From positions 1 through 64,000 of the forward strand of contig NGBS01000334.1 of assembly GCA_002245135.1 (NCBI GenBank): 64,000 nucleotides of DNA, in the 5' to 3' direction. This stretch comes from Proteromonas lacertae. Lineage: Eukaryota. The position numbers and the translations under genes were made by a program. Below, piece by piece: positions 1 through 64,000 of this stretch. Positions within the stretch are counted from its first letter, which is position 1. Each line of letters opens with the position of its first letter. Below the pieces are notes generated by a model. It was not told the origin of the DNA. It saw only the letters and a program-made list of their open reading frames with translations, and did not search any database.

Positions 1-13
1 TATCAATATTATA

Positions 14-1543
14 TTATAAATAATATATATTATATACTGCATCAATTGGCAAGATTTTCTCATTATATGTATGAATTGTTAATTCTACTGTTTCTCCAGG
101 TTTGTAATAGTTTTTATCTCCTTTTATATCAATATTTATTGAATGACTTGGATTTACATATATCAATCTTTCAGCTAATGGGATTTCATCTTCAGTATAT
201 AATGTCACTCGAAATACTCCTCCTAAATTTACTTCATTTCGATTTAAACAGAAATTTATCTCACCCAATTGTTTCAAATATTACTTCTCGATAATCCATC
301 TCAATCTCTTTCAAATATAGTCCAATGAAGTATTTATCCTTTATTTTACTTCTTTCTACTTCTATTTCGATTGAATTATTGTTATAACTATTATGAGTTG
401 AATGAATTATTGCTCCTTCTGTTACTCTATATTATATATATATAATATTTATACTCTGGCAAATCTATCATGTTATTTTTACATTTTGGATGAATTACAT
501 GTAAAGCATATTCTATACCACTTTGAGGAATAAATGGAATTGATTTACCTCGACCTTCATGACATGTTTTGATTGGCATTATCTTTATATTATTCGTCTT
601 ATCTATTATTTCACCTTCAAAATCACCTGGATTTCCATTCTTTAATAAACATTCATAATATATCACATTATGAACATTACTGATTAACAGGAACTACTTT
701 CTACATATACTTTTATATTTAATTCATTTTCATTATTCACGATTGGAATTGTTTTAGATGAACTTCCTATCATATCATTATAAAAGATCTTCACTGTTAA
801 TGAAATGTTATTCTCTCTTTTATCTTCTCAGGTAATTGTAATTCAAAGAGTAAACCTTCCAATATTTTACTTTTTCCACTTATTATTACATCATCGATTT
901 GACAACTTATTTCACAACTTTCTACTAATATTTCTCCACTTCCTCTTTCCACAGTTGAAATAATTCCACTCACTAAATCATTCACATTATAACCTTCTTT
1001 ATCAAATTTTATATCAAGTGTGAAATGAGGATCAACATAGTTTTGAATGTTGATTTTTCGACTTTTACATGGATAATTTTCACATTTTATTGTATATTCA
1101 CCTCCACTTTGATTTTCTGGAATATCCCATTTATACATGAAAGTACCTTCTGTCAATGATACTTCACTCTTTAATTCAAATCCACTTTCTGATGATATTA
1201 TCACTGTATCAGTGGTACAATCATCAACAAAGGTAATTCTTTTAACTATCTCACTTCTTCGTTTTATAATTTTATTATTTTCAGGTAATGTAGTTAATGT
1301 ATGAGTAGCATGATCTGTTACATAACCCATTACATAAACAGTTTCTTTTGGTTTATAAAATTGTTTATCAGTAGTGATATGGATGTTCCAATGTCCATTC
1401 TGATAGATCAGCATCTGGTATAATTGTTTTAGATTTATGAGGTGAAGTTGGAAGAGGTGGCAATGTGTTCCTACCAGTGAAATATCCTGGGTTTTAGTTT
1501 CCTTAAATGCTTGAACTGTATAAAATGGATTTATCATCTTCAA
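14..1543 (-). CDS. Alpha-2-macroglobulin-like (MG-domain) protein, 5' part; runs off the left window edge; split by introns and/or frameshifts
   Basis: MG-type motifs IHITTDKQFYKPKETVYV, IKFDKEGYNVNDLV and IKGDKNYYKPGETVELTI, plus HEGRG, across ORFs 797-1543, 427-666 and 14-277. Start not resolved. Confidence 0.6.
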
Positions 1544-1613
1544 GAAAAAGTTGAAAATATAGTCGTTTCAAAACGACAAAAATAAAATAAAATTTAAATT
1601 TAAACGAAATTAT

Positions 1614-4600
1614 TAGTCAACTATGAATACACTATTAACTTTATTAATATAGCAACTATTTTCATCTGAATTATTGCATTCTGCCTTTAGAGAAGGGAAT
1701 GGATGGATGATCGTTAAAGAATATTATAGATAAATTGAATACTTATAAAAAAGATATACATCCAACATTTAATGGAATAACTGATATTTTATACTCATAC
1801 ACATTGTCTTTAAAATCATCACATTTTACTAACTTCCTTACAAATCCTTTAACAAGCCAATCGTTTGTTGCTGCTGTAGAAGCTGATGAAGATGTTGTAT
1901 TGAAATCTAGTTGCATATAATCATTATTTGAACTATCTCCATTTCTTTCAACTATAAGAAGAAAATAGATATATGATATATAGAATACTTTTAATATAAA
2001 CATCATAGCTTTTATTTATTTTCATTTTTATATCTGTAGAAACTGTTATTATGTATTATAAATCACTGTATGACTTTAGATTAATATCGTCACTCCATTT
2101 GAACTAAAAATCAATATAAATATGGATATTATACAATTATTTCCTTTGAATTGTGAAGTGAATAATCAGTAATGATCGAATAATTATAATTCTTACTAAC
2201 AACTCTTCAGGAATAATAAACAAATCATAAATAACATTATTCAATTTGATTGGATAATTTGCACTATTTTCAGATTCTATAATATCATTTGATGTTGTGT
2301 GTTTTAATGATAATTTATTGATGTATAATGTCATGTCAGATATGTTGCTCATAATTGTCTAATTAATAATAAACAATTATAAATGTATGAATATATACCT
2401 GTAAATACAATTTCTTATTAAACCAATGAAATGAAGTGTTAAATTCAAATGGTTTTGTACATTTTAATGAATAAAGAATATCAATAATTGAAGGAGATTC
2501 TATTTCTTTACTAATTTTATCATTATTATCACCACTGTTCTTGTTATAAATAAATGTAAATGTTAAATCTGAATTTTCATTTTGTAGTAATAGAAAGTGG
2601 TAAATAAAAGAATACAACACCAGTGGGAAGTACATAATCATCATTATTATATAATATGGTATTATTATAACCAAGATTTGTGGAGGAAAACAATTTGCCT
2701 TTTAAATTGGGAGTATAATAATGTAAAAATTCATTATTATTATTATTATCTATATAATAAGAAGATATTGGTGTTGATCGAATGAGTGTAATATCATTGG
2801 ATTGTCTGATTTTTATTTTGGCATCTTGAATTGGTGAATTGATATTTAACTATATAATAAAAGAGATAATATACAATTACTAAGAGATTTACTATCTCTC
2901 CTATAGAATAAAATGGAGGTGATAATATTTTAAAATCAACTTCTAGGACTGATTTAGTTACTGTCAATGTAGATTCACATTGAATAGATGATGTTATAAA
3001 GATTATATTATTGAAATATATCAAGTAATAAAGTGGTTTATATTTATTGGATTTTGATGGAATTGTAGTTGAATGAAATGTGGTGTTATCTGTTGATGTA
3101 AATATGATTATTTCATTGTTCTATCAAAATATATGTAAGTTATAAATATACAAATATATCAGATTGTTCAAATACTTCAGTTTTTGACATTTTTGATTCA
3201 ATATATTCAAATTGCTTATCTGTTCCATAAACTATTTCATATTTTGTTATAAATGATGAATCTAAAGGAGACACAAATTGAATATTTGGAGTAATATCTA
3301 AAGAATCAGTTGATTGAATTGAATAAGATTTTACTATTAAAAAAATACAATGATATGTATATACATTTTATTGGAATTTTGATTAAATTATTTATATAAC
3401 AATTATATTGTTTAGTGATAATATCTGACTTTGTATTTGGATATATTTCACTTAATAACTTTGGTATTTTATCAACAAAGTGAATATAATACTTATAATA
3501 CGATTGTAATAACAATAACTGGTGAATAATCAAAGATTCAACGTTATTATTGATAAAATATATCTTTATCAATACTTCTAATAAATAATTATAAAATGTA
3601 TAATCCAAATTCATATAACTCATTTTCATTTCATTTAATAATGGAATGGCTAATTCTGATTGGTTATTTATAAGATAATAGGAGGCTAAATAACTATTCA
3701 ACGTATCTATAACATATGTTAATTTAATGGATTTTGTAAAGTCTAAAAGTGTAGTTAGAATGGAAATATAGTCTTTCAATTCAGGAATATAGGAAGGTAA
3801 ATAAAGATCAGTATTGTCTTCAAAAACTTTGCAATTATTTTCATTATTATAATTGAATAAATCCATATAGATTGAAGGTAAATGAAAGTTATATTTATAT
3901 TTCCATATATCACTTAACAAATCGATTAATCCACTAATAATTTGATAAACTGTATTCTATTTAATAATAATTATTTATATGTAAATACAATATTATCAAT
4001 ATGTTTACATTGATTTATAAAATACAATAAAGTCTGTTGAATTATATTATAACTATATATTAAATAATAATAACGATTGGAATCTGTTTGAAAATCCTAT
4101 TTGAATAATAATAATAATATATATACAGTTGTAGTATAAAATAATTGAAAAGAAATTAACATTTTCAATATATTCTGAGAAATCATTTCATTGGATACTT
4201 TCAATTCATAATACAATTGGAATTTACAATAATATAATGACAGTAATAATGATAATATATCAACTTTTGATTTATCAATAATAGTATAATTCAATTGTAT
4301 TATACTACTGATTGTAGTATTCTCATTTGGAAGTGTTACTGGTAAAGGATAAGTTTTTTGATTCTGTAAAATCAAATCAAATAAATCAGTATAAATAGAA
4401 AGTGGTAAAGCAAAAATACCATAGTTTTTATATAAAGAACAGAGTTTAAATCCACTTAACAATGTATCAATCAATAGTTCTTGAACGTAATCAGATTTCA
4501 CACCTTTTTCATTATACTTTTTTAAATGCTCTCTTATACAAAACAATATATCTTTTAATTCTTTTCTTCCATTTCGATATCTCTTTGGAATATTATCGTA

Positions 4601-6086
4601 ATAATACTTAAATATCAATTTCATATTTTCAAAGACTTTCACTAAATCACTATAATCATCAGGAATAGAAAATCCACTATTGGAAATTTGAGGTAAAAAT
4701 TGATTCAAAAATTCAAACAATTTATTCATTCTTCCACTACTTTTCATAGTAGAAAATGAATCAACTTTATGCAATTTTAATTCTTTACTAGTTGTTTCAT
4801 CTAATATTAAATCAGGTGGAAGTTTACTTTCTTCAGCTATTTCATTCAATAATTCACATTGACGATAAAATTCTGATAATACTATATTACTTACTTCACT
4901 AAGGTTTTTATTACTTTTACTATCAGTAGATGATTTACTGGTTGGTGTAAAAACTTCTTCGTTATTTTTATTATCACTGTTTTCATTTAAGAATGAAATT
5001 GGCGAAGATTGGCTTTGACTGATAGATTTAGAAATTGCTTTACTACTTACTGATACTTGTCTATTATTATTATTAATAATAGTAGTAGTATTTAATGGAG
5101 AAGACACTGTATTTGGAGATGATGTTGATGTAGGTAATGAAGTTGGAGTTGAGATGATCTGATCAATATTATAAGAATGTAATATTTCATTCAATTCACT
5201 TGATATTGTTAAAATAAACAATATATTGCCAGGTATATTACGATTTAATAGTATTGGCGATGAATGATAGGAGGGTGATGGTTGGATTGGTGAAGTACTG
5301 GTTATTAATTCAGATGACAAATTTGAATCTCGTAATGGTGATAAAACTGGCGTTAAATGAATTGATAAATCATCAATATTATGATACTTATACAAACATT
5401 GCAAATATTCTGATTTATGTATATTAATTCGAGTATTTAGTGAATCAAAGCATAATTTTAATATTTTGTCATTTATAGTACTCCATTTATCATAATCAGG
5501 TTTTGTAACGTTTGGATAAAATATTTGACATTCTATCCCTTCTAGATTGAATTCATTTCCTAATCTATTATATATTTTACTTTCTTCCTTAGTAAATTTG
5601 TCTGTTAATTTATTCAAAGCATTTGATTGGGGTTGCAGTGAAAAGGGTACAAAAATTATTAAAAGAGTCATATTCAATTCCATACAATTCTCGTACATAT
5701 AATGAAAACCTTCGGCAAGAGTAGAGGTATAATCATTGAAACTATTACATTTGAAAATTATTATTTTAATTATTGGTCTTTCAACTAGATTTAATTCTTT
5801 CTCTTTTTCATAATCTGAAGTAGTATATTCATATTGTACTTTAGGAAATACATGATTCTTATCATCTCTATTAAAGAATATACGATATTTCATACTCTAA
5901 AGGGAATTCTATTTCTTCGTTTGGTATTACATCAAGGCCCGATTCAATTAATGACCACAAGTTGTGTGGATCATAAATAGATATTTTAAACGGATAAGTT
6001 TCCACTTTCTTTAATTCGAAATTTCTATCATAACGAAGCACTTTCTTCAACGGTTCCCATGGTTCATTCTCTTCACAATTGGACAT
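1614..6086 (-). CDS. TRAPPC10: TRAPP II subunit TRAPPC10/Trs130-like protein (multi-exon)
   Basis: N-terminal ISIYDPHNLWSLI and C-terminal WLVKG...VIPLNVG...PFPSL fit TRAPPC10. A chain of same-strand ORFs is linked by short introns and one frameshift near 5880. Confidence 0.55.
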
Positions 6087-6379
6087 TTTTGTTGGTAATA
6101 TCTTTTTCTAAGAAGCTGAATGAAAAAAAGATTCTGAATAGCTTGATTATAATCAAGCCGACAATCTATTTTTCTTTTAACTTCGATAATATAATAACTA
6201 AAGTGGTTTGATTATAATAATATTGATTAGTATGAAATTATAAATTAATTGTATTATAGTTTATGAATTTTCCTTGTTGAATTAAAAAAGAACAATATAA
6301 CAAAGTATATAACTTATACATAGACAATAATTTAATTACTTATTTACATACGTAATTATGCATTGAATTTACAATTTAT

Positions 6380-7935
6380 TTAAGCTACAGTTGCTAATTG
6401 AGGTACTGTTTCTTCTTTTACAGCTATTGGAGCTGTTGGTAATTCAACTGTAACTGTTGCAGGTTGGCCTTCCTTCTTTAAAGGAGCAGCTTCTACTGGA
6501 ACTGAATTACTTACTTCAGTTTCTTTAACTGTGGTTGTACTACTTTCTGGTAAGAAGAAGAAACAATAAACAGCTGCAAAAGCACAAATTGCCATAAATA
6601 TGAAGAATACTACTTTTGAACCAACTGCTTTTTCTAAGATTGGGAATGTAAATGATATTACAATGTTGGCAAGGTTGTTAACTGTTACAGATACACTTAA
6701 ACCACTACTACGAATGGAAGATGGGAAAGCTTCGCTTGCTACAACCCAAAATAATGGACCTGGTCCCCATTCAAACATGAATAAGAATATGATAATTCCA
6801 ATAATTGATAAAGCTGTTACATTTGTTACAAAACTAATTGCCATCACCAAATTACCAATAGCTAATCCAAAATAAGTACCAATCATCAAAGTTCTCCTTT
6901 TGAATCTGTCAAGGAATGGCATAGCTAAAGCTGTACTAACAAAGTTCCATAAACCAACTACACAAGCTGTTGCAATATAAGGATCACTGATTCCAGCTTT
7001 ATCTAATATTGTATTACTGTAAAACATAATGGCATTAATTCCACATAATTGAGCACAAGCACCAAAGATTACAGCAAATGAATACCATTTTATTTTACCA
7101 GCTGTATCTACTTTTTCATCATCTTTCTTCACTGATACATTTGTTTGATTTACTCTCAGTTTTTTACCATTCTTTTTCTCTTTCTGTAAGTTTAACCATA
7201 CTTCGCTTTCTTTAGTAAAAATTAAGCAAACTAATAACAAGATACCAGCAATTGCACCAATAGCATATTGAATGGACCATTGCCATTTTTCAAATGGTTT
7301 ATATTCATCATAATCATCTTTACCAAAACCTAAATTGATGAAGTAACCAAAGGCCATGCTTAAGGTTACTACTAGCTGCATTAAACTTCCGATTCTTCCT
7401 CGATATTTTGCATCGACCGTCTCTGTGACATACATAGGACCTACACAAGTGCAAAGTCCTACAGCAAATCCAAGAATTATTCTCATTACAAACACTGCCC
7501 AATAGTTCTCGATGATTGCTAAAATTATTGGTATTATTGTCAAAATAACACCACCTAAACCTAAACTCTTACGACGACCAATCTTATCAGCAATCCATAT
7601 ACCTATTGTACTACCAGCAACCATACCGAATAATAATGCTGAAGTGTATAGCCCCTATCATTTTATAAATATATATAGTATATACATAGTACACAGATAA
7701 TAAATTTTCATCCTCTAAATTATCAAAGTAGGTGTACTTGATAATCTGAACTTTCAAACCACTGACAATGGCACTATTATATCCTAATGCTAGACCACAT
7801 AGTGAGTTAACGAGACCTATTTATATGAATATATATTCATTAATTAGATTGTGAGAATTATAAATTAAAGAAATAGATATAATAAACAGGGGTATTTGAT
7901 AGATGTATACCTGGAATTAATAAATCAGATAACAT
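6380..7935 (-). CDS. MFS sugar porter (GLUT-like), copy 1
   Basis: ATG at 7935 (MLSDLLIP), three short 5' introns. Motifs DKIGRR, YVTE...RG, AQLCGINAIMFYS, DRFKRR, WGPGP, SEAFP, LPES. Confidence 0.92.
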
Positions 7936-7984
7936 AATTAACCAAATATTCTAAATTGTTAAGAAATTTGGAAATGAAGAAACA

Positions 7985-7995
7985 ATATCGATTCA
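7985..7995 (-). promoter_or_regulatory. TGAATCGATAT motif upstream of sugar porter copy 1
   Basis: Variant of the TGAAYCGRYAT motif found upstream of the GH3 and porter copy 2; about 50 bp before the ATG. Confidence 0.5.
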
Positions 7996-8305
7996 CAAAA
8001 TTGAAAACGTTTCAAATCTATCCAATAGATTTATTTTATAAAATACAAAATGATTAACAAATATATATGCTTAAATTATTACTGTGAGAAATATTTGCGT
8101 AGTAAAAGTGAGATAAATCAACAAAGTTGTGATTTATTAATTTTAAGTCAATCCTTTATAATTGTGTATATAGAAAAAGACTAAAAGAATAATATATACA
8201 AAACTATCAAAATAGCAGATTAATAGAATTTTTAAGAAATTAATAACATTTGTATAAGAAATAACTAACACCACTAAATTGGAAAGTTTGACTTTAATTT
8301 AAACG

Positions 8306-8686
8306 TTAATACTCATTTTTAATATTTTTTACGCTATTTTTCTTCTGTTGGTAAATCAGGTTTTTCACAGTAGTATTATCAGCTCTTTCTTTTTCTTTCT
8401 TCAATCCATCAGCTGATATATCATTAGCTGATTTTTGGATTGTCTTTTTCTTGGATGTTAACCTAACCAGTTTTTCATCATTATTACCTTCAAATACTGG
8501 AAAACGATTTGAACCACAATCATCATGACTATTTGATTTAGGATTTATTTTAGATTCATTTTCTATTACAAGCTTATTTGTATCAAGATTGGACCACGAA
8601 ACTAAATTCACCTTTGATGTCTTAAATATTCCACAGCAGCTAAAGGTAGTACCTAAATCTATTCCAATTCTTTCTTTGTTAGTCAT
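8306..8686 (-). pseudogene. Heavily deleted Hsp70 relic
   Basis: MTNKERIGIDLGTTFSC (Hsp70 phosphate-1 motif) joined to short pieces resembling later Hsp70 segments (FPVFEG, DISADG, NLIYQ), about 126 aa in total. Confidence 0.65.
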
Positions 8687-9446
8687 AAAAAGAAGAAAAG
8701 AAAAATCAAAAAGAAAGTGAGCTTTCATTTATTAAAACTGGATGGCAAGAGATTCAGTATAACCATTTTCATTCAGTTTACCAACTTTTATATCATCATT
8801 CATTTTACATCTCATTATATTATTCATTGTTTTAAATACATCATTTTCTTTCTTATTCAACATCTCATATAATATACAGCAAAACAATAAAACATTACAC
8901 TCTTATCATTATACTCTCTTCCACTCATTTCTTCTGGACTTCTGTAACATATTTCATCTATTACTATTTCTTCTCATCTTCTTATTTGATTCAAACATAA
9001 ATCAACCAATTTCACTTCATTATTTTCATATATTACACTCACATAACATCATTAATATATTACTCAAATATCACTTCAACTCAAATATTTTCTAAATGAC
9101 ATTCGTTATATTATCTTCTACATATTATCATATTTTAAATTCTTTTAATTCTATTTCAACGTTTCAGAAAAGACGCTTATAAAAGCATATACTGCAATCA
9201 AACAAGATAATCCATTTCTAATACCAACTGAAACACAAGTTGTTGTTTGAATATATATATCCTCTAAAAAGATTAGAATTAAAAAGATTTATAATATATA
9301 TTACATGCATGAATATTTATGATTTTTAAAAAACAATATATTTAGCAAATAATGAATTTTTAAGAGTTTTAAAATCAAAAAAAGTTTGACGAGTTTGTCA
9401 TGTTGCTTGGGAAGGCTTGAGTATATTTTTTAAAAATTTTAATAAT

Positions 9447-11029
9447 ATGGCAGAAGTTAGCACAGAATACTATCATTATCCAAGAACATTTAGTCAATAT
9501 ATTAGATTGATAGTCATTATAGTATTATTGAAACAATCTAGTATCTAATAGTTTCTGAGTTTAATACTTTTAATATATGGTATAGAAATGCTAAATAAAT
9601 CTTCATCTATGGGTATAATTAGAATAATTCTTTTTTCATTAGGTTTTAATGTAATCGGTAAATGGTTAGGAATTTATTCCATAATATGTTTTTGTTGTGT
9701 TATAATATCTACCTTAATATATATTTATTTTACAGAATATATTGTAATACATTTTTATAACACAAAAGATTTATTATTGTGTATTCCTTCATTATTTATA
9801 TCAATAACATGTCTAATATTTATTTTAACATCTTATTATTCTATATCTTATGAAAAAATCGAAGAAACAATTAAAAAATGTTGTAAGAATGATACAAGTA
9901 TTAATTTTAGTCAATGTGATTTTATGGAGAAATATGGATGTGAGCCTTATTGTGGTAATATAACACATAGACAATTTGATGGTATTGTAATTAGATGGAT
10001 GTTAATATTTGTTTCTGTAATGTGTATATATGTAATTGCATCAGTATATATATTCATTATTATCATTGTTATTAATATTATTATAAATATCTATAAAAAA
10101 TATAGGGAGAATATTGTCATTACACTTCTAAATTGATTGAAAATGAAGGAAAAATTCCAGAAGAAATGATAAGAAGAAAGAAAATTGAGAAACTAGAGAG
10201 AGACATGAAAAATAATACCACTCCAGAGAAATATATTAAAAAGAGATTGAATGAATATTCGAATATAAATGAATGGAGTTGTTTTACTGAAAGAACAACT
10301 TCATTATCTGTTTATAATAAAAGATTAATTATAACAACAATAATATTAAGTGTATGATTATTGAAATATATGTATAGATAATATCCTGTATCTCAGTTGG
10401 ATTAAGTTTATATGAATTAATATTTACATATAAATTTGGTTTTAATCTAATTTCAAAAGATATATATATATGTAAACTAATCTTATCATCGTTTGTATTA
10501 ATCTATTCAGTCAACTATAAAAGAATATGTATAAAATGTAATGAAAATAGAAACAAAGGTTATGACAATTTAAAGAATCTGATTTTATTGATTTATTTAG
10601 CTGTAGGTATGTGTATATTTGGTTATAATTATATGAATAATTCCAAATATAATTATATGTCAAATTATTCTGAAACCTATGAAAAATGTTGTATAAATCA
10701 TGTTTCATCCAGCAAAGTATCTATCTATAATATAATATAATATAATTATATGTAATTAAAAATAGTGTGATATCTTACCAGAAAACAGTTGTAAAAGTTT
10801 TGGTTATTATGTAAATGTTCTTAGACAAAAGGATAAATTATTCTTAAATAATACAAATGATTTAAGTATTATTTTGGTTGGTATATATTGTGGAGTTATT
10901 ATATTGAAAATTGTATATATGACCAGAGAAGAAGCAAGAGAAGAAAAAATGGAATTTGAGAATTTCTTGGTAGAGCTTGGATATAGTAATATTTTAAATC
11001 AATACAATTTACTTTATCACCACCAGTAA
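9447..11029 (+). CDS. Multi-pass membrane protein with Cys-rich loops (tetraspanin-like, possibly a tandem pair); exon structure uncertain
   Basis: Hydrophobic helices around the loop KKCCKND..QCDF..GCEPYCG; a second EKCC-containing segment and a TM near 10680-10920; stop at 11027-11029. Confidence 0.35.
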
Positions 11030-11485
11030 TTTAATTGAAATGAATAAATCAATAGAAATAATCTTTATACTATTTATATTTTATTGTTTTGCAGTATAAT
11101 ATTATTATCTATCGAAAAAGAAATATGATTATTAATTACTATTTAAATCATGAAATAACACATACGATCAGTAGAAGGTATAGTTGTGTTCTTCCAAATT
11201 AACATAGGATGAATAGCTCATACTATGTAGATATCCAATAGAAAATTTATTTCAAAAAGCTTGACTATGTCAAACTTTCAATTTTCTTTTTTATTTAATT
11301 TTATTCGATCAAGCCAAATAAATGTGTTTATAATGGTTTTGCACTAATATATACGCTGCAAAACATTAATTGTAGGTTATAAAACATAGATTTTATTCAC
11401 ATATACTTCCTTTGATACTGTTACAGATTATTTTACTAATAACAACAATGTTACTTTAAAAAGCATAGATGATGGGAGGAAGAGA

Positions 11486-11549
11486 ATGTCGATTCATTAT
11501 ATGAAACGAATATATTTTAGAAAACAAAATCTTTTGAATCGGTATTTGT
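11486..11549 (+). promoter_or_regulatory. Paired motif ATGTCGATTCATT ... TTTTGAATCGGTATTTGT upstream of GH3
   Basis: The 13-bp and 18-bp blocks are identical to those at 14523-14535 and 14547-14564. Confidence 0.65.
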
Positions 11550-11613
11550 ATTTTTTATATTTTTCATAGGCAAATTCAAGTAATTATTCAATAATTTCTT
11601 TATTTTCAAGTAC

Positions 11614-13996
11614 ATGAAGCATCAAGATCTGATTAACAAACTCACATTGGAAGAAAAAGTGAAGTTATTATCAGGAGAAGATCTATTTACAACTAAATCA
11701 ATTGAAAAAATCAACTTACCTTCTGTAACATTTGCTGATGGTCCATTTGGTATAAGAAGACTGGCACATAAAAACGCAGTTAATCCTCATGACAGTATTC
11801 CAGCCACTTGTTTCCCCAGTCCAGCATTATTAGCTTGTTCATGGGATCCAGAATTAGTAGAAGAAGTAGGTAAAGCAATTGGTGAAGAAGCTGTTTCAAG
11901 TAAAGTTGCAGTTCATTTAGCTCCTGGTACAAATATCAAAAGATCTCCCTTAAATGGTCGTAATTTCGAGTATATGAGCGAAGATCCTCTTTTAGCTGGT
12001 GAAATAACAGCTGGATATATAAAAGGAGTGCAATCAACAGGAGTTAGTAGTACATTAAAACACTTTGCTGTTAATAATCAAGAAACTCGTCGAATGATAG
12101 TAGATTCAATAGTAGATGAAAGAGCGTTACGTGAAATATATTTACGTCCATTTGAAATTGCAATAAAGAAATCTAATCCTAAAGCATTGATGTGTGCTTA
12201 TAATAAAGTAAATGGAGTCTATTGTTGTGAGAATGAGAAATTATTAAGTGATATATTGCGAAAAGAATGGGGATTTAAAGGAATAGTAATGTCTGATTGG
12301 GGTGCTACAAATGTAAGAAGTGAAGGTATAAAAGCTGGATTAGATTTAGAAATGCCAGGAAATAATGGATTAAGTGATCCTGAAGTAATACAAGCAGTGA
12401 AAGATAAAAAGTTGGATGAATCAATAATCAATCAAAGAGTGGATGATTTATTAGAATTTTTACTAAATGCAAGTAAAGTAATTTGTTCTGATGATAAAGC
12501 TGGAATAAAATTTGATATAACAAATCATAAGAATTTAGCAGTAAAAGCAGTTGAAGAATCTGCCATCTTATTAAAGAATGATGGAAATATCTTACCATTA
12601 AAGAAAGATGAAAAAGTATTAATAATAGGTGAAATGGCAGTAAAACCAAGATATCAAGGAGCTGGTAGTTCATTCGTAAATCCAACCGAACTTAAAACAT
12701 TTATTGAACAAATTAGTGAATGTGGTTATCCATTTGATTATAAACAAGGATATGAATTATCAAAGAGTGAAGCTAATGATAAAATGATAAAAGAATGTAT
12801 AGAAGTTGCTTCTCAATATTCGAAGATTGTAATTGTAGCTGGCTTGCCTAATGATAAAGAAAGTGAAGGATTTGATCGAAGTACTTTAGATTTACCAGAA
12901 TGTGAAACAAAATTGATGAATGAGATAAGTAAAGTGAATAAGAATATAATAGTTGTATTACATGCAGGAAGTGTAGTTACAATGCCATTTATTGATTGTG
13001 TTAAAAGTGTCTTACTAATGTATTTACCAGGTCAAATGGGTAATTTAGGATGTATGAATATTCTATATGGAGATGCAAATCCTTGTGGAAAATTAGCTGA
13101 GACATTCCCAAAAGAATTATGTGATACACCATGTAATAACTATTTTCCAGGTGAAGGAAGAAAAGCAATTTATAGAGAAAGTATTTATGTAGGATATAGA
13201 TATTATGATAGTGTCAAATTACCAGTATTATTCCCATTTGGCTATGGTTTATCTTATTCGAAGTTTAAATATAGTGATTTGAAAGTCTCCTCTGAGAATA
13301 TAACTGATAAAGATACCTTAGAAATTTCATTTAAAGTAGAAAATGAATCAGATATAAAAGGAAATGAAATAACTGAAGTTTATATTCATGATGAAAAATG
13401 CACAATGTTTAGACCAAATAAAGAATTAAAAGCCTTTAAAAAAGTATTAATTGAAGGTAGAGGAAGTATAATAGTGAAATTAACTCTTGATAAATCAGCA
13501 TTTGCCTATTATAATGTAGAAGAAAAAGACTGGATCGTGGAATCAGGAGAATTCACAATATTAGTTGGTTCAAACATTAATGATTTACCTTTAAGTCCAT
13601 AAAATAACAGTTAAATCATCCAAAGAAAGTGATAAAATGAAAGATTTATCTTCTGAATGTAAATGGTATTATCATCCCAGTAAAGATGTTATTCCACTTG
13701 AACAATTTGAGAAATTATTAGGTAAGAAAGTCGAGAAGGAAGTATTTATGAAAGGATGTTTCACTTCAGATAATACACCTGAAGAAGTATCTGAACATTC
13801 AGCAGCTGCTAAACCATTTATAGAATCTATTAAAACCAAGTTACTAGAAGTAATGAAGTGTAATGAAAAAGATGTAGCATTCATGATGATGTATGACAGT
13901 TTAATGAATTGTCCACTGAGGAATTTACCTCGTTCTTTTGATGGTGTGATAAGTGAAGCTAATGTTGATGAAATTTTAAAAATATGTAACAACTAA
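11614..13996 (+). CDS. GH3 beta-glucosidase (BglB/BglX-like), intronless; one apparent 1-bp frameshift near 13598
   Basis: Motifs DGPFG, PATCFP, GRNFEYMSEDP, KHFAVNNQE, VMSDWG (nucleophile Asp), SEGFDR, YVGYRYYD, FPFGYGLSY and an Fn3-like domain. Removing one C in AGTCCAT joins it to ORF 13637-13996. Confidence 0.93.
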
Positions 13997-14522
13997 TGTA
14001 TATTTAAAACCCATAAATATTGATATTTCTATTAGACTTCTGACTATTTTGAATTGCTTATTTTTTGTTATCAAAATAAATTCTTTTATGAGCTATTTTA
14101 TTTGAATGTATCAATACTTAAAGGTTATTAGGTTAATAACAGAGGTAGTAAATGAAGATTAACAAAATTTTGAGTTTTATAATTATTAACACTTTTACTT
14201 TATAAACATATATTGCAATATTAAAGTTGGAATCTTATGAAACCTTTCACTGTTAATAGTTTTTTATTTTAAATAGAAGCTTGAATTGTATCAAGCTTTT
14301 GAATCAGTTACATCACTTATTTCAGTAAATAGAAATAAAAGTGTATTTATTGTGTTACTATATGATTTTATATATAATAATAAATATGTTTAAATACAAA
14401 TATTGGTATTTAAAACAAAATGATTCCTTTATCAAATCTTTCAATAATTTTTATCAGTATAATATTCTAAATGATGAAAACATGTAAAATGTATGTAAAA
14501 AAGTAATTTCTCAATGGATGTC

Positions 14523-14564
14523 ATGTCGATTCATTTTGAACCGACATTTTGAATCGGTATTTGT
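14523..14564 (+). promoter_or_regulatory. Three TGAAYCGRYAT motifs upstream of sugar porter copy 2
   Basis: ATGTCGATTCA (inverted), TGAACCGACAT and TGAATCGGTAT within 42 bp, about 55-95 bp before ATG 14617. Confidence 0.65.
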
Positions 14565-14616
14565 TTATTTTATTTTATTTCAAGATTTCTTGACATTTTC
14601 AAAAGTATAATCAAAA

Positions 14617-16199
14617 ATGTTAGAAGATTTAGTAATTCCAGGTATATATTAACTTCATTTATAAATTATATTTTTGTTTATATTAAATACAGTTTTAAGT
14701 CTAATATATTCACTTTAAGAATATTTATTTTATTATATAAATAGCTCTTGTCAACTCACTTTGTGGTTTAGCACTAGGATATAACAGTGCTGTTATCAGT
14801 GGTTTTAAAACTAGAGTAATTAAGTTCAACTACTTCGAGAATTTGGATGAAAACAGTGATGAATATACTGTGTACGATGTATATTTCAAAAATATAATTT
14901 AAATGATAGGGACTTTACACATCAGCTGCTTCTTTTGGTAGTATAGCTGGTAGTACATTAGGTATATGGTTAGCTGATAAATTTGGTCGTCGTAAGAGTT
15001 TGATATTAGGAGGGTTTATCTTGACAGCCATTCCAGTAATTTTAGCAATCATCGAGAACTATTGGGCAGCGTTTGTGATGAGAATAATTCTTGGATTTGC
15101 TATAGGTCTGTGTAGTTGTGTTGGTCCAACTTATGTAACAGAGACAGTAGATGCAAAATATCGAGGAAGAATTGGTAGTATGTATCAATTAATTGTAACA
15201 TTCAGTATGGCCCTTGGTTATTTCATTAATTTGGGTTTTGCCAAGAATGATTATGACACAAGTAAGCCTTTTGATAAATGGCAATGGTCAATTCAATATG
15301 CTATTGGTGCTTTTGTTGGATTATTGATATTGATTTGTTGTATGTTTGCAAAAGAAACACCAGTATGGTTAAATAAACAAAAGAATGGAAATTCTGAACA
15401 AAGTCAAACCAAAGTAACAGTAACAGAAACAATAGATACAGCTGGTAAAATAAAATGGTATTCATTTGCTGTAATCTTTGGTGCTTGTGCTCAATTATGT
15501 GGAATTAATGCCATTATGTTTTACAGTAATAAAATCTTAGAAAAAGCAGGTTTAACAAATCCTTATATTGCAACAGCTTGTGTAGTTGGTTTATGGAACT
15601 TTGTTAGTACAGCTTTAGCTATGCCATTCCTTGACAGATTCAAAAGAAGAACTTTGATGATTGGTACTTATTTTGGATTAGCTATTGGTAATTTGGTGAT
15701 GGCAATCAGTTATGTAGCTAATGTAACTGCTTTATCGATAGTTGGATTGGTTATTTTCTTATTCATGTTTGAATGGGGACCAGGTCCATTATTTTGGGTT
15801 ATTGCCAGTGAAGCTTTCCCATCTTCCATTCGTAGTAGTGGTTTAAGTGTATCTGTAACAGTTAACAACCTTGCCAACATTGTAATATCATTTACATTCC
15901 CAATCTTAGAAAAAGCAGTTGGTTCAAAAGTAGTATTCTTCATATTTATGGCAATTTGTGCTTTTGCAGCTGTTTATTGTTTCTTCTTCTTACCAGAAAG
16001 TAGTACAACTGCAATAAAAGAAACTGAAAAATCTAAAGCCACCACTACAACAATAAGTAGTAATGCAGTTCCAACAACAACCGAAGAGAATTATGTAAAG
16101 AAAGAAGGTCAACCATCTGTTACTACAGTTGAATTACCAGCAGCTCCAACAACTGCCACAAAAGAAAATGGTGAATCTAAATTACCAGTTGTTGCTTAA
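14617..16199 (+). CDS. MFS sugar porter (GLUT-like), copy 2
   Basis: ATG 14617 (MLEDLVIP); same intron pattern and motifs as copy 1; near-identical 3' half. Confidence 0.92.
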
Positions 16200-16305
16200 A
16201 TAATCTCTTTGTGTAAATATAAATAAATACATATACATATATATTAATAAGAAATAATATATTTTTTGTTTTTTGGATTTAATTTAAAACAACAAAATAT
16301 ACACT

Positions 16306-16907
16306 TTAAAACATTATAAAATTACTATCAATATTATTCTTATATCCATGATATCCTTCTTCCAAAATATTAACAACAAAGTCTACATTCTCTACAGCTA
16401 TTTTCTATTCATAATAACAATAATCATTATATTATATACTCTACCAATATTCAAACTTTGTTTTCCATTTTTACATATCAAATAAAATTCATTTATATTA
16501 TTCTTTTTACAATATTCTATTATAGAAAGTGGCTTTATATCTTTTAAACAGATACAACAGTCAAAACCATATATTTCTATCTCTTTTTCACTTCTTATAT
16601 CAAATATTTTCGTTTCTTTTGTTAAAATATCTGAAAAATCATTCCAATTAATAATATGGATATTATTGGCTAAATCATCTGATTCTTTGATTATTTCTTC
16701 TTCTTTTTCTTTTATATTGCTTATTTTATTCTTACATATTTTACATTTTTCGGGTTTTCTTCTAGTTTTGATATTTCTCATTGAATTTGTAAGTGAATTA
16801 TAAAACATTATATTTCCACATAATACATTTGGATGATGAAGTAATACTTTGATTGTTTCAGTAGCTAAAAGTGATCCAAATATTCCAGGAAGTGGAGACA
16901 TTACTGG

Positions 16908-16938
<31 letters not shown>

Positions 16939-17615
16939 TACTGTTATAATTTCTTTGGATTGTGGATGGAACTATACATTCATAACAAGGACCATTCTCA
17001 TAATTATAAACTGTTATTTCACCTTCCCAACCAAATAATGAACCACTCACTAAAGGAATGTTGTTCTTTGAACAGTATTTGTTCATTAATAATCTGGTAT
17101 CGATATTATCTACACAATCAACTACACAATCAATATCTTTTATCATTTCGCTTGCTGTTTCTTCAGTCAGTTTTATTGGCAATGATTTTATGTTTAGATT
17201 ATTATTTATACCTTTCATACGATTAACTAAACAATCACTCTATTATATTATAATTATTACTATATTCATACCTTCTTTCTCTTCTCTTTTGCATCAACTT
17301 CACTAAAACCAATTTGTCGAGGAAGATTAGATATAGAAACTATATCATCATCTATAACTGATATATTTCCAACTCCACTTCCTGCCAAATACAAACCAGT
17401 TGGACAACCTAACCCTCCAGCTCCAACTATTAATATTTTGCATTTTAACAGTATGTCCTATTCATTCTAATTATATTTTTATTATACTTGTTCATTCACT
17501 CCAAAACTATTACAAACCAATTGTCTTCCAAATCTTTCAGCTTTATCTTTTTCATAGCTTATTCGAGGTTTCAAAATATCTGGAATGAATTCAGATAAGA
17601 ATTTATACTTTGCAT
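16306..17615 (-). CDS. UBA4: UBA4/MOCS3 adenylyltransferase-sulfurtransferase (ThiF/MoeB plus rhodanese)
   Basis: [48 protein letters not shown], and C-terminal rhodanese FDIRS...ICKNGKQS. Start approximate. Confidence 0.85.
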
Positions 17616-17669
17616 GTGTTTTAGTTGAATTACAAAAAATATAGTGGTTTCCTAATTTAAAAATTCAAA

Positions 17670-19706
17670 ATGAATTGTGATGTAATGATCAACTACTTGA
17701 ACTTACACAATTTTTCAGTTCTGAAATCACGATCAATAAAGAATGCTACAGTATATAATTGATATAATATTTAGATCAGCGTTGGAGTGAAAGAAGTTGA
17801 TAATATTGATATGAAAGGAATATTTATATCATTTGTGAATAAATCTTTATTCTTCAGGTTGGATAACAAATTCTCGTGTATAATATAGTCTTTATTCGTA
17901 ATTATAATCCTTTAGTGTTTGGAAAGTTCCGAAAAGAAGGTAAAGCGACAATAAGATGTGAAAAGGAAGGATATCAAATACTAATATCTCATGGAAATGC
18001 CGAATGTATAGAAGAAATGTTTAATGAAATTCTATTTATGAATAATGTTGATATTGGAAATGATAAAAAGAAGATTGATAAAAAATACAATGAGCAAATG
18101 GAAAATAGAATAAGAAGAATAAGTGGAAATGAAACAAATAATTCCTCAATGAAGAGAAAAAGTTTTGAAAGTCAATCAAATAATATGAAATTGAAACAAG
18201 CAAAAATAAGTAATGAAATATTAGAAAATTTCAATTTATCGAATGAACAAAAAGTATTTGTAATATTAATATAATGTAATAGGAAGTAATAGATGAAATA
18301 AAATGTGGTAATAATGTGTTTATAACAGGTCCAGCAGGAAGTGGCAAATCATATTTATTGAAATACATAATAGAATTATATAAAGATCATAATTTATGTG
18401 TAACTTCAAGTAGTGGTATTAGTGCTTATAATATAAATGGAATGACACTTCATAATTGGTCAGGAATTCCCTATATTGATGTATGAATTATAATGATATA
18501 TATATTTGAATAGACAAAGAATATAAAAGAATGTTATAACTATGTAAAATCACATCAAAATATAGTTTACAGATGGAAGAATACAAGAATATTGATAATT
18601 GATGAAATATCAATGATAAGTGCATCAATGTTTGATAAATTGGAAATACTTACAAGATCATTTTTAAATGAAGAAAAAGCATTTGGTGGAATTCAATTGA
18701 TAATAACTGGTGATTTTCTGCAATTACCTCCAGGTATATTCATCACTTTATTTATTCTATAGTAAATGATGATCATTTCTGTTTTGAAGCAAAAGGCTGG
18801 AATAAATGTATTAAAAAGTCATTTAATGTATAAAATAATGGTTTGATTTATTCTATTTAGTTGAATAAGATATACCGACAGAATGATAGTATTTATAAAA
18901 GAATATTGAATGAAATAAGAATTGGAGAAATAAGTGATGAATCAATTGAGATATTGAATAAAAGAGTGATTTTGAATGAGAATATTGATGAAATCCATTT
19001 ATATACACATAAGAAAGATGTAGAAAGAGTATAATTAATGATGTTATTAATATTGATAGAGAAATAATGATTTATTAAACAAATTAGATACGAAATTAAT
19101 AGAATATAAAGCAAGAGATAGTCACAACAGTTCATCCACAGAAATAATGAATAAATATTGTGCAGCTGTTGAAACACTGAAACTAAAAAGTATAATGAAT
19201 AATATTTATATTTATATGTAATAGTTGGTGCAAAAGTCTTGTTAATAAAGACAATTAATTCCAAAGATGGTTTAGTGAATGGAATGAGAGGAATTGTTAC
19301 AGGATTTTCAAAAACTAATTCTCCAGTGATAAAGTTTGGAAATGGAATAGAAAGAATAATTTCATTAGAAGAATGGGTTTATACAATTAATAATAACATT
19401 TACACAAGAAGACAATATCCTATTGTTTTGGTATTACTGAATATAAATATATTGAATATAGGGATGGGCTATTAGTATTCACAAAAGTCAAGGATTAACA
19501 TTGGATTCTGCAGTTATTGATATCTCGAAAATCTTTGAATATGGTCAAGCCTATGTAGCATTATCGAGAGTTAGAGATTTGAATGGATTATATCTTTCAA
19601 AATCTATAAATAGAGATATTATCAAAGTAAACTCAAAAGTATAATTCCTCTAAATCTATACTTTTAGGCAATTCAGTTTCACAGAACACTAATAGATGAA
19701 AAGTAA
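17670..19706 (+). CDS. PIF1: PIF1-family 5'-3' DNA helicase (multi-exon)
   Basis: Read across introns: [69 protein letters not shown]. Confidence 0.9.
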
Positions 19707-19809
19707 ATAAGTGTTAATTTAATGTAATTCTTTGTTTTTTGTTGATTTATTCAAAATACATTTTCACAACAAAGCTTGATATCTGTTTGTGTTCGTTATT
19801 CATAATTTT

Positions 19810-21689
19810 ATGAGTGAAGTAGTTCAGGAAGAGTATTTTTCATGTATATAACTTTCAGGTCAATAGAGACTGTGCTGAAGAAGGAGGAGTCAACAATATG
19901 GGATATTTTGAGATGTAACGATTGTTTAGATGAAGTCAAGTTTGAAAACTCAAAACTAATCAACCGATTAGCTACACTAGAATCATTTCGTAAATTAGTT
20001 ATGTACGTTTGAAATCATATATTCTAGTTATTCTATTGGTAAAAGGGAAAAAAGAGAATCATATGATGAGATTGATAAATACAGAGTTCCATTTTATGCA
20101 TCAGAAATACTATGTACAAGAAATAGTCAGTTTATGTCAGTTTATCAAGATAATGGTCAAGAACTTGCTATGAGTCTACTATCTTTGATAGAGGGTGATT
20201 CAAATGATATAGATGAAACGTATAAAATATTTTATATGCCATTTGAATAGAATCAGCGGATATTTTGCCAAAATTCTTGCTTTCTACATCCGTATAATGA
20301 CAAATGATTTAAAAGTTGTACTTAATCCTGATTATTTTACAATGTTTCTAAAACATATATATAGTTATGGTATAATGGATGGATTGAGGATATTATTCGA
20401 TTTGCCTCATGAAGATACACCATTGCGTTGGTGGGGTAAAACTGATGAAGCTACAGCGTTATTATTAAACGCATTATTTATAGATTCGCCAGATGAGTAT
20501 TATTACAGGAATCTAAAGGAATTGTATATTTCATTTATTCAAAGAGGAGCATCAATTATGTATATATTATTAATACTATTTTATTATACGTTCTTGGTCA
20601 TTTTACTTTAATTATCTAATCAATACAAATATATATATATATATATGAATAGTCCAGGACAACAAAACCCACCAACTACCATTCTATTAATTGCATTCTG
20701 TCAAAATAACGTCATTCGAAGAATATTCAAATTAATAGAAAAACCAACATCAAATAATCCAGACCAACAGCTTTGTGCATTAGCAATAATAGAAAAACTA
20801 TACGATCGATTTGTAAATATAGATGCAGTAGATTATGGTGGATATGAACCACAGTACAGCAGTAATAAAAAGAAAGTTGGACCAACTCCGCCGAGTTATG
20901 GTGTTGTACCATTATATTTTTTAGATTCATCAATAAAAGTATATATATATTATTCATATTTATATATATTATTGAAATAGACTGTTATAGATAGTATTAA
21001 TTATTTTAGACATATTTTCAAATATTCTGTGAAAGAAACACAGGAAGCTATAATTGGAAAGAAAGTTAAAGAATTGGTATGAATATAAAATATATTTAAT
21101 TTATTATTTTCATTTAATATATATAGTATAAAACTCCTCCAATTAAATGTTCAAAGATTCTGATGGCACATGTTCACGCATTTGATGCTATTTTAACAAC
21201 TCATATCCCTCAAATATATACAAAAGTAATGGAAACAGGAGTGATGGATGAATATTATAAGATGTTTATATATTTCACACAGAATTCAATCATTCACAGT
21301 AAATTTTGTCAATCAATTCAAAGTATTGTTGATTGTACTGCACATCCACTGTTTAAATGTATATATATTCTATAATATTATATATAGTTTTGGTTGAAAA
21401 TATGAAATTACTAGATAGATTTAATAATTATTATATTGAATGTAAAGAAGGAATGAAAGAGAAAAATTATTTATTATTTCCTCCATTGAGTTATATATAT
21501 AAATTGATTGTTTATATTTTAACTACTGCAGGTGGTGTTATTGATCAGAAAACTGGTATTTATAAAGGTTTTCCAAATCCTAAGCAAAATGAGTTGACTA
21601 TATATCTGAGTAAATCAAAAGAATGGGAAGATTTTGTTCTTACAGATCTTTTCCAAGATGCTTGTTTGAGGATAGGTAGATATTTATAA
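19810..21689 (+). CDS. SAPS-domain protein (PP6/SIT4 phosphatase regulatory subunit-like)
   Basis: Exons encode KYRVPFYASEILC, GYFAKIL, FLKHI, NSIIH and WEDFV, typical of the SAPS family. Confidence 0.65.
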
Positions 21690-21961
21690 TTTTAATCATT
21701 TCATTTTCTTAATATTTATGATAATCAATTTGTTTTTATGTTTTATGTTTTGGATTATTAATACTTTTTATGAATGTGTTGTCTTAACAATTACAAAAAA
21801 CATATTTATAAAATTATATTCGTTATTAAAGAAAATGAATTATTGATTTATAAGAGATTTTCATAATTAACAAATACTTATGATTAAAATATAAAACATA
21901 ATTTAATTGAATAAAAAAATTCAGAAAACAAAAAACTTTACGATATTATTAATTCTTTCAT

Positions 21962-24900
21962 CTAATTAGTCTTTTCTTTGGCATATCCTGTGTTAATATT
22001 TGGACCAGATCCTGTAAGAAATGAAACTATTCTATTAATGGACAATGGCTGTACAGTATGAGGAGATACCATTGGTTTTGGTTGTGATTGACTAGATGGA
22101 GTTGTATTTGTATTTACATTACTTGTATTTGTATTTAATTGTGTTTCTTTTGATATATTTTGGTTTATTTTATCCTCAAATATATTCCTTACAAAATCAG
22201 TCTGTTGGAAAAAGTCACTTGTTGTTACTTTACTTTTATTATTATAATTATTATTACTATCAACTGAATTATCATTATTATTATGTTGTTGTTGTTGATT
22301 ATTATCTGTATTTAGTTTATTATTATTATTCTCTTCTTCTTCTTCATTATTTTTTACCATCATCTTTTTTCTTTCTTCCAATTTTCTTTTCATTTCTCTA
22401 TAAATTCTCATTTCTTCTTCTAATTGTGCATTTGATTTTCTACCTCTTCTTCCTTTCTGATATTGAGATGGTTCTTCTAATTCTGTTATTGAATCAATAT
22501 CTATTGTTGCAATAGAATTGCTTGATTCTCCTTTGTTCTCATTCTCTTTTTCATTTTCATTTTGATTTTCATTTGTTGTTGTTTTTGTTGAACGTCTATG
22601 ATATGGCCTTTTAGGAGGTAATTCTTGCAAAAAATTTTCATTTATTTCTTTATGCCGATGATAAGGTCTTTTAGCTGGCAGTTCTTCTGATTTATTCTCA
22701 TTTGTTTGTTTATGTTTGTGATATGGTCTTTTAACTTTTACTTCTTCTTCTTTTAATTTACTACTATTACTTTCTTTAGAATGCTTATGCTTGTGATAAG
22801 GTCGTTTTGATGTTGATTCCTCTTGTTTATTTTCATTTGTTTGATTATGCTTATGGTAGGGCCTTTTAGTGGGTAATTCTACTAATTTACTATTATTACT
22901 ACTATAAGTATGCTTATGGTATGGTCTTTTTGTTTTTGATAATTCTTTTTTAATTTTTAATTTTTCTTGTTTTTCTTCTTCTTCTGTATGTCGATGATAT
23001 GTTTTTGTTTCTTTATAAGATACAACTGGTTTTAATTGTTTTTCATATAGATTTTTTTGATGATGTTTTTTAGATTTCTTTCCATTTTCATATTTTACTG
23101 TTTTACTAGATTCCTTTTCTTCCTTTTTAGTCTTTTTATTAATCTGTGAAGATTTCTTTTTTAATTTTTCTTTTTCTTTTGCTTTTGCCTCTGCTTCAGC
23201 TTCTGCAGCAATTCTTTCTAATTCTTCAGCTAATTTTTCAGCTTTTGATTTTCTACCTCTTTTCTTCTTCACAACAGGTGGTTGTGGTTCTTCTTCTACT
23301 TCTTCTTCTTCATCATCATCATCAGATCCACTCATTTCTATATCTTCTGGTTCTGATTCATACTTTCTATTTCTTTTAGATGCTAATTTAATTGGCTTAT
23401 TCTCTTCAATTATAGATGGTCTTCTTGAATGTGATATTGCTCTTGCTTTCTCAAAATCTGCTGCATTGATAATTACAGTTTCGTGTGTCATTAAAATACC
23501 TCTTCCAGTTTTGACAGTTTTCTTTGTAATTGAGCTTGGTGTTATAGTTAAATCATCATTTATTTTTATTGGTTTAACTTCTATTACTTCTTCTTCTACT
23601 TCTCCTATTTTGGAAGTTCTTCTTCCTCCCCTTTTCAGTTTCTTTGGTTTTCTTCCTGGTTTCTTTCTTACTTTCTTTTCTACTTCATTATTTTCCTCTT
23701 TTTCTTCTTCAACTTCTTCTTCACTTTCTTCCTCTTCCTCTTCCTCTTCATTTTCTTCTTCTTCCTCTTCTTCTTCTTCTTCTTCTGATATAGATTCTGC
23801 TGCTATTGCTCCTGCAACAGTTGCAGTTGAAAATTTAACCACTGGTTTTTTCTTTGGAGTAGTACTAGTTTTCTTTTTATACCATCTCTTATGTTTCTTA
23901 TATGGACCTCTTTTATTGGCTGTTGGCATATATTCTTCATTCTCTTCTTCTTTTTCTTTTTCTTCTTCTTTTTCTTCTATCTTTGTAACTTTTTCATTTT
24001 CCTTTTCTACTACTACCTTTTTCTTATATTCATTACTTTTTGATTCAGAATAATCACTGTCTTCATCTGATCTTTTACTTCTCATTTTAATATGCATAGT
24101 TTCATTCATCTCTTTCGATTTTGATTTTCTTGGACCTTTATAACCAACAGGAACTGTTGTTAATGGCAATGGTGGAACAACTATTGGAGAATTCCTCGTT
24201 TCTTTACCAGTAAGTAATGTTAAAACTATTGGACAATGATCACTTCCAGGTACTTTGTCTCTCATTGTTGAATCATCGACTGTATCGAGTAATTTTTTAC
24301 TTACTACAAAATAATCCAATCTCCAACCTCGATTACTTTCTTTCATATGATGACGATATCCCCAATATGAATATTGAGTTCTGTATGGATACAAAGCACG
24401 GAATACATCAACATATCCTTGTTTTAGTAATTCTGTGAAATTCTCTTTTTCTTCTTTTGTATTACCAGCATACTATTATTTATAAAAATAAAAACATATA
24501 AATATATACTTTATTATATGTTTTTAAACAATCATAAATATCACGATCTTGATGAGCTACATTTAAATCTCCACATAAAATAACTGGCTTTTTAGATTCT
24601 AATGATTTGATATAATTTCTTAATGCTATATCCCATTCTGTTACTCTAAATTCTAACCTTCTTAATCCATCTCCACTGTTTGGAACATAACAACCAACAA
24701 TATAAAATTTTTCATATTCTGCTGTTAATACTCTTCCTTCTTTATCCATCTATTTAGAAAAAATAAGAGAAAATATAAAAATTTGGAATAATCAAAATTT
24801 TGAATTTATATAATTTTATACATCTCGTTTTCCAACTCCATATGTGACTTTAAAAGGGGTTCTTTTAGCAAATAATGCTACTCCACTATATCCTTTCCTA

Positions 24901-25253
24901 TCAGATACTGAACAAGAATTGAAATAAGCTGTATAACCAGAAATCAATTTCGCAAATTGTGAACCATTATCACTTAATTTAGTTTCTTGCATGAATAATG
25001 CGTCTGGTGCTTCTTGTGATATATACGTCTAAAAATATTAATGATAATATACATCTAACAAACCAGGATTATTTATAAGTGATCTCAAGCCATTTACATT
25101 CCATGAAACAATCTTAAAACGCTGTTTTGCTGGTGCAATACCCTACGATATATTTTTATAACAAGTACTTTAAGTAACGTTTCTAATTTCGGTAATTTTT
25201 TGTTCTTTAATCAATAGAAGATAACAATATACAGTTTTTACCGATTCTGTCAT
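21962..25253 (-). CDS. AP endonuclease (APE1/exonuclease III family) with a ~750-aa charged, repeat-rich C-terminal extension
   Basis: ATG 25253. KIVSWNVNGLRS, MQETK, GYSGVA, EGRVLTAEY, YVPNSG, CGDLNVAH, YSYWGYR, GWRLDYF, GSDHCP. Confidence 0.9.
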
Positions 25254-25657
25254 AACAAACCTTATTGCACTCGCAGTATTAAAGAAACAATGATTTAAAA
25301 ACAATGTTACTAAATTATTATATGATTCCTATTTAACTCCTGAATTTATGGGGTGCGAAAATTATTCCTTTTTTAAAACAAGTTACATAATCTCATATAG
25401 CTTATAAATGATTAAAATTATCTTATGTTTTTGTTTTTATAATCATTTTCTACACAATAATTATATTGAAATGATTTGTCTTAATGATCTTAAATGTTGT
25501 TTTACGAATTGTTTCACTTCTTATTTTTAAATGAATAACACTTTTCTGAAGTAGTCATCATAATACAGCCAACAACAACACTTATTCATAATTTATAAAT
25601 TAAAAACGACTATATTTTTTGTGAGTTCAATTCTTTTTTATGTTGTAATGAGAAAGA

Positions 25658-28600
25658 ATGAGTAATTCAGTGCATCCTACTAGAGCATTTGTTATTATCG
25701 ATGTGCAAGTATTAAATATATCATATTATTTATAGAACGACTACTTTGCTAATGGAGTTTGTCCAATAGAAGGCGCTGAGGATATTCTGCCGGTCATTAA
25801 TAAATTAAGAAGAAAAGATTTTGATTTCACTATTTTAGTTCAATTATGGCATCCTATAAATCATTGTTCCTTTTCCTCAAATAATCCTGGCTATCCTCCC
25901 ATGAAAGTAAGTCATATACCAGATTTAGGTCCCCAAATGTTATGGCCAGATTACTGTGTTGCTGGAACTTATGGAGCAGAATTTCATCAAGAATTACTTA
26001 TTAGACATTCTGATATAATAATCCAATGTGGAAATAATCCAAATATCGATAATTATTCAGCATTTCGAGAAGTACGAAAAGATAATCAAAGTTGTATGAT
26101 TAACGAAATAATCACCCAAAACAATATAAAAGAAATATATTTCTGCGGATTAGCTGTAGAGTATGGTATACAATTCAATATACTCGATTGTAACATCTTT
26201 GCAACAGGTTGTCAAATATTTTGTATTACTGATGCTTGTAAAGGTTTTAATGAAGAAAAAATGAAAGAAATTCTAACCAAATTAGAATACGAAAAGGTAC
26301 ATACAGTCAATTCAAATGGACCAGAAATGCAATTAATAGCTGATATAGAAACACGTGTGTTAATAACGAATAATATAATAAATATTGTCTCATGTAAAGG
26401 AACAACAAATTATGAATTATCCACTCATCCATTGGAAGTAGGTGATAAATTGTGGTTGGATATGAAGAATAAATGTACAAAAATGAATAGTATGGTTGAA
26501 GGATGTTATTATATAAAAGGAAATAACAGTGATCATACAAATACTTCAGCTGATTTTTTAATTCTTTCACCAAAATCAAAGTGTTTATTATTTATTCTTT
26601 GGCCTGCAAGTAATAAGAAAACTACATGGTTATCGAAGAATTTTGAATTTCAAAACCAATACATTAATACTGATAGTTCCAATATAGTGTTAGAAATATG
26701 GAAAATGAAAGAATCAATTGGAGCTGGTGAAAGAATGTATTTAGGTGGAGCTGAAGGTAATCTAGTTGATAAACAACATTATAATTATATTGTTTGTATA
26801 AAATCCCAACGTATATTTTATATATATATATATATATAAATTTATTTTTATTTTTATTAATATTATATATATATATATATGTATAGCACCTGATGTAAAT
26901 GATGTAGTACATGCAATATACTATGAAACAGATGAAACTCTGAGGACAATAATGAGTAGTTGTGGTGAATTGGATAATCACTTACCTCCATTGAGTAGAA
27001 CACCATTTCATGCAGCTGTAGTAGCCAATAGAATCTTAGCAATTGATATATTATTAGAATGTGGTATAGATATCAATGCTCCTGATATAAATGGAGATAC
27101 TCCTTTAATATTAGCTTGTAGACTGAATAGAATAGAGATAATAGAAAAAATGATTATTGAAAAGACGTTAAGAGTAAATGCAGTTAGTAAATTAGATAAA
27201 GGAAGTGCTTTATTAATAGCTTGTCAAATGGGAAATACGAAAGCTGTTCAATTAATTGCAGATCATGGTGCTTTAGTAAGTGCTACAAATAGATATAATA
27301 CAACTTCATTAACATTTGCATTTTATCACCACGAAGATATAGCTTATAGAATAATTAACATTTTATTTGCACATACGAATAATAATGAAGAAAAATCATT
27401 TCTTTTACAAGAACAAGATAAATTCGGTTGGAATGCAATCACAGTAGCTGCAAGAGTTGGATTTTTACATAAAATCAATTTTTCAAAATTTCCAGGTTTG
27501 ATAGACAAAGTGTCTGTAAATTGTTATACCAAAAGAGGTTTTAGTTTATTACATTATACATCATGGAATTGTAATTTAGATGATATCAATATGTTAATAG
27601 AAAATAGTCATTATTGGAAGGAAGAATTAGAATTAAATACAATTAGTGAAGAAAATGGATATAGTGAATTAGATTTAACTATTTTAAAAGATAATAATGA
27701 ATGTAGTAGAACTTTAGTTTTAGGTGGATCACATGCTACAATTTGTACAGGACAATCCATTCATCGTTTATTATACTATATGATTACAATGGGAGAAAAT
27801 AATGTAGTAGAAGGCTTGTTGAGATTTGATGATAATAAGTTTAATATTGACGAATCATTGATAAAATATACGAAAAGAACGAAATATATTGGCAGTTGTA
27901 CATTTTCATTTGCTAATTTTACTAATCCCATAACACAGCATATGTACAGATGTGTTACTTGTGATACTTTGATATGTAATATTTGTAGATTGAAATGTCA
28001 TAATGGACATGAGATATTATATAAAGGATTAGTAAATGATACTTATTGTTTTTGTCAAAAATCAACTTGTCAAGCTTTGCTTGGTGTAGATAAAAGAGAA
28101 ACGGAAGGTTATAAATACGTTCCAAATCCAATTGATACTTCATCTGTACAAGATAATCCAAACTTGGATAAATTAATTCAATGTTTAGCCATTAATAGTC
28201 ATGAAGTATGGAGTCAAGAACATATTGAAGATGGTTGGAGATATGGTCAACAAAGAGATAATAAAAGACATATTCATCCTTTACTTTTACCATGGAATTT
28301 ACTAACAGATGGTGATAAAAAGTGGGATTTAGAATCTGCTAAACATAATATAAGATTAATTGAATATTTAGGATATGAAATTATATGTGAAAGTGAAGAT
28401 TATTCAAATGCATTTTTAGATGAATGCAGTATGAATTATGAAGGTGGTAAATACAATCCAAGTCCATTAGACACTTCAGAAGTTCAATTGACTGATCAAA
28501 TGTTAGTATTAGTTCAATTATTAGCTAAAAACAGTCATGAAGAATGGGCAAAAAGTAAAATAGACAATGGTTGGAAATATGCCCCAGAAGGTAAAGATAG

Positions 28601-31600
28601 TGAGAAATTATCACCACTTTTAGTTCCATATGAATTATTATCAGATGAAGAGAAATTATCTTCACAATTAAATGGAATTGAAACTATTAAAGGTATTTGT
28701 ATGTTAGGATATAATATTGTTTATAATGGAGATGAAGAAGCTCAACTGACAATGAATTCATTATTCAAAGGTGATGAGTATGCGTCATTAAAAGAGAATA
28801 TGGCAAGAATGGAGGAGGTAAGACATGATTTCTTTAATTTATATTTATTAAGAGCTTGTAGAAATGATCAAGTTGATATTATACCGAATTTGGTTCAAAG
28901 TGAACAGCAAGTAATTGCGAATATAAATATTCAAGATTCTTATGGACAAACTCCGTTATATGTTGCTGTAAAGAGAGGCAATTATTCTACAGTTGAATTA
29001 TTGTTGAAATTACATGCGAATATATTCATAAATGATAAAAATGGAATGACTCCTTTGATGTTAGCTGCATTCTTAGGAAATTATAAAATATGTGAATTGT
29101 TACTTCAAAATAATGCGAAAATATTTGCTAGAGATATAAATGGATTTACTGCAATGTATATATATATATAATTTATATTTTATTTATAATAGTCATCATG
29201 CTTGTGCAAATGGTCATTCAAAAGTATTAGAACTGTTATTATCAGAAAAGTATGTAGATATTAACTACTTATGTACAATCAAAGAAGAAGATAAATGGAA
29301 AGGAAAATTCAAAAAGAAACAGAATATTTCACCTTCCAATTCATCAAAAGTTTTACCCTTAGAGAATGATGAAGATACTTCCAAATTCAACAAAACCATT
29401 AAAAATCAAGAAACAATTGCTGAACTTCCAGTAGATTCTACTCCAGCAACTATTACACCAACATCTACTATAAATAAAGATAAAAATAAAGATAATAAGA
29501 ATAATGAACCATGCTCTACTTCATTTATGCAATCTACATCTCAATACCAATCAACTTTTTCATCTAATCAACCGATTAGTAATAATAAAGTGTCTATAAA
29601 AATAAATAAATCTTTAGATGGTTCTAGACCAAATACTCCTTCAAAATTGAATATTCTAAAGAAATCTAATTTTCCACAATTGCTAATACAAAACCAAACT
29701 AATAATCAAAGCAATCAAAGTAATAACAACAATAATAATCAAATATCTCAATCTTTGACACGTATTCCAGAATTATCATTTCCAGAAACTGATAATCCAG
29801 CAATTGATTCAACAGCAACTCTTAAAAAGAGCCACAAGAGAAGTTTATTAAACAAATTATCAGCAATTGAAGGATTCAAATCAGCAGGAACAGGAGGAGA
29901 TAGTTTGAAAACAACTCGAACAGCAAGATTAAAGCGAAGATCATCAATCATGAATTCACCTTCTTCTCCACAAACCAATTCTCCAGCAAGAATATTGAAA
30001 TCACCAACTGCCGAACTAATGACAAGTAGGAAACTAGCTAATACAAGTGATAATTTATTCTTATCATCCAATCCAGTGATTAATACTCCATTATGTTTAT
30101 ATAACCCACTGAATTTAGCAGTAAAAGCTTCTAGAAGAGAAGTTATAAAAGTATTACTAGATCATGAAGCAAATCCAAATATCAGAGATGGAACAGGCAT
30201 TTCTCCATATAATAGAGCTTTAATGAAAAGAGCAGCAGCTGCAATATATGAAAGAGATAAAATAGAGAATGAAGAAAGACAATTCAGAGAGATGTTGGGA
30301 GATACAAGCAAAGCAACTGCTATAAAGAGATTCTTAAAGAAATATTGTTGTTGTTGTTTTAAACGATGTGTGAATGAATCGAATGAACTTGAAAAGGAAG
30401 AGAAATCGATGAAAGAAAGTTCAAAATCGATTTTACTAGATGAAGAAGCTTCATTAAAAGCACCAAATCCTCAACATAAACAAGAGAGTAAAATGAAAAT
30501 AAGAGATAAGTGGATTTCTACATTATCAAAACCAATTAAAGAAAGAAAAGATGATAGACAGATTGCTAATATGCAATTAGCTTCTAAAGTCGTTGATGAT
30601 TTAGCAACAAGTGAAAATGTACAACAAAGAAGATCTAGATTTGGTTTATGGCAATTCTTTAAAGAAGGTATTATATTTTTAGGACTTTACATTTTGTTAT
30701 TATCATTTACATCAGCATTCTTTGATTATGGAACACAAAATGTATAGTCATTTATTTATTTATTTATTTATTTATTAGGAATTATCATTTGTTCAAATAA
30801 CTGATCAAGATTTAAAAGACAGTGGTTTTACTGATATATTTTCATTTGATGACTATAATAATTGGGTTATTACATATCTTTTTAATCCATCTGGAAATGG
30901 ATTAATACAACCGCCATTATATCCAAGTATTTAATATTATTTATATTTATAATGGAATAGATACAGCAGCTGTTTATCATGAGAATAATTACGTATTTGG
31001 AGCAGCAAGACTATCAACTATTGAATATAAGAAAGTAGTTTGTAAATCAACAGAATATTTAGATTTAAGTAATTTACACTATGCTTGTTACAAAGATAAT
31101 GATGATGAAAGTGCTCCAGTAGATATTCCATTGACTGATCTATCATTAGCAAGAACAAAATATGAATCATTATTGAGTAATGGATTAATCACTCATGACA
31201 CAAAATCAATCTCATTTTATATAAATATGTTCAATCCATCTACTTCAAGGTTATGTATATTAGAAATGACAATTACCAAACTACCAACAGGTGAGTATGA
31301 GAGTAAACATGAAGCAAAGACAACTAGATTTGGTGATGATCGATTTTCTCCATCAAGATCATTTGAAATTGTTATTGGATTAGAAATTGCTGTTGAATTA
31401 TACTTCAAAGTGAAATATATCATCCAGAGTAAAGGAATTGGTGAACAATTCAGTGATAATTGGCTTATATATGAATGGTTATTGTTAATTGGTCTATTTA
31501 TTTTATTATTATTAGATTTGATTGTGTATGCTCAAGTATCAACTGATTCAATTCAATTTACTGCTGATACATACACTGATTTTTCACATTCAATGGATTT

Positions 31601-32554
31601 GATTAAAGGAGAATTAGATTTAACTTCAATTATTACATTTTTATTTGGTTTAAGATTTATTAAATATCTTCGATTAATCCCAGTATGGGGACCTATGGTG
31701 TTGGCTGTGATTCAATCAATTAGTGCAAGAGATGTGCTTTTATATATTTTTGTGTTCTTTTTAATGATGATTATTTTATGCTTTTCTTATGATGTTTCAT
31801 TTGGAGTGGAAGTGGAAGTATTTTCTCAATTAATTACTTCATTCTTTGAACTTTTCTGCTCTTCATTTAATCAAGAATATAGCAGAACTTATGATTTAGA
31901 TAAAAGACCATTATTTACTATATATTTTGTTATTTATGTGTTATTATCATTAATTCTAGTGAACTTATTTGTAGGTATTATTTCAGATGTATATTTATGA
32001 TTTTATTTTATTTTTTTATTTAAAATAGATTTATCCCAAAGTTAGAGAAGAATCTGAAATCACATGGACAATTCTTATGGCAGAGTATATGACAGACAAT
32101 GTCGTTTCAGATCAAAAATTAGAAGGAGGAAATACAATTAGAAGACCATCAATCATATTTGAATTATTAGAGGAAGATCATTGGGGCAATTTGATGGAAG
32201 GAAGAGATGGAATAATCTATTGGACGCCTAATGGACTTTATAGTCCTGAAAAGGAGAAGAAAAAGAGAAAGAAGGTTGAGAATAAAGACAATAAAGATGA
32301 TAATAATGGACCAGAACTGAATGAGACTGCTGATATGATTTTGAAGGAAGTGAATAGATTGAAAGCTAATTTTACTATTCAACATGAAGCTATTGATGGA
32401 TTAAATGATAAAGTATATTACTCTCTGTGTATATTTCAAATAGATTGCGAAAATCTTCGAGTTGCTCCAAGAAGTCAATGAAAATAGTAAGAAATCAAAT
32501 GTGATAGGAGGAAATCAAACATTATTATTGAAGAGAAAGAAAACTAGAGGTTAA
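25658..32554 (+). CDS. Multidomain cation channel: nicotinamidase-like, ankyrin, UBR-type Zn finger, two RyR repeats, ankyrin, polycystin (PKD/TRPP) channel
   Basis: IIDVQNDYF...CVAGTYGAEFH; ankyrins GDTPL, GQTPL, GMTPL; YRCVTC..ICNICRLKCHNGH..CFC; two LAxNSHExW..GWxY..PLLxP RyR repeats; FIKYLRL...LILVNLFVGIISD. Joined across short introns. Confidence 0.85.
26817..26882. repeat. Intronic (AT)n microsatellites (similar runs at 16915-16940 and 20628-20646)
   Basis: Direct reading of TATATA runs inside short introns. Confidence 0.8.
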
Positions 32555-32717
32555 AATTGTTGATACTGAATGAATGTTTATTATTTGCAATTTAATTTAT
32601 TTTTTGTTAAACAATTAGTATAATATTATGAAATGTTGAATAATAGTAATAGAAGAAAATATAACATAAAAATAAAAAGATCCGTTACATAAAATATAAA
32701 ATCACTTATAAAATCTT

Positions 32718-35700
32718 CTATATTGGACGATCTGCATTAGGTCCTCTCATTCTATGACGTATTATATCAAATACAGAGTTTCCATCCTTATTTTTCTTTG
32801 ATTTATCTTCTTTCTTTAATTTCTTCATGACTAAAGTAGGAGCAAGTCTAAGAGCTTCTGCAGAATAATGTATTTTAAATGAATGGAACACCCCTGAAAA
32901 TGTTGATAAATTCCTAGACATTGACAATTGGTTCAAATAAGCATTCCAAGAATCTAAACTAAACTTTGAAGTATCAACAGATATTACAGTTTTCAAATCT
33001 CCTATTCTCAAATAATTAATAAACGCCAAATTACCTTCTAACTCAGTATTATCCTTACAAACAGTATGAGCAAAATTACCACAATCACTACACTGCCATT
33101 CAACATTTCTCATACCATTTACTATCTTATTACAAATACAACAGGGAGTTTCAACATTACCAGGATCTTTCTTCAATACAAATGTATGTATATGAGAAGA
33201 TTGTTCAGGTTTTTCATTCTCTATTTCTTTATCATTATCAACAGGGAAAAAATAATCATGTAACAATCTAAATAGATTGGATGTAACGGTAATAAAAATT
33301 CGATTTTCTGAACAAGGAAATACATTTATTTCTATATGGAAATAGATGCTTATTGGCCATTGTTCTACACTTACTGGAGTGGCTGTTTCTGTTCTGATTG
33401 CTAACATTGGTGATTTTAATGCAATTTTATCAACTATTTTTGGAGCTACAATTTTCTTAAAATTTGTATTTTCTTTCACTTTCATTGATAATTCAAATGT
33501 ACTACAGTTGATTGTTGTTAATTGAGTAATATCATTATAAGTAAATCTTGACATTTCCAAATTATTGAATGTGAAAATACCAAATGTTTCACCAGTTGTT
33601 GTATTTTTCATATTCCATTTCCCTCCATTAATAATTATATGCATAATATAAGTGACATATTTCTCATCTCTATATTCTTTCATAATTGAATCTATATTCT
33701 CTAATAAGTGTTGTATGGTTTGTTTTCCTAATCTACTAGCTCCAGGTTTATGTGGTAAAGGTAATGAGGTATTATTGGTGAAAGAAAATAAAATCACATT
33801 CTGTACAGCATCTAATGTTTCTGAGAATTGTAAAGCATTTGCACTGAAATCAATGGAAGGACAATTGGCTGTGAATTTGTTAATTTCATCTGAATCAATG
33901 ATAGGATCCATATGATTGACAGATTGTGGTGGTTTTGGATTAAATATCATTGTAACATCAAATACTGAATGATTTACTAATTGAGCTGGTGTTCCTCTAT
34001 CAGATTCTTTCACCCAAACTATTTTGTTTGTATAGTCATGAGGAAATATGAATAACTGAACATCATCTAAATGTATGGATGTTTTACTGATCTCTTGTTG
34101 TTGTTCACCTAAATGAGAAGATCTTACCATCGTTACTTGATCTCCAGTAATAACAACACTTGTATAATTACTATCCATCGACATACAGTTTAACTGCATT
34201 TGAGTTAATATACAAACCATTGAAATATGTGAAGAAGGTAATTCTAACTTCTTATGTTTCACTCCAATCATTCTAAAGTATGATTCATCTATATCCATCC
34301 ATGGTTCATAATCATCATCATCTTCATGATGGTTATAAGTTGAAGATGACAATATATCTGCTTGATTGGCTAAACTACTTAATAAATGCTGTTGAGTTTG
34401 GAATTTACTGTTTATTAATATTGAATTATCTGTTATTGGATTGGTTGGTGGGAATAATATACTCATTATATCATCTTTTACTTTAAATACAAATCTCTTT
34501 ATTGGAACAGTCCATAAGAATTTCAATTTATCAACTACAACATAAGGTGGATTACTATCAGCCAAAGCTTTTTCTTCTAATTTTACATATCGTATATAAT
34601 CTTGGTACTTTGTTTCTTCTTTTCCCATTAATAATATCAACTTCTCTATTTTACAAATGAATGTATCGTTATTTCTTATAGCTTCAAATGGATGTCTTTT
34701 TATCTTTGGTTTTATCATTCTATTCCATTTGTCAATTCTTATTTCATCAATTTCTAAACATAATGATTGTATTTGATACACACTATCACATCCAAATATT
34801 GGATAAGTTAAATCAGGTGTTAATATTTTCTTATGTGCTAATAATCTCAATTGAAATTTCTTTCCTTCTGGTACACATGCTTCTGTACTATCATTTACTA
34901 GCCACCAAACTAATAATGGATTTTCTGAACCTAATATCACTTCAACATCTGTAGTTAATGTTCCCAATGATATTGAAGTTCCTGGAGTGTTGATAATCTT
35001 CATAATAAATGATTTAATCCACACAACATAATCTATCCATTGTAAATACAACTCTAAACTATGTGTTCTTGATAATGAATCTGGTTTTCTTGAATATATA
35101 TCAATTGACCATTTGATGGCTAAAGATCTGAAATTGTTGAATTTATCTGTACTTTCTGGTAGTTTTAAGAATATATGATGATTCTCTGAATCTCCATAAC
35201 AAGTCCAACCAATTGTTAAAGTAATAGCAACATGTGTTGCTGATAAAAATATCTTTGATTCTCTTTCTAATCCATTAATTGCTGCAATAACACCATCAAA
35301 TTCAATTAAAAAGACTTTTGGTTCTGCACATTCTAATGACATATTTGTTAAGATTATTTTCAAATAATTATCGTCATATGGATTAGCATTATACCAACAG
35401 AATATTAAATTGTTATGTACATTTACTCCCATCTTTCCATGTAGCATATATCTCATTTTATCCCACCAAGGAAGTTTAGGTGACTTTGTATCTAATGAAT
35501 TTGGTGTAAATCTTCCAAATACATCACTTAATACAGCTAATGTTGGAGCTAAACAATTACCATAACTTACATCTAACGTAAAACTATTCAAGTCAAAATC
35601 AAAATACAATTTTGTTGATTCTAATGATCTTAATATTGGAGTTGGGATTCTATTATAATAAATATCACTGGACAAAGCAGATTCACATCTCACAATAGCT

Positions 35701-38700
35701 TCTGGAACAATAGCAACATCACCAATTGAAAAAAATCCAGATATTTCAACATTAGATAATTCTATTAATGGCATTGGAAAATCTCTTAAAAATACAGAGA
35801 ATTGAAAACCAGTTAAAGTTTCAATTGTTATACCATAAACATCACCATAACCTCCATTGTATAAAGGTTTATTTTCTTCAGCACAACTATCTAACTGAGT
35901 AATTCTATCTATTAAATAAACTCGACTATGTTCTTCAGGATTCCAATATGCTAATAAGTATAATGTATCTCCTACAATTGAACATAATCTGTTTGTATTA
36001 TTGATATTTGTAACTGTTGCTTCTTTATCATTGATTATAAATTCAAAATGACCACATGTCATTTCTAAGATATATGATTTTGAATAATCAATTTTATTGA
36101 TCTTTTCCATGTTGTTATGTTCTTCTAAATCATTACCAGCATATTTGAATGTATAAGCTATAAAAAATATAATTAATATATATACGATGGCCTTTCATTA
36201 AAGTTTTAAAACATTTATATTGTTCCAAACAATCTCCAATTATTTCACCAAAATTAGAATCATGTTCATATAAGAAGAACAAATCTCTAGTTGAAACTAT
36301 CACATGTGGAAGTAATAAAAGATTAGTCGTATGAATTGGTATATAATTCACTGGAATTATATATTGAATACTTCCAAATGGTAAAGCAAAGAACGGATAC
36401 TGTTGTCCTGAGATAAAATAAGAAAAGTTTTGCATTTCCAAGTAGAAAACATGATGATTATCTATTATATTGTATTGAATTACTCCATATTCATTCGTAA
36501 AGAAGAAATAAGTATGATCGAAATTTAAAAATAACTGTAATGTGTCTATAGTTAATTGGAAATGATGAAATGGAATAAAACTTAATACTGTTACTCTTGG
36601 CGGTTTGTCATTCTTTGAACTCTCATCATTAACTTTATCTTTATTTGTCTCTTTTGGAACAACTCTTTTAATCATATCAACTAAACTCAAAGCATAATGG
36701 ATTAAAGTGTAAATAATACCAAAATTGATATGTAATTCAGGCTTTTGAATTGCTATAGACAGTTGATCTGTTTTTGTCACATGAATTGTATTAATATAAA
36801 GTATTGGAGGTGAAACATCAATTGCACTATTTACAGTAAGTGTTTGAATATCAACAGATAATGATGAAGAATGTGAGACAATACATTCAATTGATTCAAT
36901 TGAAATAAACATATTATCATTACTAGTATATAAACCATTTAATTGAAGATTTAATGATTGTAAATTCACTGATATACTCAAAGTTAATTTCTTTTTCTTT
37001 GGTTTTGGTGGAGTTGGAGGTGGGATTAAACCATTTGGAGGAGGAATTAATGGATTTTGCATTGAAGGAACTGAAGTTGAATATGATCTATAAGAATTAA
37101 CTTGAGGATGTTGTTGATTAGGTTGCGATTCTTTATTCTTCTTTGGAAAAAGAGATTTTAAATTATTAACAAAATACAATACATCTGAAGTAATATTCAA
37201 TAAATGATCTAATTCAGCTTGATTGAAATAAGAATAAACGGTTCTAAATCCAAATTCAACATCCATTGAATCAGCTATATTCATTATTTGTTTATAACTC
37301 TTTTTATGATGAATATAATTGACATTCAACATAATATCAGGTAAATAAAGTAATCTTCCCATTATATATTTATCTTCATATCCTTCCAACATGCTTGCAG
37401 TTAAAACATCTAAAATTATATATTCACAAGCAACATAACAATTCACATTCAATGTATTTAAACTACTAAAATATAAATTATTTTCGCTATCTTTTGGATC
37501 AGTGGTTTTATCCTCTTCTTTATCACTATCTTCTCCACTACTATTATTGCTATTAATAACAATTACATCACTTTTACTATCTTTTGTTTTATCATCTCCA
37601 TAATAACTAACTGGAGGAATAGATAATGAAACATTTTGAACTTTTAATTTACAATCTGCTACAGTTGAAGTTAAGTCTTTAGCAATATCAATAATCAATG
37701 AACCAAGAGAAAATTGAATAATAAACTTAGTGGAATAAATAATACCAAATATATCTAAATCATTCTTTTGAACAACTTCAACTGATGGTAAAAAAGGAGG
37801 TAATGGAGGTGGAGGAGGTGGAGGTAATGGTGGAAGAGGTAAATTATTGGACGAATTATTCATAAATGGATTTCTTGTTGAATTCATTGGATATTGATTT
37901 GTTACAGCTACAGATCTACGTCTTTCAATCTTCTTTTTCTTATTAAATCTTTTGGCTTGAGCTTGAACCATTTCTATAATATGGCAAACTGTTTCACCAA
38001 ATCTTTTCGTAAAAATACAGTGTATATAATCTAAAGACGCTGTACAAATTGAATTGGTAATAAAATCTTGTAAAAATGTCATTAACAATGGAGGAGGATT
38101 TTCTTGAAACTTCTTTGTTGAAACGAATGAGAATAAATACGAAAACATAAACCCTCGAATTGTGATATTTTGATTTACAACAAATTCATTCAATTGAAAT
38201 TCAATTTTCATCTTTCCATCATCACTTCCATATTCATTATTATAATCTAAATTAGTATATAAAGAACCACGAAATGATATAGGAAATGTAATATTTGGAG
38301 TGACAAAATTGACAGTCAAATTACCAAATGTGATACTAACATCGGGAATTTGTCTAAATATCTTTGAAAAAGTTTCATAAAACTGTGGAGGAGGTGCAAT
38401 TAAATCTTCTTTCTTTGAAATTGATAATTTCTTTAGTTTTTTCATCTTTTTCTATTGTATTAATATCTTCTATTGTATCTTCAACTATTTTCATCAGTTT
38501 CATCAGTTTCATTATATGCATTAGATACAGAAGATAAATCTTTCTTTTGAAACACATAAATTAACCTTAATAGTTGTGAAGAAAATGAAAATTGAAAATC
38601 TTCACCAAAATCTAAAGTAACATATTCAGCAAACCTTCTCAACATATTATACGATGATCCAAGAATGAAATTAATAGATGGAATATATAAATCAGCTTTA

Positions 38701-39398
38701 TTATTAATATTTCCACTATAGATATTCTCTCTACTGTAAACGGAAAACTTGTTCAGTGAAATTTTATAATCAGTATTTCTCCATTTTCTATTCACACTAC
38801 AAATGAATGAAAATGATTCTAATGATAATTTAAATGCTATAATATCACATAGACCATAGAATTCAACTGATACGTTTATTACTTTTAATGAAAAACATCT
38901 TAAGATTGTTTTTATAACTGCAGAAATGAGGTTTGTTTTTAATATTGCTTTGTTTATTTTTTTAACTGCTACATCATCAGACATTACATTTGGTGTGATT
39001 TTATTCTTTTTATTTTGTACGTTTTTTACATAGTGAGGATCTTTTTCATGGATTTCTATATGGATTCCTTCGATTTGAATTGGGATTGGGAATATCTGAT
39101 AATTTGGGAATAAATATATATTATCTATGTGTAAATTAAATAAAAATGATTTTAATGACAGACGAAGGTTTAAGTCTTCCATTGATCTATGCCACAATGA
39201 AATATAACTAATAGTTAAACCAACCTTTTGAAGCATCAATGACAATATTGTTAAGAATATTTTTCTGGTAATCGATAGAGTGAAGAATAGTGAGAAATAT
39301 AGCACATAACCTGGACCAAATATTCTATAAACACATATATTAATGCTTAGTGTCACAAATTGCCTTAAAATCTCCCCTATGATTGTTAAGATCTTCAT
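32718..39398 (-). CDS. Bridge-like lipid transfer protein BLTP2/Hobbit/FMP27/SABRE family
   Basis: Signature SPKLPWWDKMRYMLHGK, N-terminal TM anchor, about 2200 aa of beta-rich sequence; one intron near 36150 and indels near 38440-38480. Confidence 0.8.
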
Positions 39399-39471
39399 AG
39401 AATCAAAATAAACCCAACAATTCTATTTTAAAAATAAAAATATATTCGTTTCAACCTCATTTTTTTCTTTT

Positions 39472-41692
39472 ATGCCTAAAATCTACTCTGTTACTTCAGA
39501 TGAAGGTAATGCAAATGATGATTCAGAACCTGTTGTAGATAAAAAGAAGAATATACCTCCTCCACCACCTTTTCTACAAAACTTTACTCCAAACGTTGTT
39601 AAGCTTAATGAAAGTAATGAAAATAATATAGAAAATAACAATAATGTTGGTGTTTTATCACCGATATATCCGATGACTAATATAACAGAAATTTCACAAT
39701 CTTTTGAAGAACAGCAACCTGAAGTAATTAAAACAATAGAACCAGTTGAAAGTTATTTAGAGAATGATCATAATAATCTAGAATCCCAAAATATATCACA
39801 GAATGAAGAAAATGTCGAAAATCATCTTCCTACTTCATCTGATTCTGTAATTACCATAGAAACTCAACAAATTAGTAATATTTTCAATCAAGTAAATCAA
39901 CAAGAACCACCTCCACCAATTAATAACTCAATAGAAAATCAATCACTAGATTCATCCGATGAAATACCAATGGCTAATAGATCAAATAGTGATGATTTCA
40001 ATAACACCGAATTATTATTTGAATTATATACAACAAAGATAAAAGCGCTATTACAAAAGAAATTTCTAGTTTTAAATTCAATTGATAGTCGAGTAAAAGA
40101 ACTAGAAAAAAGAGAATTGGAATTATCAGAATTAAATGAATTAAAAGAAAAAGTAAACACTCAACAAGATGTCATATTAAAATTAACAGAAGAATTACAA
40201 ATAGAAAAAGAAGAAAGAATAAACTTAGAAAATAAATTTGAAGAGTTGAAACAAAGTATTTCTTTAATAAATGATCATAATAATAATGAAAATGAAATAC
40301 AAAAACCACGACAACAACAGCAACAAATATATTCATCAAATACAAATAATGATAATAATTTCTATTCAAAACTGAATACTCAATGGGTTAAATATTATGA
40401 TGAAGGAGTTCCCTATTATTATAATGTTGTAAATAATAAATCGATGTGGGAAATACCAACTGAAGGATTTATGGAAGAATGGACTTATAATTCGTTGTAT
40501 GAAGAATATGCAAATAATAATAATCATAATAATATTGAAAAAATAAATACAAATAATACGCTTAATTCAAATTCTAAACAATATTACTATAATAATAATA
40601 ATCAACAACAACAAAATCAAATGCAGGCTGAAGAAGAGATAAATAGTATATAATAATTATCTATTATTTTGTTAATTATAAATAGAAAAAGCTGAAAGAG
40701 TGAAAGAAGTATGGACTGAGTTCTTTACAAATGCTCTTCAAACAAAAATGAAACAAAAACTTCAACAATCTCCACCTTCAGTTGAACATAGACAAATTCA
40801 ATCAAATGGAGTTGAAGAACCACTTTTACAAACATATCATGCTTCAATAATAAATGATAATAATAATTCAACAACAACAACTACTACTGCTGCTGCTACA
40901 GATTCAACAAAACAGAATTACACAAAAGAATCATATCCAACTACAAATGAAACTGAAAAAGAAGAAATAGAAAAAGAATCAAAAGAAGCATATCATCATC
41001 AAAATACTTCAAATTATGATAAATCCTCAGCAATGATAATGGCAATAGAGAAAGGAGATGTTAATACAGTAAATGTAATAATTTATTATTTAAATTTATT
41101 TTTTCAATAGAAAATATTAGATAATAATCCCAATCCAGATATTCCAGATTCAAAACAAAGATATCCACTCTACATGGCTGTAAGTAATTGTCAATTAGAA
41201 ATCGTCAAAATATTAGTAAATGCTGGTGCAAATATTGATAGAAAGTGCATTAATGGTAGAACACCACTCCATGTAGCCGTTGGTAATAATGATTACAGTA
41301 TTGTATCATATTTGCTATCAATTGGAACAAAAGTCAATATAACTGATAATAATCAAGATACACCGCTTCACTTAGCTGCTATTAGTGGTAATTTTGAGAT
41401 TACGAAATTATTGATTAGAAAAGGAGCTGATCCAATGAAAACTAACAAATTAGGATTAACTCCATTTGAAGTATTTTTTAATACAATATTTTATGTACTA
41501 TAGTGTGCTGCACAGACAATTAGTTTATATAAGGATGTTCCTCAATCATTATATGATACAATTGACCTTCTGAAGGAAAGAACTCCAGATAAATACGATA
41601 CTGATAATGAAAGTCTTAATACAAGTGATGAAGAATCAGATAATAGTCCAGTTCAATCTCAGAAGCAGTCAAAGTGGTTTAGTTTTTGGTAA
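39472..41692 (+). CDS. Coiled-coil, WW domain and ankyrin repeat protein
   Basis: WW: WVKYYDEGVPYYYNVVNNKSMWEIP. Ankyrins YPLYMA, GRTPLHVA, DTPLHLA, GLTPF. Three short introns. Confidence 0.8.
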
Positions 41693-41821
41693 TTTTATAA
41701 TTATCATTATTTATTTAGTTATTACTCTGTTTTACAAAAAGTGTGAATTTTACAAAAATAAAATAAATAAAAATAAAAAACGGTGTTCGAAAAATCTGTT
41801 TACATTGGACGTATTATTTAA

Positions 41822-42724
41822 ATGTTGAAAAACTCATACGCTGTTGTCTTTTTCTTGCTTATAATACCTTCTATGTGTTCTATTGACTATTATGAAGTGT
41901 TAGGAATTGCAAGAGATGCTGATATTAAAGCAATAAAAAAAGCGTATCATGAGCAAGCTTTAAAGGTATATTTGATTGATTAGTAACATATAGTACCATC
42001 CTGATAAAAATCTAAACAATGAAGTAGAAGCGCAAAAGAAATTTATTGAAATTAATAATGCCTATAATGTATTGTCAGATCCAGAGAAAAGAAGAATGTA
42101 TGATCTAGTATAATTAATAGCGCTTATTATATCATTAAATAGTATGGAGAAGTTGATTTGGAAGAAGTGGAAGAGGAAGAAAATGAAAAAAGTGATAATG
42201 GTAATGATGTTGATAATAGACATAATGCAGATGGCTCATACTCTTATTCATATAACAATGACTTTGGAGATGAAGATAAAGATGATTATAATAGTTATGA
42301 TGGAGATTACTCTTCCTCAGGAAATAGTTATAATGGAAATGGTGGAACAAGGAGAAGAAGAAGTTATTACAAAAGATATTATCAAAATGATGGAAGAAAT
42401 AGTTATGAAAAGAAAGAAAAGGTGTATAACAATGTAAAAAGAAACAGTGGATATTATAATAATTATTATAATAAGTATAATAATTATAAAAATGGTCACA
42501 GTAATAATTATAAGAAGTATAATAATTACAATAATAAATATAATAATTATCAAGATGAGTATTATGCCAAACAGAAAAAATACTATACTAACAAAAACAA
42601 ATATAACAATTTTAAGAAAGGGTATAATAAGAAACAATATGGCTATAATAAGCAATCTTATGGAAATAAAGGAGGCTATAAACAATATCGTAAAACTTAC
42701 AGTAATGGAAGGAGATATTATTAA
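41822..42724 (+). CDS. Signal-peptide DnaJ protein with Asn/Tyr/Lys-rich low-complexity C-terminus
   Basis: [61 protein letters not shown] across two introns, then ORF 42158-42724. Confidence 0.85.
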
Positions 42725-43012
42725 AATGATCTTCAATGTTTGATAAATAGTAAAATTGTTCGAATTCTTAGTCACTATTACTTGAAGCAATGGAATAAAT
42801 CCAATTCATGTATAGTTCGCTAAAATATTTTGAAAGTAATCGAAATTGTTGTGTTATTACTTATAATAAAAAAATAAGTTATTGGGATGTTCTTTGCATT
42901 ATTAACTTCGCCATTTGTATATTTTGCATTCTAATATTTAAGAAAGTGATGTGTGTCTCAAAAATCGATTTTGATTGGACCACGTTTCAAAGTGTTTTTT
43001 AATCTATATTGA

Positions 43013-44786
<1,774 letters not shown>

Positions 44787-44958
44787 ATGATTATTTAATC
44801 TGTTTTTTTTTCCAAAAATTTTAAGTTTTTTAAGTTTATTATTATAATGTTTTTTTGATATTATAATATAATTCCTAATACATTTTAATATTTAGAATAA
44901 CAAATTAGTTATGTTATACATCCTCGAATGTTTTAACCTGAAATATGAATAAAGAGTC

Positions 44959-45063
44959 ATAATAATAGTAAATAAAGGTTCTGGCACACCGAGCCGCATG
45001 ACTCGGGCTACTGGCACACCAAACCAAACTTTTTAAAAATACGTGACCTATGTCATATTAGGT
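44959..45063 (+). repeat. Left TIR of the Polinton-like element
   Basis: ATAATAATAGTAAATAAAGGTTCTGGCACACC...TGTCATATTAGGT; reverse complement of 58124-58228 with 2 mismatches; contains a CTGGCACACC direct repeat. Confidence 0.95.
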
Positions 45064-45167
45064 AAATTATTATTTTTATTCTTTTTCATTTTCTTGTTTC
45101 TTTTGATTGAATATAATTAGTTAGAATTATTTGAATTGTTATCCTGATTATAATTTGCAAAAAAAAA

Positions 45168-45225
45168 AAGGGAGGAGACTTTCCCATTCTCAATCTCAAA
45201 TGAGAATGGTAAAGTCTCCTCCCTT
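45168..45225 (-). terminator. GC-rich 25-bp hairpin (1 mismatch, 8-nt loop) followed by a T-run on the minus strand
   Basis: GGGAGGAGACTTTCCCATTCTCA-atctcaaa-TGAGAATGGTAAAGTCTCCTCCC, next to the A-run at 45159-45169 and about 95 nt downstream of the stop at 45319. Terminator function is inferred. Confidence 0.45.
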
Positions 45226-45318
45226 AAAAAAGAAGAACATTATGATTCAAACTTATGTAATAAATAAAAAATAAACACCAATTCAATCAATTCAATCAAT
45301 TCATAAGATATTAGTTAA

Positions 45319-46580
45319 TTAACATTCATCATCAGAAATAATGATTAATTCATGAATTATTTGTTCTTTCTTTTTTTTTTCTTCTTCTTCTTGTTTTCTC
45401 CTAATTCTACTAGCTTCTACATCTCTAGTAAAGAAATGTATTCTTTTCTTCTTCATTGTTACACTGATAGGATTATATATACTTTGTTGAACTTTATTAT
45501 ATCTCATTATCATTTTACTAACAATAGAATGTAAAGTATTTGTTTTATCTTTTGTAATAGTGACTTCACATTCGCCATTAATAATTACATTTTTTAATTT
45601 CAAGTTAATTACATGTGGTACTATATCTTCATTCAATTTATAATCAATATTATGGATAAATATATTACAAAATGGATTAACTTCTGTATTATATATTCTA
45701 TCATTGATATCACTTCTGAAATTAAATAAACCTTTATCATCTATATGAAATGTATAATATATTATTTCAAATTTATTATCTTGTAATATTTTGTTGCTAT
45801 AATTTGAATAAATATTTGATATATAATAATTAATTAATCTTATATTGAAATTTAAACTATAACTATAATCATTATATTTATTTATAATAATATCCATTAT
45901 ATCTACTCCTATATTTGAAATAATTGAAAAATATTTCATCTGAATGCATTTCCTGACAGATTTGATATACACCAGATATGGATATATTTTATTAAATACT
46001 ACTTTGCTATATTGAATAGATAAAATGAAATCCTCAATTAAATGCAATATTAACATAAATTTATAATAATTAGCTGATATGCATTCTTTTGTTATTTCTG
46101 TATATGTTGTATTAATAAATGATAAAGTATTACTCTCCATACTATCTGTAATATATATTAATGTTAAATAATTAACTAATTGTTTAATACAATAATTGCA
46201 ATCTTCTTTTATTAGCTCAAAATCTAAATCTTTAATAGGATAAAAGTCATGATCAACTAAAATTATAAATATATATGTAAATTATACTGTGATTGATATT
46301 ACCTTCCCAATTTTCTTCTTGTTCTTCTTCTTCTAATACATTTCTTTTAATATCAACACACTTAGTCCCAATGGGACATTTTGATGGCACATGATCAGGC
46401 TATTAAAATTAAAAAATATAGTAACATATACGTTAGGACCTACTCTTATAGCTGTAACAGTTTTGGAAGGATGTGTTGACATTTTATCTGAATGATTGTA
46501 TTTCTATACAATTAAATTATTAAAAATAATACTTTCCCCATGTTGCATCTTATACAGCAGGTTGGCTTTGTTCTTGCCAT
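45319..46580 (-). CDS. Five-exon element gene, 369 aa; N-terminus MARTKPT (histone H3 tail-like), C-terminus LIIISDDEC (SIM-like)
   Basis: Exons 46580-46533, 46503-46432, 46399-46303, 46256-46191, 46145-45319. GT-AG introns of 29, 32, 46 and 45 nt splice in frame with no stops. Confidence 0.8.
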
Positions 46581-46722
46581 ACTAGTATAGTAAAAAAATG
46601 ATATAAAAATAAAAAAACGTCAATTGGGTTAATTTATTTTTGTTATTTTTTAATAACCCAAATTTTTAAAAACTTTAAATAGCAGTATATAAACAATTTA
46701 ATAACATAGTAACAATATTTAT

Positions 46723-46998
46723 TTAAATAGTTTGTTTATATCTACCTATCTTTGAGTTTATATTTGATTTGCGTTTCAAAATGTCATTAATTTCAATCTG
46801 ACTTTTTAAATTGTTGATAGTTTCTTCATGAGCAAGACCTCTCTCTATAATCTCATTCATATTGACTCTCATATCTGACAGCTCTTGTGAATTAGGTAAG
46901 CAATTGTGAGATTTCATATATTTCCACAATGCCATAGCTATAATATAGAGAATAAAGACTAAGACGCTTAGAAATATGTTAAAATAATCGTTTTCCAT
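46723..46998 (-). CDS. Small element protein with N-terminal TM helix and coiled coil
   Basis: IFLSVLVFILYIIAMALW, then heptad-like LSDMRVNMNEIIERGLAHEETINNLKSQI. Confidence 0.6.
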   Translation of the reverse strand: MENDYFNIFLSVLVFILYIIAMALWKYMKSHNCLPNSQELSDMRVNMNEIIERGLAHEETINNLKSQIEINDILKRKSNINSKIGRYKQTI

Positions 46999-47082
46999 TC
47001 AAAACAGAGTTTTTTAAAAGTAATTGAACAATTTAATTTAAAAAATTGAACAAAAAAACAAAATAAAACTATAAAAGACATA

Positions 47083-47721
47083 TTAATACATATAACCATT
47101 ATTCAAACTATCATTGAATAGATTGTTGTAACTCATATAACATTCATCACGTGCGATATCATTAATGCTATCAAGAGATAGATTGCTATTACTATTACTT
47201 TCTCTATTATTTAGAGAATAAAGCGTATTATAATTACTATTTATTACTTTTGATGTGTTTTTAATAAGTGTCTCAGATGGGATTATCTTCTTGACTTGTT
47301 CATTTAGATTAATTATCTTCTTTAATTGTTGTTGAATATTTTGTTGGTTTTCTATAATCCTTTTTTGACCCATAGTCCTCTTCTCTTTGTTATTAAAACT
47401 TCTAATGAATGATGATGATGAGAATGGAGGTAAATTGTTCTCATCTATTGCGAATTCTTTACTTAAGTCTCTAAACCATAAGCCTTTTTTAAGCCTTTCT
47501 TCTACATCGCATTGATACTCTGGATCAATGTACTGTAGTATATATCTAATTTCGTTGTATGTGAGTTCAGACTTCATACCAGAGATGTAATTATAAAGTT
47601 TAGTTCTAGTGGGAGATCTAATTTTACCATCATTTCTGAAACATCGCATTATTATATGCTTATCTAAGTTATTCAAACATAGATTAACCTTTTTAGATTG
47701 CTTAGAATTTTCTACGCTCAT
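47083..47721 (-). CDS. Element orphan protein (possible helical DNA-binding domain)
   Basis: ATG 47721 (MSVENSKQ), 212 aa, divergent from the capsid genes. Confidence 0.55.
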   Translation of the reverse strand: MSVENSKQSKKVNLCLNNLDKHIIMRCFRNDGKIRSPTRTKLYNYISGMKSELTYNEIRYILQYIDPEYQCDVEERLKKGLWFRDLSKEFAIDENNLPPFSSSSFIRSFNNKEKRTMGQKRIIENQQNIQQQLKKIINLNEQVKKIIPSETLIKNTSKVINSNYNTLYSLNNRESNSNSNLSLDSINDIARDECYMSYNNLFNDSLNNGYMY

Positions 47722-47830
47722 TGTATAAACAGAAATTAAAAATATTAAATTGTGCAAAAATGCTTATAATATTAATAATGCTTATTATGCTTATTTCTTC
47801 AATTTCGGTTACACATTTATATAAAAACAA

Positions 47831-48820
47831 ATGATTCCTTATGAACATCGTACTTATTACCTTAATTCTGATATGGTATCTTCTGCTAATCAGTTTTCTA
47901 CTAAGTATAAAAAAGTTTTGCATTTACCTGCATTCGATGAAGATTATTCTGACATTTCATTGAAAGACTGTGTTATTCCTAATAGTTTTCCTACTATACA
48001 AGAGGATACTAATGACACTTTCAGTATATTCATAGATTTACAAGTTAATCCATGTTATGGATCTTATAAATTTGATAGAGATGAATTATATAAAGGAGTT
48101 AAAATACCAGAAGGTTTTTATACTCAAGATCAAATACTTAAGATTATTAACAATGTATTCAAAGATATTACATTAAAAGATTTTATGCCTTATAATGAAG
48201 AAGTATTATCAGAGGATGATAAGAATATGCAAATGTTTATAGGTGATGTATTTGAAATAGATGATAAAGATGATTTTCAAACTAATCACTTACAAATAGT
48301 TGGTAAAACAACAGTCTTATATGATCCTGTTAGAAGTAGTGGTAAATATAGTTATCCAATATGTTGGATTAAAACTATTAAAATAGTTACTAAGGATTTA
48401 GCATATAAATATTTTGGTATATCAAAGAAAGGTTATTTTGATTGTTATAATCCAGAAGGTAATATTAAATTTGAACCAGGTATGATTAAAGATAACAAAG
48501 AAAGATATATTGAAAGACAATTACCATTAGTTCAATTACCTTTCAGACCTACTTTAATATGGGTTACTTCCATTACTATTAGAATGGATATAGTAAATAT
48601 AGATCAAGATAGTCATGTTTTAGATAGTATTCCTATAACAAATCCTGAATCAAGTTTTATCACTTATCAGAATTATGATATTTTTAATACTAGTAAAAAG
48701 TTTAATAATACTTATAGTAATGGTCAGATCATTTTGCAGATTACACAGCAAAATGGTTATGAGTTGAATTTAGATAATATAGAGTTTTGTATGAGTATTG
48801 TTGTTTTTAAAAGAACTTAA
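47831..48820 (+). CDS. Minor capsid (penton) protein, Polinton/PLV type
   Basis: YYLNS..F...ISLKDCVIPNSFPTI, IPEGFY...I, and C-terminal LDSIPI...ITYQN..ILQITQQNG.ELNL..FCMSIVV pattern of single jelly-roll pentons; directly upstream of the MCP. Confidence 0.75.
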   Translation: MIPYEHRTYYLNSDMVSSANQFSTKYKKVLHLPAFDEDYSDISLKDCVIPNSFPTIQEDTNDTFSIFIDLQVNPCYGSYKFDRDELYKGVKIPEGFYTQDQILKIINNVFKDITLKDFMPYNEEVLSEDDKNMQMFIGDVFEIDDKDDFQTNHLQIVGKTTVLYDPVRSSGKYSYPICWIKTIKIVTKDLAYKYFGISKKGYFDCYNPEGNIKFEPGMIKDNKERYIERQLPLVQLPFRPTLIWVTSITIRMDIVNIDQDSHVLDSIPITNPESSFITYQNYDIFNTSKKFNNTYSNGQIILQITQQNGYELNLDNIEFCMSIVVFKRT

Positions 48821-48856
48821 TTAATTTCTTTTTAATCTATTATTTCTTTGCTTAAT

Positions 48857-50185
48857 ATGTCTTTATCTATTCCTAAAGAACAAAAACATGGTGTAGAGAC
48901 ACCTGTTATGCTTCCTTTTTATCAGTATGTAAAATTAAGTCCAGTTGGCTCAGCAAGTGATTGGACTATAAATGGGGATACATATACTCAAGAAATAAAG
49001 TTTGAATTAAGCGGAGATAACATTATTAACTTGTCTAAGTCTTACATACAGTATGATCATGTTATTAGAACTACGCCAATTAAAAAAAGTGTGCAAGCAT
49101 GGACTGGTGATGCAACTAGTAATATAGATAGTTATCCTAATTGCATAAAAGGATTAAAAGAAGGTTTTGGTATTGCTTCATTCAGAATATGCAATCAGAC
49201 AGGTACAGATTTAGTTAGAGTGGATGATAGTTATGAACCATATCGTATATTTATGGATGAAATTGTTCGTAAGAGACCAGATCAGTATTATCAAGCAAAT
49301 TATTATGATGGTATTAAATTGAAATGGAATGATAAAATTAAAGATAAAGTTATAGAAGATGAAGCTGAGTTTGCAATACCATGGAATAATAATAATAAAA
49401 TAAAAAATTCTGACGGTGATCGTTATACATATGATAATGAGCCAGAATTTAGATTACATGTTAAAATACCTTTAGGAAGATTTTATAATACATTTGCAGC
49501 AATGAAAAGTGATGTATTCTTTGCAGAACGTATGTATATATGTATTAAATTCCAAACTATTGATAAATTTGGTCCATTTAAATCTTATGCTAATAAAGCT
49601 ACTTTTAAAACAGCTGGCGATGCTTTAGATAATGCATGTACTTTTAGAACACCAGAAGTTGTTGAGAATAACATAAAAATAGAAAATATGAGATTTTATG
49701 CATATTATAATAAAGATAGTCAATGCAATAACAATACTAAAAACTATTGTTTATCTAAACCAATACAATTCAATGATTTTAGATGTCATCAAGTTTCTTA
49801 TAGTTCTCCTAATGGAATATTCAATTATAGTTTTACATTGAATAGTTCTAATGGACCATTTTTAAGATTTATTATTTATAGACCATGGGATGAAGACGAT
49901 AGTAAATGGTTACGTATACCAGAAAATGCACAATTTAGATGGATGATAAACGACTTTGTTCATCAACCAGATTATGCTTTAATGCAATATTATGATAGTT
50001 ATATGATGGTACAAGATTATTTTAAAGATTCTTGGTATGATGTTTTCAGACAAGATAAAAGTTTCAATGAGAAATTTTTCGAAATTTTAAACTTTGGTTC
50101 AAGAGATTTAGATAATATTAAGAATCAAGCAGGTAGACCTTTAGCTGCTGATTATAAAATCTTCTGTTTGCTTGATACGCTCTAA
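48857..50185 (+). CDS. Major capsid protein (double jelly-roll), C-terminus possibly truncated
   Basis: About 442 aa, beta-rich; EIKFELSGDNIINLSKSYIQYD and VKIPLGRF resemble PLV/virophage MCP motifs; context inside the TIR element. Confidence 0.7.
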   Translation: MSLSIPKEQKHGVETPVMLPFYQYVKLSPVGSASDWTINGDTYTQEIKFELSGDNIINLSKSYIQYDHVIRTTPIKKSVQAWTGDATSNIDSYPNCIKGLKEGFGIASFRICNQTGTDLVRVDDSYEPYRIFMDEIVRKRPDQYYQANYYDGIKLKWNDKIKDKVIEDEAEFAIPWNNNNKIKNSDGDRYTYDNEPEFRLHVKIPLGRFYNTFAAMKSDVFFAERMYICIKFQTIDKFGPFKSYANKATFKTAGDALDNACTFRTPEVVENNIKIENMRFYAYYNKDSQCNNNTKNYCLSKPIQFNDFRCHQVSYSSPNGIFNYSFTLNSSNGPFLRFIIYRPWDEDDSKWLRIPENAQFRWMINDFVHQPDYALMQYYDSYMMVQDYFKDSWYDVFRQDKSFNEKFFEILNFGSRDLDNIKNQAGRPLAADYKIFCLLDTL

Positions 50186-51460
50186 AATAAGCATTTCTAT
50201 CTTGCGCTCTTTCTACTAATTCTAATTCATAATGCTTAAACCTCTGATTACTAACATTTGGTACAAAGTTACCATTAGTATCACCTATTTGATAAGAAAA
50301 TCTAAACTTATTTATAATCATATAAACATCATCACTCCAAGTAGTTATTTTATCTAATTGTCTTCTTCTTTCTTTAAATCTAACATAGTCACCTACTTTA
50401 AATCGTTGTTTATCTTCTAGTTTAAATTCATTATCTACATTTTTATTTATGCTTTCAACTAATACTCTTTTCTGTAGTAATTCAGAATGATATACTTCAT
50501 TAGGAGTATATCCTTTTAATGCAGGATGAGGTTTATTATTATAATCTTGTACTACTTTATATACTTCATGATTAAAGTTAGTAAGCCACTGATTCATATA
50601 TGCACTAGGTGGAAAGCTTTTAGCATGAGTTTGATTTCTATAACGAAAAGGATCAGGAAAGTCTATTTCAACAAGATGTTTATATAATAATTTTTTAACC
50701 ATAGATACACTTCTATCTAATACACTCATTATTCTATGTTCTGAAGGATTCTTTTGATAAGTATTTATACCTTCTGTATCACAAAATTCTTTTATTTTAT
50801 TAAAACTATCATCTTGATCACTTAATATACTAATAACTCTTCTTTTAGCTACTATCTTAGGTTGATAGTTTGGATTTAAAAAGCTTCTTGATCTTCTTTA
50901 TAATACCAAGAAAAGAAAGCATTTAAACAAGTATTTCCATCTTCTCTTTTCAAAGGTACTACCCATACTTTTCGAGAGTTAGTTTCAATAAAATACAGAT
51001 GATGTGTTTCAGGTAAAAAATAAACTATATCCATCTGGAACCAACCAGGCTTTTTAATACTAACGAAAGGATTATCCTTTTTATACTGAAAGTCTACTAT
51101 TTGATGACCAGGTTGTCTAGCTAAAAATTCTTTTATAGCATCTATAGGTGGTGGTACTTCATTATTATCTGCAGGATTCATTACCATTTTAATAAAATCT
51201 CTATCGCTTAGATAATGATATTTATTATATAGTTGTTGTAAACGATTTTGATATTGAGAATATTCAGGATTAGGATATAATTTATAGTCAGTAGTAGGAG
51301 GTTCTCTAGGTATACCATCTCTACCATAATTCGTATAATATTGCAATGATTCAGGATATTTAGGTTGTTTAGGTAAATGTTGTATATTTTTATCCATTAA
51401 GTTACCTACATCATTCATAGTATTAAAAAATGCTTTAGCAGGATCCCATCCGAAATACAT
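50118..51460 (-). CDS. Retroviral-like (rve) integrase, Polinton type; 1-bp frameshift near 50878
   Basis: WFQMDIVY..FIETNSRKVWVVPLK, ILSDQDDSF (bridging frame), SVLDRSVSMVKK, YNNKPHPALKGYTPNE, FKVGDYVR..WSDDVY..ELELV. Confidence 0.88.
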
Positions 51461-51532
51461 TATTTTTTATTTTATTTTATAATATAAGAAAACAAAAGAA
51501 ATAATAATAATATAAAAAGAAATATAAAAGTT

Positions 51533-54500
51533 TCAAACATTAGTAGTGTTATTAATAATAGGTGGATAATAATCATTAAAAGGAATACTATGATAAACAT
51601 CTAAATAATACCTTTTAGAATCAAATATGCTGAAAGCCAACTTAATTTGTTCCATAGTATATAAAGTTTGGTTAACACTTCTGAAACTATATTGTTTGAT
51701 TTTATCAAATCTGTAAGACTTTTCATCTTCAGCATCTGTTAATATTTTTCTATAAAAGTCAAAATCACAAGTTTTAATTCTATATCCAGTTGTAACACCT
51801 TTAGCTCTACTATCATGTGTAACAGAATGTATATCATCGTCTACTCTTACTTTTTCATAGGCATACATTTTAGGTTTTAATCCTGCAAATCTAGTAATAG
51901 AGTATAAACCATTCTTAGTTTCTTCTATTTTTAATAAGTTAAGTTCTGAACTTTGATTAACATTTGAATAGTGTATACCTCTAGTTATTAAGTATTGTTT
52001 ATTAAGATTACCAGTATCAACTTTCTTTTCAAAATGTGGATCGTTCATAATATCCATATAGAAATCTCTAGTTTTAACCATAAATATGAAACTATCAGTA
52101 TCACTCATCAATAATCTTAAACTACTCCCATATTTCCTATATAAATGTCCATACCAGAACTGAGCCATTAACCTTTTAGATTCACATAATATACTCATAC
52201 CTATATAAGATGGTTTATCAATAGTGCATTTATATTTTTGAAATTTGCATATACGTAAGTTACTATTATCTATAGCAATAAAACTTCTATAAAATGGATT
52301 GTAAGTACACTGCAAAAAGTCTTCTTCATTATTAACTAATTTGGAAGTACACCTATTCTCAGTATTTTCACATGTCTTTCCATAAGCACTATTTAGAATA
52401 AGCTTAAAAGTATCAGCATCAGCATCCCTTCCTTCTAATTTAGCTTGTCTTCTTAAGTTATGATTCATCATTACAAAGTTATGTGCATAATTAGACTCTT
52501 TAAATCTGATAATTCTATGAATATGATGTATAACATAACCCATTTCACATGCAAATTTCAAATATTGATAGTGAACAACATAGTTGTATTTTGTTGTTAA
52601 ATCACATACTATTTTAGGAACATTTGACTTTAACTTTTTAATTTTATATGGTTTTATCAATATTATTTTTAACTTCTGAAACTAATCCTAAAGACTCTGC
52701 CCATTTCTTTTGTATTTCAGATAAATTATCATAGTCAACTATTTTTCTTTCAGGTAACAAAGGATATTCAGCAAATTTTTTTCTTTCATCACTATTACTA
52801 GGAGGAGAAATATCTACTTCCAGAATATATCCATACATATTTTTATTAATCCATTCTGTATTATAATATTTTTCTCTTTGTTCTTCATAGTAATGTAATG
52901 ATAATATTTTCTTTACATTTTCAGTAGTTGGTTCAATCCATTCAAATCACTATATGGTAACTTCATACTAGCCATAGTACTTGGATATAAAGAATTATAA
53001 TCCATATACATAATATATGTTTGATTATCTGGATCCTGTACTTCCTTTTTATTTTTCTCTTGCCATTGAGGTTGATAATGATTCCAAGACTCTGCATATC
53101 TCATACTACCAACCATAGAAATCCCACCTATTAATCCAGAATGTATAAAGTCATAAATATCAGAGTCACTTATTAAATCAATTTTTACATCACAATTTTT
53201 AAGGAATATACTCCAAGATAAACCAGGTGAACTACAATGCCATAATGGATCTAAAGTAAAATTATTCCATATAACATCTCTAAAATGTTCAAATACACAT
53301 GTTAATGTAAGAACATCTAATCTGAGATAAAATAAATTGTAGTCCATTAAGTTATCACATCTAATAACTTTCCATAAAGCCTGACAACTAGCATATTCAA
53401 CATCTGTTACTGTATTATCATCTTTTAACTTCGAATAGAATGCTTCTTTAGGGAGGTAGTTCAAAAGTATTGAAATATTTAGATAATGAGTCCACATATT
53501 CATATGGAAAATATCCTTTAGATAAACACCATTTATGGATAAAAGCATCAATATTCATATCATGATCCAATTTACCAGGAGCAGAATATTTTTTATAAAT
53601 ATCTTCATATACATAACTGAAATATTTTTGATAATTTCCATTATCTCTTTTTGCTTGAGTATATAATGACTTTGTTAAAGAATCTAAAGAACTTGGTAAG
53701 AATTGATAAGAGTCCATAAAGTATAATTTGTTGAACTTTATTAATAAAAATTTATTATCTGTTTTGGGTAATACTGATAACTGTGATTTATATTGTTTTT
53801 TGTTTTTATATTTTCTTATTTTACCATCTTTACATTTAATAATTCTATAAGCAGATTGTTCATCTATTTCATCTATAACATCTTCTGCATTTCTAGGACT
53901 ATCCTTCTTAACATTTCTTCTAATTCTAACAATGCATTAACTTCTTCATTATTAATTTGGATTACTTCACTTTCAGCTTCTTGAGTTTCCATATCACTTA
54001 AAGAATCATGTAATGGACTCATACTGAAATTATTATTATCATCTTTTTCTTCTTGTTTTTCTTTTCTTAAATTTTTCACATAATCTTTTATTTTATTTGC
54101 TGTTATAAAGCCATTAGTATAAGGAGGTAATGGAGTAAATGTATCACTATCTTGATGTGGAACAGGAATAGAATTAGTATTATCTTCTTCTTCAGTATCA
54201 CTATCAGATTCAGTATCTGAAGCATAATTTACATTAGGATCAATATTATTTTCTTTACAAAATTCATCTCTTAACTTATTATCCCATCTGGACAATCCTC
54301 TAATAATGAAATTATTGTCATAATTTTTGGAATGATGAGCAATACAAGGGATTGGCATATTATTTAAACATACATGGAAGTTGCAATTATTACATATTCT
54401 ACCTATATATTGTCCACTAAAGTGGTCGTGGTGTAAAACAGGTTTCTTATTCTTATTCCTATAATCAAATGGTTCTTTACAGTATATGCAATAATTCAAT

Positions 54501-56399
54501 TTATTTTTAGGATCTTCTCTATTATATCCTATCATTTTTTCAGGATTTTTTAATTTTTCTTCATATAAATCTAATATTTCTTTTTGTATTTCCATAAATT
54601 TAGCTATTAATCTATCCTCTAAATCTGTTTCATTATCTTTAGGTGTTTTAAAATCATACTCAATTTTATTAGGATATATATTAGGATATTTTGATACAAC
54701 ATATAAACACCAACTGGATAATATATGCTTTGATAATATACCTTTCTCATTTAAAATTGGATCTGTTACTTTCTCCTGATAAACTTCAGTATCCCAATAT
54801 ATTACTATAGGTATTAATTGCAGGGAAATTTCTTATAATACCTTTATGTTGTTGACAATTATATTTTTCATGTTGTATTCTTTTTTCATCTGTTGATAAT
54901 AAAGCAAAACAATAATTACATCTAGGATAACCATTTTTACACTTCTTTCCTTTAGGTATTAATATTACATTTAATTTTGTAATAGTAGAATAATGTTTAT
55001 CATTATATAATAAATTCACATGTGGATAATTATTGAATTTATCTATATGTGTTACATATATAGGAACTACTTCTTTATCTGTTATTTTGAATATATTTAA
55101 TGTTATATGATTTATTGTTTCAAATTCATGAATTTGTTTTTTATGTTTTATAGGATCTACTGGGAAATATAACATACTATAATTGTAGTTAACTCTAATA
55201 TATTCTTTATATTGTTCTACTCTATTTAAATTCTTATTATTATTATTACCATGAAAAAATGCTGCTGCTATAGCATATAGAAAACATAATTGATCATTTT
55301 CTCTATTATTATCTATTGATATAACACATTTTCTATTTCTAATCCAATCTGGAAGTTCTTTATTTTTGCCACTACCTGCCATAGCAGTTGCTTTGACTAA
55401 TTGAACTTCAACTTCACCAACATGTCTAAATTTTAAACTTGATTTTTCAGTATGCCATAAAGGTCCCATTTCTGTTCTTATTCTATCTTTTAATATTTTA
55501 TGAGCTACATTCATTTCTGATTCTGTAATAACTACAGGTCTACATTCTAAGAATACCCAATTTGTAATTTTATTACCATTTGGATTATTATAATCTGGAT
55601 CGTCTGCTCCTATATAACCACTTCTAAAACTTAATGTTACTTTTATATATTTAACATCTTCCAAATATTCTCTTATTTTAGTAATTAATGGACTACTAGG
55701 ATCAGTTATAATTTCAACAACAGCATCTGGATCTTTACCATTTACATCATTTAAAAAGTTAATTTGATATGTTCTACTATAATTATCTGTACTTCTCTGA
55801 ATTAAGTCCATATAATATAATCTCTTTTCATATGGTAATTTTAATAATTTAGTAGGATGATTTTCTAATATATCACTTGCTTCTCTTAAATCTCTTTCTT
55901 CTTGATAAGATAAATTTAAATCTGCTACTCTATTACGCTGTTGTGCATTTGGTGGAGGTTGATTAACAACAACAACAGGTTGATTTGGATTAGGATTAGG
56001 ATTAGGCATTTGAACTTGCATACCTCCTTTTCTTTGTATTTTTGGAGGACTTATGTTTTCAAAATCTAATCTTCTCTTGGGAGGTGGTGTTACAAATCCT
56101 GGTTCAGGAATATTAATTTGAGGTGTTGAATCTACTCCTATATTTCCAGGATAATAATTAAAACCAGGATTTGTATTTGTAACTAGATTTCTTGGTGGAA
56201 CATAATTTCTAACTACTGGAATATTTGGAATAGGTGGAGGCGGTTCATACATATTAGGAGGTGCCATACCTGGATATGGCATGGGCATGGGATTAAATCC
56301 ATAATTTTGTGGAGGAGGAATATAAGGTGCTCCAAATGGTGGTGGACTATAATAATTAAAGTTTGAATAATAATAATAAGGAGGGATGAAAGGGTTCAT
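51533..56399 (-). CDS. Protein-primed family B DNA polymerase (Polinton type, with endonuclease VII-like Zn module); five frame breaks
   Basis: CFLYAI; ExoI IYWDTE; HHDHFSGQYIGRICNNCN; ExoII HHSKNYD; DSYQFL; KGYFPYEY; ExoIII YLRLDV; motif A DYNSLYP; GYILEVD; motif B KLILNSAYGK; motif C SDTDS; PKMY; AKGV. Confidence 0.93.
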
Positions 56400-56644
56400 C
56401 TAGAAAATTAAAAATTAATTTTTTATATTTTTATTATTATTTATTTATTATTTTTATTCTTTTAGAAATTTCTAAAAGTTATATATCAATTCTTTTACGA
56501 CTTATATCTATTATTTTATATTATTGCTTTTTATTTCTTTCTTTTACTTGAATTGTATTATATTCTTTGGATCAGATTTGAATTGGAAGAACAATTTCTA
56601 TTAGTAGTATATCTAATTAATTAATTAATTAATACCAAAAAAAT

Positions 56645-57118
56645 ATGAGTAATTTTGCTAGAGTATATGAATTCTATGTATTCTTTGATGTACTTAAAAA
56701 TTATATTAGTAGTTTAAATGATATAAGTAGAAGGGTCTATAAATTAAATCTAAGTGAAAATTTAAGTAGTAAAGATAAAACAGATCTAAGAGATAAAATA
56801 AAGTCTTTTGTAACTTTCATACAAAATATCGAATTGAAATATAACAGAAGTAAAATAGCAACCACATTTAACAAATCTGAATTAACATCTTATAGACTGG
56901 ATATTATAGAAGACTTAGAAAAATTAATTAATAAACTGGACACTTTCTATGTAGAAGATTTTGCATATATTTCTGAAGAAGATTTCAATTTGAATGCAAA
57001 TACTATTAAAAATTTTAGATATATAAAAAATCATTATCTCTATTTAATCGATACAAATTCAGAATTAAATTCTATATATAATATTTTTAAAACCAGATTG
57101 GAAGATGATAAAGACTAA
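56645..57118 (+). CDS. Element orphan alpha-helical protein (157 aa)
   Basis: Clean intronless ORF divergent from pPolB. Confidence 0.6.
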   Translation: MSNFARVYEFYVFFDVLKNYISSLNDISRRVYKLNLSENLSSKDKTDLRDKIKSFVTFIQNIELKYNRSKIATTFNKSELTSYRLDIIEDLEKLINKLDTFYVEDFAYISEEDFNLNANTIKNFRYIKNHYLYLIDTNSELNSIYNIFKTRLEDDKD

Positions 57119-57126
57119 TTAATTTT

Positions 57127-58080
57127 TTATTTGATTTTTAACATATTGTTTAAAGTTGGTATTATTTCATTTAATTGTTTTTCTAATTCTTTTTGTAAAT
57201 ATTGACTTGCTTTTTTTTTTCCTTCTAATCTTCCTATTTGATGTAATACCATATCATCTAATCCTAAATTGTTGTTCCCCGTATGGCGGAAATCCCCGTA
57301 TGGCGGAACTCTATATTGCAGAATGATTCAATCAAAACTAATATGATATTCATGATGTTTGGAGTTAGTTATTAACAAATATATAGTTAGTTTGTCATAT
57401 GACCTACATCTGTGATATACTTTTTTATGAACTTCATTATTATCAATATTAAACTAATTTTTGTATATTTTCTATTTTAATGTATCAGTCACTACTACAG
57501 CCTAAAATACATTATCTGATATGAATAGAATACATTATTTTTAATGTTAAGGCGGTTAAAAAAGAAAAAAGAAAAAATAAGTTCAAGCCTCACTCAAGCC
57601 TACTCTTTAATTTCCTTTTTTATTACCTAAACAATAAAAATAATGTATTCTATTCATATCAGATAATGTATTTTAGGCTGTAGTAGTGACTGATACATTA
57701 TAATAGAAAATATACAAAAATTAGTTTAATATTGATAATAATGAAGTTCATAAAAAAGTATATCACAGATGTAGGTCATATGACAAACTAACTATATATT
57801 TGTTAATAACTAACTCCGAACATCATGAATATCATATTAGTTTTGATTGAATCATTCTGCAATATAGATTTCCGCCATACGGGGATTTCCGCCATACGGG
57901 GAACAACACTAAATGATATTCTTCATTTAATTCTTTTAATTTTAATATAATCTCACATGCTATTTTAATTGATGTTTGATAGTCATTGCTCCCATCATCT
58001 TTCTTATTGAGATATACATTACACATTTCATATAAAGAATCAAAACCATTTTCTGCTTCTTCTTTAATTAGATTATCCAT
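57127..58080 (-). pseudogene. 102-aa element orphan gene disrupted by the foldback insertion
   Basis: Removing 57270-57908 and one TSD copy fuses MDNLIKEE...EEYHL to GLDDMVLHQIGRLEG...MLKIK* in frame. Confidence 0.85.
57270..57908. mobile_element. Non-autonomous foldback/MITE element, TGTTG...CAACA ends, 274-bp TIRs, 6-bp TSD CTAAAT
   Basis: Arms 57270-57543 and 57635-57908 (3 mismatches), 91-bp spacer, CTAAAT at 57264-57269 and 57909-57914, subterminal tandem 17-mer TCCCCGTATGGCGGAAA. Confidence 0.93.
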
Positions 58081-58123
58081 ATATGAAATTAGAATATTCT
58101 AGAAAATGCAAAAATAAATTATG

Positions 58124-58228
58124 ACCTAATATGACATAGGTCACGTATTTTTAAAAAGTTTGGTTTGGTGTGCCAGGAGCCCGAGTCATACGGCTCGGTG
58201 TGCCAGAACCTTTATTTACTATTATTAT
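58124..58228 (-). repeat. Right TIR of the Polinton-like element
   Basis: Reverse complement of 44959-45063. Confidence 0.95.
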
Positions 58229-58257
58229 ATATAATACCAATTTTATAACCTAAATAG

Positions 58258-58559
58258 ATATTGGAATGAGTATGAAAGGATTTAGAATGTTAATAGATAG
58301 ATTAAAGTTTTTTAAACTCATAAGAAATTTGAATATATCAGGAAATGAATTGAATGAAAAAGGATTAAGATTAATGAAAGAAAATGAAAGAATATTTGAT
58401 GGTTTAAGGGAATTATCAATAACTGTAAGAGAAGGTGTAGATAAATTTGAATTAAAATCATTCTTAAAAACATTCTCATCAGTTAATACAATCAAACTAG
58501 ATGGAATTTCAGAAGAAGAAAAGAAAGAACTATCAAAAGCATTCTTCAATATTCAATAA
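58258..58559 (+). pseudogene. Orphaned last exon of an RI-like leucine-rich-repeat gene
   Basis: IRNLNISGNELNEKG, LRELSI and VNTIKLDG LRR units follow an intron-acceptor-like TAAATAG; no 5' exons are found beyond the TIR. Confidence 0.55.
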
Positions 58560-58889
58560 TTAATATCTCATTATATTTGTTGTTTGATGGATTAAAAATA
58601 AACGAAAGAAGCTGTTATTGAAAATTCTACAAGGTTATACTTAATATTTCTTCTAATAGAAAATAATATGATGTAAAGGTATTATTTTAAACTATTCTGA
58701 GTATAATTATTCCATAACTGAAGAAGTTTAAGAAGAATTTAAATTATGTGGGGTATGGAAAAAATATCAATCAAATTTGTATTTTGATCAAGCTTTTATC
58801 AATCAAATAAAAATATCATTCAAAAACCGTTTTTTCGTTTTTAATTTTTAGTATGATTAAAGGCTTTATATTTCCTAGATTTTATATAA

Positions 58890-60806
58890 ATGGCTGAAAG
58901 TACAGCAAAGGAAATGAGATTAGCAGGAGTTATTGGTTTAGATGGTATTTTTTGATACTTTTTATATTTGTTAATAGGAACAAATCCCAAAAGCATTTTA
59001 TACCATCCAGATGGTTTACATATTGTTTATTCTTTGGGTTCAACTGTAGTGATTAGAAATATAACTTCAGGAAAGCAAGTATTTTTGACTGGTCATACAG
59101 ATCGTGTATCATGTTTCGATATTAGTAAAGATGGTAAATACATTGCCTCTGGACAAATCACACATATGGGTTTTCTAGCTATTGTTATAGTATGGGATTT
59201 TGAAAAAGCAATACAAAATGGAAATATATACGAAGGACCTCACGAACGAGTATACACATTAGAACTACACAAAGTAAAAGTCCAAGCAGTTGCCTTTTCT
59301 CCATCAGGTGAATTCCTAACTACACTTGGTGGTCAAGATGATAATAATGTTGTCGTATGGGATATGAAGACAGGTGATGCAATCTGTGGTAGTCCATCTG
59401 CACCAGATACAAGTCTCTGTTTAGAATGGTATAACAATAGTGATGCAATATTTGTAACATGTGGACATGGAGGTATAAGAATATGGGAGTTTGATCGTCC
59501 AGGTAGAAAGATACATCCAACTGACTGTATGTTAGGACAATATAAAAGAACATTCTGTTCCTTAGCTATTAGTGAATCAGATGAATCAATCTTTGCAGGT
59601 ACTTTAACAGGTGATATATTAAGAGTAAGTGGTAATACTGCTAGATTAATATGTGCAGGTGATAAACGATATTCATTAGGAGTTACATCATTAAGATCAT
59701 ATACATGTGGTTCAGGTAATAGAGCAATGGATTACTTAATGTTTGGTACAGGAGATGGTATGATTGGTAGATGTAAGAGTTATGATAGAGAAATGAAACA
59801 AGAGTTTGTACAACAAGTAGATGGTGGTGTTACTGCTATTACAATAAGTCCTGATTTCAAGAAAATAATGATTAGTACAAATATGGGTAATAGATATGAA
59901 GCTCCAATAGAGAATATGAAACCAACATTGAAAGAAACATCTCATCATTCTCAAATTAATGATGTTGCATTCCCACAAGGATGTTCTGAATTATTTGCAA
60001 CTTGTAGTAAAGGTGAAATTAGATTATGGAATAGTCGAAATCGTAAGGAGTTATTACGTATTAGAGTTCCAAATCAAGATTGTTTATCTGTATTTATATC
60101 TCCAGATGGTAAATCAATAGTTAGTGGTTGGGATGATGGTAAAATCAGAGCATTTTATCCAGAAAGTGGTAAGTTATTATACGTTATTCATGATGCTCAT
60201 CAAGAGGGTGTTACTGCATTAGATATGACTCAAGATAGCCAGTTTATATTGAGTGGAGGAACAGATGGACAAGTCAGATTATGGAGGTTATTGCCACAGA
60301 AACAAAGAATGGAAGTGTCACTTAAAGAACATAAAGGAGGAGTTAACTTCATAAGAATCAGAAGTGATGGTTTACAAGCAATCTCTGCCTCTAATGATGG
60401 TTCTTGTTTGATATGGGATATGAAAAGATTCATTAGATTAGCTGCAGTATATGCAAGCACTATGTTTAAATGTGCTTTATACCATCCAGATCATAGTCAG
60501 TTCTTAACTTGTGGAAGTGATAGAAAGATTACATATTGGGATGCTGTTGATGCTAATGCAATAAGAATAGTTACACCTAAAGGATGTGATAGTGAGTTGA
60601 CTACTTTAGATATTACAGCAGACGGTGCTCATTTTGTAAGTGGAGGAGGTGATAAAGTGATAAGAATATGGGATTATGATGAAGGTTTTGTGGATATGGA
60701 AGGACATGGACATTCAGGAAGTATAACTAGAGCTGTCTATACACCTGATCAGAAGAATGTAGTATCTGTTGGAGCTGAAGGTGGTATTTTTATATGGAAT
60801 CTTTAA
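58890..60806 (+). CDS. CFAP52: Cilia/flagella-associated WD40 protein 52 (WDR16)
   Basis: LAGVIGLDG|T start with one intron; IASGQITHMGF, LGGQDDN, ICGSP, SGWDDGKIRAF.PESGKL, GSDRKITYWD, VGAEGGIFIW. Confidence 0.92.
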
Positions 60807-60938
60807 TTATCTTTAATATTATATTCATCATCTTTATTATTTGCTTTTTTTTTTTAATTAAATATATATTTTGTTTGTTAAATATTCAAAATTATATATA
60901 AAGAAACAAATTTTAAATTCAAATTAACTAAATTTACC

Positions 60939-61984
60939 TCAGCATATTAAGCCATCTTCATTAATACTATATGTACAACTCATATTCATATTTGGCCCTT
61001 TTAAAACACTCATTTTAAACAAATTATTATTCAAATTCTCTAACAAATACTCTCTATCACTTACATAACTCCATATAACACCATTACCTACTTTATATTC
61101 GATTCTATTATCATTTGTTATATTACTAGTTGCTGCATTTGTTAATATTATTCCTATATTATACCTCGAACTAATCTCATGAATTAATTGATTAAATACA
61201 ATAATATCTTGTTGAACTAATGAAATAATAATAAATATATAATAATGAAAAAATACTGTTTTTATATTCATTATTTTCATATTGATTTGATAATAACAAA
61301 GGGTTTATACTATCAATTACAATTAATCTTAAACTATTATAAAATATATTATTGTTTCTTTCCATATTGTTTATTACTGAAATTAAGAACAATTTTAATT
61401 CATTTAATCGAAATACTCGTTTTATTCTTATTGCCTCTAATAATTTCATTTTCATATTAATATTCTAAAAAATTAATTAAAAAGTAATTATACTATATTT
61501 GTCCCTATTTGTTTGATTATTTTCAGTATATCAAAATTATTACTAGAATCAATATATATCACATTTCCTTCATTTTTCATTACATTATAACATATCAAAT
61601 GACAGAGACTGCTTTTACCTGTTCCACTTGATCCACTAAACTCATTTACACAATTACTGTATATTCCATTATCTAATAGCATATCAATACTTTCTATATT
61701 CAATGGAAATATCACATTAACACTTTTAGCTTTTTGTAAGTAACTTAATCCACTATTTGCTTTAATACTATACTTTTCTATTACATAACATCTTAAATGG
61801 TTTAACAACTACAATAGAAATATATGATAAACAAAAAATATACATCACAAGATAAACCACTATTTTTACTTAAACTATCAATATTTCTTTCTAAAAACCC
61901 TTCAACTGTTCGAATTGGAGGATCTACATTCGATAAACTATTAATAATTTTATCATCACATCCTATAGACAAAAGAGAAGGCAT
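60939..61984 (-). CDS. RAD51 paralogue (RAD51D-like), multi-exon
   Basis: SIDMLLDNGI, EFSGSSGTGKSSLC (Walker A), YIDSSNNF, LIVIDSI (Walker B), ILTN, GVIWSYV. Confidence 0.75.
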
Positions 61985-62239
61985 TTTTATATTTTTAAGA
62001 AATCCCGCCAAAACTCAGATCATGAATGTAATTTACATTCTTTATACTTATTGTTGGTAATTAATTAAATTGAAGTGTATATACCAATTCAGAATACAAA
62101 ATTGGAAGTTCTGAAATTTAAAAAGTAATTAATAAAATTCTACAACAACCTTAATGCATGAATTAGATTTATTAAGTAATCAATACATAAACATTAACCA
62201 AATATTAACAACAACAATAATATAGACTAATTATCTCAT

Positions 62240-64000
62240 TTACTGATTCAACATTCCAACACTTCCATATTCTATTGCCAATAATATATTCTTTTTCATT
62301 GTCTCATAATCACTATAAGGAGGTAAATCCACTAAAAAGAAACAAGTATGAGCTGTTGGTAATTGAGATGGATCTCCAGCTTTTCTAATCTTGAATTTAG
62401 TTGCCCAATTATAAGTACATGGAATTCTTGTTACTCCCCATACAAAATAAATCCAACTACTCTTTTGCTCTTCAGTCAATTCATTCATCACAATCAGAAA
62501 TTGTTTATTACATCATCATCTTCATTATATCCTTCATATTGAGTGTTTCTCTTTAATGCAGATATATCAATTTCTTGACTTCCGCATATGAAATATTCTA
62601 ATTCTGATACACTTAAGAAATATAAAACATTTTCGTGTATAACACTATACAAACCATCTCTCATTGAATCAATTTGTTTATCAAATTCATTTATTCTGAA
62701 TTTATATATTTTATCTAACATTTCATCTCGATTTTCTAATGTTAATGAGATGTTTGATCCACCATCAATAAATTCTTCATATTCACCTATGAAATTAGAT
62801 ACAACACATTTCGTATCTTCATCAACTACATATGGGAAATCTTCATCAGAACATTCTTTAATACTGTTTATATAATTCACTATTATTGGATCAATAAATT
62901 CTAAATCTTTCATTGTTATATCTTCTGTTTTTCCTAACAATTTCTTCCATACTAAAGGTGGGAATGAGAATGGTAATGATAAATCATATCTTAATGATAT
63001 TCCCATCAGTATTCCAATGAATTTATACATATTTAATAAACTTGGACATTTCCATTTAGGATATGGCACAAATGTACCTGTTTTTCCACAATTTAACATT
63101 AATTTCAAATTTGGATTGAATATACTACTTACAATCTGAGTTATTGAATCTCTAAATAAACCACCAGCATCAATTCCTTCTTCACCTTTATACATAACAG
63201 TCATAAAGAATTTATTACATTTAAACAATTCTATAGGTTGATCTTTTAATTGTAAATACGCTTGAATAAACATTGAATGACTATGTAATGGATTATCAAA
63301 TACTACACTCTCTTCTTGTTTTGCAGCTAATGAATCAAATAATACTGGGAACTGGATTAATATCTACTGCATTCTGTTTTAAAATTGTGGATATGAAAGT
63401 AAATTTTTGTAAACGAGGTAATAGATAAAGTGATTCTTTCATTTGATTTCCTAAACAATTTGGATATTTTAATGAGAAATCTACTAATAAATAGAATATT
63501 TCCCATAATTGTATGAATTCATCAATTAATCTAAGTCTAAAATCTCTCAATAATTGTGGATAACTACATAATAATGGATATTTCTTCTCAAATCCTTCTT
63601 CTTGTCGGAAATGAATACCACCTCCTAGTTTATTGGCATTATAATATTTTATAATCTCTAAATCAGCTTCTATTGGCCATTTATGCATTTTTCATATAAA
63701 CTTAATATCTCTTCTTTGTTCTGATTTACAACATTAGATAACTTATCTCTCGGGAATCTACAAATTGAATCTACAATTACTGAAATACCATAGTATTCTT
63801 TATCTGTTGGAAAAACAGCACCTTCTTCTTTTGTTATTGAGAGACTAAATCCACTACATGTAGCTTTTATTATTGGTTGATATGGAGGTTTCACTATATG
63901 TTTTTGTTCTCCAATTTTTATCATTAAATGATATTTGGGTGGTAATCTAAAACGAGGATCAAAGAATATTCTACATTGCTCAGCACCAGGTATTGAATAT
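62240..64000 (-). CDS. HECT E3 ubiquitin ligase, C-terminal part (starts beyond the window); three 1-bp frame breaks
   Basis: YKGEEGIDAGGLFRD, FIGILMG, WKKL, ICG, FVWG..RIP, LPTAHTCFF.VDLPPYS (catalytic Cys). Confidence 0.9.

Follow-up and report, generated by a model that had tools for sequence, protein, structure and literature searches.

Several cellular proteins begin with a short imitation of the histone H3 tail. VRK1, BCL11B and PCLAF have in common an M-small-R-x-K start that is freed by removal of the initiator methionine (PMC8166343). In that study, trimethylation made all seven of the M-Z-R-X-K peptides tested bind H3K4me3 readers, and NuRD was bound by several of them in the unmethylated state (PMC8166343). 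Viruses also carry histone mimics, among them influenza H3N2 NS1 (ARSK), adenovirus protein VII (AKKRS) and bracovirus H4, which share a short motif resembling a histone tail (PMC6028506). In the herpesviruses, the single proven SUMO-interacting motif (SIM) of ICP0 is IVISDS, which is related to those of DAXX and IE2 (PMC3174244).

Little is established about the ways in which integrated viruses of the Polinton type evade or control silencing by the host. Candidates that have been described are the TET-like demethylases of Polinton-like viruses (10.64898/2026.06.19.733378). Accessory proteins of this class that carry short host-type motifs beside cysteine pairs have been described as the ‘Oncoid’ proteins of adintoviruses (PMC8502044), and introns are known in Polinton-like elements both as introner insertions (PMC12166617) and as group I introns (PMC12220804). 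In punuivirus, host-style spliceosomal introns are found in a minority of the genes of an integrated virus and are enriched among its latency genes (10.64898/2026.10.09.758095).

The gene considered here brings several of these features together. It lies in a 64-kb stretch of DNA, the whole of which was analysed and is termed the window below. Its sequence partly supports a candidate spliced gene within a Polinton-type element, with an H3-like predicted N-terminus, NLS-like patches and a SIM-like end. The preferred reading, to which a probability of roughly 0.35 is attached, is that this spliced accessory gene of a defective provirus would encode a nuclear effector or decoy made of short motifs, shielding the provirus from host silencing. 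It is possible, though doubtful, that the protein would act as a two-ended decoy in a latency/reactivation switch of a Polinton-class virus, in which copies of the free H3 N-terminus and of a DAXX-type SIM would break the link between H3K4 readers and SUMO-dependent silencing.

The window is gene-dense, with about 20-34% GC per kilobase, and presumably derives from a flagellated protist. Its eukaryotic genes include sugar transporters, a GH3 glucosidase, a HECT ligase and the ciliary protein CFAP52. Two sugar-transporter paralogues (6380-7800 and 14617-16199) lie in inverted orientation and are 94% identical across 603 nt, and a large predicted host gene (26952-32554) joins ankyrin, RyR and polycystin-type channel domains. 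A gene model was trained on host genes only, blind to the claim about the target, and 19 models were retained. Host introns are tiny: the retained models contain 78, of which 58 shift the reading frame, mostly with lengths of 25-40 nt; 46 of these 58 start with GTAT and 44 end with TAG. This reference set derives from our own gene model and includes some false introns. Scored in this way, host introns had a leave-one-out median of 6.6, and 1071 control GT-AG segments on the coding strands of the element reached a maximum of 4.8.

The element is 13.3 kb long and is bounded by 119-nt inverted repeats (44959-45077, plus strand; 58110-58228, minus strand) that are 94% complementary; no clean target-site duplication was found at its ends. 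Inside the repeats, the target gene (45319-46580, minus strand) is followed by a 91-aa ORF whose product has a hydrophobic stretch at the N-terminus (46723-46998, minus), a 212-aa ORF with no family match in Pfam or PHROGs (47083-47721, minus), a 329-aa ORF that would be the minor capsid protein by its position alone (47831-48820, plus), a double-jelly-roll major capsid gene (48857-50185, plus), a likely retroviral-type integrase (50118-51460, minus), a protein-primed family B polymerase (PF03175; 51533-56399, minus, in six segments) and a 157-aa ORF with no family match (56645-57118, plus). The capsid protein has eight relatives at 32-67% identity, and its structural model (pLDDT 50) gives 38 Foldseek matches at E <= 0.001; among those listed, all are capsid or scaffold proteins, mavirus included. 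A polymerase relative at 70% identity is present in the same collections as the capsid relatives. The polymerase is colinear with an intact 1673-aa relative, P0024, to which it aligns in six segments, and P0024 also has the long, Pro/Tyr/Asn-rich N-terminal extension seen here at 54786-56399. The integrase assignment rests on an rve match of E = 0.08 that is split across two frames. No packaging ATPase or maturation protease was matched by Pfam among the element's ORFs, and a search with Rfam found nothing in the element.

The first-pass annotation had called the element a Polinton-like virus. The terminal repeats, the capsid and the polymerase bear this out, but the annotation passed over the state of the copy, which is defective. 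The polymerase has five breaks, at one of which 14 residues are missing relative to the 1673-aa protein. The capsid match stops at residue 439 of 479, the gene being truncated at about position 50161 in comparison with its relatives. A small ORF is interrupted by a nested foldback element (57261-57917) with arms of about 307 nt that are 95% complementary, flanked by a 6-bp duplication. We take the TGT...ACA ends of this insertion to suggest an integrase-type transposon. Assembly errors may account for some of the breaks; genuine decay is the apparent cause of the deletions and the insertion. The capsid and integrase genes overlap tail to tail at 50118-50185, the place at which the capsid diverges from its relatives. 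This points to a deletion, possibly with loss of more genes; the ATPase and protease were possibly lost with this deletion at the 3' end of the capsid gene. The polymerase breaks were also considered as introns. This was rejected because conserved residues continue directly across most junctions, and one junction lacks 14 residues; the introns that the host-trained model placed in the polymerase are artefacts.

Two features lie close to the terminal repeats. The short hairpin with the strongest signal in the element (45168-45225; z = -7.9) has a 25-bp stem and a T run behind it. It is near the left repeat, about 95 nt past the target stop, with the T run on the strand of the target gene, and may be a transcript terminator or the relic of a small insertion. 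Directly past the right repeat begins an exon, leucine-rich-repeat-like by eye (58254-58559), with no clear 5' part in the left flank; a host gene may have been broken by insertion of the element.

For the target gene, four GT-AG introns on the minus strand had been proposed, at 46532-46504 (29 nt), 46431-46400 (32 nt), 46302-46257 (46 nt) and 46190-46146 (45 nt), joining an ATG at 46580 to the last exon in a protein of 369 aa. These do give a coding sequence of 1110 nt with no internal stop, whose product begins MARTKPT and finishes ELIIISDDEC. Frame-compatibility alone is weak support, however, because the same ATG can be connected to the same stop by 98 strict and 3280 loose combinations of introns. 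The blind, host-trained model likewise chose the ATG at 46580, together with introns 1 and 2; for intron 3 it took a 31-nt form (46257-46287) from donor 46287, and it read through intron 4. It also added one in-frame intron in the target gene, which is regarded as spurious. Introns 1, 2 and the 31-nt intron 3 score 10.9, 11.2 and 7.7, respectively, all above the control maximum, and the score of intron 1 exceeds that of 90% of host introns. The 46-nt intron 3 from donor 46302 fares poorly, its score of -2.7 being equalled by 17% of control segments. The start and the first two introns of the earlier model are supported, intron 3 most likely uses donor 46287, and intron 4 is optional.

Exon 1 (46533-46580) has 16 codons, with ARTKPT at 46560-46577 followed by C8, C9 and C12. 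It is separated by intron 1 (GTAT...TAG, 10% GC) from exon 2 (46432-46503), which has 24 codons and is in phase 0 on both sides. Intron 2, also GTAT...TAG, precedes exon 3, which with the preferred donor spans 46288-46399 and encodes H43-x4-C48 and then an acidic run. Exon 4 of the earlier model is placed by splice reconstruction at 46191-46256; an F-box reading of this exon was dropped, having no Pfam support. The last exon (45319-46145) encodes an orphan core, the basic patches KKKR (45442-45453) and KKKK (45367-45378), a charged helix and, one residue ahead of the stop, the SIM-like IIISDDE (45325-45345). Its ORF of 273 codons is real, the longest stop-free run in 2000 shuffles being 92. 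No in-frame splice path (up to three introns of 21-70 nt) connects the MARTK exon with the 91-aa gene upstream of it, and a possible 37-nt intron just 5' of the ATG adds no upstream in-frame start. The statement that this is the only visibly spliced gene of the element is correct for the genes that could be tested, the capsid and polymerase being colinear with intronless relatives.

The treatment of intron 4 determines whether the two ends belong to one protein. The 45-nt form (46146-46190) is in frame and stop-free and scores 3.3. An alternative 31-nt form from donor 46176 shifts the frame and would give a protein of 121 aa without the SUMO-type motif, which would speak against a decoy by separating the two motifs. 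It is rather unlikely that the motifs are in fact divided between this 121-aa MARTK protein and a 273-aa protein starting at ATG 46140, or that neither works, or that a decaying gene is no longer made. The intron concerned (46176-46146) is of the modal host length, and its score of 0.9 stands at the 24th percentile of host introns; the ATG is only 5 nt past the start of the last exon; the last exon has 20% GC against 36% in exons 1-3; and the element itself is decayed. Nevertheless, the GTTA donor occurs in none of the 58 frame-shifting host introns, compared with 46 of 58 for GTAT, and 320 codons are open from within intron 3 to the stop. The product may be of 369, 374 or 389 aa; 374 or 389 aa is likely, and the 121-aa form lacking the tail less likely. 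The intactness of the gene is no evidence for selection, since at the break rate of the element's other genes (6 in about 9.6 kb) there is an even chance of finding none in 1.1 kb.

Homologues were sought with the last exon as query, exons 1-3 being used as pieces only. A word-indexed search confirmed none of 730 candidates for the last exon; comparison with 1.84 billion representatives gave no homologue, and hence no cellular one, and none was found among metagenome and viral contigs or, as a family match, in Pfam and PHROGs. The best score in the ESM Atlas was 0.75, a lead at most, and single-sequence folding was uninformative (pLDDT 32). Relatives of the capsid (67%) and polymerase (70%) are present in collections where the last exon has none; either the last exon evolves fast, or it is confined to a lineage, or gene callers miss it. 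No DNA of close relatives of the element was found by capsid alignment, polymerase or terminal repeat. One distant element, L001, has 25% polymerase identity; M[AS]R[TS]K is absent from its six frames, and the sole tblastx segment over the target was dismissed, with mismatched strands and 22% identity. L001 carries three adjacent paralogous ORFs (8181-10042) and a shorter fourth (7715-8155) with a common MSVGSWF start, some of which overlap low-complexity repeat frames.

These searches bear on the origin of the gene. It could be a captured host gene, or its start could have been captured from a histone H3 gene, and be carried as a passenger; the host-style introns in an otherwise intronless element would fit such an origin, and H3 could be the source of the first six codons. 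Capture is nonetheless very improbable. The last exon has no cellular homologue among the 1.84 billion representatives. A scrambled H3-gene origin was rejected as well, the remainder of exon 1 resembling H3 residues 7-14 no more than shuffled sequences do (equalled by 11% of 600). In codon use, although this is a weak test, the last exon (-3.5 bits over 273 codons) is more like the accessory ORFs of the element than the host ORFs, all 13 of which score -11.8 or lower.

At the N-terminus, the claim of an H3 tail mimic is upheld in part. Given the predicted start, the protein fits M-[ACGPSTV]-R-x-K, and both ARTK-x-T and the free-N-terminus pattern M-Z-R-X-K are present. However, Pro replaces Gln5 and the likeness ends at residue 6, so that the match to H3 covers residues 1-4 and 6, five of the first six, and none after. 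A search with 20 residues as query, accepting E values up to 10, failed to retrieve any H3 chain. By composition, the probability of ARTK at positions 2-5 is about 5e-6 and that of ARTKxT about 3e-7.

Short words of this kind do arise elsewhere. In a scan of viral contigs that covered 58 of 64 parts, a pattern for the first seven codons gave 120 matches, of which 96 encode the Arg. In 12 of the 120, MARTKPT is a first-ATG start, counting ORFs of at least 60 aa, in about seven families by eye; one of these ORFs lies directly upstream of a phage terminase. The phage case establishes that the word arises at N-termini in the absence of histones. Another three of the 12 belong to T5orf172 proteins of a probable giant virus (L067 1346-2020; L037 1511-2020, minus strand; L117). 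In two of these proteins, which are 48% identical overall and carry a PVV repeat, the first seven residues and the NLS-like end PPSKRLK are retained. Their N-terminus may have been kept by selection or by shared cassette borders, and they are possibly a second ARTKPT mimic.

What follows the motif is also relevant. The spacing of C9-x2-C12 and H43-x4-C48 would allow a zinc knuckle with an insert after ARTKPT. Zinc knuckles are often preceded by basic residues. The spliced gene may then encode a genuine nuclear protein whose tail does bind SUMO but in which ARTK is a chance basic lead-in to the knuckle, supplying R-x-K, with no H3 mimicry. This account is tentative, but comes close to the preferred reading. 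In its favour are the unrelated viral ORFs, the phage gene included, that begin MARTKPT, the short extent of the H3 match, and the finding that the relaxed motif starts 48 of about 21,000 human proteins (PMC8166343). Set against it are the rarity of exact ARTKxT by composition, its occurrence alongside a SIM-like end and NLS-like patches in the element's single spliced gene, and the absence of any zinc-finger family match by Pfam in the scanned pieces of exons 2-3.

The C-terminus agrees well with the DAXX-like SIM pattern that had been reported for it. In IIISDDE, Ser and acidic residues come after a hydrophobic core, and the sequence is close to the IVISDS of ICP0; binding of SUMO itself is predicted from this likeness. 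A SIM-like pattern at the C-terminus has a probability by composition of 6e-4 to 7e-3, depending on the definition, and the tight DAXX/ICP0-like class one of 8e-6, this class having been defined post hoc. Even a loose SIM-like ending is found in none of the 19 host models. For both motifs together, chosen post hoc, the loosest joint probability is about 4e-8 per gene by composition. The two NLS-like basic patches, KKKR and KKKK, lie just upstream of the tail. The last exon contains no LxCxE, PIP or SUMO-site pattern, and LxCxE is not visible in exons 1-4 either. The Cys/His spacing does not fit a RING finger, which was not matched by Pfam in the scanned pieces, and no recognised DNA-binding domain was found by Pfam and related profile scans.

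Under the preferred reading, of a decoy that shields the provirus, host RNA polymerase II and the spliceosome would express the gene while the viral genome is integrated or in the nucleus, either ahead of the lytic genes or in their absence, host-style splicing implying transcription by the host polymerase. Removal of the initiator Met would expose A1-R2-T3-K4, and this free tip could occupy the pockets that receive the unmodified H3 end, of the PHD, ADD or RBBP4 type. The C-terminal motif would bind SUMO on silencing factors. With both partners tied up, the element would stay transcribable, as happens with herpesvirus proteins of the ICP0 and IE2 type through related motifs.

Both motifs could instead work to recruit repressors, the tip docking NuRD/RBBP4 in the manner of FOG1 and BCL11 and the tail engaging SUMO-linked co-repressors, with latency or host-gene repression as the result. 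Unmethylated M-Z-R-X-K tips do bind NuRD (PMC8166343), the latent programme of punuivirus is marked by intron-bearing genes (10.64898/2026.10.09.758095), and the possible zinc knuckle could contact nucleic acid. Recruitment of this sort is nevertheless unlikely, given that the scans contain no recognised DNA-binding domain and that the viral precedent for such a SIM, ICP0, counters repression (PMC3174244).

A motif-based decoy, if the preferred reading is true, would be a second route by which Polinton-type viruses deal with silencing, and would make H3K4 readers and SUMO part of antiviral silencing in a protist. The idea is cheaply testable with two short peptides. ORF-only annotation of such elements overlooks spliced regulatory genes; here, as had been pointed out, the ORF list shows the last exon alone. 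A literature search, mainly of openly accessible papers, gave no description of a Polinton with an H3-terminus mimic, and the accessible text of PMC12721341, 10.64898/2026.07.28.741278 and PMC11738798 contains no such mimic.

The known H3 N-terminal mimics (PMC8166343) are of cellular origin and have been shown to bind in vitro, whereas the present one is viral and predicted from sequence; moreover, the Pro at position 5 is found in none of the eight non-histone peptides printed in that paper. Among viral histone mimics, the NS1 motif is C-terminal and that of protein VII a loose match (PMC6028506), while here a free N-terminus is joined to a SIM-like end. Punuivirus is a giant virus with 61 of 506 genes of the intron-bearing kind and RNA support (10.64898/2026.10.09.758095), in contrast to one gene in a 13-kb element known from DNA alone. 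Oncoids carry LxCxE and are usually encoded upstream of PolB (PMC8502044); the target has no LxCxE. With HSV-1 ICP0 and HCMV IE2 it has in common a Cys/His-rich N-terminal part, an NLS and a SIM of the IVISDS type, the anti-silencing role being a conjecture in the present case (PMC3174244). The target has neither RING spacing nor sequence similarity to these proteins, and ubiquitin-ligase activity is not claimed. The ICP0 and IE2 genes are themselves spliced immediate-early genes. On sequence grounds, the target would belong neither to the ICP0 family, having no RING, nor to the Oncoids, having no LxCxE. Should the decoy reading be right, it would be the convergent counterpart, in a 13-kb virus, of the immediate-early anti-silencing proteins of herpesviruses.
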